DNA of 64,000 bases from Selaginella moellendorffii (lineage: Eukaryota; Plantae; Lycopodiophyta). The DNA lies in assembly GCF_000143415.4 (NCBI RefSeq), contig NW_003314265.1, positions 1,322,446-1,386,445 on the forward strand, in the 5' to 3' direction. The position numbers and the translations under genes were made by a program. This document shows, piece by piece, positions 1-64,000 of the stretch (the stretch's first letter is position 1; every line of letters begins with the position of its first letter). The notes beneath the pieces are model-generated. The model ran no database searches. It was not told the origin of the DNA and saw only the letters and a program-made list of their open reading frames with translations.

Positions 1-2133
1 TCTCATACTCCGTGACAAGCTCATGAGCATGTGTAAGATTCCTAAGAGGTTCCCAAGTTGATTCACAAGTCAGGCAACCTTTCCACTTAATTAGATATTC
101 CTTGGAACGACCACCACGAGCTTTGTGGGACAAGAGAATTGCCTTGACCTCATACTCAAGATCACCATTCACAACTTCCGGAGGGGGACAAATGTCCATA
201 GAGCGATCCGCATCAACATGATATGGTGCTAGTAAACTGATATGAAACACATCATGTACATGGGATAACTCATCTAGAATATTCAACTTATAAGATACAT
301 CACCAACTCGCATCAATATCTAATAGGGCTTGACATATCATGGTAACAGCTTCCAAGATAAAGATTCCTTAATGTTTATGTTCCAAGAAGATAACCATAC
401 ATGATCTCTCATTTGATAGGATACATTTTGACGATGTTAATCCTTAATACGTCAATACCTATCCTGAGCTTTGCCCATCGCCTCAATAGCTCTAGACCAA
501 CTTTGGCATAGCTGCTCTACATAAATCTCAAAGGCCCGGACCAACACTTTGGACATTGGTTTCGGTACAACAATCTATTGAGGCACCCCATGAGCATTCC
601 CTTATAGCATCTCCCGCAGAGAATAGCCAATAACGCTGTTAAATGTGTTGTTATAACATATTTCTGTTGTGTCCAAATGTTCAACCCAGTCATGTTGGTC
701 CACTATGACATAGTACTACAGATAATCCTCAACTTGAGCATTCATATGTTTGGTCTGCCCATCAATTTGAGGATGATAAGCCATACTAAACTTCAACTTG
801 GTACCAAACAGCTGGAACAGTGTGCCCCAAAACTTCCCCGTAAACCTTGAATCTCTATTTAAGATCATCTCTTCGAGAAGACTATGAACTCATACTACTT
901 CATGGAAAAAAAGCTTTGCTACTTGCTTCGCATTCATTGTTTCCATAGTTTGAATGAAGTGTGCAATCTTTGACAACTGATCCACAACCACCATCAAAGT
1001 ATTATAACCCTTAGACTTCGGCAAGCAAGTGGCAAAATCAAGTGTCACACTCTAAAATGGCCATGTCAGTGCTGGAATGCACTGCAACTTTCCAGCTTGC
1101 TTTTAGTTCTGCGCTTACATTGCTGGCATATAGAGCAGGAACGAACATAATCCGCTATATCACCTTCCATACCAGACCAAAAAAATCCCTTTTTTCAATG
1201 AAGCAAGAGTCTTTTTTTTTCCATCATGTCCTACTTCCTGAACATAATGATGTTCCTGTAGAAACAACTGCTGCAGATCCTTAGAGGGAAGATACAATCT
1301 TTCTTGCTTATAAAAAATAAGTCTATCCCGAACTGAGAAGTGAAGTTTTATATTGGTATGGCTAGCAACTTTCGTGGCTTCACTACCAAGGTTTTGCTTC
1401 GACAACTCCACATGATGTAAAATTACCTTTGCTAATAGATCACTTCCATATGAAGCCCAAATGTTTTCCAACCAATCCAAACTGATTGCTAATATTGCCT
1501 AGAACTGAGACTGACGACTCAATGCATCTGAAACAATATTGTCTTTATCAGGTTCATATATGATTTCAATATCATATCTAGTAAGCTTCTTTTGCCAATG
1601 AGTCTGTTTCAGCGTAAGTTTTGGCTACATAGCAAAGTAGCTCAGTGTGTTATTATCTGTATAAACTTTGGTATATCCACCCAAATAGTGTCTCTAGTGT
1701 TCCAATGCCGACACTATAGCAAACATCTTTTTCTCGTGTGTTGGCCATTTTCGTTGGGTTTCATCCAATTTCTTGGAATAAAACGCAATAGAACAACCAT
1801 ATTGCCTTAGCGTAACACCAACTGCTTTGTCACAATTTTGCTACAACACGGCACCAATAGTATAGCCAGATGCATCACAATGCACTTCAAAGGGTTTATC
1901 AAGAGCTGGGATCCTGAGAACAGGAATCGTAGTCAGATCTCCTTCAATCATACAAAAGCACGCTAACAAGCTGGTGTCTAATGAAACAGTATATTACATT
2001 TCATTAACTCAGTCAACGAAAGAGCGATTCTTGCAAAATTGCAGACAAACTTGCGATAGTATCCTGCCAAACCGAGAGAGGAACAAACATCTGATACAAT
2101 GGTTGAAACTTCCTAGTGTAAGCTCCTGAGTTT

Positions 2134-2188
2134 GGACTTCCCGGGAGGTCACCCAGCCCAGTACTATTCAAACCCAAGGACGCTTAAC
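2134..2188 (-). ncRNA. 5S rRNA-derived internal promoter domain (A box-IE-C box) in Cassandra 3' LTR; second copy at 2641-2695
   Basis: Minus strand GTTAAGCGTCCTTGGGTTTGAATAGTACTGGGCTGGGTGACCTCCCGGGAAGTCC matches the 3' half of plant 5S rRNA; the 5' half of 5S is absent. Confidence 0.85.
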
Positions 2189-2373
2189 CCCAAGTATCCC
2201 AAGACTCTTAACCGATTGAAAAAGGGGGTGCACTCTTGTTCATGGGCCCTTTCCCTCTATATTTGAACCCCATGGATCGTCTCTCAAGTCGTTCCCTTTG
2301 GTTGCTTACAATTCACCACGCTTCCCTGCAAGTTCACGCCCTCGTGAACGGAAGCTGAGAGCCGCAGCTCTCC

Positions 2374-2587
2374 CGAGAGCCCCGCTCTCTTGACACCCTA
2401 CCCCTCGGGTCGAGCCCAGCGGGAGCAAATTGGACCAGCCAGATGTCAATCAACATGTGGTGCGATTCCATTTAGCCAACCGAGAGCCCCGCTCTCTTGA
2501 CACCCTACCCCTCGGGTCGAGCCCAGCGGGAGCAAATTGGACCAGCCAGATGTCAATCAACATGTGGTGCGATTCCCTTTAGCCAAC
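2374..2587. repeat. 107-bp tandem duplication inside the TRIM interior
   Basis: CGAGAGCCCCGCTCTC...TTAGCCAAC at 2374-2480 and 2481-2587, about one mismatch. Confidence 0.9.
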
Positions 2588-2956
2588 CAACAGAGTCGGA
2601 CCCGAGACCGCTCTGATACCAAATGTAAGCTCCTGAGTTTGGACTTCCCGGGAGGTCACCCAACCCAGTACTATTCAAACCCAAGGACGCTTAACCCCAA
2701 GTATCCCAAGACCCTTAACCGATTGGAAAAGGGGGTGCACTCTTGTTCATGGGCCCTTTCCTTCTATGTTTGAACCCCATGGATCGTCTCTCAAGTCGTT
2801 CCCTTTGGTTGCTTACACTTAGGACTTCACCGCTTCCACCTTCTTTAGATCTACCTCAATTACACCACCACTAATTACATGTCCAAGAAAGTTCACGTGC
2901 AATTGTCCAAAAGCATATTTACTTTCTTTAGCATATAGTTTGTGCTTCCGCAATTT

Positions 2957-3445
2957 CTAAAACACCAGCTCCAAGTGTTTCAAATGATCCTCCAACGTTT
3001 CACTAAAGATTAGAACATCATCGATATATAGGACAACAAATGTGTCCAAATAATCTCTAAATATTCTATCCATCATTGTGTTGAATGTTGTTGGAGCATT
3101 GCATAACCTAAATAGCATGACAAGGAACTCATAAGATCCGTACTGAGACTTAAAGGCTGTCTTCTCCATATCCTGATCCACCACCCGTATCTGATGATAC
3201 CCGGACTGCAAATCAAGTCACGTAAAATACTTAACCTTTAAGAGTTGGTCAAATAAGTCATCAATGCAAGGCAAAGGATAACTATTTTTGACCGTGATCT
3301 TGTTGAGTGCCCAATAATCAATACACATCCTCATAGTTCCATCCTTTTTCATAACAAAAAGGACCGGTGCTCCATAATGTGACTTGTTTGGTTGGATATA
3401 ACTTTTGTTAAGAAGCTCCATGAGTTGTTTCTTGAGTTTAGCCAT
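2957..3445 (-). pseudogene. Gypsy reverse transcriptase remnant
   Basis: ORF fragments with [42 protein letters not shown]. Confidence 0.9.
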
Positions 3446-4606
3446 TTCCTTGATGGAGTTTTTGTAAGTGGTTTAGAACCCAAAATAACCTCAATTCGAT
3501 GATTAACTTCATAGCTAAGAGGTAGCTCTGGTAGCAAATCCTTCAGGAAGATATCCTGATTCTACGCTAACAACTCTATTATCTTCTTTGGTATAGGATC
3601 AACCCTGTCATCGATTCGAATTAAGTCACCAACACCCTCAGCTTCCATTACTTGAACCCAAAAGGTCTGACATCCCTTCTTAGCTGCTTTTTGAGTGGCT
3701 CTTGTAGTCAGGAACTTAGCATCTTAATCCTTTGAGGAGTGTTTTTGCAACTGGAGGGACACATCAAGATGTCCTTCTGACTTCAATGTGATATGACTTT
3801 GTCTAGCACCATAAATCCCTTTAATATATTTGTTGAAGAAATCCATATCAAACACCATATGAAAGTCTGGTATCTTCAACACTACCAAGTCCACTCTTTC
3901 TTTCCACTTATATAATTTTATTGGAACATCACTCACAAATTTTTTGGCTACTTGCCCCCATTCTGCAAATTGGAAGTATATGGGCAACATTCAATCTTAA
4001 CAACTTAACTAAGTCTTCAGCTATCACACTCTGTGTAGCTCTTATGTTAATCATCACTCAGATTCGGTGTCCGCAGACAAAGCCTACCAAATGCATCAAC
4101 AAATCAGTGTTTGCATTAACTATGAGAAGAGCTTGAAGAAAGCAACAAAATTAACTCACCTCCTCTTTCTCATAGTCTGTATTGACAAACTTATCAACCC
4201 CTTCAATTTCACCACCACCATTTTCCCTCATGACATTAATACAAGACTTTGTCTTATCCTTGTTGGGACATTCTAAGGACCTATGTCCTGACTCTCCACA
4301 ATGGAAGCAATGACCCACAATACCCATTCTGCTAGAAGCAAGTTTTGTAAATTGCTACTGCTTGTACCCACCAGGAGGAGGAACAGAGAGCCTAGGACCA
4401 GAAGAAACTATTGGTAGTCTCCAACCACCACCACCTTTGTTAACCGTTGCTTGTGAGCCTCTAAGCTAGAACATTCCTTCCACCCTTTATTTCCGATCAC
4501 CTTGTTTATTCCCAGAATTCTTATTTGTCCGAGGTACCAGCATATGGCTGCTGATATTGTTCCATAAGCAAGTGACTAAAGGCAACTTGCTGCACTTCCA
4601 AGTATG

Positions 4607-6423
4607 TGTGAGACACAAAATCCCTAGGCCCCAAAGTGGAGCCGAAAGGGTGCCATGTGGTAGTGGCTGAAGCGAAAGCCAAACGAGTATAACACGTTTG
4701 GACTAAAAGCTCCGACTTGAAAATGTCGAGAGTGGGAGTGGAACTCCCAACGAAGTGCTCGAGGAATGAGCACGAAGCGAGCAATAAGCGAGGCTCCAAA
4801 AAGGGACCCAAAAGGACCAACACATGACACGTGGAAGTGTCCGAGATGGACCCGAGATGGACCCGAGATGGACCTAAGCTGGAGTCTGAAGTGGAGTCCG
4901 AGAAGGACCCCGAGATGGAGTCTGAGGTGGAGTCCAAGGTGGACATGAGATGGATCCGAGATTGAGTCCGAGACGGACCCAAGATGGAGTCCGAGATGGA
5001 CCCGAGATGGAGTCCAAGATGGACCCGAGATGGAGTCCGAGATGGACCCGAGGTGGAGTCCGAGATGGACCCGAGATGGAGTCCGAGATGGAGTCTGAAA
5101 TGGAGTCCGAGATGGAGTCTGAAATGGAGTCCGAGATGGACCCGAGATGGAGTCCAAAGTCGAGACCGAGACCGGGACCGAGACCGGGACCGAGACCGGG
5201 ACCGAGACCGGGACCGACACCGGGACCGAGACCGGGACCGAGATCGGGACCGAGACCGGGACCGAGACCGGGACCGACACCGGGACCGAGACCGGGACCG
5301 AGACCGAGACCAAGATCGGGACCGAGACCAAGACCGAGACCGAGCCCGAGCCCGAGCCCGAGCCCGAGTCTGAGTCCGAGTCCGAGTCCGAGTCCGAGTC
5401 CGAGTCCGAGTCCGAGTCCGAGTCCGAGTTCGAGTCTGAGAGGGTGAAAGCCCAAAGCGTTCGTCTCCCAGACCCTGGGGGGTTTGGTGAGCTCCAAAAG
5501 TATAGTAAGGGGGAGGACTGTAGTGGAGCCAGTTTGGCCAGGAAAGGCTAGTTTGGCCCAGGAAGGCTGGACCCAGTGTTGGGTGATGAGCTGCCCATTG
5601 TGAAGTCCAAGACTAGAGCGAACACGGACCGACAAGCGGGGTAGCTTGGTGAAGTGTTCAAGAGCCAGCTCTAGTTCCCCCGGGAGATCAACTGGCCGAT
5701 GCTCCCAGTCCAAGTGTGGGTGGCACTACCTACTTGGATACCTAGTGTGGCTCAATGGAACCTTGCTCTAAGCCCATGGCTAGAGCACCAAAAGGCGAGA
5801 GGTGGGGAGAGTACCCATGAGGCTTGCGTAAGGCCACAGTGTTCCGAAATGTTGGCCCAAAGTCCCAGATTCTGGAAAGGAAAAGGAGTAGCCCTCTAGT
5901 GTGGTGACAAGGGACACAGTCACATAGTAAGGAAGTCCTAGAGGACAGTTGGACTTAGTGGTCGGGCTTGTGGGCCTTGATCCAGTGGCAGTGTTAGTGA
6001 ACACGGCCATGGACAAGAAGGGACTTGGCAGGGATTGGAAAGGAGACATTGGGGAAGGCTATTCCCCATGTCTGCAGGCATCCTGAGGATGCTATAGAGT
6101 GGATCTGGGATAGCCACTCATGGATGGATGGCCTAATCTTTGAGAGACAGGATTGTAATGTAGGTGGTGTTGGACCACCGATGTGACCAAGGTGAATGGG
6201 CATGGCCTAGCGTAACAGGCTGGTATGTCAGTGGTACCTTGGGGTGTCGGTCATGGGATCGGACACGTGGAGCACTTGGGCCAAGTGCAAAAGTTGAGTG
6301 GCATGGATGCCATTCGCGGGGCTAGCATGAATGGGACTTATGGAGGTTGTGAATGAGACTCCTCCAAGTGGTCGGAGGTACGGTTAAGTGACTAAAGTAG
6401 AATGGAAAAATTAGTCGCTTACA
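4607..6423. mobile_element. Solo LTR (~1.8 kb) inserted in gag of the chromovirus
   Basis: TG...CA termini (TGTGAGAC...GCTTACA) flanked by perfect 5-bp TSD GTATG (4602-4606, 6424-6428); GC-rich relative to the host; no coding domains. Confidence 0.85.
4841..5438. repeat. Compound minisatellite array within the solo LTR
   Basis: Graded units CCGAGATGGAC/CCGAGATGGAGT (11-12 bp), then GACCGAGACCGG (12 bp), then GAGCCC/GAGTCC (6 bp). Confidence 0.9.
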
Positions 6424-7352
6424 GTATGTCTTCAGCTTAAACTTCAAAAAGTGAACTTAAACCCTTCATAAAATAATTCCGAGAATCTTTGTCACTCATA
6501 TTGGCAATCATAATGCACTTCTGAGCAAACGTATTAACATAATGCATAAGGTCCCTTCGCTGCTTTATCTGCCAGAACTCTGTGCGAAGTCTCAGGCCAA
6601 GATCATCCGGTAAGTATTCCTTATGGATACAAGACTACATCTTGGTCCAACTTCTAGTCTGCTCTTTTTCAGTACATACCTGGTGCCACCAAGTTTTGGC
6701 ATGATCAATGAGCAAAGACTGCATGTATGCAACTTTCGTATGATCATCTATGTCTGCCACTAGGAAATAGTTTTCCATATCGTAGGCCCAGTTTTTTAAA
6801 ACCTGAAAGTCTCGCATGCCTTTAAAATTAGGTGGTTTCGGAGGCTTAAACTTTGAAATTCGTGCAACTGGAGGCAGTTGCAGAACTTCATCGTCCTCAG
6901 AACTTGAAGAGGAGTCCAATTACTTAGGTTTAGCTAGTTTAGCTACCTTAGCTTTTTTCTTCTTTTTCTTGTTCTCCTTCTTCAATTTGCAAAGTTCCCT
7001 TTGCAAATTCTTGATCTTGACTTTCTAAGCCATATGCTGCAATGTTGCATCATCTGGCTCTTCCTCTTTTGACTCAGCCTCAACCTCTTCCACAACATTT
7101 TTGGTAGGAGTTTCCTCCTCTTGATTCTCCCGTCTAGAGGTTTTAGCTTCATCAGCACAGTTCCTTTTCACCATCTTGCTAGCTACATACATGCCTTTAT
7201 TAGTAACTGAACATGCATACAACATTCTTACCGAATGGTGCAATCCAACTAATCCTACATAGGTCACTTCGAATTTACTAAAAAAGTCTTTGTGTATGCA
7301 ACTTAAGTCAGAAAATCCAACAAAAGTTAGATAGGAATCACTAAGACAATTC

Positions 7353-7363
7353 CTCTGATACCA
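7353..7363 (-). promoter_or_regulatory. Primer binding site (initiator Met-tRNA) of the chromovirus
   Basis: TGGTATCAGAG on minus strand, 2 nt from LTR end ...CTACA. Confidence 0.85.
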
Positions 7364-7365
7364 AA

Positions 7366-8463
7366 TGTAGCACACATGAATTTGGAACTGAACTCCAAGC
7401 CCGTTACGCTACAAAATGAGGGTCTGATATAATTCCATGAGCACCAACTCCCTATATCTAGCACTTGTTTGCAAATGGTGTCAAACAATGTCTAACACAA
7501 TTTTGGCATATCGGTGGCGTAACGCAAGGAGGAGGGTACTCTACTGACTAGAGCAGCATGGAGCTTGGGCTTAGACTTAAGCTGAACGCAGAACAAGGAG
7601 CAACACAACCCAGTGGGAGCCAGACTAATATCTCAGATAGTCGAACATACATTCCAACCACTATCCCTACTATACATTTAGAATCGGGTATCGACCCCCC
7701 CCCCCCCCCCCCCCAAGGAACACATGTTCTGGGCTTTCACCCCAAGCCTCCTTTAGTATCAGGAATTAGTCTCTAGAACAAGCTTAAAACTTACTAAATA
7801 TGGAATATTCCTAGATTGTGAATTTGCATGGGACGAATACCATTGTGTTCAAGCCAATTTCTACATTCCATAGATATGCCAAATTAGCAAATCTAGACAC
7901 TTTCCATAATTAGTCAATAGAACAAAATGAGACCAATACAAAGGGCATAATAGCGAGGGTGTTTGGCAGACACGATAAGCTATTATCTAGCAAATGTTGA
8001 GGGACCAATCTCAATATTGTAGGGGTTCTTGATATTAGCAAATGCAAGTCAATAACATGAGTTTCTCAAACTAGGCCGAGTATGCTCCGTAAGAAACACA
8101 TATGGTTTCTACCTTATGTTTATCCGATTTAAGTGTAAGGTCATTGACCAATTTCTCAGAGTTCACCCAACCTAATATTATTCATTCCCTTTGGTTGCTT
8201 ATAACAAGTGGTTACGCTCAAACCATTATACCATTGCAATGCCGTCCTTTAGAGATATGTGGGAAACTCATGTAGACCCTAAGCATCATCCCAAGAATGT
8301 TAAATGGCAATCACCATAAAGTGATCAAACTAATAGTACATATTATCCCTAAGATTCTTGTAGAAGAGCTTTGACTGGAAGCAAGGATTGGTAGTAAGAG
8401 TATAAGGAGTTATACCATATGTTGTGAATGTGGTTATCAATTGAGTTTGATTGTTCAACTACA
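7366..8463 (-). repeat. Probable 5' LTR of the chromovirus (outer boundary tentative)
   Basis: Starts TGTAG next to the PBS; the inverted CTACA at 8459-8463 is a candidate outer end; partner LTR is outside the window. Confidence 0.5.
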
Positions 8464-10038
8464 ACTATACAACATTAAACAATTGCACCAATTGGTGCTC
8501 TAATGTTAAAGGAGGAAGATGCTATTACTTTGCCATAAAGATGAATGAAAAAGAGACAAACAAAAGAGAAGAAACTAAAAAAGCTATAAGAAAAGTGAAA
8601 TCTAGATAATGCAAAAGCTATATCTAAACCAAAACCCTAAATTCAAGCACTTCTTAGGGACAATCAAAGTTGCCTCTCATTTCCACTAATGTGAATGTAT
8701 GAAATATAAAAATATGTATATATAAGTTTACAGCATTGTAGTTGTAGACTTCAACCTCACAATATTAATATGTAAGCCACTATATCTTTAGTTATTCCAA
8801 ATATTCATGCAAAGTATAATTTAATAAAAGACATCTATATTTTTTATTTCTTATATTATGAGCTTTGTGTAATTTATGCTTTTTACTTATTATCCTTATA
8901 GTGGGATTTTGATAGCCATTAGATTAGTTTCAATCTAGACCATTTGCTCTTGTATATAAACTAGGATTTGTGGACTAATTAATATGTAAATTTTTATATT
9001 TCATTTCCATATTCCATGCACTCATTTTGATGGAGGTGAAAAGGACATTTTGTTAGTGCTATTGTAATGGAAAGTTTTAACATAAAGATTCTTTAAGGAA
9101 ATAAGGAATCATGCAAGTAATAAAGGGTTTTTATGTGAACAAATCAATAACCCTTCTATCCTTCTTTTGAGAGTATTACTCAACATTAATTCATCAAGTA
9201 TTTAATTTTCAAGTTTGTTTTTATAACAAGAGGTCTTCTATTATTCTCTTTATGTTAGTTGATAAAAGTTTGAATTTATCTTCTATTGCTCATCCTATTG
9301 CCATATATTGTTGTTTATAGTTATGTCATGTAGTAGAATAAATTTTCATTTTTTATGGTAACAATTATACATATGCATGTGCATGGGATGAGATAAACTT
9401 AGCTATGCATGTGGGAGATTTTGAGTTTAAACTTCAATTGTTACAGGTGATGTTAAGTCAAGCTTTTGATTTTATTATTGGTATAAATTGATTGTAACAC
9501 AATCATGGCAAATGTGACTTTGAGGCTCTCCTCTTTGTCTCATACTTCCTCACATTTCTTCCATTCTTCTCACTTTCATTCCCTTTTGTTCTTCTGCTTT
9601 TATCACTTTTGCCTCTCCATTATTTCTTATTATATTTCAATTTTACTCTTTTATTCCCTCTCTAGATCCCTTCAATGGTTCTTATGTTGCAACGGTATAT
9701 TGATCTTTTTGATTTTAACTTATTGTTTTGGGCTAAGATTGCAACACATCATTCTATTCCAACGTAGGATGTTCATCCAATCAAAGTTATTATTTAGCAT
9801 CAGTCACTAAAGGAAATCAAAATTTTACACACACATATCAAAGAGATATTAAAAATAGGTGTTATCAAAAAGTCTCAAAATCCTTAAACATGTGAATATC
9901 ATCTTATGATGGGAGTGTTTGCTTTTGTATTGACTAAATTCAATGTTAACTCTATGTTTAAACTCATAAATTATAAGACTTTTTTCTTCATCCCACATCA
10001 AAGTTAGAGGTTGAAATTACTAGAGCAAGAAATTTAGG

Positions 10039-10138
<100 letters not shown>

Positions 10139-10903
10139 TACCAACATATAATAATCAAATAACAATAATACAATAATAAATCATTGGTTTTCCATTAAGA
10201 TAAAAAAATTGTAGTTATATATGTCAATGTCAAAATATAATATGGTGGTAGCTAAAATAAAGGATTGTAAGAATTCAACTCTTCTCAAAAGAAATATCAT
10301 GCATCATAATGCCTTTGGCTCGTGAAGGTAAAAGGATTAAAATCTAAGCCTTAAGGAGCTTGGGGTTAAGTTGCCAATAAGATGCTGCTAGTATTATGCC
10401 TAAAGTTGGATGTTTTGACTGCTTTAATAGGCAACAACTAATTTTTACAGCCTTGAGTGGGTAATTTGACCAGCAATTTGAGATACCTTCACTTATAGTC
10501 AATGCATAGAGTGTAGAAAGTTGAATGTTCAACTATTGGAACTGCATAGAGCAAGTAGGACTTGAGCAAGCATTTGGTTGTGCTTCCAGATTTGAGTAAT
10601 TTATTTAACTCTTATATTCTTAACATTCCATATTTAAAGCTATGTAGTTTAAACCTTAGGAGATGTTTTCTATTGTTCATCTCTCTCACCTCTGGTTCGA
10701 TACTCTCCCTCCAATTCTTCACTAGAATCACTATAACAATATCTCTTTCTACAACAGCACCAACTCGGGAGGCGAGTGTGGTGTTGTTTCATCAACCGTG
10801 TTCAACATGCCCGTGCAAAACAGGGACAAATTCTGGTTTGTAGTTCTAAAGTCGAGAGAAAGCTAGCTGATTCACAGTTTTGTTGTTTTTTTTTCCTTGC
10901 AAG

Positions 10904-11537
10904 GTATAAAACCGACTATGGTCTCTTCCGCTTCTGCATCGCCGACTCGGAGCACGACGGCACGGAGCAGTACGAGTTCCTCGAGAATTGCTTCTGGAGC
11001 GCGGACAGGCAGAAGCAGCCGTGGCTGGTATTCATCTCTCACCGCGTCCTCGGCTACTCGTCCTGCTACGCTCCCGAGAACACCACCGGCGAGCCATTCG
11101 GCAGGGACAGCTTGGTGGCAAAAGTACAAGGTGGACCTCGCCTTCTACGGCCACATCCACAACTACGAGCGCACCTATCCAGTCTATAACGTGAGTGCTT
11201 TTGTTTTTGCCCATAGCTGGATCTTCTCTCATACTTTCGTGCAGCAAGTCCCTGCCAGTGACGAGAAAGATTTCTACTCAGGGACTTTCAACGGGACGAT
11301 TCACGTAGTTGCGGGAGGCGGTGGGTTTTGGCTGAGCCAGTTCCCGGAGAGCAAGCCATCGTGGAGCTTGAATCAGGACTGCGACTTTGGGTACACCAAG
11401 CTCACCTCGTTCAATCGCTCGTCGCTGCTGTTCGAGTACAAGAAGAGCCGCGATGGCGAAGTCTATGCATAACCAGTTTTGGATCCACAGGGAGTACAAG
11501 GCCCCTGGTTACCTCCGCCGAGAACTATCCAGCATAG
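10904..11537 (+). pseudogene. Purple acid phosphatase (nucleotide pyrophosphatase-type PAP) 3' fragment
   Basis: DYGLFRFCIADSEHD, DRQKQPWLVFISHRVLGYSS, WQKYKVDLAFYGHIHNYERT, GTIHVVAGGGG. Frameshift near 11110-11118, premature stop near 11470, 5' exons missing. Confidence 0.85.
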
Positions 11538-11763
11538 CGATCACGATCATCCAGTGACCATCTTCACGATCTTCCTGACTGCCAAAAATAAATATTCTTT
11601 TTGAAACTGCCCAGGTGAAATAGCATAGATAGCCCGGAAAAAAAGCGAAGGGCGATGAATCTTGTTTTCTTTAATGCCAGAACATCAAACAAGGATTGTT
11701 CCAAATCGATCCGCTGAGGAGGAGAAGCTCACGTCTCCCTCGGCCGTGACCTAGAAGCGCCTC

Positions 11764-12283
11764 ATGAGCATGAAGAAGACGGACTTGATTCGATGGCTCC
11801 AGCAACACAAGGTGAAATTGCCTCCGAAGGTAGCGTAAATCTCTCCCTCGCTCTTGTCCTCCACATTGCCATATTTAACTTGCAGAACCAGCTCAAGGAG
11901 TACTATCTGGGCATGACTCTGCAAAAACACGCAGAGCTCGGAGGAGGCCACCGGCATGTCCAAGTCGCCACCGAGACGCCACCCAAGCCAGCTCCCGAGA
12001 GGAAAAGGGTAACAAGAGAAAACCTTGGCATAACGAAAGAAACTTGTAGAGAGGGAGGCCGAGGCGAAGATCCAAGTCGCCTCATCCTTCCCGGTCCTCC
12101 CATCTAAGCCGGTTGCGATCCTATCTCCCGGGGAGGCCGCTGTTGGGATTTCTAGGCATGGGGCTCAGCAGGAGAAAGGTGCTCAGATTCATCTTTGTGG
12201 CTGCGATTGTGTTTGGCGTGCTTGGCTACGCGTACCAGGTGAGGAGATTCCAAAGGAGGAGGAAATGGTGCTGGCAAAGATGA
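11764..12283 (+). CDS. Candidate small LEM-like/HeH-domain, AT-hook, C-terminal TM protein (intact 140-aa gene or 5'-truncated pseudogene)
   Basis: Exons 11764-11829, 11886-12008, 12050-12283 joined by phase-0 GT-AG introns give MSMKKTDLIRWLQQHKVKLPPKNQLKEYYLGMTLQKH...ERKRRGRPRRRSKSP...FIFVAAIVFGVLGYAYQVRRFQRRRKWCWQR*. In-frame TAG at 11752 just upstream. Confidence 0.5.
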
Positions 12284-12767
12284 CTATATTGTTTGATGTT
12301 CTGGCATTAAAGAAAACAAGATTGATTAGAAAAAGATATTTTAGATCTTAATTCTTATATAGGGAGATTAGACAACATGTGTAAAGCGCGGAGGACGACC
12401 AAACATAAACAAACACAGTGTATAAGACCATGTCAAAGTCATTGAAGAGTGTGAACTCCATGCAATTAAGGCAGCCAAATTTGACAGTGATATGGTCAGA
12501 GGAGAAGAGTTTTCCTCAAAATTGCCATGCAAACGTAGACACGACAAAACAAAAATGTAGGCTCACTTCACTGAAATTCTCCCTTGCGTGTTGTATAGTA
12601 GCATCCCAATTGCTCAGTATAAAAGCCCATTCCCCCGCCACGATTTTCATTCATTCTTCCAATTTCATTCATCCATCCTCATATCATTTGATCTCGTCCC
12701 AATTGTTCCAGAGCTTATCGAGCTTGCTTTGAGAATCCTCGTTCCAGAGAGCTCGAGTTATAGATCC

Positions 12768-13427
12768 ATGGCCATGGCGCCCGCTTCGTCAATCCTGCTT
12801 CTGAGCACCATGATCATCGCATTCTTGGCCAGCGGAGTGCTCTCCGACCCAGATCCACTCCAGGACTTTTGCGTCGCGGATCTCACCGCATCACCGGGCG
12901 TCAATGGCTTCCCATGCAGGAACGCGTCCAGCGTCACGGTGGAGGACTTCATCTACAGAGAAATGGTGAATCCGGCCAACATCACCGCCATGAATCGCGC
13001 GGGCGCAGTGTTTGGAACCGTGCTGAGGTTCCCCGGGATCAACACCCTTGGCCTCTCCATGGCCAGGCTCGACTTGCTACCCGAGGGGATTATCGCGCCA
13101 CACACCCATCCCAGGGCCACGGAGATGGTGTACGTCGAGGAGGGGAGCGTATACGCCGCCATTGTCACCGCGGACAACCGCTTGTTTGCACAGGTGCTGA
13201 GCAGAGGCGAGGTGATGGTAATTCCGCGTGGATTGATCCACTGGCAGATGAATGTCGGCAGGAACAATGCCAAGATCATTGCTGCGCTCAACTCTCAGCT
13301 CGCGGGGACGCAATTTGTAGGGAGGTCCATGTTTGGATCGAGCCCCCAGGTGCCCGACGAGGTGCTAGAAAAGACCTTTTTTATCGACAACACTACCATC
13401 AATCAGGTCCGATCCGTGTTTGCTTGA
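12768..13427 (+). CDS. Germin-like protein (cupin), intronless, secreted
   Basis: Signal peptide, DPDPLQDFCVAD, PHTHPRATEM and PRGLIHWQMN germin boxes. Confidence 0.95.
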   Translation: MAMAPASSILLLSTMIIAFLASGVLSDPDPLQDFCVADLTASPGVNGFPCRNASSVTVEDFIYREMVNPANITAMNRAGAVFGTVLRFPGINTLGLSMARLDLLPEGIIAPHTHPRATEMVYVEEGSVYAAIVTADNRLFAQVLSRGEVMVIPRGLIHWQMNVGRNNAKIIAALNSQLAGTQFVGRSMFGSSPQVPDEVLEKTFFIDNTTINQVRSVFA

Positions 13428-15789
13428 TTTAATCTTCTTTGATCTTCCAAACTGAATGCACATTCAAATTCATTAAGTTTTCAATATTGGAAGGTTTTGT
13501 TTCTCTTTTTTAATTAATTTTTTCTATCTCAAAATTATTTAAGAGGATTAGCAAGTTTTGTTATATAATTTATTTTTACTATTTTGCTCATAAAATTCCT
13601 ATCCAAAACAAATTTTAATTGGGTCAAGTTTTTTTCAGTAATAATGTTTATTACCCTTAAAAATGTTTTTTAAAGTGTTCCTACAGTTCCTTATTACTTT
13701 TCTCTTTTTCATTAGAATTAAAGATATTATAGATATTTTGATATAACAATTTTTTATAAGTTATAATGGTTGTTAGATTATGTGCTATTAATTATTATTA
13801 TTATTATTTCTTTTAAAATTATATTGCATTAATTTTTATTTGTATTTTAAATAGACAAATCTTAATGCACTTAATTCTAATCCAATAGTTTTGATCTGTT
13901 ATTAATTATAGAACACTCAAACACAAGTATGTAAATGATTAGGGAGAACAAGCAATTTCAAACCCCAGTGCATTCTATAGATCTCAGCAAGATTAAATTA
14001 TCTAACTTGGACTTATTGAGCTTTGCAGTCAAAAGAAAAGTTGTTACAAGAAAATACTTTAATCTATAGTATGACATTTACCTCACATGGCAGTGATTAA
14101 ATCTATTTGTAGCAATGTTGGCTAAAGGTGGAGGAGTGCAAGATCATTTGAGCACATATATCAATCAATTTAGATTTATAAACTTAAATATAATTTGAAT
14201 AAATATTAATTTTAAATCATTAGCATTAGCCCTTGATTATAAAAGAATTGGATAAAGATGGAATTAAGAGATATTCTAGGAATATTTAATACAAAATAAG
14301 TGGCTAACAGATGAAGTAATAGATATCCTTAGCACAAGTGAGTAAATCAAGGATATGACAAGAACACAATGTTTGAAAGAAATTCTTTTCTTATTGCTAG
14401 TTGGACTTGTAGGTAATATAGGTTCTTTAATATTATTTTTTCTAATACAGTTTTTAAAAAGATATATTACTGAGATGATACCCTAAAGCATTTTAATTTG
14501 ACATTGATGTATAAAATTTATAAAAGTGGTTTTTGGAGTTTCAAGAGTAGTATTAAAGTATAGCAATGAATATGTAATTGCACATGGGTGCATCTTTTAT
14601 TTATATATGTGCAGATTTATTTTTTTATTTCCAATTGCACATAAAATATTATGCACAAAATTGAATATTGATTGCTATAATAGTAATCAAAATGGGGCAT
14701 TATAAAATTTGAATAGAATGTAGACAAACACTTCATGCATATATGCAACTATGTCATCTACTCTTTTTTTGAGTAATTCAATTCAATTCATGATCTATGA
14801 AATTAAAATATGTAAAACATAGAGAAAAAAGCAACACCACCCATCACCACACTATTGAAGATGATAAGCACCTCCCCAAACTTCCCAAGAACATAGTCTA
14901 TGTTTCAATTGTGGCCACAACACTTTACTACTCAAGATTATATTATGTTGCTAGCTCAATTGCATTAAGCACAGCAGGATCACACAATCTTTATCAATCT
15001 GTTGATAATCTCTTCAACTTATAGCTACTTTAGGATTCTACTCCCTTGGATCAAACCTTTGTTCTTGGTGAAGAACTTGACTGCCATGGTTTAGCTACAT
15101 TACAAATCAAATTTTAAAAACAAAAAAATAAGATGCTAATATGGCAAATATATTGGTGTGGATTAAGAATTCATATGTATATATGGCTTTACCAACTTGT
15201 TTGCATGGTTAATTTTATGACAATACTTTTTAGGGAATGTAAGATAATTAAAACTATCAACAAGAGCATTGTCTCCAAATGAAAAATAAGTGAGCATCCA
15301 GAGGTATGTTGTTTGCATTTATATGCATGTTAAATCAGCATGCAACACAAACTTTTTTTTATAAGCATTTTAATGTAAAAGAAATTTTCCCATAGATTCT
15401 GCAAAATAAAAATGTTGGGATAAACATTTAAGAAAAAAGTAATTAAAACTAACCTTTGAATACTAGTTAAGCTAGTTAAGGTTTTAGGACCTGGGGTGGC
15501 AAAAAGAACTATTAGACTGAATTGTTTTAACATATATGTTTAACTCATAAAATAAATGTTGAACACACCATATTTGCATATGAATATCTTTTTCTTACTA
15601 TTTTCTATAATTGTAAAGTTATAATGAACCAAGAAGAGACAAAATTAACTTTGTTACTCGGTTCCAAATTCTGCTATGAAACTCCTTGGTATGTATAAAG
15701 TACTAATCTCCCAAACACCAATCCATTCCATCTCATTCATTTAATTAAAGCTTGTGTGATCAGTTCTGTCCCTATTGTAGCCAAATGAT

Positions 15790-16109
15790 ATGGCTGTATC
15801 CAAAATTATATTCTTCATGTTCTTCACATTCTTGGCTGTTCCCAGATCCACTCCAAGACTTTTGCATTGGAGACATAAGTGTCACGAGCATCAATGGCTT
15901 CCCATGCAGGAACGTGTCCAATGGATGACTTCATCTCTCATGAACTCCTCCAACACCACAAATATGGATCACTTTGGCATGATCTTTTGCACATCTGGGC
16001 CTCAATACTCTGGACCTCATCACTAGGCTTGATTTCCTTCCTAAGGGCACCCATCCTAGAGCCTTGGAGATGGTGTACGTCGAGGAGGGGAGCATCTACG
16101 CCGCCATTG
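15790..16109 (+). pseudogene. Germin-like pseudogene truncated by a copia LTR
   Basis: DNA identity to 12848-13165 (CCCAGATCCACTCCAAGACTTTTGC; AATGGCTTCCCATGCAGGAACG; GGAGATGGTGTACGTCGAGGAGGGGAGC) with deletions and frameshifts. Confidence 0.85.
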
Positions 16110-16600
16110 TGTTGGAGCCGAAATCCAAGGTTTGATAGGCATCTTGAATCATGGAGAACAAGGGCCTCATTCTGTGGCAAATTTCAGGAGAAATTCCCGG
16201 ACATAGTTAGTATATAGCTAGTGTTTCATTCTTCTTTCAATAAGCAGTTGTTTCTAATTTCCTTCTGAAAAGATCTTGTTCATTCTTTGCTCTCATTCTG
16301 TCCCTTTGTCATGATATTAGAGCAAGATCAAAAGGATGGAAATGCTGCCATTGTGACTTTCTCAAATGGCCATTCCATTTCCACTTTTGATGGATCTGGA
16401 AACTTCTCAAGCTAGAGGTACCAAATGGAGCTCATCCTCAAAGGTGAGGGAGTTTGGGGCATTGTCAATGGCGATGAGCTGAAGCCAGGAGCTGATGCAA
16501 GCTATCAGAATGTGGATACCTAGAGTTGGCATGAGGACAAGGGTACAGCAACAATCAAGCTCATGGTGATGGAGAGCTAAACTAATAACAAATAAGAACC
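16110..16600 (+). mobile_element. Ty1/copia remnant: LTR, degenerate PBS and gag N-terminus
   Basis: TGTTGG...TGTCA (16110-16311), PBS-like TGATATTAGAGC (16312-16323), then FDGSGNFSS*RYQMELILKGEGVWGIVNG typical of a copia gag start; 3' extent uncertain. Confidence 0.7.
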
Positions 16601-17734
16601 TTGATTAGACAAGCATCCCTAGTTAGAATTGGATGATGTGTGGCAATCTTGGCCCTAGATAATAAGTTAAATTCAAAGAGATTGACATACTCTTTATATG
16701 AGCCGGTCTACACCAGCAGTGAGCTGTGGAAGAAGTTGTGGAGAAGCACAAGTAGTAGATGCATGTCCAGATTGGCCATCTCTACAAGATGGTCAACATG
16801 TGGTGGACAGAGTCAGAAAGCTTTGACTAGTTTGTGGATGACATGAAAAACATGTAATGGAAAATCAAGGAGTCAGATAAAGAGAACAAACTTCCTCCTC
16901 TTTAAAACTATTTCTTTCTTCGTGCTCTTCTTAATTCCTTCCATTCTCTTCAAAGTAACTTGATGCAAGTTGATAAGCTTCAGCTTAATTTTGCCATATT
17001 TGCCATCAAAGAGGAGATCATCATGCAGAAGGATATTGGGATTTTCCACTCTAAATTTGATCAAATTTTATTTGCAAGAAACTCTTCTAAGCAATTTATA
17101 AAGAAAAATAACAACAACAAAGTTTTGAAGGATGGAGGTTTTTCCATGGCAAAGAAGACTTTGCTGTGGAAAGACCTCTATCCTTCGACATTGTTGTTGT
17201 TATAGAATATACCTGAATATTATAGAATATTCTACCATTTAATAGTTATTATTCATTTAAATTAATCTTGTATTTATATTTTAAACATGTTTGTAATTTT
17301 TAAGCTTTTTTATACATTATAAATTAACAAATTATTAATAAATATAATTTTGTTTTTCAATATCCATAGTTTCTTTCTAAATAAATCATATTGTGCAAGT
17401 GCAACAGTTTCTAAAGCATTGAATCAAGGAAGCAAAACACTTCTTGCTATAGACAACTCAAGATTGGAAAAATCTACAACATGACCCTTTTTGAATTTGA
17501 CAAAACTTGGGACTGCTTCGGACTGGGCAACATATCACCTATGGGATTGGGTCTGGAGATAGTGGAGGCCATGGTGAGCGTTGTATCAGCAGTGGCAGGC
17601 AGAGAAACCTGTCCAGTCTTAAGTAGGAGGCTTACACACATTGAGGATTCACACAGACATAGAGAGAGTGTGTGTATATACTAAAAATGATCTAAGCTTC
17701 TATAGTTTTATAATGCTTGAAAACTTTGTGGGGA

Positions 17735-18863
17735 CTAGCTCTTGCCCGAGAGGTTCAGATCATACACTCGCGACCCACTAGGGTAAAAGATCCCAAAATT
17801 CCTCTCTGTGCCCGCCCCGGACTTCTCATTCTCGTTAAAGAGGGCAAAGATGTACGTGGGAATCGAAACTCCAGGCCTCTTGGGCGTCCCTTGCGAGCTC
17901 GCCACCTTCTTTGCAAGCCTTGCGTTGTAGAGCTGCGCATTGTCAACACTGGCGCCCACCTGGCCGGAATCTCCGGCTGACGGCCACCCTGTCTCGCTGA
18001 TCACCAGCGGAATATCCCCATATCCTAACCTCTCCATGGCGGCAAACGTGGAATCCACCATGGCATCCAGCAGATCCCGGTAGCCCAGACTGCCGTCCTG
18101 TACGACCGTAGACCCTGACCCAAACAGGGCGTACTCAAGCGAGATTTGGCCAGAGTTCCCGGCGTAGGCGAAGTACGGATAAACGTTGGCGTGGTACGAT
18201 GAGCCGGTTTTGGCCAGGAATGCGAGCAACGGCTGGATGACGCTGGTCGCGATTTCGGAATGGAATGCGCCAGCAGATGGAGGGTAGGATGTGGAGAGAG
18301 CGTCGGACGCGAGCGGCGTGCTGACCTTGATTTTGGCCGTTAGATTCCTGGCCTGGAGGGACGCGAAAATGTTCTCCATTGCCGGGACGAGCGCTGGCCA
18401 GGTGCTCGACTTGATGCTCGTGTCGGACAGGATCTCGTTGCCGACGAGAATGGTGGCGATGTGCGTGGCCGGGTAGTGGTGGACTACGTTCTGAGCGACC
18501 CATGAATCGGCGTGGCTAGCGTTGGAGGCGATGCCGGGGATGTCTTGGTTCCTCACCATTATCGAGACTTTGATGCTGGTGTTGGCCAGAGCTGCGAGAA
18601 CTTGAGAGTCGGCATCGAAGATCTTGACGCGGTCGATTCCCAGCGACTTAATGAGCGACACGGCGGTGGATGGCGAGGGGAGATTGTTGGCCACTCTCCC
18701 ATAGTTGATCCCGACTTGAGCTTGAGCGCCTGGAAGGAGAAGAAGAAGAAGTTGGAAGTTTAGAAATCTCGAAATGTACGATGGATGTTCACGTACCCGT
18801 AATTGACAGAAGCGAGAACAGCCAGCAGAGATGATGAATAGCGTTGTCTCCTCCGAGTTTCAT
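17735..18863 (-). CDS. Glucan endo-1,3-beta-glucosidase (GH17), 2 exons, no X8 or GPI tail
   Basis: Signal exon MKLGGD...SITG, then VGINYGRVANNLP, VGNE, NVYPYFAY, ISETGWPS, YIFALFNEN, ERNFGIF. Confidence 0.95.
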
Positions 18864-19888
18864 CGTCTGTCACGAAGTCCTTGATGACTTCTTGCGTCGT
18901 CGAGCTCTGCGAACAGAGCACACCATAGCTTCATTATAAATGGGGTAGCGCGAAACGGATAGAGGAGCCACCGTCAACACGCAGCGCTCTTTGAGTGAGA
19001 TGAGCCAACCGAAAGAACCACGCACCTTTGTGTCTATTTTCCTCTTTCTCGTTGCGTTGAGAGGAACAAGCAACTTCACAGTGCCTGCGCCTGACAAATA
19101 CGAGATGGCATTTCCTTGTCCAGTGAAGGTCGCTCATCAAACCCCTTTGAATCGCTGCGGCTATCTCATCCCCGTGTGGTCCTTTGATTCTATTCAATCA
19201 AAAGGTGGTAGCTCGTCGCATTCGTTTGGTCAGTCTCCCTTCATAAAACTTCAGCACAACTCGTATAATTCACAGCAATACCTTTAACAGGGCCATTTGA
19301 ACTCATCGCAATCTCGTATCACGGCTTTCGGGAAAGTTGGCACCGAGAGAGACTCTTGTCGCGCATTCCTGTAGCAAAGCAAAGTTATTCTCCTTTTGGT
19401 ATCGATCAAGAGAGAACTGTTACCAGAAAAAAAAAGTCGCAACGCTTACGTATGGGTCTTCTATGGAAATAGAAAACGATGTGAGACCATGGCGTGTCAG
19501 TTGCTTGTAACTATCAAACGTTGCGGTCGGCTGTGTGGTCCATTTACTTCTTCATTGTGTTAACTCGTCACATTCTGCACTTTATACTGCTTAGTGTTCG
19601 CTCGTCGCATTCTGCTCTCCAGAAGACCATCTGCATCACGGAATTCAATGAGGGAAGCACAAAGAATTCTGCAAAAAGAAATATCTCTTGACAAAGTTCA
19701 CCAGTTTAACGACGACTCAACCGTTTTCAGTTCCGCAAGCGCGCTCTTATCAGCAATCCAGGAAAGTTGAGCAGCTACGAACTATGCATGGCAATCTTTC
19801 CCCAGGACGACAATTAAATAGAAAAGCAGCCACCCGTAACGATCTATTGACACGCTATATAGAAAAATACACAGGCGTTGACCTTGTT

Positions 19889-21058
19889 CTATAACCTTTT
19901 CAGCCGTCCCGTTTTCCCGCCCTTGAGCTTCATGAGCTGCTCTAGCCTGAAAACCTTGGCTTCTAAGACCTGCTCACACAAGAATTCTCAGCCAGGAAAA
20001 AAATAAAGCAGGAACCACCTCAATGGTTTCTTGCAGCTCGCGAATCTGTGCCGTGTTTGGAGCTGGAGTAGCTACCACACCATTTGAATCATTTTCTTGC
20101 GACGCCAAAGTCTGCGTTTCCGAGTCGGAAAGTTGAGCGGCAGCCTTGTGCGATGCCTGTTGAGGCCGAGATTAGATCAACAAGACAAGAAATGATACCA
20201 TACCAAAGACGATGTTCTATCCGCACTGCTGAAAAATGTCTGGAACAAAGCACGTAAATGGCAATATCAAAACATATCTGGAAGAAAACAAACCACCTTC
20301 TCGGAACGCGAGGCCTGCACTCTGCAAGCACAGGAGGAGGAATTCTCGGTATGTATATACATTCCAGGCTGAGCGTACGTCTTACCCTCATCAGCTTTAT
20401 CGGTTTCACATTTCCGGGCTGCGGATGACGGGCATTTCTCCAGCTGCCAGCCACAGCATCACACGTTTAAATCCGAAGAGAAAACACAAGTGCTCCCGTG
20501 CACGCTCGTGCCAGTACCTTGCTTTTCAAAAGCTTCAAGAAAGCCTCGATCACCAAAGGCTGCGCACCCGCCACAGCGCTAATGTCCTCCTTGGATAGCT
20601 GAAGATTGAAGTGCTTGAAAACTCTTTCTGGGAGATCACGAGAATGAAAAAAGAGAAAGAAGGAAAAAAGGAAAAATCCCTTACCATTCAAAGTGCTCCA
20701 ATTGTACATCTTTTGTGCCAAGCTGTTTGCGGCGCTATAGTTGTGGATGTCAACAAGTCGAGGGCAGTAATACGACACAACCTCGGCAGCAAGTACTGGA
20801 CAGAAGAAGAAGAAATCATTCATAAGTTCCATCCAAAGCTAAGAGCTTGCCTAAAATCCAGAAAAAAAACGGGCATTCTATACCTCCATCGCTGAAATCC
20901 CTGGCGATGTTCTTCTTTGGCCTGGACAAGGGAATCTCATCCACCTGCGGCGGGACTAAACAATGCCGATCAGCTTAGAAGCGGTCGGAGCGCGCATTTG
21001 CGAGGAGCAAGCATACCCAAGTGTAGATGCCCGTGAGCTCCTCCGGCGTGAGCTCCAT
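19889..21058 (-). CDS. SPEF1: Sperm flagellar protein 1 (CH-like domain plus C-terminal coiled coil), multi-exon
   Basis: MELTPEELTGIYTW|VDEIPLSRPKKNIARDFSDG|VLAAEVVSYYCPRLVDIHNYSAANSLAQKMYNWSTLN; terminal exon VLEAKVFRLEQLMKLK. Internal exons approximate. Confidence 0.85.
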
Positions 21059-21393
21059 CCCCACTCACTCCTCCTAAACCCTATTCTTTGTATCTAGTTT
21101 TCTTGCCCGTTCTCGTTATGATCGAGAAAAGCGCGCGCACTCGCTAGAATTGCGACACGTGTAAAATCCTCAAGGTTTTTAGGTTCTACGCGATCGATCA
21201 ATGCGAGAGAGATCGATCAACGTGCGAGGGAGAGAGATCGATCGATGGAGCCGGGTATGTTAAGCATTAGATTTCAATCTTGTTCTTGCTAGTGATCTAT
21301 CAAAGAATCTTGTGCTCAATCGCCGAGCTTCCTCGGTTCTTGGAATCCCTAGATGATCCAGCTTCTGGGAGATTTGGGAGCTTTTCTCGATCG

Positions 21394-23090
21394 TCAGTAG
21401 CTCGACGAGGCCAGGGTTATATGCCGGTCCACCGCATCGATCAGCTTCGCCGCTACTTGGCCCGCAAAGGTAGCCGTCCCTTCCATTATCTGCAAAGACC
21501 GAAAATCCAAACTTTCTTTCCAGAGTTTAGCGATGTGCTGATGGATCGCGTCTACCTTGGCAAGATCAACGCGGAGGAGAAAAGAAAGAAATAGAAAAGG
21601 AAAAGAGAAAGAAGAAAGGAGGAAGGAGCGAGCACTACCTTGGTGTTGAACATGAAAATGTGGTGCTCGCCAATACTGGCTCCATTGGCGTGGAGTAGAT
21701 CGAGGCGGAGCTCGTCCAAGCTCCTCAGCACTGCGAGGAGCACGTAGTTGCGTCGTCTCCTCTGGGTGAGCTTGATATTCACTTCGTCGTCCACGATCCT
21801 GACGTCGATGTGCGTTCCCATCTGTGATGTTCTTTGCAGCCAGGAGCTCCGGAGCTGCGAGCCATCGCCCAGGAAAGTTGTCTCTTTGGACACTCTCGTA
21901 CCTCCCGGCTGCTGCATCGCGGTGGTGCTCTCCACGTCCGTGGCCGAGGGATCGTCCGGTGACGCCTTGCACCGCTTGTTGGAGCCGCGTCTCTTCTCCT
22001 CGACGAGCAGCTGCAACTCTTGGACGGTTCTCTTGAGCTCCTTGACATAGTCGATGGCGTCCGCGACTATGGAAGCTCTATCAGCCTGCGATCATAGATT
22101 GGAGTGAGACTTCGTTCGGCCAAAAGAAAAATGCAGCACAGCAGAAGAACGAACAGCATGGACAGCAGGCCGGAGGCTCAGGAATGCGGAACGAACCTTT
22201 GAGGGGTTTGGGACCAAGGATCTCAAAGTCTGATACTTCTCGTTGAGGTATTCGCGCCGCTGCCGCTCGGTTGCAAAGTGGTTGATGCCTCGGCTCTCTG
22301 CTCCTTTGGCGAAAGTGAAGTCCTTCTTTTCGAACAGGCTTGGAAAGAGCCGGCGCTCTTCGTGACCGGCGCTGTTATCTCGGTCTTCATAGTCCAGCAA
22401 GCCAGGGGGACGCATTATACCCGGCTTCGAGCTCGGGTGGTCGGGCGGATGAGGCAAGGTGTGGAGCAAGTGCCTGAAGGAAGGCTGGGGAAGCATTTGC
22501 TGTCCGTGGAGATGAGAAGAGTCCCCTCCTATCTCGGCGGCGGTGAAGGATGACACTGCGGGATGGCTCAGCTTTTTGGAGATCACGGAACTGAATGGTC
22601 CAGAGATAGTTCCTCCTGAAGCACAGCGTGGAAGCTGGAGAAGGCTCAGAAGCTCCGACTCTCTTCGGAACTTTGGTGGCGTGGAGTTGCCGAAGAAGTT
22701 TTGCTGCTGCTGTTGGACTTGGATGTGCTGCTGCTGCATAAGCATCTCCTGGAGGACATGGACGTTTTCCTCCCAGGTGGCGGCAGTGGTGGTGGAGGAT
22801 GTGGCGGTGGTGCTGGTTGCTGGCTGCTGCTGCTGCAACATGTCGTGGAGGAGCTGGCCATGGTCATCCAATTCGAATTCCGCGGAAGGGACGTTCAACT
22901 CCGAGCTAAGTTGTGGAGCGTCACTTAGCGCCAGATTCGAGGCCTCGAGCTGCTTCTCGAGTGTGTCAGTAAGATCCAGCAAGCCAGCGCCGGTGTCGGA
23001 ACCCAGGCCCCCTTCCAGCGTGAAAGCTTCCGAGGAGCGAGCAAAGTAGTTGTGATCCTCGTAAAGCGTGGTAGCCCCAAAATGCTGCAT
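21394..23090 (-). CDS. bHLH transcription factor, subfamily II (bHLH010/089/091, EAT1-like) with C-terminal ACT-like/BIF domain
   Basis: HFATERQRREYLNEKYQTLRSLVPNPSK|ADRASIVADAIDYVKEL; LRSSWLQR...IDVRIVDDEVNIKL...HIFMFNTK|IMEG. Confidence 0.9.
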
Positions 23091-23776
23091 TTTGATCCTC
23101 CTTCACCCGACCACGAGACGGCGACGAGGAGTATGTGGAGAAATCGAAGACAAGGCAAGAAGATTTTCTCTCGTTTTCTTCTTCTCAAATTTTTTTTCCC
23201 AGGTACCTTGCTCCTGATGCTAGCTCATCTCGACGCCGACGATGGCGACAAAACGAAGGAGAAGAATGTTGTCACCTCTTGCTTCCGGTTTGCTGGAATG
23301 AAGGCCCTCTCTGGAAGAAGACAACGAGAGGCATTCAACATTATATAGCGACCGAGGGGTTCCTCCGTTCCGTTTAAAGCCGTCCTTTTTGTTCCGGTGC
23401 ACGGTAGCAACGAACTCGGTTGCACGCCAAGTAGTACGCCGGGGTATGCAGGGCCACCTCGTTTTCTTCCGCTTCGAGCTTGATCTTTATTCCCTGCGAG
23501 TGAGGTGAGCTTCATGGTGGGAATGCGTCGGTGACTGACTCTTGTTTTTCATCCCGACTGGCAGATGATATCGACAATCTCCATCACCAGCGGGGATTAC
23601 AACTCCTAGACAGGGAAGACCATGCACATAGGAGGCTATAAGTGTAGTCCGCTATGTGCTGGCTTTCTAGGAGGCACGGAGCGAGGACTGGCTGGTACAG
23701 TAATTGTCCCAGCCCCTGCCATACCAAGTTAACGACGAGCGCTTACACGGGGTACGTCATACATCCGTCATGCTTA

Positions 23777-23778
<2 letters not shown>

Positions 23779-23812
<34 letters not shown>
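23779..23812. repeat. (TG)n microsatellite
   Basis: 17 TG units. Confidence 0.95.
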
Positions 23813-23814
<2 letters not shown>

Positions 23815-24704
23815 TAGAGAGGTTTTTATGCTTGTTGGAGACGCATTCTTTGGCATCTTAGTCTCGGTCTTTCGTCGTATCCCTTTTGCTGAGCTGCTCA
23901 TCTCAGTGTTGCGAGAATTTTCCTCCAAGTTAGACGTTTCTGTCTCCGCACTGAGAGTCGTCGTTCGATCTGAATAGAAACGTACTGTCGTGTAAGACGT
24001 CTTTGATCTCAAGGGAATTTTGGGGGTTGCGGAGTCAAGTGGCTTTGCTTTTGCGAGCCTCCGCACTGGGCCAATATCAACATCATTTTCTAAAGGGCAT
24101 CTGTCAAGTAGTCGCTTCGTTTGATGTGCATTACTCGCTTGAGAGAGCTTTGCGCGTTCATCTTGAAGCTAAACTAATCTCCTTTCTGTACTGAACAGGG
24201 AGTAGAGCATCGGTGTCGTTGCGGCGGCATGCAAATTTATCATCTCGTCCCACCGAGAAGCTCTACGACGAACAAAAAGTAGTAGTATCGTACCCGCGGG
24301 ATTATGGACTGGCATCATGTTCTTCACCAAACTTGTCCAACTCGAGTATTTCTGTGACGCAACACAGCCTACGATCTCGACTGGCAACGGAAAAAGCTGC
24401 GAGAAGACGAGGAACAAGTGGCTGGCAGAGGCAGACTAAACCAAAGCATCAGAGAGTCACTCTCCGGAGGCATTACAGGTTCTTGGTAGCAGCGTCGCCG
24501 TCAAAAATCATTGGAAAGGAGAAACTCGAGTCAATCCGAGGGATGGTTTCAACACGCTTGGGATGAGGCCGGGCTTTACCATTTTAAAAATGGCAGGATC
24601 TTGCACGGTTTTGCCTCGGGAGTACAAGCGTTCAAAGAAGGCCGAGAAAGTTTTCTCCTAAAGACCAGGTATGTGTTTTTCTATCTCGTTGGTTTCTCCT
24701 TTTT

Positions 24705-24705
<1 letters not shown>

Positions 24706-24738
<33 letters not shown>
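24706..24738. repeat. (CT)n microsatellite
   Basis: About 16 CT units. Confidence 0.95.
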
Positions 24739-24741
<3 letters not shown>

Positions 24742-25374
24742 TCCGATGTACACTCACAAGAATTGTAGATCGAGCTCGGAGGCACCTAACAATCAAAGTC
24801 GTCGATCGACCGCCTCTACCACTCCAAGCTAGCAAGCGGTCCCTCCCTCCATCCAGCGAGGTTTGTAAGGAATCCATTCGTTTTTGTTTCCTTCTTCGAA
24901 TTTATTGTGCTAGTGGCGTTCCTAGCGCTGTGATTGATCGTTTTCTCTCGTGATCCTTGCGCCAGGCTAGTTTTTCCGCTCCTTTTATCATCGTTGGAAT
25001 GATTGTCCGTAATTGGTATCGTTAGATTGAGTCACACAACTTTGGTGGCGCTGCGAGGCCTGGTAATTCTCACATTTGATCTTCGTATCGTAGCTCCACC
25101 ACTCACCACTTTTTTTTTCCTCCCTTGCTTTGCAGGATCGCTTGCTCGAGCACAAATCCGGCATGAAAAACCGAAAGCGATCCCCGCTTTCCTGCATGCG
25201 GGACATTGTGATGTGTAACAAACACACGGGCCGTACGCGGTACGAAAAGCGATCGATCTCTTGCGCGCCAGATCCAACGGCTGCTTTTAAGTTTTATATT
25301 GTCAACGGGATATTCGGGATCTATTTGAGTTTTTAGGGCGATTTAGGGTTTTAGCGAATCCCGGTAGCGATGCG

Positions 25375-28300
25375 ATGGAGCTCAGCACCGCGAATTCCCA
25401 GCTTCCATCGCTTGGATCTGTTCTAGGCGGCTTAATGCTGGCAGATAAGCGCGAGATTAATCGCGCTTGCTTGCCGGGGAATTCCAGCAGTAAGTTCTTC
25501 TATTTTTTCTTTCTAGAGGAGATTGATTTGCATTGAATGTATAGGCACGAATCAGCGCTTGGTTTATTTGTTAGAACACGTGAAATGTCTCTCCAACGAC
25601 GAGGGAACAATTGTGAAGATTTGTGTTACTCTGCTAAGAGACGTAAGTTTTTCTCTCTCTCTCTCTCTCGTTTATGGTTCTCATTTTCTTTTTTCTTCCT
25701 TTCGAATACCAGCCTAAGAACCGGAAGAAGGCCCTTCTTATAATTCAATGGCTGTTTCAAAAAGACGAAGCCTGGAATCCAGTTGTGAAGACTCTCACGC
25801 TCTTAATATGCTCCACGGAGTTTGATCGCTATATCAAGTTAGGGAGCTGCTTGGTCGTCAAAGAGCTGCTAGATAACATTTCGGGACAACGAGGTATGAA
25901 TCCGCAGAAAGAAAAGATTGGGCTTTTGACTTACATGAGGCATCTAATCTCAGAGTTGGCGTCGAGGGAATTCCAGTCTGCGACGATATTCTCAACGTGC
26001 GTGCCTCACCTTGTTGGACTAGTTCGTGACGCCAGGTCCGATTTAGTTTCGATAAGTTGCGTTATCTATGCTGATATTTCAGTGTCAAGGACGGGAATAA
26101 GATACTTCCCACACGACTTACGATTGCAGCTGCGGATTGTGCGCTGGGAATCACCAAGTTTCTCGCCTGCGCACAAGACACGAATCTGGATACTAGTCTC
26201 TGGGATCAACGGGACAAAATATTGGCTCTCGTCTCTGAGCTCTACCAGGTACAATGCTTGTACACTACTTTGAGAACCTTTTTGTTTCACTTTATTCTTT
26301 CGAAGTGGAATTGCGACACACGTCTGTTGTATGCAGCCGGATTGATGCAGGTCCAAAATCATCTTCGTCAAATTGCAGCAAGTGAAGGTCAGAGCCAGTT
26401 TTACTTTTACAAGCGCTGACATGCTCAAGTTTTTGCAGATAAATTCCTTTCGAGCTCCGTGCTGAGATTATGCTGGAAAGAATACAGCAGCCTTTTGATT
26501 TCCGATGCACACACAGCATCTTTTCCATCTCAGAGTTTTCAAAGATTTTTTACGGGGCTACAGGTACTTTCGTCGTGATAAAAGCATTGACTTTTAGCTT
26601 GATGTTAGTGGTTCTATCACTTGTAAAGCACCATATGCCAGATGGGGATCGTGAAAGCGAAAAAAGCTGGTCTAAGATGCGTTGCTATTTTCTGACGTGC
26701 CTCGCTCTTTTACTTGGACATCTGGACGCTGACAAACTTGATTCCCTATCGCTTGATGATGGAGAATTGTCACGACTTCTTTTGTGCATGGTAAAAATCA
26801 ATTTTATTTTCTTGATGTGCTCTTAACATTTACGCAGCTATCTAGAAACGAGAAAGAAACCGTGGTTATTGCAGTTGCGATATTGAGGTTTCTTCTGTCC
26901 AAATTCATAAACACCGAGAAGACGAGCAAAGATTTTATGGTCACATTTGAGAAGAGTTTAATGGAGGCTTTCTACAGAAACGAAAGGCCCTCAACCACGA
27001 CCGTCGACTTTGTTGCAGAGTATTTTCTACTGTATCCTGTGTTGGCATTTGTTAGCATTCATGGTTCCTTCTTAACAGTTTTAGCCATCCATCGCCAGAT
27101 TTACAAAGAGTGTTTCTTCTGATTGATTCGGAAAATCTCTGTCGGCGACAAAACGGTATTGACATTCTTGAAACACTAGTGCGAAGAGTTTGCGACTCAA
27201 AAGCTTTGAACACTTCGTCTCTAAGGTTCGAAAGTATCACATCAACTACTTGCGTTTATCTATCCGCTTTGACAGTCATATTCTTGCAACGCATTTGTTG
27301 AAGCGCGTCCACGATGCGGTACTCATGGATCGTACTAGTGCCTCAGCGTTGTTTGTAAAACTTGGTAAGCACGTATCACTTGAAAATTAACGTCTAATTT
27401 ACTTCTACTGCACTATGATACCCAGATCCATCAGTTGTAATGCCTTCTCTTATCCAACTTCTATACGATCCCGATCAGAAAGCTCAACATTTTGCACGTT
27501 CAACGCTTCTTGCCGTTTTAGAACACAATTCGGATCAACGGCAAGCTGTGTCTGTCCTCCTGGACTGTGTTCGGTGAGTGCATTAGCCGAATTTTTCTGA
27601 TGGCTTACATGGCTGTGGTTTTTCAGAAATCTTTCTTTAGCTTCTCGAGCTGGAGAAGGTGGAACGAGTGTCCTCACCAGAAAAACAGGTATATTTTTTA
27701 GCTGCTTCACAAAAGCACTAAAGCTTCCTTTTTATGCTAGATATTGATCAAATAATGAGGCTTCTGCCATCTTGGGCTCCTTCGGTAAGTGCCAGATACT
27801 GTATTGGCTTATGGTTAAAACAATACCTTGGAACAGGTGAAAGACTGGAACGTTTTGGCTATTTTCCTCCTTGAGAAGATGTTCAGTGATCCATCAAATC
27901 CTTTGCTTCCAAGGTTTCTGAGTGAAATCAGTAGCCACTTGGCTGATGTGCACCAACTCGTTTTCGCGCGCACGCTTCAAGAAATGTTGGAGGTTTCCAC
28001 GTAAGTTCAGTCAAGAAAAAGAAAGAGCACGCGACATACTCGTGTTGTTTTTGTATGCAGCAACAACAAGGACGTAGGCGATCAAAATCTCTTTCGGAAT
28101 CTTAGTCCACTGCTTGTGTTGAAGCTACTGCCTTTGAGAGCTTATGATGCAATCGAATGTGAAGAGCTATACGCGCCTCTACAAGGCAAGCTTTATGATC
28201 ATTTGTTGTTTCTTGTTTTACTAATTTACTGTCTCGCACAGGATTGCCACTAAGCTCCTCCATAACAGGCATGCTGATTGAATGGTATTGTCTTTACCAA

Positions 28301-29607
28301 CGTGCGACCATTTCTCATTCTTACGTCTAACAGGATGTGTACCTCCGAATTCGATGATGTGCGGAAGCTTTCAGCCGAATTAAGTGGACGTCTTCTTCCT
28401 GAGGCAAGTGTATTCACCTCACTGTCGAAAATGATAACTTGTTTCCTTTCAGGTACTGCTCCCGCTTGTGATTGATCAATTAAGAAACGCTATGAACAAT
28501 ATGGATATATTGGCAGTTAAGTCGTGCTTGTATTCAATCTGCAGCTCACTTATGGTACTGGACTCTTTTTTAGTCTTGTAGACGGTATTAATCTAACGTG
28601 CTTCTACGCAGACGAGGGGTTGCCAGAACCTTTCCAATGACGTAATGGGGCAAATCAAAGCTCTCCTTACAACAATGTTGCTCTGGCCTACAAATTCAGA
28701 AGGTATATAAGTGCTCTAGTTTATACCAGAAAAACAAATGTTGACTTTGCACCATCTGCAGAAGTCCAGAAGGCACAACATGGCTGTATCGATTCTTTTG
28801 CTTTTATGATCCGTGCCGAGTTTAACACCTCAATGATTCAGATGATCGACAAAGGTACGAAAGATGGAAGAAGTTCCTTTCATTCTAATTATCGTTTTGC
28901 AGATGAAGGAAATAAGGTGGAGCGAGTTATAAATGTCGTTATGTCTTGCCTGCAAAATCGACCGTATGCCATAGCGACATTGTGTGGCACGTCCCCAGCA
29001 GATTTTTGCGGCTCGGTTAGTATCCAGGACGCCAGTTGTGTTGCTGCTCCGGTCAGTTTTAGAGTGTGCATGGCAAACGTCCTTATAAGTTCCTCCTCCA
29101 AGATAACAGCCAGCTCTCATGATGCATTCTTGTCAGAAGTTATTCCGGTGGTCTCCGCGCTGCTTAAGGTTGGAACTTGAATTGGAAATCTTGTTCTAAC
29201 GGGACTCTTACTTGCAGAGTGAAAGCGAATCTATAGTAAGAGCCGCGTGCGTTCAGGTGCTGTTTAGTGCGGTCTGTAACCTCAAGGAAGCAGCATCATT
29301 GCCCGCATACGCAAAGACTTTGCTCCATATCTCCCTCGATAGCCTGAACAACGACAAAGCAGCAGACGAGGTAGCAAAAGTAAATCTCGTTACTCTCAAA
29401 AGGTCCCGAAATCCCCTTCTGTTCCTATAGGAGAGGCTGGCTGGCGTGAAGCTGCTCGCTGCGCTCCTTGTGCACGAATCCATTCTCAAGGAAGTCGGTT
29501 CCTCACTGGTGAATGCTTTGCAAGTTCTCTCCAGAGTTTCCAGGGCAGACCCCTTGCCGGAAGTCCGCAAGCTCTGTGAGCAGCTTCTAAGCTGCGTTTC
29601 TTCCTGA
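25375..29607 (+). CDS. ARM/HEAT-repeat superfamily protein (resembles the Arabidopsis At3g57570 family), more than 20 short exons
   Basis: Exon peptides ALLIIQWLFQ, DRYIKLGSCL, LPTRLTIAAADC, KMFSDPSN, LSPLLVLKLLPL, EFDDVRKLSAELSGRL, FRVCMANVLISS, ERLAGVKLLAALL, DPLPEVRKLCEQLLSC; telo-box just upstream. Confidence 0.75.
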
Positions 29608-29651
29608 CTTCCATGTGTGAAGGTAAACGAAAATCGTTTTTTTTTTTTTAA

Positions 29652-30080
29652 TTAGTAACACCATTCAAGGTAACCGTTGTTGTTTGCTAGGTGAGAGTCG
29701 AGAGAAAAACCGGTCCAGCGATCCTTTTGATCGTATCCTTTGCACCACCCAGCAAGATCAACATACCTGCCTTCTCCATAGACTTCGACAGTGACGATCC
29801 TCATGCCGTGGCAAGTGGAAGAGAAATCTCGTCCCGGGGTGACAAGGTAATTATCATCGTTGCCAATGTAATCGTTAAGGTTGATATACGCTTTCTTTGG
29901 CCATCCATAGCTCCACTTGCAGCGAGCTCTCAAAACACCTGACTTGTAGTACTTGTAGCTTGAGCAACTTGTTGAAAATGATCCACAGTTTCAAGCATGA
30001 AGTTTGAAAAGTTTTATCACAATTAGAAATCTACATACGTGGGAAAGTGGTAAGATCAGCAACAAGATGATCCAGAGCAT
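29652..30080 (-). CDS. Cyanovirin-N homologue (CVNH lectin) with signal peptide, interrupted by an in-frame TGA (possible pseudogene)
   Basis: MLWIILLLILPLSH...A*NCGSFSTSCS...GVLRARCK...INLNDYIGNDDNYL..PGRDFSSTCHG...LAGWCK...FSLDSHLANNNGYLEW: two CVNH half-repeats. TGA at 29991-29993. Confidence 0.75.
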
Positions 30081-30275
30081 TTCTTCTCTCTGGTTTTCAT
30101 GCTTTTCATGGAGTCCCGCTAGAAATACCAAAAAAGAAAAGATAGAAGTCAATATGTTTGATCACAGAATCGACATTTTCGCTGGAAGTTAAAAGAAGAT
30201 TCAAATCTAAGAGAAATTATTTTATTCAAACAAACGAATCGAGAAGTATACAAGGGGCCGGAGCTCCAGAAGACC

Positions 30276-32012
30276 TCAAACAACATCGGTGAGAGCTCTC
30301 CCTTTTGTTTCGATTGGAAACGAGAAGATCAACGCAGCTGCCATGGCGGAGACGAGCGTGAAGAGCATAATGGCGAGGGAGTGGTGGCACGTCCTTACAA
30401 GCGCCACGGCTACCAGGGGACACAGAATGCCTCCGATCCTGGCGAAAGAGTTTGCGGTGCCCAAGCCCGTTGTTCTAGAAGAAGTTGGATAAACCTTCAC
30501 GAAAGAACATGATCAGTGATGATCCAACGTAAAGTTAGTTACAATACAAGCTCACCTCCGGCGCGTATACGTATAAGATGGTGAAGGAGCCCATGATACA
30601 AGCTCGAGCTCCAAACAAGAGGAACGTAGTGACACCTTCCGGTTGGGGACTAACCAGCGGCGATAAGAAGAGACCACAGAAAATAAACAGGACCGCCATG
30701 GACACCTTCCGGCCATAATAGTCGACCATTGCTGCCGCGATCATCAGTCCAGGAAGCTCTGGAGAGAAACAACGTAAGGTCAAAACCGCAAGAGCTTTGA
30801 GACGAACTTACCAGCACAGCTCGTTATCAAAACATCTCGAAAAACTGGATCTTTGGAGTCGCCGGAGTGAAGGAGCGGCGAATTTTTTCTCGCGGGGGAG
30901 GCGAGCTTACACCTCGTCTGCTGGCTGCTCAGCTGCGACGCCAGCAAAACCAGCCCGTAATAAGTAAAAGCGTTTGCAAAGAAAACCAACCAGAGAAGTA
31001 TGGTGGATCGCAGCAGTGGAGGCGAGAAAAGCACCGCAAACTTGGAGAAGAACTGGATCGGGGGGTCTTTCACCGCGATCACTGCGTTGCTGCCGGGAGT
31101 GGGAGTTTTTTCACACAGGAGCTGCGTGGCTTCCAGCTCCACCCCCTCCTCGTCGTGCTTGTCACCGGAGCAAACAAATCTCCCCTGCGGAAGCTCCAGC
31201 TTGTTTGCAGCGGCCATTTTCTTGAGAATAGCCAGGGCGCTGGCGGTGTCTCCTTTTGCCGCATAGTATCTCGGTGACTCTGGTACCAAAGGATAGAAGA
31301 TCAGTAGGAAAAGGAGCGGGGTGGACGAAACTCCCAGCAGCCATCTCCATCCCAGCCTCGGCATTATAGTCTCAAAGAAGAAAAAAAAACAAAAGGAAAA
31401 AAGAAAGATGGTGAGAAAAAACGCGAGATAAATTACTTACGCGTACCCAAGCTAGAATGGCCTCCAGGATCGAGCCAAGCGTCCAGAAGACCGAGAAGAT
31501 CACCATCAAAGTCCCGCGGTTTGGAGCTGGAACAAACTCCATGAACCACGACGACACCACCGGGCCGCCGCCAAGCCCGATCCCAACCAGAGCTCGCAGG
31601 AAGAGCAGCGCGTAGTAATTTGGAGCGAAGGAGCTCAAGAATCCGGCAATGAAGGTAATCACGGCTGTCGCAAAGAAGCCAATCCTGTGCCACGGATCTT
31701 AGCTCCAAAACTATGGAAAAAATAGTTTTTTCTGAAGAAATCATACCGTCTTCCTTTGGAATCGGACAGCACACCCCACGAGTAAGCCCCGATCATCATC
31801 CCCGCGAAGACGACGCTGGAGATGGTGCTCTCTTGCCGCGGGGACAAATCCCAGAGCTGCTCCACGGCCGGGCCGACGAAGGACAGGAGCATCATCTCCA
31901 TCGCCTCCGCCATCCACGACATACCTGCGTAGACGAGGATCAAGCACTGGAATCGCCCAAACCCTAACGACTCGATCGCGTCGTCCAGGGTGAAGACGCG
32001 CTCTTCCTCCAT
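30276..32012 (-). CDS. OCT7: MFS organic cation/carnitine transporter 7 / SVOP-like
   Basis: FTLDDAIESLGFGRFQ, AEAMEMMLLSFVGP, GVLSDSKGRR, PESPRY, YVYAPE|VYPTSSRTTGLG, PIETKG. Confidence 0.92.
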
Positions 32013-32099
32013 TCAGGAGGCGAGAGAAAATGTGAGCTCAACAAACCCTAAATCTAGCCAATGGTGTGCCAAGTCAGCCCTAAAGTAAAAGCCCCACGT

Positions 32100-34253
32100 T
32101 CAAGGCATATTACCATTCGAAAGAATGTTGGCGAGCAAGACGTAGGACGCACCGTCTTTGGGTTCCAAACCAAGAGCGCTCGTTGGAACATCGCGATCGC
32201 CTTTGATACTAGCACCACCGCTGCTACACGATCCAAGCAGGGATCTCCAATCCATGGCGTCGGCCACAAACGGCATGCTCGCGACGAGATCCAGCGCTCG
32301 CTCCAGATGCCCGGCCCGGCCCAGCAGATTGATCATACAGTTGTAGTGCTGCTTCGTCGGGGCCAGCCCAAAGTCGTAGATCATCGAGACGAAGGAGCTC
32401 CTCGCGGACTCGGTCCCGCCAGTGTGGCTGCGAGCGAGCAACGCGAGCACGAAGGACATGGAGTCCGGGGATTCCACCGCAAGAAGACTGTGGAAAGCTT
32501 CCGTCGCTGCGACTCCAGAGTCCTGGCTCGAGGTGGCAAACGCGGCGAGGATCGAGTTAAACGAGACGAGGTCTCGCTCGGGCATTGAATCGAAGAGCTT
32601 CTTTGCGCTGGCAAGGTCGCGGTTGAGGGAGAATACCCACAGCATCGTGTTCCAAGTAATGAGGCTCCGTTGTGGCATCCGGATGAACATTTGCCTGGCG
32701 TGGTTGAAGAAACCTCTCTGGGCGTAGACGATTAGCATCACTGTCTGGGAGATGAGGTTCGTCTCGGGCATACTAGTGATGAGATAGCAGGCATCTCCTA
32801 GATGCCCGTTCTGGGCATAGGCTGAAAGCATTGCAGTTGACAAGATCAGATCTCTCTGGGGCAAACTTTCAAACAGGGTTTTGGCGGCCTCAATATGGCC
32901 GTTTTGCGAGAACGCTGCCAACAATGTTGTTGACGAGATCAAGTTCTTCTCAGGCATGGTATCAAAGAAAACTTTAGCTCGCTCTAACTGCCCATTTTCG
33001 GTATATGCAGCGAGCATCGAATTCCAACAAGCAATGTTCTTGTGTGGAATCTGGTCAAACATTGCCTTCGCACGGTCAACATGACTGTTTGAAGAATAAG
33101 CTCCTATCATACAGGTCGAAGAAATAACGTTAACTTCCGGCAATGACTCAAAGAGTGTTTCCGCTTCGTGCATTTGCCCCGATTGGGCATATGTGGCAAG
33201 CATAATATTCGAAGAAATTAGATTCCTGTCCTCCATGGATCTATAAAGATGCCTAGCATCTTCGATTCGGTCGCTTTGTACATACGCAGCCAGCATGGCA
33301 TTTACCGTCGTAATATTCCGCAGCGGCATCGAGTCAAACATCCACTTGGCATCCTCCAAGTGGCTGTTCTGGGCATATCCCGCCAGCATGGCATTCCACG
33401 TGGCCACATCGCGCTCGGGCATCTGCTGGAACAGCCTCCGCGCGGCATCCAGTCGTTGGTTCTGGGCGAATCCGGACAGCATCGCATTCCACGTCACCAC
33501 ATTCCTCTCGGGCATCCAGTCGAATATCCTCTTGGCATCTTCCAGCCGGGTGCCGTGCGCGTAGGCCGCCACCATTGCAGTAAGGAGCACAAGGTTGTGC
33601 CGAGAAGATTCCTGGAATACTTTCTTGGCATCTTCCAGATCCCCTCTTTGGGCATATGCGTTGAGCATCGCGGTCGTGGAGACGAGATCCCTTTCAGGCA
33701 TCTCGTCAAAAACAATCTTTGCCAGATCGATCTTAGCGACTAGCGTATAAGACTTTAGCAAAGTTGTCCACGAAACTAGGCTGCGAAGGGGCATAGAATC
33801 AAACACCGACCTTGCCTCAAGAATATGCCCGTTCTGGGCATATGCCGCGAGCATGGAGTTCCACGAGATAAGATTCCTCTCCGGCATGGAATCGAATACG
33901 GCGATGGCCCGACTAAAATCTCGGGAATATGCCGCGAGCATCGTGTTCCACGAGACGATCGTCGTGCCGTGCATCTCACGGAAGAGCTGTGTGGCGGCAT
34001 CGATCTGTCCATTCTTGGCATATGCGGAGAGCATGAGATCCCACGAGAAGCAATCCCTGTCGCCCAGGGCGATGCCGTCGAGAATCTCCCGCGCCCTGCC
34101 AGTGCTCCCGCACCGCCCAAACATCTCCAGGCGCTTGTTGGCCAGGAATCGATCGGCATCGCCGTAGCGAGCACGGACGTGGGCGTCGAGCTTGTCCGCG
34201 GCGGCGAGATCCGTGCACGAATCGAGGAGCTTGATGCATTCCCTGCGATCCAT
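32100..34253 (-). CDS. PLS-class pentatricopeptide repeat protein with tandem short repeats and E domain, no DYW
   Basis: Intronless 717-aa ORF; repeated WNAMLAAYAQNG...AK.MFDSMPERN; HYNCMINLLGRAGHL and ASYVLLANI. Confidence 0.95.
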   Translation of the reverse strand: MDRRECIKLLDSCTDLAAADKLDAHVRARYGDADRFLANKRLEMFGRCGSTGRAREILDGIALGDRDCFSWDLMLSAYAKNGQIDAATQLFREMHGTTIVSWNTMLAAYSRDFSRAIAVFDSMPERNLISWNSMLAAYAQNGHILEARSVFDSMPLRSLVSWTTLLKSYTLVAKIDLAKIVFDEMPERDLVSTTAMLNAYAQRGDLEDAKKVFQESSRHNLVLLTAMVAAYAHGTRLEDAKRIFDWMPERNVVTWNAMLSGFAQNQRLDAARRLFQQMPERDVATWNAMLAGYAQNSHLEDAKWMFDSMPLRNITTVNAMLAAYVQSDRIEDARHLYRSMEDRNLISSNIMLATYAQSGQMHEAETLFESLPEVNVISSTCMIGAYSSNSHVDRAKAMFDQIPHKNIACWNSMLAAYTENGQLERAKVFFDTMPEKNLISSTTLLAAFSQNGHIEAAKTLFESLPQRDLILSTAMLSAYAQNGHLGDACYLITSMPETNLISQTVMLIVYAQRGFFNHARQMFIRMPQRSLITWNTMLWVFSLNRDLASAKKLFDSMPERDLVSFNSILAAFATSSQDSGVAATEAFHSLLAVESPDSMSFVLALLARSHTGGTESARSSFVSMIYDFGLAPTKQHYNCMINLLGRAGHLERALDLVASMPFVADAMDWRSLLGSCSSGGASIKGDRDVPTSALGLEPKDGASYVLLANILSNGNMP

Positions 34254-34302
34254 CCACCCATGGAGAATGCCGCGAGAACTTTTGGCGCCAAGATCTTGGG
34301 AT

Positions 34303-35610
34303 TTAAATTTGAGCTAGGGCTCTTAGATTGAGAGGCTCCACGAACGCGGGAGCTCCGCCCCAGACCTGGTCGCTGATGAATCGCGCCGCCTGGTGTGTGG
34401 GATGGAAATCCCAGAAGAGGTACTTGGATGGGACGTGGCACAGGAATGGCGCATCGCGTCCGCAAGGAATCATCGCATTGTATGCTCCACCGCCACAGCA
34501 GTTCTTCTGCGTCTCCTCAAATCCTGCGAGAAAAGAAAGAAAAATCTCTCGATCGATCCAATTTCCTCGAAATCCTACCGTATTTCGTGCCATTGTTGAT
34601 CATATCGAGGAAGAAATCGTAGGGCTTGACGAGGATGATCTTCGCGTCCGTGAGATTCTTCGTTAGCTCCTGGAAGAGCTGCGCCAGCTTCGTGTTGAAT
34701 GCCAGCGCGAGCTCGTTTGATTCCTCCAAGCAGCCGGTGGCATTGTTGGTGATCTCCTGGAGCAATCGCAGCGACGGCGTGCATCCCAGAGGCCCGATTC
34801 CAGTGATGACGATCTTCCTGGCACCGGATCGATGCAAAGCCTGCTCGATCAAAGCAAGAATTTAAGATCTCTTTTGTGTCGATTGAACCGATGATCCCAA
34901 TCCTTGCTCTTTTCCTTACCAGCAGAGATTTTTGGTACTCGCCGAGGAGGAGATCGACGTATTGCTGGGGGTTGAAAGCCTGCTGGGCGGATCCATTTAG
35001 GAGGTATCCTCCCAGAAGATCATTGCTGCCAGTGACGAGCAAGAAGATGGAAGCCGGGATAGAGAGCTCCCTAGGTTTGCGTCTCTTCACAAACTCCTGG
35101 AATTGCCGGACTTGGGCATTTAGAGGGATGAGATCCTGCAAAAACGATCCAGGAATCAAAACGAAGATCCAAGATCCCTCTCTCAATCAATCAAACATTG
35201 TCCGGATTGTTCGTGCTATCCAAGATCTCACTCCCGGACGATGCAAAGTTCGCCCCTTGCGAGAAATTCGATCCTGGCTTGAGAAACGGTGGCAGCAGTG
35301 CGAGTCCCAGCAATCCAGCTGCGCTCAACCAAATCAAAGTCAAGAATTTCTATAGACAAACTAAAGAAAATTCTTGCGCACCCAAGAAATCTGGAACTAT
35401 TTTCCCGTTGCTGAATCGCCCAGTGGGCTTGAGGAAGAATGTCTCGCCGTAGGGATCGAAATTCGCCGCGTTGGGCACTCCAGCGATGAACACATTGGTT
35501 CCAGCATCGACAAGGGAGTCGCCAAACACAAACATGGCGCGCGCGGCCGCCACCGCGGCACCATTCCCCGCGATCCAGCACAAGATCACGAATAAGAACA
35601 CCATCGCCAT
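34303..35610 (-). CDS. GDSL esterase/lipase
   Basis: Signal peptide, MFVFGDSLVDAG, PTGRFSNG, NFASSG, TGSND, GPLGCTP, YLFWDFHPT. Confidence 0.93.
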
Positions 35611-35852
35611 AGCAGAGCCAAAAGAGAAGCAAACGCAACCTCGAATCAAATCGGCAGAGCAAAGAGCTCTGGAAATGGCATAAGAACAAAGGAGATGCGC
35701 AGTCAGCATTCCACGTCAGATTTCCAAGACGCGTCAGACAGGGAGGGAGAATAATTACGGCATTTCCTACCGTACAAGTTAATGTACACGTGAAGAGAAT
35801 TTTTAGGGTTCTTCGTGCCAGTTCGACCGAATCGATCGAACTTCCCATCGAT

Positions 35853-36404
35853 TTAGGGGCTCTCGTCTCCGGCGGCGTCCTTCTTGGAGCTCCCAGTGCC
35901 AGTCTTCTTCGGTAGCAAGACATTGTGGATGTTGGGCAGCACGCCGCCAGCAGCAATAGTGACGCTGCCCAAGAGCTTCGAGAGTTCTTCGTCGTTCCTC
36001 ACGGCGAGCTGGATGTGCCGTGGAACAATCCTGTTCTTCTTGTTATCCCTGGCCGCATTCCCGGCCAATTCGAGCACCTGGAGATGGAGATGGAGTGACC
36101 AAATCAGCGCGATTGATTCAAAAGAATGAAACAGGGAAGAATTTCAGCGCGATTGATTCCAGACATGGAAAAGAATGAAATAGGGAGAGGGAAGAACACG
36201 AGAGATTTCACTCACCTCTGCCGCCAAGTATTCGAGAACCGCGGCGAGATAGACTGGCGCTCCAGCGCCAACGCGCTCGGCATACTTGCCCGCCTTGAGA
36301 AATCTGGCGATCCTACCCACTGGAAACTGCAATCCGGCCTTGGAACTCCTCGAAGTAGCCTTCTTCCCGGCGGATTTACCCCGACCTCCCCCTCCAGCAG
36401 CCAT
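35853..36404 (-). CDS. H2A: Histone H2A, one intron
   Basis: [46 protein letters not shown]|[14 protein letters not shown]...LLPKK. Confidence 0.97.
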
Positions 36405-36469
36405 GGCAAACCCTACGCGCTCTCGAATCGATCGTTTCCTTCTTGGGAGTGAATCCCCCTGGGCGCTCC

Positions 36470-36645
36470 TCAAAGTCTATATAGGAAACCGGGGAGCCAA
36501 TCAGGAGGCAGCGCTCCCCTCGACTAGGATCGAGCCCTGCCGCCGTCGGATCCAGGCGAAATCCGACGGCCCAGATCCGGATCCGGGGCCTCGTACGGAG
36601 CGGGGAGTTAAGGCCCTGCCGTACGAGAGCCCTAATTCCCGCGAC
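36470..36645 (-). promoter_or_regulatory. Putative H2A proximal promoter
   Basis: TATATA (~36478), CCAATCA (~36497), several GGATC/CCGTC motifs, E2F-like ATTCCCGC (36635-36642). Confidence 0.45.
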
Positions 36646-37092
36646 ACAAGGGGGCAAAGGAGCGCAATTTAAAGAAATTTGTTTGCTCAGCTCGCAGCTT
36701 GACACGACAGGGACATCAGATGATTGATTGACGACGCTTTTGATGGAGGGCGCACAATTGGATACATTATTGTTGGCCATAAACCATGCCCTGGGCCCGA
36801 AAGGATCTATCGTGTGTTTGTGTATGTTTCGTGAATAGTTTTCGAACAGGATCAAGTGGGTGTTCTCTTCTCTCTCCTCGTCAGCGGCATCCGACGGCCC
36901 CGGGCGCGCCACGTGCCCGTCAACGCGTATTAGCTGTGGGCGGGCTGCGCGAGGACACTCCCTTGGACGTTGCTCTCGCGGATGGCTCTTCTCTTCCCCC
37001 AGGGGATTCTCTCCTGTCATCATTCTCGAGGGGATTTTAGAGCGTTCGTGTAGAATTTCTGCCCCGCGCAAAGTTTTCCAGCTTCGTGCGTG

Positions 37093-38852
37093 ATGGTTGA
37101 GCAGGATCATCGCCATCTCCAGTCCCAGCGATTCCAAGACGAGGGCTCATTTCGCGTCTCGCGATCTCGCTTCGTCGCGCCGCAGGAGATGAAACCGCAG
37201 TACCGGATGGCCGCGCAGCCTGATCCTCCTCACTACAGCAACTTTCAATTCCAGCAGTTCCACCAGAGCTGTTCACCGCCAGGTACGCACAATTGATCCA
37301 TCCATCCCTCCCGGAAGAATCCCCGGCTTTGCTCGAGCATGGAGGAAGTAAGCTTCTCTCCTCTCCACAGGCAGGCCGAGCCTGGATCAGAGAATCCCCC
37401 TCGATGACAGTGAAGCGCCCGATCAGCACTTCCCCGGGCTGCTCCAGGACGACGAATCCATATGGAATGAGATCGTGGGAGCCCCAGGACACACCGATCA
37501 GTCGAGCTATCACCAGGTAAATCACGCCACACCTTTGCAGCCCTTTCTCAAAGTCCACGTATGATAAGTTTATATATCAGACGGCCGCGTATCAATCCAG
37601 GAACTTCGATTTCCATGGCATGGTGCCGGCCGCGCAGAGCTCGCGAATCTCGCAAATCTCGCAGCAGCAGCAGCAGCCGTGCTCGATCATCTCGCCGGTT
37701 CCAAAGCCGCGAATGCGATGGACACCGGAGCTACACGAGCGATTCGTACGAGCAGTGGAAGAGCTGGGTGGTGCCGAAAGTAAGCTCCTCTCCCCAATTG
37801 TTTTCTCTTTGGTGCTGGGCGAGAATCTTACGACTGTCAATCGTTTTCGACATGACCCCGCACAGATGCCACACCAAAGTGTATTCTAAGGGTCATGAAT
37901 ACGTACTCGAGCGTGGACGGGGTCAACATTCTTCACGTAAAGAGTCATCTCCAGGTCAGCTTTTCTCTGTTTTTTCTGTTTTTTTTCTGTTTTTGTTTGT
38001 TTGGTTTTTGTTTTTTGGTTTTATTGAGGTTTCCTATTTTTGATTTTATTGTGAGAGAACTTTCGGATTGGCTTCTATTTATACTTTTTAATTTAAAATA
38101 TTTTTTACAGAAGTACAGGCTAGTCAAAGATCTTCCACCCAGCCCCGTTGGTACGAATAATCAACTGTTTCTGTTTTTTTTTTTTTTTTTTTTTTTTTTG
38201 CTTTTGGATGGTCCAATATTTTGTGCGTTTTTGGCCCACAGCAAAACAGCAGCAATCTAAGCAATGTTCGCTGGAGCTCCCATCATTGAACGTAGAAACG
38301 TACGTTATACGTAGACGTGAGATTACTTGACTAGGAAAACTCTTTGAAAACTCTTTTCACTTTTTTTTTTAATTTTAACTTGTTTCTCTCTTTCTCAGTG
38401 GGCTGCAGATCACCGAGACACTGCGCTTGCAACTCGAAGTCCAAAAGCAACTCCATGAACAGCTCGAGGTTCTCTGCACAAATTTCTCGAACTATACATT
38501 TGATGGTCTAATCCAATTGCTTGTAAAACCTTGGCAGATTCAAAGAGATTTGCAGAAGAAGATCGAGGACCACGGAAGATATCTCGAGAGAATGTACAAT
38601 AAGACGGAGGAGGCGACACGATCGTGTCACAAGAATTCGGACGAGCCCTCGCCCGGTCCTCAAGAACAAGAACAGCGCAAACACCGTCAAACTTGCGACG
38701 ATCAGATCCACCAAGCCTCGGGTACCACGACGAGCACAGCCGATTCGTTCCAGCCGCCACTCAAGAAATTAAAACCATCGCAAGAACAGGAGGAGCTCCA
38801 ACCCGTGGGAGACGAGGATGTCGATTTTTCCGAACTCTGGAAGTTCACATGA
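37093..38852 (+). CDS. MYB-CC (PHR1-like, GARP) transcription factor
   Basis: KPRMRWTPELHERFVRAVEELGG, ATPK, HVKSHLQ|KYR, LQLEVQKQLHEQLE|IQRDLQKKIEDHGRYL; start codon approximate. Confidence 0.9.
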
Positions 38853-38865
38853 AGGAAAAATATTT

Positions 38866-38946
38866 TGTCAGGAATGGGATTCGAACCCATGCCCTTGCGG
38901 ACTAGTACCTGAAACTAGCGCCTTAGACCAACTCGGCCATCCTGAC
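38866..38946 (-). tRNA. trnL-CAG: tRNA-Leu(CAG)
   Basis: GTCAGGATGGCCGAGTTGGTCTAAGGCGCTAGTTTCAGGTACTAGTCCGCAAGGGCATGGGTTCGAATCCCATTCCTGACA; long variable arm; T5 terminator downstream. Confidence 0.95.
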
Positions 38947-39057
38947 TTTACGTGTAAATACCACCATGGTGTAAGTATTTGACTGGAAATACTTTTACTT
39001 TTTAAAGCATGTGTTATGGTTTAAAGTATAGTATGGTTCTCCATTAGGGTTTATGGA

Positions 39058-40846
39058 ATGGCGGCTCTGGCTCCCTCGTCCGGTAGCATTGCTGTAGCTC
39101 CGATCTCGGGGGATCGATCTAGGGCGGCGCACATGGCTGTGAGGATCCCGATCTCGAGAGCGAGTAGAGTGGCGGCGATGGCTTGCTCCTCGTCCGGGAA
39201 TGTAGCGGCAATCGCCAGCGAGCAGGCGCATTCTAGCGCTCCAGCGATCCGGCAGAATCTCAACAAGGTGGTTCTAGCGTACAGTGGGGGCTTGGACACG
39301 TCCGTGATCGTGCCGTGGCTCAGGTAATTTGGATCTCATGCAGCGATTTCTTCTTTGGATTGAGAGTTTTGGCTTTGTTTTTCTGGACCAGGGAGAACTA
39401 TGGCTGCGACGTTGTGTGTTTCACAGCTGATGTTGGGCAAGTAAGTCGATCTCGTGTTTTTTGTTCTGCCGATTCTTAGCATTTCTTTTTTTCTTCCTTG
39501 CCATCTCTGTTCTGTGATTTCCAGGGCCTGGGCGAGCTCGAAGGGTTGGAAGCTAAAGCGAAGGCAAGCGGTGCAAGCCAGCTGATCATCAAGGACTTGA
39601 AAGAAGAGTTTGTGAAAGACTTTATCTTCCCTTGCTTGCGAGCTGGTGCCGTGTACGAGAGGAAGTATCTGCTTGGAACTTCGATGGCTCGCCCTGTAAT
39701 TGCAAAGGCAAGTTTGTGAAAGTGAGGAACTGCTGTATGGTCATTGAGCTTGTGCTGGTTTTTGTGCAGGCCATGGTTGATGCTGCAAAGGAAGTTGGAG
39801 CTGATGCCGTTTCTCACGGTTGCACAGGGAAAGGGAACGATCAGGTAACAAAGTTTCGTGTTTTTTTCCTTCTCTCCGTATACATGAGAAGTGGTTTCCT
39901 CGTGTTTCTGTAGGTGAGATTCGAGCTAACGTTCTTCGCATTGAACCCGAAGCTAGCTGTTGTTGCGCCATGGAGAGAATGGGACATAAAAGGCCGCGAA
40001 GACGCCATAGAATATGCAAAGAAGCACAACGTACCCGTGCCCGTGACGAAGAAATCTATCTACAGCCGAGACCGCAATCTCTGGCACATTAGTCATGAGG
40101 TATCGCAAATCTCCTTTTTTTTTCGTGACTTAACGACGAGCGACCTCTTTTCCAGGGAGACATTCTCGAGGACCCTGCGAACGAACCCAAGGAGGACATG
40201 TTTGTCATGACTACAAATCCGGAGAAAGCTCCTGATACGCCAGAGTAAGCTCTTCCTCAGTCTCTTTCACTGAAAGAAAACTCTTCGTTCCAGGTACCTG
40301 GAGATCAGTTTCGAGAGAGGCCTTCCAGTCTCAGTGAACGGCAAAGCTCTGTCCCCCGCCAAACTCCTGGAAGCGCTCAACGATGCCGGAGCCAGGCACG
40401 GCATCGGGAGAGTGGACATGGTGGAGAACAGGCTCGTCGGCATGAAGAGCCGCGGAGTGTACGAGACACCCGGTGGAACCATCCTGAGCCTAGCAGCGCG
40501 GGAGCTGGAGTCGCTCACGCTGGATCGCGAGACGATGCAGATGAAAGACACGATGGCGCTCAAGTACGCGGAGCTGGTGTACGCAGGGCGATGGTTTGAT
40601 CCTCTCCGGGAGTCGCTGGACGCCTTCATGGAGAAGGTGACGGAGACGACGAGCGGCAGTGTCAAGCTCAAGCTGTTCAAGGGGTCGGCGGTGGTGGCCA
40701 GCCGGACCAGCCCGTTCAGCCTCTACAGGCAGGACATATCTTCGTTCGAGGAGGGCAGTGGGATCTACAACCAGGGTGACGCTGCCGGATTCATCCGCTT
40801 GTATGGCCTTCCCACTCGCGTCCGAGCAATGCTTCTGGAGAAATGA
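39058..40846 (+). CDS. ASS1: Argininosuccinate synthase, plastid-targeted
   Basis: Transit peptide; [34 protein letters not shown]|[42 protein letters not shown]. Confidence 0.96.
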
Positions 40847-40935
40847 GAGAAAGAACAGGTATGGAAATTCTTCGTTGTTTTGATATTGTTCTTGGGTGTT
40901 CTAAGTTTGAGGAATCAAATGCTTTGATTTACAAG

Positions 40936-41757
40936 CTAGATCTCTTTCTCCAATCTAAGTTGTGCTTCTCTATCATCTCTCAAACGCAGCAACGTCGCGA
41001 TTCTTCCACGCGATGGATCCATTTGGTGGAAGATGACGCAGCACAAATCTTTCATATGCCTCCACGAATTCCATGGAGTCTGTCGACGTCGCAGGTTCAC
41101 GTCCTTCCCCTTGCCTCCACCGCTGAGAACACCAACAAAGCATCCTGGAAGATTTGCAGGAACGATCGGACCTCCGCTGCTACCATCCAGAACCGAGGCA
41201 CTGATCTCCAGCCTCGATCCGGCCGAGCTCTCCAAACACCCCGGCGAGCACAGGAGCTCTCCGGTTCTAAAGTCCGCGAACGTTTCCTTGAGCCGATCAA
41301 AGAGCTCCTCCTTGGTGGCGATGTCCATCTTCTTCGTCGCCACCTCGCGGTAGCGCTCCCACACGCCGTGCTCCGCGGTGCCAAGCACCAGCTCCTCGCT
41401 CGCCATGCTCAAGAGCTCCACCATGGAAGGATACGAGAACGCCGCCACGAAAGGGGAACTTCGCCGCGACAGGCGAGAGGCGCGGGAGAGCAAGGCAGGA
41501 AGAAGGATCCATCACTCTCGGCGCTGGCGGCCTCGAAGCACGAGAAACCCTCGCTCGCCACCAAAGCCCGAGCCGCGCAATCGAATCCAGCGCCGCGGAA
41601 GGAGTTTGGAGTGACGAAAGCGCCAAGACAACCAAGAACACTACCATGATCGGCTGATACATAGCTGGCCGAGAGCGCGATCTGGATGTGATCGCCCTCC
41701 ATCGATCGAAAGGGCGGCGCGATATCTATCCCCAGAGTGGGATCTCTCGCGAATGGA
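40936..41757 (-). pseudogene. Intronless trypsin-like (PA clan) protease-like fragment, copy 1, frameshifted
   Basis: IALSASYV...GFSCF...SASVLDGSSGGPIV...FVGVLSGG spread over several frames. Confidence 0.55.
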
Positions 41758-41865
41758 TTCCAACTTAAACCCCTGAATACATGTTCAAGTAATATAAGCT
41801 AGAGCAAAAGATAAATTTCACATGTACTTGTTGAGTTTTATTTCTTGAACGATCCCTTATTACAA

Positions 41866-43634
41866 CTAAAACGATGGCAGTGCCTTGCCTTCGATAAAGT
41901 GTTGGAACAAGGCAAGTGACTCGCCAGGTTTGTCAAATGGAGGCTGATGTCCAGCACCTCTTACTGTCGCAAATGTCATTTCTGAGTACACTTCTGTCCA
42001 TCCACCAACCTGCAGTTTAAAAGAGTTGTCTAATATACTCCTGGCACTCAACAAAATTTAGTTGACGCTTACCTGATTTGTGTAGTTCCACCCATACCAT
42101 GGAGTAACAACAGTGAGATTGAGTGCTTTGATCCAGCTCCTGGTTGAAAGCGTTGAAACGACAACATCCGAATCCCCGCTGTGTTTTACACGTGTTATAA
42201 GCTATAAGCACTTCAGATTGTTGTATTGTAACTCACAGACCTGTAAATCCAGATTCTCAAGCCACTCTTGAACAAATGTTGGTATAGGGGGAGCATTGAA
42301 CGCTCTCTATCTAGTGTCGAGTAGTTCCTGTCAATATCCGGGCTGCAAAAAACAATTTCAAAATCAAAGCTTTCAATATCCAGTTTTGCACTAAACGCTT
42401 ACTTGCAGAGCTGCCACCGAACTGGTCTCGTCTCGACGTGCAAGGCGGCTTGAACATCCTGGCGGTTGAGATAAGGTGTCACAGAATCAAGGCAAGCCTC
42501 GTCATCTGGTCCTGAAAGTAAGTTGCATGCTGGTGCATAGATGTTGTAACGACTAATGTAGGCAATCAGGTTCAGGATCTGGGAGGTAGCATTTCTACAT
42601 CTCGCTATTGATTCGTCATCATTCCTCCTGCAGTAGGTCTTCTCTTCTTGGTAAAGCTCCTCAGAAATGATTGAATGCGAGTACAAGTTCTCAATGTCAC
42701 CAGGACCGTCATAGTCGACGTCCGTGGCAGGATTACCAATCTGAATGTATGAAAATTAGCTTCTTTCAATGTAGTGTAGTGTAAGAGTGAACGTACAGCA
42801 AACCCCTTCAGGTTGATACGATTTCCATTTTGCTCATTATGTGAAATGATTTGCGATGCCAACGTTGGTATGTAATGTCCTTCAGGGAATCAAGTGTTAC
42901 GTACTGTGCAAACCTCAAGTATGCATACCTGCAAAGCTTTCTCCAGCAATGAAGAAGTCATTCTGTTTATACTCAGGGAACTTTGTGAGAAATTCGAGCA
43001 GAAACAGCAAAGTATCGCTGGCTGCATCCCAAACACGTTTTATGAGAAGTTGAGAACCACAAGCAAGTGGTATAGTACCTGTTTGATTGTCTGTGTAATT
43101 TCCCCCATCAGAAAGCAAGTTTGTATATGAGAAACCGGTATTATAAGGGGTCTCCAAACAGATGATATTCACAGCTGCACATGAAATCGGATCGAGCAGA
43201 TGAAACTCCTAGGATCTAGGAGAAAGAAAAAACCTTTATTCCAAGAGTATGGATTGCGAACGAGCCCAGTGCCTGAGTCATTTGTGCTGAATGGACCAGT
43301 CCCTCCAAGAGCTCCAGAGCGAATGGATGAACATCCCGGTCCTGCAGAAACGTACAAATATTACAAATGCTGCGTATCATTTTGCAAGGATCAAAGAAGC
43401 ACCTCCAGTGAGCCATAATACCAACGGCAAGGAAGACGCATTTGGGTGATCTGCTTCGAAGAACCAGTAGAACAGTGCACGTCCAGCTGTGGCGTTTATC
43501 TCAATTTGACCTGCGTACTGCTTAAATCCAACTTCTGGTTGCCCAGGAAGCCCTTGCACAAGGTGCGAAGGGTCTGCAGCCAATGCCAATGCAACCTGGA
43601 GGAGCACAAGAAGAAGATGAATCCATGTCCTCAT
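41866..43634 (-). CDS. Serine carboxypeptidase-like (S10), copy A1
   Basis: [26 protein letters not shown]|[36 protein letters not shown]. Confidence 0.9.
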
Positions 43635-44602
43635 AGCTCTCACGAGTGGATGAAGCTTCCCTCTTCATTGTCACGTTTGCGCAATCCTTATAGTCAACAA
43701 ACCGTGTTGGATCAAACTCTTCTTGCCGTCTGGTCTGGAGCCGGGTCTGGAGCTGAATTCAAAACATCTTTCAAATTTGGAGACTTCCGCAACTCGTGAA
43801 AGGTTCACTTCTGAGTCTGTGGAATCCAACGCTTAGCTACAAACTTCAAGGTTACTTACACAGTAAATTAAGTTTGGGGACCTGTTCTTCTGACGTGCTT
43901 TCATCCTCGAAGAAATGCCTTGTTCATGCTGACAAGGAATCCCCATCTTGACAAGCGATGTACTCTGAGCTGAGTGCATTCCGCTAACGATATTCTCACC
44001 AATTCTGCATCCTTGCCCGGGGCTGTGGCAAACAATGTGGACAGAAACAATTCAGAAAACCTACTCGCTTAGAGCAAATGGACGCTCTTACGGCTGGAAG
44101 CTGCCAGATGAAGGCGCCGGCTGTGTCAAAACTGCGAAGAGTACTATCCGATGATTGAGAGAAACGAAGGCGCTAGGGTAACATTATGCAATAAGCAAAT
44201 AAGCAAGGCTGCAAGAGCAATTACAAGTACACATCAACACTCTAAAATAATTTTAAAAGCACGAGTGCATGCACTCAAAGATCTTGAAGTCACAGATCTT
44301 CATATATGCAGATCAATACATTGCACATGTCATACACACAGTTATCAATCATCATAGCCTGAAAATCAGTATAAACAAAGCCAATTATATATAGTTGCGA
44401 ATTCTCTAGAAGATCATTATTAGAAGGCCTCAGCTTCCCGCCATCCCAATGCGAGTCCACCAGCAGACGCCAAGAGCCAGCACCTCATTGTGCTTAATCT
44501 GGACAGGTACATGTTTAAGTAGCATAAGCTACAACAAGAGATAAAATTTCAAATGTACTAAACAAATGTTGAGTTTTATTTCTTGACAATCCCTTGTTAC
44601 AG

Positions 44603-44687
44603 CTAAAACGACGGCAGTGCCTTGCTTTCGATAAAGTGTTGGAACAAGGTAAGTGCCTGGCCAGGTTTGTCAACTGGAGGCTGATGT
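44603..44687 (-). pseudogene. 3' tip of SCPL copy B at the duplication junction
   Basis: HQPPVDKPGQALTLFQHFIESKALPSF*, matching 51907-51991, then abruptly joined to the MYB-CC intron. Confidence 0.85.
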
Positions 44688-45650
44688 TTTCGACATGACC
44701 CCGCACAGATGCCACACCAAAGTGTATTCTAAGGGTCATGAATACGTACTCGAGCGTGGACGGGGTCAACATTCTTCACGTAAAGAGTCATCTCCAGGTC
44801 AGCTTTTCTCTGTTTTTTCTGTTATTTTTTGTTTTTTTTTTTGTTTGGTTTTTGTTTTTTGGTTTTATTGGTCGGATTGGCTTCTATTTATACTTTTTAA
44901 TTTAAAATATTTTTTACAGAAGTACAGGCTAGTCAAAGATCTTCCACCCAGCCCCGTTGGTACGAATGATCAACTGTTTTTTTCTTTCTTCTGTTTTTTT
45001 TTTTTTTGCTTTTGGATGGTCCAATATTTTGTGCGTTTTTGGCCCACAGCAAAACAGCAGCAATCTAAGCAATGTTCGCTGGAGCTCCCATCATTGAACG
45101 TAGAAACGTACGTTATACGTAGTACTTGACTAGGAAAACTCTTTGAAAACTCTTTTCACCTTTTATTTATTTTAACTTGTTTCTCTCTTTCTCAGTGGGC
45201 TGCAGATCACCGAGACACTGCGCTTGCAGCTCGAAGTCCAAAAGCAACTCCACGAACAGCTCGAGGTTCTCTGCACAAATTTCTCGAACTATACATTTGA
45301 TGGTCTAATCGAATTGTGCTCGTAAACCTTGGCAGATTCAAAGAGATTTGCAGAAGAAGATCGAGGACCACGGAAGATATCTCGAGAGAATGTACAGCAA
45401 GACGGAGGAGGCGACGCGATCGTGTCACAAGAATTCGGACGAGCCCTCGCCCGGTCCTCAAGAACAAGAACAGCGCAAACACCATCAAACTTGCGACGAT
45501 CAGATCCACCAAGCCTCGGGTACCACGACGAGCACGGCCGATTCGTTCCAGCCGCCACTCAAGAAATTAAAACCATCGCAAGAACAGGAGGAGCTCCAAC
45601 CCGTGGGAGACGAGGACGTCGATTTTTCCGAACTCTGGAAGTTCACATGA
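44686..45650 (+). pseudogene. 5'-truncated MYB-CC copy
   Basis: Starts inside the intron upstream of the ATPK exon; keeps SHLQKYR and the coiled coil but lacks the WTPELH helix and promoter. Confidence 0.88.
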
Positions 45651-45663
45651 AGAAAAAATATTT

Positions 45664-45744
45664 TGTCAGGAATGGGAATCGAACCCATGCCCTTGCGGAC
45701 TAGTACCTGAAACTAGCGCCTTAGACCAACTCGGCCATCCTGAC
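45664..45744 (-). tRNA. trnL-CAG: tRNA-Leu(CAG), duplicate copy
   Basis: Identical to 38866-38946 except T-loop TTCGATT versus TTCGAAT. Confidence 0.93.
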
Positions 45745-45841
45745 TTTACGTGTAAATACCACCATGGTGTCAGTATTTCACTGGAAATACTTTTACTTTT
45801 TGGTTTAAAGTATAGTATGATTCTCCATTAGGGTTTATGGA

Positions 45842-47613
45842 ATGGCGGCTCTGGCTCCCTCGTCCGGCAGCATTGCTGTAGCTCCGCGATCTAGGGCGGC
45901 GCACTTCGCTGTGAGGATCCCGATCTCGAGAGCGAGTAGAGTGGCGGCGATGGCTTGCTCCTCGTCCGGGAATGTAGCAGCAATCGCCAGCGAGCAGGCG
46001 CATTCTAGCGCTCAGCGATCAGTGGCAGAAGCTCAACAAGGTGGTTCTAGCGTACAGTGGGGGCTTGGACACGTCCGTGATCGTGCCGTGGCTCAGGTAA
46101 TTTGGATCTCATGCAGCGATTTCTTCTTTGGATTGAGAGTTTTGGCTTTGTTTTACTGGATCAGGGAGAACTATGGCTGCGTGTGTTTCACAGCTGATGT
46201 TGGGCAAGTAAGTCGATCTCGTGTTTTTTGTTCTGCCGATTCTTAGCATTTCTTTTTTTCTTCCTTGCCACTCTGTTCTGTGATTTCCAGGGCCTGGGCG
46301 AGCTCGAATGGTTGGAAGCTAAAGCGAAGGCAAGCGGTGCAAGCCAGCTGATCATCAAGGACTTGAAAGAAGAGTTTGTGAAAGACTTTATCTTCCCTTG
46401 CTTGCGAGCTGGTGCCGTGTACGAGAGGAAGTATCTGCTTGGAACTTCGATGGCTCGCCCTGTAATTGCAAAGGCAAGTTTGTGAAAGTGAGGAACTGCT
46501 GTATGGTCATTGAGCTTGTGCTGGTTTTTGTGCAGGCCATGGTTGATGCTGCAAAGGAAGTTGGAGCTGATGCCGTTTCTCACGGTTGCACAGGGAAAGG
46601 GAACGATCAGGTAACAAAGTTTCGTGCTTTTTTTCTCCTCTCTTCGTATACATGAGAAGTGGTTTCCTCGTGTTTCTGTAGGTGAGATTCGAGCTAACGT
46701 TCTTCGCATTGAACCCGAAGCTAGCTGTTGTTGCGCCCTGGAGAGAATGGGACATAAAAGGCCGCGAAGACGCCATAGAGTATGCAAAGAAGCACAACGT
46801 ACCCGTGCCCGTGACGAAGAAATCTATCTACAGCCGAGACCGCAATCTCTGGCACATTAGACATGAGGTATCGCAAATCTCCTTTTTGTTTCGTGACTTA
46901 ACGACGAGCGACCTCTTTTCCAGGGAGACATTCTCGAGGACCCCGCGAACGAACCCAAGGAGGACATGTTTGTCATGACTACAAATCCAGAGAAAGCTCC
47001 TGATACGCCAGAGTAAGCTCTCCCTCAGTCTCTTTCACTGAAAGAAATCTCTTCGTTCCAGGTACCTGGAGATCAGTTTCGAGAGAGGCCTTCCAGTCTC
47101 GGTGAACGGCAAGGCTCTGTCCCCCGCCAAACTCCTGGAAGCGCTCAACGATGCCGGAGCCAGGCACGGCATCGGGAGAGTGGACATGGTGGAGAACAGG
47201 CTCGTCGGTATGAAGAGCCGCGGAGTGTACGAGACGCCCGGTGGAACCATCCTGAGCCTAGCAGCGCGGGAGCTGAGTCGCTGGCGCTGGATCGCGAGAC
47301 GATGCAGATGAAAGACACGATGGCGCTCAAGTACGCGGAGCTGGTGTACGCGGGGCGATGGTTTGATCCTCTCCGGGAGTCGCTGGACGCCTTCATGGAG
47401 AAGGTGACGGAGACGACGAGCGGCAGTGTCAAGCAAAAGCTGTTCAAGGGGTCGGCGGTGGTGGCCAGCCGGACCAGCCCCTTCAGCCTCTACAGGCAGG
47501 ACATATCTTCGTTCGAGGAGGGCAGTGGGATCTACAACCAGGGTGACGCTGCCGGATTCATCCGCTTGTATGGCCTTCCCACTCGCGTCCGAGCAATGCT
47601 TCTGGAGAAATGA
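45842..47613 (+). pseudogene. ASS1: Argininosuccinate synthase pseudogene
   Basis: +1 frameshift near 46010-46025, 12-bp and 6-bp deletions, 1-bp deletion near 47275 relative to copy 1. Confidence 0.92.
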
Positions 47614-47774
47614 GAGAAAGAACAGGTATGAAAGTTCTTCGTTGTTTTGATGTTGTTCTTGTGTTTTTGATATCCGGAGTGGAAGAATCGAATGCTTTGC
47701 AATGTTTCTTGGGAACTGAAAGAAAGTTATGGAAGTTGTTTGTGTTCTAAGTTTGAGGAATCAAATGCTTTGAT

Positions 47775-48679
47775 TTACAAGCTAGAGCTCTTTTTCCGAT
47801 CTAAGTTGTGCTTCTCTATCCATCTCTCAAACGCAGCAACGTCGCGATTCTTCCACGCGATGGATCCTTTCGGTGGAAGATGAGGCAGCACAAATCTTTC
47901 ATATGCCTCCACGAATTCCATGGAGTCTGTCGACGTCGCAAGGTTCACGTCCTTCTCCTTGCTTCCACCGCTGAGAACACCAACAAAGTATCCTGGAAGA
48001 TTTGCAGGAACGATCGGACCTCCGCTGCTACCATCCAGAACCGAGGCACTGATCTCCAGCCTCGATCCGGCCGAGCTCTCCAAACACCCCGGCCAGCACA
48101 GGAGCTCTCCGGTTCTAAAGTCCGCGAACGTTTCCTTGAGCCGATCAAAGAGCTCCTCCTTGGTGGCGATGTCCATCTTCTTCGTCGCCACCTCGCGGTA
48201 GCGCTCCCACACGCCGTGCTCCGCGGTGCCAAGCACCAGCTCCTCGCTCGTCATGCTCAAGAGCTCCACCATGGAAGGATACGAGAACGCCGCCACGAAA
48301 GGCCGCGAGGCGGGAACTTCGCCGGGAGAGCAAGGCAGGAAGAAGGATCCATCACTCTCGGCGCTGGCGGCCTCGAAGCACGAGAAATCCTCGCTCGCCA
48401 CCAACGCCCGAGCCGCGCAATCGAATCCAGTGCCGCGGAAGGAGTTTGGAGTGACGAAAGCGCCAAGACAACCAAGAACACTACCATGATCGGCTGATAC
48501 ATAGCTGGCCGAGAGCGCGATCTGTGATCGCCCTCCATCGATCGAAAGGGCGGCGTGACAAAGAAACCGCTAAAGAATCTCGTGAGTTGAGCGTCTAGCA
48601 CGATATCTATCCCCAGAGTGGGATCTCTCGCGAATGGGCGAGAAGGGCTGTCAGCTCCAGGCTCGTGATCGATCACCAC
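47775..48679 (-). pseudogene. Trypsin-like protease-like fragment, copy 2
   Basis: 209-aa open C-terminal part with DGSSGGPIV and FVGVLSGG; 4-bp deletion near 48523 shifts off the N-terminal FSGFFVTP part; no ATG found upstream. Confidence 0.55.
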
Positions 48680-48839
48680 CGACTTGGTAAACTATCAAAT
48701 AAAAATGAATTTGAAGCTGAACTGAAAAAGAATTTGATATTCCAACTTAAACCACATGTTCAAGTAATATAAGCTAGAGCAAAAGATAAATTTCACATGT
48801 ACTTGTTGAGTTTTATTTCTTGACAATCCCTTAATACAA

Positions 48840-50597
48840 CTAAAACGATGGCAGTGCCTTGCCTTCGATAAAGTGTTGGAACAAGGCAAGTGACTCGCCA
48901 GGTTTGTCAAATGGAGGCTGATGTCCAGCACCTCTTACTGTCGCAAATGTCATTTCTGAGTACACTTCTGTCCATCCACCAACCTGCAGTTTAAAAGAGT
49001 TGTCTAATATACTCCTGGCACTCAACAAAATTTAGTTGACGCTTACCTGATTTCTGTAATTCCACCCATACCATGGAGTAACAACAGTGAGATTGAGTGC
49101 TTTGATCCAGCTCCTGGTTGAAAGCGTTGAAACGACAGCATCCAAATCCCCGCTGTGTTTTACACGTGTTGTAAGCTATAAGCACTTCAGATTGTTGTAT
49201 TGTAACTCACAGACCTGTAAATCCAGATTCTCAAGCCACTCTTGAACAAATGTTGGTATACGGGGAGCATTGAGCGCTCTCTATCTAGTGTCGAGTAGTT
49301 CCTGTCAATATCCGGGCTGCAAAAAACAATTTCAAAATCAAAGCTTTCAATATCCAGTTTTGAACTAAACGCTTACTTGCAGAACTGCCACCGAACTGGT
49401 CTCGTCTCGACGTGCAAAGCGGCTTGAACATCCTGGCGGTTGAGATAAGGTGTCACAGAATCAAGGCAAGCCTCGTCATCTGGTCCTGAAAGTAAGTTGC
49501 ATGCTGGTGCATAGATGTTGTAAGGAGTAATGTAGGCAATCAGGTTCCGGATCTGGGAGGTAGCATTTCTACATCTCGCTATTGATTCGTCATCATTCCT
49601 CCTACAGTAGGTCTTCTCTTCTTGGCAAAGCTCCTCAGAAATGATTGAATGCGAGTACAAGTTCTCAATGTTACCAGGACCGTCATAGTCGACGTCCGTG
49701 GAAGGATTACCAATCTGAATGTATAAAAATTAGCTTCTTTCAATGTAGTGTAGTGTAAGAGTGAACGTACAGCAAACCCCTTCAGGTTGATACGATTTCC
49801 ATTTTGCTCATTATGTGAAATGATTTGCGATGCCAACGTTGGTATGTAATGTCCTTCAGGGAATCAAGTGTTACGTACTGTGCAAACCTCAAGTATGCAT
49901 ACCTGCAAAGCTTTCTCCAGCAACGAAGAAGTCATTCTGTTTATACTCAGGGAACTTTGTGAGAAATTCGAGCAGAAACAGCAAAGTATCGCTGGCTGCA
50001 TCCCAAACACGTTTTATGAGAAGTTGAGAACCACAAGCAAGTGGTATAGTACCTGTTTGATTGTCTGTGTAATTTCCCCCATCAGAAAGCAAGTTTGTAT
50101 ATGAGAAACCGGTATTATAAGGGATCTCCAAACAGATGAGATTCACAGCTGCACATGAAATCGGATCAAGCAGATGAAACTCCTAGGATCTAGGAGAAAG
50201 AAAAAACCTTTATTCCAAGAGTATGGATTGCGAACGAGCCCAGTGCCTGAGTTATTTGTGCTGAATGGACCAGTCTCTCCAAGAGCTCCAGCGCCAATGG
50301 ATGAACATCCCGGTCCTGCAGAAACGTACAAATATTACAAATGCTGCGTATCATCAAAGAAGCACCTCCGGTGAGCCATAATACCAACGGCAAGGAAGAC
50401 GCATTTGGGTGATCTGCTTCGAAGAACCAGTAGAACAGTGCACGTCCAGCTGTGGCGTTTATCTCAATTTGACCTGCGTACTGCTTAAATCCAACTTCTG
50501 GTTGCCCAGGAAGCCCTTGCACAAGGTGCGAAGGGTCTGCAGCCAATGCCAATGCAACCTGGAGGAGCACAAGAAGAAGATGAATCCATGTCCTCAT
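48840..50597 (-). CDS. Serine carboxypeptidase-like (S10), copy A2
   Basis: Same exons as A1; [31 protein letters not shown]. Confidence 0.9.
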
Positions 50598-51906
50598 AGC
50601 TCTCACGAGTGGATGAAGCTTAACTCTTCATTGTCACGTTTGCGCAATCCTTATAGTCAACAAACCGTGTTGGATCAAACTCTTCTTGCCACCTGTCGTC
50701 TGGAGCCGAATTCAAAACATGTTTCAAATTTGGAGACTTCCGCAACCCAAATCCTGAAAGGTTGCCGCTTCTGAGTCTGTGGAATCCAACGCTTAGCTAC
50801 AAACTTCAAGGCTACTTACACAGTAAATTAAGTTTGGGGACCTGTTCTTCTGACGTGCTTTCATCCTCGAAGAAATGCCTTGTTCATGCTGACAAGGAAT
50901 CCCCATCTTGACAAGCGATGTAATCTGAGCTGAGTGCATTCCGATAACGATATTCTCACCAATTCTGCATCCTTGCCCGCGGCTGTGGCAAACAATGTGG
51001 ACAGAAACAATTCAGAAAACCTACTCGCTCACAGCAAATGGACGCTCTTACGGCTGGAAGCTGCCAGATGAAGGCGGCGCCGGCTGTGTCAAAACTGCGA
51101 AGAGTACTATCTGATGATTGAGAGAAACAAAGGCGCTAGGGTAACATTATGCAATAAGCAAATAAGCAAGGCTGCAAGAGCAATTACAAGTACACATCAA
51201 CACTCTAAAATAATTTTAAAAGCACGAGTGCATGCACTCAAAGATCTTGAAGTCACAGATCTTCATTGTTGTATTGATAAATATTGTTCATTGCAGATGT
51301 CATCAATCATCATAGCCTGAAAATCAGTATATACAAAGCCAATTATATTTGGGGACAGGTTTGGGGACCTGTTCTTCTGACGTGCTTTCATCCTTGAAGA
51401 AATGCCTTGTTCATGCTAACAAGGAATCCCCATCTTGACAAGCGATGTACTCTGAGGTTTATAATCAAAGCCAATTATATTTGGGGACAGGTTTGGGGAC
51501 CTTTAATTACTTTAAAGTAATTAAACAATCACTTATTAGGAACAGTTGCATCTCTGGTTAATAGAGAGATTTATGCAACTTCTTGGTCACACCTGACATT
51601 TGATTTACAACATTTGCACGACCATAAAAGGATTCAACTAATTTGATGAAGATAGAATCACTCATAACATGGTGGATAGCATCTGGAGATCACAAGTAGT
51701 TGCAAATTCACTAGAAGATCATTATTAGAAAGCCTCAGCTTCCCACCATCCCAATGCGAGTCCACCAGCAGATGCCAAGAGCCAGCACCTCATTGTGCTT
51801 AATCTGGATAGTACATGTTTAAGTAACATAAGCTACAACAAGAGATAAAATTTCAAATGTACTAAACAAATGTTGAGTTTTATTTCTTGACAATCCCTTG
51901 TTACAG

Positions 51907-52887
51907 CTAAAACGACGGCAGTGCCTTGCCTTCGATAAAGTGTTGGAACAAGGTAAGTGCCTGGCCAGGTTTGTCAACTGGAGGCTGATGTCCAGAGCCT
52001 CTTACTGTCGCAAATGTCATTTCTGAGTACACTTCAGTCCATCCACCAACCTGCAGTTTAAAAGAGTTAACTAGTATACCCCCGTTCAACAAGATTTAGT
52101 TGATGCTTACCTGATTTGTGTAGTTCCACGCATACCATGGAGTAACAATAGTGAGATTGAGTGCTTTGATCCAGCTCCTGGTTGAAAGCGTCGAAACAAT
52201 AGAATCCAAGTCCCCACTATGAATGACATGTGTTAAAAGTGCTTCAGATTGTTGTCTTGTAATGTAATTCACAAACCTGTAAATCCAGATTCTCAAGTCA
52301 CTCTTGAACAAACTCTGGTATACGGGAAGCATTGAACGCTGTTTATCGAGTGGCAAGTAGCTCCTGTCAATATCCGGGCTGCCAAAAACAATATCAAAAT
52401 CAGCTTTCAGTATCCAGTCTTGGATTAAACGCCTACTTGCATAAACGCCACCGAACTGGTCTTGTCTCGACGTGCAAGGCGGCCTGAACATCCTGGCGAT
52501 TGAGGTAAGGTGTCACAGAATCAAGGCAAGCCTCATCATCCGGTCCTGAAAGTAAGTTGCATGTTGGTGCATAGATGTTGTAACGATCAATGTAGCCAGT
52601 CAAATCAAAGATCTGGGAGCTAGCATTTCCACATCTGGCTAATGCTTCGTCATCGTTCCTCCCCCTCCCACAGTAGGTCTTATATTCTTGGTAAAGCTCC
52701 TCAGAAATGACTAGAACCAGTAGAACAGTGCACGTCCAGCTGTGGCGTTTATCTCAGCTTGACCTGCGTACTGCTTAAATCCAACTTCTGGTTGCCCAGG
52801 AAGCCCTTGCACAAGGTGCGAAGGGTCTGCAGCCAATGCCAATGCAACCTGGAGGAGCACAAGAAGAAGATGAATCCATGTCCTCAT
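51907..52887 (-). pseudogene. Serine carboxypeptidase-like copy B with internal deletion
   Basis: Exon 1 ends ALFYWF* at 52711, joined directly to the IISEELYQE exon; the GPGCSS and GES catalytic exons are missing. Confidence 0.88.
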
Positions 52888-53685
52888 AGCTCTCACGAGT
52901 GGATGAAGCTTACCTCTTCATTGTCACGTTTGCGCAATCCTTATAGCCGAACTCTGGATAAAATCAACAAACCGTGTTGGACCAAACTCTTCTTGCCCCC
53001 TGTAGGCTGTAGCCGAATGGATGGCCAGCCCAACATCTTAACAGGACTGGTTATCAGTCAAAAGCAAGGAAGTTAATGAACTCGAGGAACCGTGCATGAT
53101 TGGAAGGCCTAGTATCCACCTTTGTAATTCGGTCATAACACCACAAAGTCCTCGTGAAAAGGTTACCGCATCTGCTGGGATCCTGTAAAACAGGCAACGC
53201 TTAGCTACAAACCAAATCAACCTCAAAGTTACTTACACAGTCAATCAATTCTGGGGAGCTGTTCTTCAAAAGTTGGCTGACGTGCTTTCATTCTCATCTT
53301 ATCAAGAGACTGTTACAGATTGTAACAAGAAATGTCTCGTTTATGCTGACAAGGAACTCCGTGAAGAAATGTATTGCTCATCTGATAATGATATGCTCAC
53401 CATTTCAAAAAATTCTGCATCCTTGTGGGCTGTGGCAAACAATGCGACAATGGCCATCCATAGCTTCTCCGATTGTGGGCCAGAAACAATTCAGAAAACC
53501 TGCTCACGTACAGCAAATGGACGCTCTTACCTCTCTCGTAGAGGCGATAGACCTTGCGAAACGCTCCATCCGACGATTTGCCCGTTCTTCCTTAACATCC
53601 AAAAAATCTCTCACCATTCGATCGAATTTATACTTTTAGTAGACAATCCCTTTGATCTTCCTCTTTCACCTTTTCTCGAATTGGA

Positions 53686-56600
53686 TCATCCCCTGGGATA
53701 GACGCGGCTGCGGATATAGTCGAACATCCAGATCCACACCGACGAGTAAGCCTTCGCCTCCGGCGGCGATAGCTCCTTCAGCTGCGAAGCCAGCTTCGCA
53801 AAGCTTTTGTTGCAAGCCTCCACTTCCTGCGCTGTGATATCGCCAACTTCGACGCTACAACTTCGCTGCTTGAGCTGCTCTGGAGGATCGAGAGCCCATT
53901 GCATCGCCCAGATCGAAAGCGGTCGCATGTATGCCAGTGAGCGATACTTTCCATCGTTGTCCCAGGCTTCTGGAGTCTGGAAAGCATATCTAAACATCGA
54001 AACACTGCGTTAATCGCTGGCAAACTCGACAGAGAAACGAGCGATACGTACCCGTGTCCTTGGTCGGACCATCCATTCAAAAACACTCCTTTGGCAGTCC
54101 GGAATCCTTCTTCTCGCATGCCTTGCTGAATCATAGCCGCTGCCACAGCATAAGTGGTGCCTGCCCAAACTTCCCGAGACTGGAGCGAAGTCCTATCTTC
54201 ACCGCCACTCGGTAGCATTCCATTGACAGCGCCTTCGTTTCCTCCCTTGTACCGCATGACGTTTGTGGCGAAAACCGTCCCAAGCGCGCTGGTAGCTTGA
54301 TCTTCGCGGACGATTCCAGGAAGTCCAGAAGCCAGAGAATACCACTGCCCTGCGAGTTGATCCGACTGGACCGAGGTGCTGTTCTTGTCGTAGTGGAAGT
54401 AAGAGCCGTTCCACAGTGACTTCTCGTAGACAGCCTTTGCTCGTAGGAACTTGCCGTGAAACATTCTGGATGAAGGCTTGTCCCCGACTAGATCAGCCAA
54501 TGCCGACGCTGCCTGGAGTGCTGCCACCCACAGTCCTCCACAATACGAGCTCACACCGTCGACAGTCCAGAGGTCGTAAGTCTGGTCCGGAACACCGTCG
54601 TTCTCAATCATACCATCGCCATCTCTATCGAACTGGTCTGTGACAGCCATGGCTGCATATGCGGCTGGCCAGACAGCTCTCGCGAATTCCAGATCCCCTG
54701 TAGCAGCTGCGTCTCTGTTTACCTGAACCACGAACTTGCAATTCAGATCCTTCCACTTGCTAGTGTCGTGCAAGTTGTAGCTGTTAAGTGTGTTCCACGG
54801 ATCATGCGTACCGAGGTCGTGTGGAACCGAACCGAAAACAGCTCTGATGCCGGTGTTGCCATATGCCAGATAAAACATCTTTTCTGGATCATGCGAAAGG
54901 GTGGCGGCCGCAAAGTCTCGCTGGAGTTGAAGTTCAAGCCGTGGAAACAAGGCCAGCAGTGCATATGAGGCGTAGAAATGCACGTCGTACGTGTTCCAGA
55001 AATGATATTCCACTCCTTCCAAGTAGAGAAACTGTCCCACGTTATCTTCGACCGCCGGTATACCAATGGACCAAAATGACTGAGCCTCCGAATTTGCGTT
55101 GATAGCGTCTAGCAATGCTTCCGAGACTCCATTGGATTTTACCGGGTTAAGCTTCTGAGCTAAACACGCCTGACGGCAAGTATCTGAAAAACTTAAATCA
55201 CATAGCAAGGTCGTGTAAATGCGTTTCATGTTCATACCTGTCCATATCGTTCCTCCAGCCACCAAGTAGTAAAGCTCGTTAAATAGAGTGTAGCGGTACC
55301 TACAGCCTCATCAGAAACTTAGCAGCAAGTAAGTTATTACGCTCACCATTCTGGAAGGCTGTGGTCGTTTAGGATCGGTTCTTGCCAAGCATGGATCTCA
55401 GATTCCCAGCGCTTGTAATCTATAGACAACAGCGAAATCAGGTAAAATGCGGAGAAATGTCCTCGCTCACTCAAAATGGCGTCGTGAACAAGCTTCGATG
55501 CAGCGTTGCCAGACTTCCCATAAAACTTCGTGTACCTCCTGCGAATTCCGCTCGAGAAGCTAATATAAAGAAGATTATCTCCTTACCTGTAGTAGGAGCT
55601 ACCACCCAAGAAGGTAGCTTTAGGTGAATCCCATGCCAGTCCAAAGGTGATGGATTTTGTTCCGTGTGCTGGAACAACAACACTTGCGGCAACAGCAGCT
55701 CCCACAACGGTTTCCGGTTGCGACAACGAAGCGGACATCGTCGAATTCTTGGCATTAAAGCATCCTTTCTGTAAAAACAAGACAAGGAAATGTCTTCTTT
55801 GAAAACGCTAAGCGGTCCGACCTCTGTTATCTCACTCCACATATCCTTCGCCGTTTGATAAGAATTTCCCTCCGGGGAACCAGCGACTAGAAAACAAGGA
55901 CAGACAGATGTGGAAACATCGTCCGTTTCCCTTGCCGCAATAGCGAACGTCACAGAGTGTTCTTCTTTCCTGAAAAAAGTGAAATAAAAATAAAAAGTCT
56001 TGCTTATTGAAACCTGGAAACCTTTGTTCTACTACCTGTGATGAAGAAGCACCCCACGGACTCCATCCTCTTCCCTGCTTCATGAAGTTAAAACTTTGAC
56101 ATGCGTATCACCGCTTACTCACATGAAAGGAGAATTTTCATGGCCTCCAGATGTTTCCGATCCTCCAGCAATGCTGTTCTGTATATCCGTCGGAATTACA
56201 TGAAGTCAAAGACATGAAACGACTTACAGCCCACGTAAAAAGCAGCGTAGCCGTCGCGTCTTCATCTCCTGTATTTACAAGCTGAAAGAACCGCTCATCT
56301 AGTGCTGATAATGAGTTCTAACTGGCCCACCTCATAGATGAAGACACAAGAAGGAAAACTACTTTCTTTGTAGTTGTGTGGTACGAATGGCGAAACCTGG
56401 CGGCATGTAATCTTCATTTGGGGATCCGGTTCTCCTGAATTGTTAAAACACTTATCATTTGCGAAAAGGAAAGATGCTCGCCTACCATCATAAGTTGTCC
56501 AGGCACGAGGGAATAACCCGTAATAAGTGCTTTTTACCCCAGTTAGATTCCAGTTCCAAGAAGAAATCCCGGACTCAGTCTCCTTACTATGTAAGAAAAA

Positions 56601-57430
56601 GAAAAAAAACAATAAGTCAGCGCGTAAAAGCAGGCTTTGGTCCGAAAATGTACCTTTCAAAAACTGGCTCACCAGGAAACAACACTGATGAGGTCTTTTG
56701 CGTTGTACCATCTTTACTGTGCCGGGTGATAAAAACCTGCGTAGAATTTCAGCATACGTTAGCTGCAAGAAGGGAAAGCTTCACTTCATACCGAGAACTG
56801 ATCAGCTAGAACAGCAGAAGTCTGGCAAACGGTTGGAAGCAGTTGCCATCGTGAAAAATCACCTCGGAAACCTCTACCAATGCTTCCTCCCCTGCACGGC
56901 CGTTAATTCCAAAATCACTCTACACGAGTTAACAAGACTCGACTCACTCTTCCAAAGCGAAGGCAGTAATATACAGACCCAATTCCACCGAGAGGAACAC
57001 CTTGGCACGAAGAAGCCGGCGTATCTTGAGGGTAGAATGGATCGATAGGCGCTCTCTGCGAGAGAAAGAAAAAACCAAGCTAAGAACCGAATTTTCCATC
57101 GATCTAGAGAAAACGCTACCCGTCCTTGTTCGTGCTCACTTCTGCAAAACTTCCACAGCCGGACACCCATCGGCAGCTATGAAATTCGAGCAAACAAAAC
57201 CAAAGCCTGTGAGATCTTGACTTCCACAAAACAATGACAAACCATCTCAAGTATTTCTCTGAGAGTTGGCTTAAACTCTGTGAGCTCCACCACAGGAGTA
57301 TCCAGCCTCCGCTTCCACGCCAGTGCTGGCAGCCCCATTCCTGGATCTGCCTCGATGTGGCGCTGGAGAAACGAAATCAAAACCAGCGAACGCAAATAGG
57401 AAAATGCGAGTCAAGCCTTGCTACCTCCAT
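53686..57430 (-). CDS. GBA2: Non-lysosomal glucosylceramidase (GH116)
   Basis: [98 protein letters not shown]. Confidence 0.94.
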
Positions 57431-58016
57431 AGCCGGCTGAGAGGGACAAGCTCTCAAACAAGCGAGCGTCCTCACAAAAGTGGACCCTTTGCTTGCAATC
57501 TTGCTGTGAACGTAGATTCCCCGCCAAGGAGCAGCAACAGCGGCATTGTTTAAGAGAATCTGCCAATTGGAGCTCACCACTGTAGATGCTGCGGCCGACG
57601 TAGACGTCGATCTGGAGCTCACGAACTGGATCATCGCGCCTTTAAGCACGGAGATCGAATAGATCGCTCGATCGTGCTCCAGCGACAAGAACAGGGCAGG
57701 ACAGGACAGCTAACGATTTCAACTTGCGCTGGATGGATCGAACAAATCGAGCTGTCGCTGCGCTCCCGTTCCACGCGCTCGATTAAAGAACCCTAGCCTA
57801 GCCAATCAAACAAATGTAACAACATTGGAACTACTTAATGTGTCCTTCTGGCCATAGGAAATCTGGATTATTTTCTCTTCGCTTGCGTGAGCTTAAGCAA
57901 CACGAAGAGTGGCAGCGCCAGCAGCGTTCTCTTCGAGCTTGTTGTCCCTACGGCATTAGCACATTTTTTCTTGTTCCTGTCCAGCGCCAAAACGCTATAG
58001 TAAGTAGCAAGGAAAC

Positions 58017-61000
58017 TTACTCGAAGTGGATCTGGATGGTGCGAATCTCCATGCATCCGAGCTCCACCTCCATCTTGCTCGCGTCCAGTGCCGCTCCCCG
58101 CGGTGACTTTCGAGTGATTCCGGCCTTTGCGATCGTCCACTTGAGAGGCTTGATGTTGGACTTTTCTTGGTTCGCGGAGAGTGAGAGCTCCGTCGCCGAC
58201 TTGATCTGGAGCGTGACACAAGTGGGAAGCGTTTAGTATTGTTACTTAGTGGAGAAAGTTTAGCTTACCTTGCGGCCTGGAAAGAGTTTGCTCAGGTCGA
58301 CAGTTACGGTCTTGGATAAATCTTCGTCTTCATCAGCCTGTCGGATGCGGTTTTTTAGTATTTTAGCCAACCAACTTATTGTCGTACCTCGTACAAATGG
58401 GCCAAACGCAACAGAGCATCTCCATTGTCCAATGCCTGTCAAGCACAAAAAGTTAGAAGCTCACCCAAACAGAGATTGATCCACCTGAAGTGTTATAAGT
58501 CCAACGTTTTCTGGTAATGCATATCCCGACGCAAATGGGGTGAAACCATTTATCTTGTTCTCCCCATCCTGCAATGCGAAGTTAGACTGCGTACTGCACG
58601 TACTTATAGCATCACGTACCGTTGTTCCAAAATAAAGTTGTAGAGGAAACAGCTTCTTCTGCCCTTCATACCGGCGCCAACGAGCAGCTTTGGCAACCGG
58701 GTTCACGTTAATATAAGAAATGCCTTGCACCTGTTAAACAGAAATAACATAACGCGACTAGTCCAAAGAACCGAAAGAAACTTAAACTCACAGTCAAGCC
58801 TTCGCAGTTGCTCGAGTTTCGTTGAGGCAGACAGACAACTTCGTCCAGCGCCTCTCCAACTCCTCTCCCATCATCAACTAGCAAGCGTCTACAGAGAAAA
58901 TTTATACAGTAAGAAAAGAAAATCGAGAAAGGCACACCTATGTAGCATGACTTCAAGTTGACCATCTGAAATGCTTCCGGCACCAACAGAACGGTCAACC
59001 AAAATCGAAAAGTCCGTTTTCTTGTCCGTCAGGTAAACTCCAAGATTCACCTACACGTATTACCGAAGTATATAACCACAAAGCAGAGCAAGTAGCAGCC
59101 TTACCGGGTAATAGTTCCCAGCAACTGGTTGTGTAACTTCTAGCTTCCAGTCGGATCTGAAATCCCTTACCTGCAGAAACATCAGCAAGAGAAAAATATA
59201 TATTTCAGTTTCTTACCCGCTTTATAAAGTCACGACCATTTGAATCACTATAAAACACGCCCTCACTGGGAATGCCAGTTGTGAATCTGGTTATTACTTC
59301 TTTGCCGATTCCATCGTCAACTGGAATCGGGCCAACCTGAATAAAGGAAGGAAAGTTAAGATCTGCAGTCCAGAATCTAGCTGTTTATACCACAAATTCT
59401 ACTTCTGCATGCCCGACATCTTTGTACAATCTGAAAATCTGCAAAACTCAAGCAACAACATATAAACTAAGAATATAGGCAGAACTTCACAGCACCTGGT
59501 AGATCCACGGAGCAACTTCCTGGTGAACCTCTTCAACTAAAGGCCCTCGAACAATTTTTAAAGACACCTTCCAAGAGAAAGGCACGTGAAACCTTGTTCA
59601 GCATTATGCAATAAATATTAAGTTACCTCACTTGCCACCGGTGTGGCTGTTTGCCCATCTGGAAGAAAAATATATGCTCCCGAGTGCTGACACAGATGAA
59701 AAATCCATCACGACAAGACATTGTAATCTATGTGTCATACCTGTCCGGATCCAGCATAGCCGGCGTACCAGTAATAAGATTGTTGAACAGGAGTTTCAGC
59801 CTGAAAATAAAAATAAAAATGAATGGTAACGCCACGAGACATTATTTACATACCCCAGATTTGCCATTCGATATTCTTGTCAAATGACCAGTTTTTGAAG
59901 AAAATGTCAATTTAGTATCAAATCCAGCTGCAATAGAACTAGATCCGTTGCTGCTTTCGAACTTTGACACTGTTGCTGCATTCAGAGGAGTAGATTATAT
60001 AGAGTCAAATTAGTAGCACAAAACTTACCAGTGTCTGCCGATCCAATACTAACATAGTATGTGCTTACACCAAGAGGAGGTACAGCAGCTTTGAAATAAA
60101 GCCAATAACTAGGAGGTGTCCCCGGAGCCACCCCGAGATTAGCACGTACGTAATAGGATCTGGTTCTTTTCGTTGCGTCACTCACAGGTACAAGCTGAGA
60201 GGGCACTGCTTTACCAGAGGCATCTTTTACAACTAGTCCTTCTTCATTAACCTGCAAGGCCTCAGCATAAGCATACCTCAACAATTTTTTAATGTACATA
60301 CAGGTATCCGAACATAATCTTCTCTTTGCCATCCCAGTGGATTGTATGCTGTTACAACCTGCAAAACTCAAGGGTTAGCATTGCTGCATGAAACTTGGAG
60401 TCTATACCAAGTTCTTTTTTGCGTGTTCTGTCAACGGGCAAAAGCTGACGTTGAGAAGCGGGCACTGGAGAATTAACAAGCGTTCTAAGGAGAAAATATC
60501 ATGCTTAAAAGTTACCTTCACAAAATTCTCTTCAGAAGAACTTGTTAATGCCTTCAGAGCCGACTTTACAACCAAGTCCGACTGCAAAGTCATCGTCAAT
60601 AAAAAAGCGTAGCATCCTATAGAATTAAAGCATACCTCAGCTGCACCAATGGCCAGGCGCTTCGCATAATCATTTGTGACGTGCTGTTTTTCAGTTCCAC
60701 TAACACCATCATGGTGTTGAGAAATACTCAATGCATCCCACAAGCTGTCAGTATTAGGACCATCTTTCTTCCTTCCAGCTAGAAACTCAAGTTGTCTTGC
60801 TGCCTGGTAAACCTATCAGTAGCTAGACAGAACGCACAAAGTTCTTGCCTGAAAAAATCCGCTGACTTCTCTGACATATCCCTTGAACGCAGCTCTACTG
60901 GTGAAATATCCAGTCCAGAAAGATTTTCCATCATCAGCATACCTGTAACAACAACTTCAAATGAATAATACTACTTCTAGTTGTAAGCTTACGGGAAAAA

Positions 61001-62524
61001 ATCGTCCGTCTTCAGCGGCCAGGTTTCATCCGCAGCGTGTTTGGCGTCAAGGTACATTGATGGGGTTGAGTATAGGGCGTTGACTCTACCATCCTGCATC
61101 AGTCCCCTCGTCAGTCTAGCAGAAAAAAATATTACGTACCCACAAGATTCACGTAGTGAATGAACTTATCCATTTGCACAAACCACTTGCCAGCTAATGC
61201 GTACTTAAAATCATTTCCCATGGTCCACATTATATGATTGGTACGTGTTATATTTGCCTGCAAGAAACAGTTAGCAGATCGTTTTTTTTACAATAGCAAT
61301 CAACCTGGGATTGAGCTGCAGCTACAAATGCGTCCACTCTCTCCTTCACGTTATAATCAAAAAGCAAAGGATCGTCCTGGAACAGCATCGTAAATAGCGC
61401 GATTTTTTAAAAATCAAAACCAGCTTACTTGAACTGGAATCTCGTCTGATTCTTCGTAAGCTAAACCATGACCATCTGGTGGACCGTAATGGACTGGAAA
61501 AATACTTGTAAATACCTGCTCTCCAGAGAGAGTTAATCAATCTTTTAGCCTTACTAAATAGCAACTCACCTGTGCATCCGAGCCTAAAGTATTTGAGCCC
61601 TGCCAAATAACTTCTAAGCTTTTGTCCTTGTATCTTTGACGTCTATCTTGATAGTCAATTCGGGCGAAAAATAATGCGTCAAAACCAAGCTGAATGGACA
61701 AAAACAAAGAGTACGTAAGGCCAGAAGCCATGACAAAGCTGTATCTCGTACCTCGGCGCCTAGAAGATATGCTTGAACGGCGGAGTGACCAAAAGGATCA
61801 ATCTGCCATCCAATGCGAGGAGTCACTCCAAATTGCTCCTTGATATACTTGTGTCCAAGGGTCGTCTGCTCAATCATATCTATGTAATGCGTCGCTGCTT
61901 CATCGTGCATGCACCATCCCCCGTTTCTACAATTTGGAAGCGCCGTGAAATTCCTCTCACAAACACGAAAGTAAAAGAGCCATCGATCGACTTACATGAG
62001 CTCAAGCCTTCCGGAATGGATCAGCTCTTTTACAACACTTTGCACCTCTTCTGTTTGTTCTCTCCACCATCTCTGGAAAAACGCCTGAAACTCGAGAAAA
62101 TTACTGCTGGATTCTCAAAGAAAGAAATAGAGAGATAAGAATCAATGCAAGTACCTGCTCGACATACACGAATTTTCGATCCGGATTACTCGTCAGGTAC
62201 ATGAGAATGCTATCGAGAATGTACTGGACTCCAGCTTCCTGTCAATCGCTAGGTTATTCCCCCAATTTCTTGCCGCGGATGATCCGAAAATCCAGCGAAA
62301 GAGCTGGATTCACGCAGAAAACACACCTGGATGGTATTGTTGGATCCAATGTAGTACTGATCCACAGTCTTGAGCCATCCGACATCATCGTGCGTGTGTG
62401 GGACGAGATGGACGTTGATCTTGCCGGCGACAATGCCGGCCGTGGTGTTGTACCTCTTGCTCGCGCCCAGCTCCGCGATCGCCAGGAAGACGAGGATGGT
62501 CAAGAGGGAGCGGCCGCCCGCCAT
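58017..62524 (-). CDS. Alpha-mannosidase (GH38, vacuolar/lysosomal type)
   Basis: [76 protein letters not shown]. Confidence 0.96.
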
Positions 62525-62775
62525 AGCCAAAATCTCAAACCCCGAAAGGAAAACGTTCTTTTGCCATAGGCGACTCTGTTGTCATATACACCAGACGCTG
62601 GAACATTCCATAATCCAAATGGTGCGACCCGAGCCGTCCATCGCCTGACGATTCGTCGTCTATCCTGGCCGTCGCATCGAACAATGGATGGAAAGCACTA
62701 TAGCTTGTCCGCTTTGCTTGACTGGATATCGACATTCTTGGCGCATTCTATCCGAGACTAGGGCATGACTTGTTG

Positions 62776-64000
62776 ATGCGATCGATCACCCGGCGCTTCT
62801 CCGGACAGGACGATCCCGCACTAGCGCTGGTCCAGGGCTTGAAATCTTGCGGCTGCGCGCAAGATTTGGAGGCGCTACACGCCGGCATTCTTGGATCCGA
62901 GCATTGCCACGACAGGTTTGTGTGCAATCACTTGATCGAGGCGTATGGCCGCTGCGGGCTACCCGGAAGAGCGCGCGAGGTCTTGGATGGGATTCGCAAT
63001 GCGAATCTCCACTCGTGGAACATCATGGTCCAGGCATATGCACAGAACGGGCTTGTGGAGGAGGCCAGATCGCTGTTTGGATCGATGCCGCGGCGGGATT
63101 TCATCTCCTGGGGAAGCGTGATGAACGCTCACGCGCAGGCTGGGGATTTTGGATCGTGCCTGGAGGTCTTTCGCAGGTGCCCACAGCTGGATGTGGTCGC
63201 GTGTAGCTCGATGCTCGCAGCGTATGCCCAGGCAGGGCATCTGGAAGAAGCAAAGGCATTGTTTGAGAGGATGGAATCCAGGAATGCGGTGTCTTGGGCG
63301 GCTCTGATAGCTGCTCACGATCAACAGAAGAACTGCGAGCACGCAGAGATAATTCTAATCCTGATGCCGGAGCATAGCTTTCCGGCCTGGAACAGTGCTA
63401 TGACCGTCTATGCCCATGCCGGGCATCTCTCCAAGGCCAAGAGTTTGTTCGACGAGATGCCCGAGAGGAACTTGATCATCTGGACGCTGCTGCTTGGCTG
63501 CTATGCTCGAAACGGTGAAGTTGGACTGGCCAGAGGCGCTCACGCGAGGATGCCAGAGTGGGACGTGGTTTCCAACGATGCAATGCTCACGGCACTGGTC
63601 TTGGCTGGAAGCTCGTATCTAGCGGAGGCCAAGGAGATGTTCGTGAGATTGGAGGAGCGGAGCTTGGTGTCGTGGAACGTCATGGTTTCAGCGGTTTCAC
63701 AGAGCGATCAAGTGGATGCTGCGAGAACGATGTTTGATAGAATGCCACAGTGGGTCGTTTCTTCGTGGAACATCATGGTTTCAGGCTACACTCACGCTGG
63801 TCGCCTGGATGAAGCAGTGTCTATGTTCCAGAGCATGCCGGGGCGAGACCAGCTCTCCTGGAACGCCATAGTCACGGCATTTACTCAGCTCGACTGCTCG
63901 AAAGAGTTTCTTACGCTCTTCCATCTAATGCCGGTGTGGAACCTGGTGACTTTCACTTGTGCTATGGGAGTATATGCGCTGAAGGGTGACACCGAAACGG
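62776..64000 (+). CDS. PLS-class PPR protein, runs off the window
   Basis: MRSITRRF...DRFVCNHLIEAYGRCG...SWNIMVQAYAQNG...LFDEMPERN repeats. Confidence 0.9.
   Translation, partial: MRSITRRFSGQDDPALALVQGLKSCGCAQDLEALHAGILGSEHCHDRFVCNHLIEAYGRCGLPGRAREVLDGIRNANLHSWNIMVQAYAQNGLVEEARSLFGSMPRRDFISWGSVMNAHAQAGDFGSCLEVFRRCPQLDVVACSSMLAAYAQAGHLEEAKALFERMESRNAVSWAALIAAHDQQKNCEHAEIILILMPEHSFPAWNSAMTVYAHAGHLSKAKSLFDEMPERNLIIWTLLLGCYARNGEVGLARGAHARMPEWDVVSNDAMLTALVLAGSSYLAEAKEMFVRLEERSLVSWNVMVSAVSQSDQVDAARTMFDRMPQWVVSSWNIMVSGYTHAGRLDEAVSMFQSMPGRDQLSWNAIVTAFTQLDCSKEFLTLFHLMPVWNLVTFTCAMGVYALKGDTET

Follow-up and report, generated by a model that had tools for sequence, protein, structure and literature searches.

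A probable third copy, slightly damaged and missed by annotation, in a Selaginella-only orphan gene family within a duplicated PAP-germin segment

The small spliced gene described here, gene X, lies in the window (the whole 64,000-nucleotide stretch of Selaginella moellendorffii DNA analysed) at positions 11764-12283 in its read-through model and at 11655-12371 in its JGI-type extent. We read it, with a probability of roughly 0.6, as the third copy in a small Selaginella-only orphan gene family, slightly damaged and without annotation. No gene model occupies the position in GCA_000143415.2 (scaffold GL377569.1), and Rfam gave no match to a known non-coding RNA at E up to 1 across 11300-12700. 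The other two copies are annotated as hypothetical proteins, and their JGI models share its two introns: SELMODRAFT_406014 (150 aa; EFJ34564.1, UniProt D8R0D7) and SELMODRAFT_414039 (106 aa; EFJ25236.1, D8RRF6), the latter frameshifted in exon 2. Near-identical sequence, shared introns and shared genomic neighbours place gene X in one family with SELMODRAFT_406014, and exon 2 alone finds both paralogues, at E 4e-13 and 5e-11. Read from Met-11764, the frame is unbroken and ~97% identical to SELMODRAFT_406014; in the 128-aa JGI-type window model, 121 residues are identical to residues 26-150 of that protein, with one 3-residue indel. The parts of the gene and its immediate flanks are:

11655..11657, + strand: upstream ATG, the start of the JGI models in the paralogues (MRIVPNRS...), cut off from its frame in the window by an insertion
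11658..11692, + strand: 35-nt insertion (left inverted-repeat arm), exact reverse complement of 12289-12323, missing from both paralogues
11693..11763, + strand: 5′ extension, coding in the JGI paralogue model, with TAG at 11752-11754 where the paralogues have GAG, and without GC3 periodicity
11764..11829, + strand: exon 1, MSMKKTDLIRWLQQHKVKLPPK, covering predicted helix 1 and the loop of a two-helix module
11830..11885, + strand: intron 1, 56 nt, GT..AG, phase 0 (139-140 nt in the paralogues; an 83-84-nt deletion here)
11886..12008, + strand: exon 2, NQLKEYYLGMTLQKHAELGG...PAPERKR, covering predicted helix 2 and then a disordered linker
12009..12049, + strand: intron 2, 41 nt, GT..AG, phase 0 (52-53 nt in the paralogues; an 11-12-nt deletion here)
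12050-12283, + strand: exon 3 of the read-through model, ending at the stop of the 140-codon frame
12050..12238, + strand: exon 3 of the JGI-type model, with the AT-hook-like basic motif KR/RGRPRRR, an S/P/R-rich linker and the hydrophobic helix VLRFIFVAAIVFGVLGYAY
12239..12283, + strand: read-through tail, VRRFQRRRKWCWQR and stop; start of intron 3 in the JGI-type model
12239..12362, + strand: intron 3 of the JGI-type model, 124 nt, phase 0, CAG/GTGAGG ... TTATATAG/G, holding the right inverted-repeat arm
12289..12326, + strand: right inverted-repeat arm, ancestral, present at the SELMODRAFT_414039 locus; the SELMODRAFT_406014 locus lacks 9 nt of it
12363..12371, + strand: terminal mini-exon of the JGI-type model, GGA GAT TAG (GD and stop)

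From the ATG at 11764, 140 codons and a stop are assembled from three exons lying in three different genomic frames (window coordinates checked), and the junctions in the spliced peptide read PPK/NQL at intron 1 and KR/RGRPRRR at intron 2. The TAG that supplies the acceptor AG of intron 2 shuts the exon-3 frame upstream. The initial annotation had proposed three exons joined across two phase-0 GT-AG introns and had pointed to an in-frame TAG upstream at 11752; re-splicing of the window returned the exons and introns exactly, the TAG is where it was placed, and the exon-intron structure agrees with the JGI models of both paralogues. A third intron of the paralogue models (window equivalent 12239-12362) had been overlooked, and the read-through tail had been used instead; via this intron, the C-terminus ..YAYQGD of SELMODRAFT_406014 is regenerated from window coordinates. 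The stretch 11693..11763 is probably 5′ UTR in gene X.

The gene sits within a larger duplicated segment, delimited by blastn, with a gene or gene remnant on either side:

10735..14197, + strand: segmental duplication block, comprising the PAP 3′ end, gene X, the germin-like gene and ~770 bp downstream
10807..11472, + strand: truncated PAP remnant, C-terminal domain only (Pfam Metallophos_C, E 1.2e-14), annotated as a 158-aa product
12768..13427, + strand: intact germin-like protein gene, 219 aa (Pfam Cupin_1, E 8e-40), an exact match in GCA_000143415.2

This block is homologous to 3965-7569 of the extracted SELMODRAFT_406014 locus and to the SELMODRAFT_414039 locus, with mismatch of 1-5% by segment. 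The SELMODRAFT_406014 locus lies 2.18 Mb from the window on the same scaffold, at about 3.5078 Mb, and adjoins an intact 722-aa PAP; the SELMODRAFT_414039 locus is on scaffold GL377587.1, at about 1.2125 Mb. Of the two paralogous loci, that of SELMODRAFT_406014 alone has an annotated PAP gene upstream. A germin neighbour stands downstream at all three loci. Within the 64-kb window, tblastn found no further copies of gene X. The neighbouring PAP pseudogene that had been suspected is real, Metallophos_C being the sole match in the remnant, and the accompanying caution that gene X might be a decayed duplicate of an intact gene elsewhere was well placed, given the more intact SELMODRAFT_406014. 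All three copies share the exon-intron structure, the downstream germin gene, PAP-derived sequence upstream and the RGRP motif, and the window copy and SELMODRAFT_406014 also share the transmembrane (TM) helix. The window copy differs from both paralogues in being unannotated, in carrying the inverted insertion behind the upstream ATG, in having its 5′ extension interrupted by TAG, and in its shorter introns; relative to SELMODRAFT_406014 it also has three extra linker residues (TPP). A three-way alignment places the 35-nt insertion, the TAG and the intron deletions in the window copy alone. Divergence of the 5′ extension is 5.6%, against 2.2% for the exons.

These comparisons show a third copy that arrived with a ~3.5-kb segmental duplication of the PAP-X-germin cassette, a duplication that also cut the PAP gene. 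Damage to the window copy comprises the inverted templated insertion directly behind the paralogue-model ATG, a GAG-to-TAG change in the 5′ extension and the deletions that shortened both introns. The window copy may be either a weakly translated paralogue or a young pseudogene; weak translation is suggested by the two upstream ORFs that precede the main ATG and by an intron 2 of only 41 nt. What is established is a gap in annotation, in that the third copy of an orphan gene has been left without a gene model, together with a dated segmental duplication that truncated one gene and carried two others along.

Evidence that gene X is coding is moderate. GC content at the three codon positions of the spliced frame is 0.56/0.46/0.69 (shuffle P 0.0015; top 10.5% of same-size windows), and the exons, at 0.48-0.59 GC, are richer than the introns at 0.32-0.46. 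Among the copies pN/pS is 0.24-0.41, compared with 0.26-0.39 for the germin neighbour, with few substitutions behind these figures; 7 of 13-14 substitution events are synonymous (P 0.02-0.09). A spliceable frame of this length is not rare in itself: when up to two GT..AG introns in phase 0, each 40-150 nt long, are allowed, 10% of 620-nt control windows in the 64-kb sequence also give a spliced ATG-to-stop frame of at least 140 codons. What lifts the frame of gene X above chance is the use of the same two introns by the JGI models at two paralogous loci, together with GC3 periodicity and the GC-richer exons. Searches of the protein collection by word index over both splice junctions, with short fragments allowed, found no transcript-derived protein or fragment of gene X, an absence of little weight, since the genuine germin gene is likewise represented by a genome record only.

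The same data bear on another explanation, in which no protein is made and the JGI models arose as ab initio artefacts in conserved, recently duplicated DNA between the PAP and germin genes, possibly part of the germin promoter or of an untranslated transcript, with the protein features arising by chance. We consider this unlikely, though several observations speak for it. The family is an orphan without detectable relatives or a Pfam domain over threshold, and the control windows show how readily an equally long frame can be spliced. Between copies the exons differ by 2.2-3.4% and the adjacent intergenic DNA by 2.7-3.3%, so that the exons are not better conserved than the non-coding flanks. 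Two of the three copies carry lesions (the SELMODRAFT_414039 frameshift and the broken 5′ extension in the window), and in copies that are 97-98% alike, shared splice sites prove nothing. The JGI models may indeed be purely ab initio; a cluster look-up returned EFJ and UniProt entries as the only accessions for the paralogue proteins, and a search for literature on the two SELMODRAFT locus tags found none. Against this explanation stand the GC3 periodicity in exactly the proposed frame across three genomic frames, the AT-richer introns, the excess of synonymous changes and the helices that AlphaFold2 (AF2) predicts confidently from a single sequence. A purely ab initio prediction would also seldom end in an exon of two codons.

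Given translation of the family, the product would at about even odds be a basic tail-anchored protein of 128-140 residues, with a short N-terminal helix-loop-helix, a disordered basic linker containing KRRGRPR and one C-terminal membrane helix. The basic RGRP motif and the C-terminal hydrophobic segment, both named in the initial annotation, are present in the window and kept in SELMODRAFT_406014. KRRGRPR occupies residues 62-68 of the window model and has the AT-hook core, in a motif too short for significance. It resembles the AT-hooks of HMGA and plant AHL proteins in its RGRP core with flanking Arg/Lys (KRRGRPRRR), and differs in being single-copy within an Arg-rich stretch, without PPC/DUF296 or another companion domain. 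The hydrophobic segment FIFVAAIVFGVLGYAY reaches a Kyte-Doolittle 19-mer maximum of 2.07 (the same maximum as for the JGI-type helix listed above), and AF2 places a C-terminal helix at 126-147 of the 150 residues of SELMODRAFT_406014 (pLDDT 81-91). Hydropathy and AF2 thus agree on a single C-terminal TM helix with a short tail, a tail anchor of the LAP2beta/emerin type; the tail has 3 residues when intron 3 is removed, as in the JGI-type model, and 15 when it is read through. The predicted product is very basic (pI about 11.6-11.9). Such a protein would most likely enter the ER or nuclear-envelope membrane after translation and expose, on the cytosolic or nucleoplasmic side, a basic arm that could bind nucleic acid.

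Relatives were sought mainly with the paralogue SELMODRAFT_406014, which served for the fold and library searches, the window exons being searched separately. Among 1.84 billion (1.84e9) representative proteins, phmmer found no homologue outside S. moellendorffii; its only matches were the paralogue and three repeat proteins (one Ser/Pro-rich repeat and two TPR), which we read as compositional or repeat artefacts, the two TPR proteins reaching E 1.7e-5 and 3.5e-4 by summed repeats. Word-index searches of the protein collection likewise returned only SELMODRAFT_406014 and SELMODRAFT_414039. The family is a lineage-specific orphan one, possibly encoding a basic tail-anchored protein, and it is a sensible choice for work on orphan or de novo Selaginella genes.

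The initial annotation had gone further, proposing an inner nuclear membrane protein of LAP2/emerin type in which a LEM-like/HeH domain and the AT-hook bind DNA and the tail anchors in the envelope, tethering chromatin in a lycophyte. We regard this as improbable, although several features led towards it. LAP2beta and emerin have, like gene X, an N-terminal two-helix module, a basic unstructured region and one C-terminal TM helix with a very short tail, and both the KRRGRPR motif and the TM helix are there. Thymopoietin (PF08198) is the only Pfam family to appear, at E 0.03-0.5. The match covers only profile positions 19-42 of 48 (the loop and second helix) and scores 10.5 bits for full-length SELMODRAFT_406014, 13.0 for SELMODRAFT_414039 and 14.2-14.3 for the trimmed N-terminus, half or less of the gathering cut-off of 28.6 bits that membership across the ~48-position domain would call for. 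With a limit of E 10, neither the N-terminal peptide nor either paralogue gave a listed match to LEM (PF03020), HeH (PF12949) or SAP (PF02037), with the qualification that HMMER filters may hide matches above E ~0.1, and no Rho_N profile match was reported. Against all PDB sequences, phmmer with SELMODRAFT_406014 and with its residues 24-70 gave no LAP2/thymopoietin chain at E up to 10, while the consensus TPR protein CTPR3 (14.6 bits) and methylglyoxal synthase (13.9 bits) headed the matches at 14-15 bits; the weak score to the LAP2 LEM-like domain is no better than that to TPR repeats, which also gave the significant E values in the large phmmer search.

Structure prediction gave a mixed answer. 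In the single-sequence AF2 model of full-length SELMODRAFT_406014, helices at 30-39 and 51-64 (pLDDT 81-89) are separated by a loop of ~11 residues, which we take to be nearer LEM-type than SAP-type HeH motifs. Foldseek with this model listed HeH-type folds first (MKL1 SAP, MANF/CDNF C-terminal domains, the Rho N-terminal domain, 3′hExo SAP and emerin LEM), none of them significant and the best at E 0.85; for emerin LEM (6ghd_G), a non-significant match, TM was 0.71 normalised to target and rmsd 2.1 A over 41 columns. A domain-only AF2 model (pLDDT 68.8) retrieved nothing at all. The suggested AlphaFold and Foldseek comparison gave a predicted helix-loop-helix of ~35 residues, with SAP, LEM and Rho-N folds heading a list in which no match is significant; SAP, HeH and Rho_N modules share this predicted shape and differ in that gene X has no match to their profiles and its isolated domain no structural neighbour.

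Other differences concern architecture and distribution. Gene X lacks a canonical LEM domain, a lamin- or BAF-binding region and an MSC domain: no Pfam match besides Thymopoietin was found, and there is one hydrophobic segment in 128-150 residues, against two TM segments in MAN1/LEM2/Src1/Heh. LAP2beta has several hundred residues, and a family confined to one lycophyte species would be unexpected for a core nuclear-envelope tether. The read-through tail is strongly basic, a property that in tail-anchored proteins favours targeting to the outer membranes of organelles and not to the ER and nuclear envelope. The initial annotation had itself named the lack of a significant LEM/HeH/SAP profile match, or of homologues conserving the frame, as grounds for abandoning the idea; the first is what we found, and the second holds in part, with paralogues inside the species and none outside it. 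In all statistical tests run, kinship with LAP2/emerin stays at chance level, and membership of the LEM-like family is not established.

LEM-like and MSC domains date to the last eukaryotic common ancestor, which speaks for the LAP2/emerin-type reading, and no plant counterpart is recognised for the chromatin tethers with LEM/HeH domains found in animals, fungi and amoebae (PMC5287096, PMC5630835). A genuine plant LEM/HeH tether would raise the question of how plants attach their chromatin to the nuclear envelope, and the present evidence falls short of one. The chance seems slighter still that gene X encodes a young, lycophyte-specific tail-anchored DNA-binding protein that uses its HeH module and AT-hook to link chromatin with the nuclear envelope, as a first plant LAP2/emerin analogue arisen de novo or as a diverged LEM-like relic.

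A 38-nt inverted repeat, 97% complementary, flanks the whole gene X model (arms 11655-11692 and 12289-12326; 0 chance matches in 100 shuffles) and had been overlooked in the initial annotation. It invites the idea of a 672-bp MITE or Pack-type element bounded by terminal inverted repeats and carrying the open frame, which the three-way alignment refutes for practical purposes: the left arm is missing at both paralogous loci, which otherwise align nucleotide by nucleotide, the right arm belongs to the ancestral flank, no target-site duplication and no further copy in the window were found, and every copy lies in the same PAP-X-germin context, which indicates segmental duplication and not transposition. 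The left arm is a window-specific insertion, and what the repeat establishes is a clear templated inverted insertion.

In assembly GCA_000143415.2, the interval from the PAP C-terminal fragment (10807-11472) to the germin gene (12768-13427) is free of gene calls; the window locus there lies at ~1.33 Mb of scaffold GL377569.1 (window coordinate = coordinate in L001, the window locus record, + 2767). The initial annotation had placed in this gap a spliced 140-aa LAP2/emerin-like protein with a LEM-like domain, an AT-hook and a C-terminal transmembrane anchor. Its exon-intron model, both GT-AG introns, the caveat of an upstream TAG and the hydrophobic segment were all found in the sequence as described, and we refer to the frame as gene X.

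Gene X in the window (forward strand)
11764: start codon (ATG)
11764-11829: exon 1
11830-11885: intron 1, 56 nt, GT..AG, phase 0
11886-12008: exon 2
12009-12049: intron 2, 41 nt, GT..AG, phase 0
12050-12283: exon 3 as initially annotated

The spliced frame comprises 140 codons, and its exons occupy three different genomic frames. An in-frame TAG (11752-11754) stands 12 nt ahead of the ATG, and the exon-3 frame is closed directly upstream by a TAG containing the acceptor AG of intron 2. The predicted product is extremely basic (pI 11.6-11.9), contains KRRGRPR and has a hydrophobic segment with a Kyte-Doolittle mean of up to 2.07 (19 residues). On its own, such a frame is not more than chance: allowing ATG to stop with no more than two GT..AG introns (phase 0, 40-150 nt), spliced frames of at least 140 codons also occur in 10% of 620-nt control windows of the 64-kb sequence (median 96.5 codons). 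Three further signals help. First, GC1/GC2/GC3 of the spliced frame (0.56/0.46/0.69) is like that of the neighbouring germin gene (0.55/0.44/0.75), with a shuffle P of 0.0015 for GC3 periodicity (maximum over three phases); among windows of equal size in this gene-dense region, the periodicity ranks in the top 10.5%. Second, GC content is 32-46% in the introns versus 48-59% in the exons. Third, the same introns are used by gene models at paralogous loci.

These models were retrieved by a search in which only exon 2 was scored; it returned two annotated S. moellendorffii hypothetical proteins, P0001 and P0002. The initial junctions are exact in the paralogues (...LPPK/NQLKEYY...; ...PERKR/RGRPRRR... 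in P0001). P0001 ends in ...GYAYQGD through use of a third intron, and on window coordinates a model of this JGI type (that of the annotated paralogues) gives 128 aa; aligned to P0001 residues 26-150, this product shows 121 identities and a single 3-residue indel.

Paralogues, duplicated cassette and JGI-type ending
P0001: SELMODRAFT_406014, 150 aa, locus L002, same scaffold as the window, 2.18 Mb away
P0002: SELMODRAFT_414039, 106 aa, locus L003, scaffold GL377587.1
Window 10735-14197; L002 3965-7569; L003 ~4446-7818: duplicated PAP-X-germin cassette, ~3.5 kb
Window 12239: donor CAG/GTGAGG, equivalent of the P0001 third intron
Window 12362: acceptor ...TATAG/G of the same intron
Window 12363-12371: terminal exon of the JGI-type model (GGA GAT TAG)

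By blastn, window 10735-14197 is one duplicated block that runs from the PAP 3' end through gene X and germin into the sequence beyond, and the cassette is present at three or more loci with ~97% identity. P0001 has an intact 722-aa PAP gene, retained at L002, on one side and a germin gene on the other; a germin gene also lies downstream of P0002. Since block homology ends inside the PAP gene, the window PAP is a pseudogene, as had been proposed, and the earlier suspicion of a decayed duplicate with an intact gene elsewhere was essentially right. In the three-way alignment of window, L002 and L003, the L002 copy carries an in-frame 9-nt deletion. SELMODRAFT_414039 is an annotated pseudogene-like model, frameshifted by a 1-nt deletion in L003 exon 2 (aligned to window ~11973), and its 106-aa product has an out-of-frame end without RGRP motif or TM helix. 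The window copy adds a new, unannotated member to a known orphan family, and the closest known entities to it are these two hypothetical proteins. Some 2.9 kb beyond the first germin-like sequence comes a second, a fragment (16048-16110 versus 13103-13165) with 90% identity over 63 nt. Extra cupin sequences are present at L002 as well, which makes these loci small clusters of germin-like genes. A long (TA)n microsatellite (10042-10134) lies just upstream of the duplication breakpoint, within an AT-rich stretch at 8-10 kb (~30% GC); a comparable stretch occurs at 14-16 kb.

The whole gene X model is enclosed by a 38-nt inverted repeat, 97% complementary (arms 11655-11692 and 12289-12326; zero chance matches expected). 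It first suggested a MITE, an idea ruled out by the alignment, in which a 35-nt insertion is absent from both paralogues: these read ...GCGATG-A-GGATTGTT..., the window ...GCGATG-[35 nt]-GGATTGTT.... The insertion (11658-11692) is the exact reverse complement of 12289-12323, ~600 nt downstream, and this source sits 3' of gene X in all copies. Judged from the alignment, the 35 nt were inserted in inverted orientation from a template (filler type) in the window copy only, and they look like filler from double-strand-break repair. They stand directly behind the ATG that the JGI models use and, together with a GAG-to-TAG change, abolish the 25-residue N-terminal extension of those models, leaving two short upstream ORFs. 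The extension is without GC3 periodicity (GC1/2/3 0.52/0.70/0.57), and diverges faster than the exons (5.6% versus 2.2%). Irrespective of the lesions, it may be 5' UTR, and translation may really begin at Met-11764. Window-specific deletions have also removed 83-84 nt from intron 1 and 11-12 nt from intron 2; the remaining 41 nt are short even for S. moellendorffii, whose intron length distribution groups with fungi (PMC6157073). The core frame is intact, and the RGRP motif and hydrophobic helix are present. Given its two upstream ORFs, an intron of only 41 nt and a 38-bp stem that the 5' leader could form with intron 3, the window copy is probably expressed poorly, if it is not already a pseudogene.

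Pairwise divergence among the three copies is 2.2-3.4% in exons and 2.4-7.3% in introns; the spacer between X and germin differs by 2.7-3.3% and the germin CDS by 0.9-1.4%. The pN/pS ratio is 0.24-0.41 for gene X and 0.26-0.39 for germin. Synonymous events make up 7 of 13-14 exon substitutions in gene X, against a neutral expectation of 23-35% (P 0.017-0.18, depending on the neutral share assumed). This fits mild purifying selection, in numbers too small to be conclusive.

The initial interpretation is partly supported, in its gene model and duplicate status but not in the LEM-like homology. For every N-terminus version, Pfam gave Thymopoietin (PF08198) as the sole family, at 10.5-14.3 bits (E 0.03-0.5; gathering score 28.6) and limited to the loop and second helix (positions 19-42 of the 48-position profile), and listed no LEM, HeH or SAP match; the E-value is not independent, because the peptide had been picked for that very resemblance. 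A control PDB sequence search with the same peptide returned no LAP2 chain at E up to 10. Its best matches were designed consensus TPR (14.6 bits), methylglyoxal synthase (13.9 bits, KKDDLVRWVQKHAGKL) and DC-SIGNR neck repeats, so that ~14-bit matches to unrelated folds are the background for this peptide. An AlphaFold2 model of P0001, made without alignment, has helices at 22-27, 30-39 and 51-64 (block pLDDT 81-89 over residues 21-60), a disordered basic linker and a C-terminal helix at 126-147 (block pLDDT 81-91). Foldseek against PDB found nothing significant for it (best E 0.85). Helix-extended-helix domains are nevertheless frequent at the top of this non-significant list: YqbF, MKL1 SAP, the C-terminal domains of MANF and CDNF, Rho N-terminal, 3'hExo SAP and, with an rmsd of 2.1 A and a TM score of 0.71 (normalised to the target's 45 residues), emerin LEM. 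Folded alone, residues 22-72 fell to pLDDT 68.8 and gave no Foldseek match at all. The model hints at an HeH-class shape, not homology, in which LEM-like, SAP and Rho-N are indistinguishable. Gene X resembles LAP2beta and emerin in overall layout only, and the tests applied did not place it in the LEM-like, LEM, HeH, SAP or MSC families. A LAP2/emerin-like nuclear-envelope tether is quite improbable. Such a tether would matter if true, as LEM-like and MSC domains are thought to be as old as the last eukaryotic common ancestor and the plant equivalent of LEM/HeH tethers is unknown (PMC5287096, PMC5630835).

An exhaustive phmmer search of 1.84 billion cluster representatives with P0001 returned, besides the paralogue (E 2e-42), three long proteins made of repeats: a Ser/Pro-rich one with tandem repeats and two of the TPR type (P0004, E 1.7e-5; P0005, E 3.5e-4). 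No relatives outside the species emerged, at a library size where a 40-residue domain at ~30% identity is undetectable. The TPR repeat ...AIELDPKxAxAYYNLGxALQxKGD... resembles ...VELPPKNQLKEYYLGMALQKHAELGG of the gene X family, and the score adds up over five repeats; this close mimicry cautions against taking short helix-loop-helix similarity for homology. Word-index searches (full P0001; residues 20-100 across both junctions, short transcript fragments allowed) returned only P0001 and P0002, whose cluster carries GenBank EFJ and UniProt accessions only, and no mention of either SELMODRAFT locus tag was found in the literature. That no entries derive from transcripts carries little weight, since the germin protein, which is obviously real, is likewise known from the genome record only.

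If translated, gene X would yield a small, highly basic, tail-anchored protein. Its ~100-residue N-terminal arm (predicted two-helix module, AT-hook-like RGRP and Arg/Ser/Pro-rich linker) would face the cytosol or nucleoplasm and bind nucleic acid, and its C-terminus would set the membrane destination. A tail ending in QGD, as in the JGI-type model, would suit tail anchors of the ER or nuclear envelope; the strongly basic read-through ending (QVRRFQRRRKWCWQR) would favour plastid or mitochondrial outer membranes.
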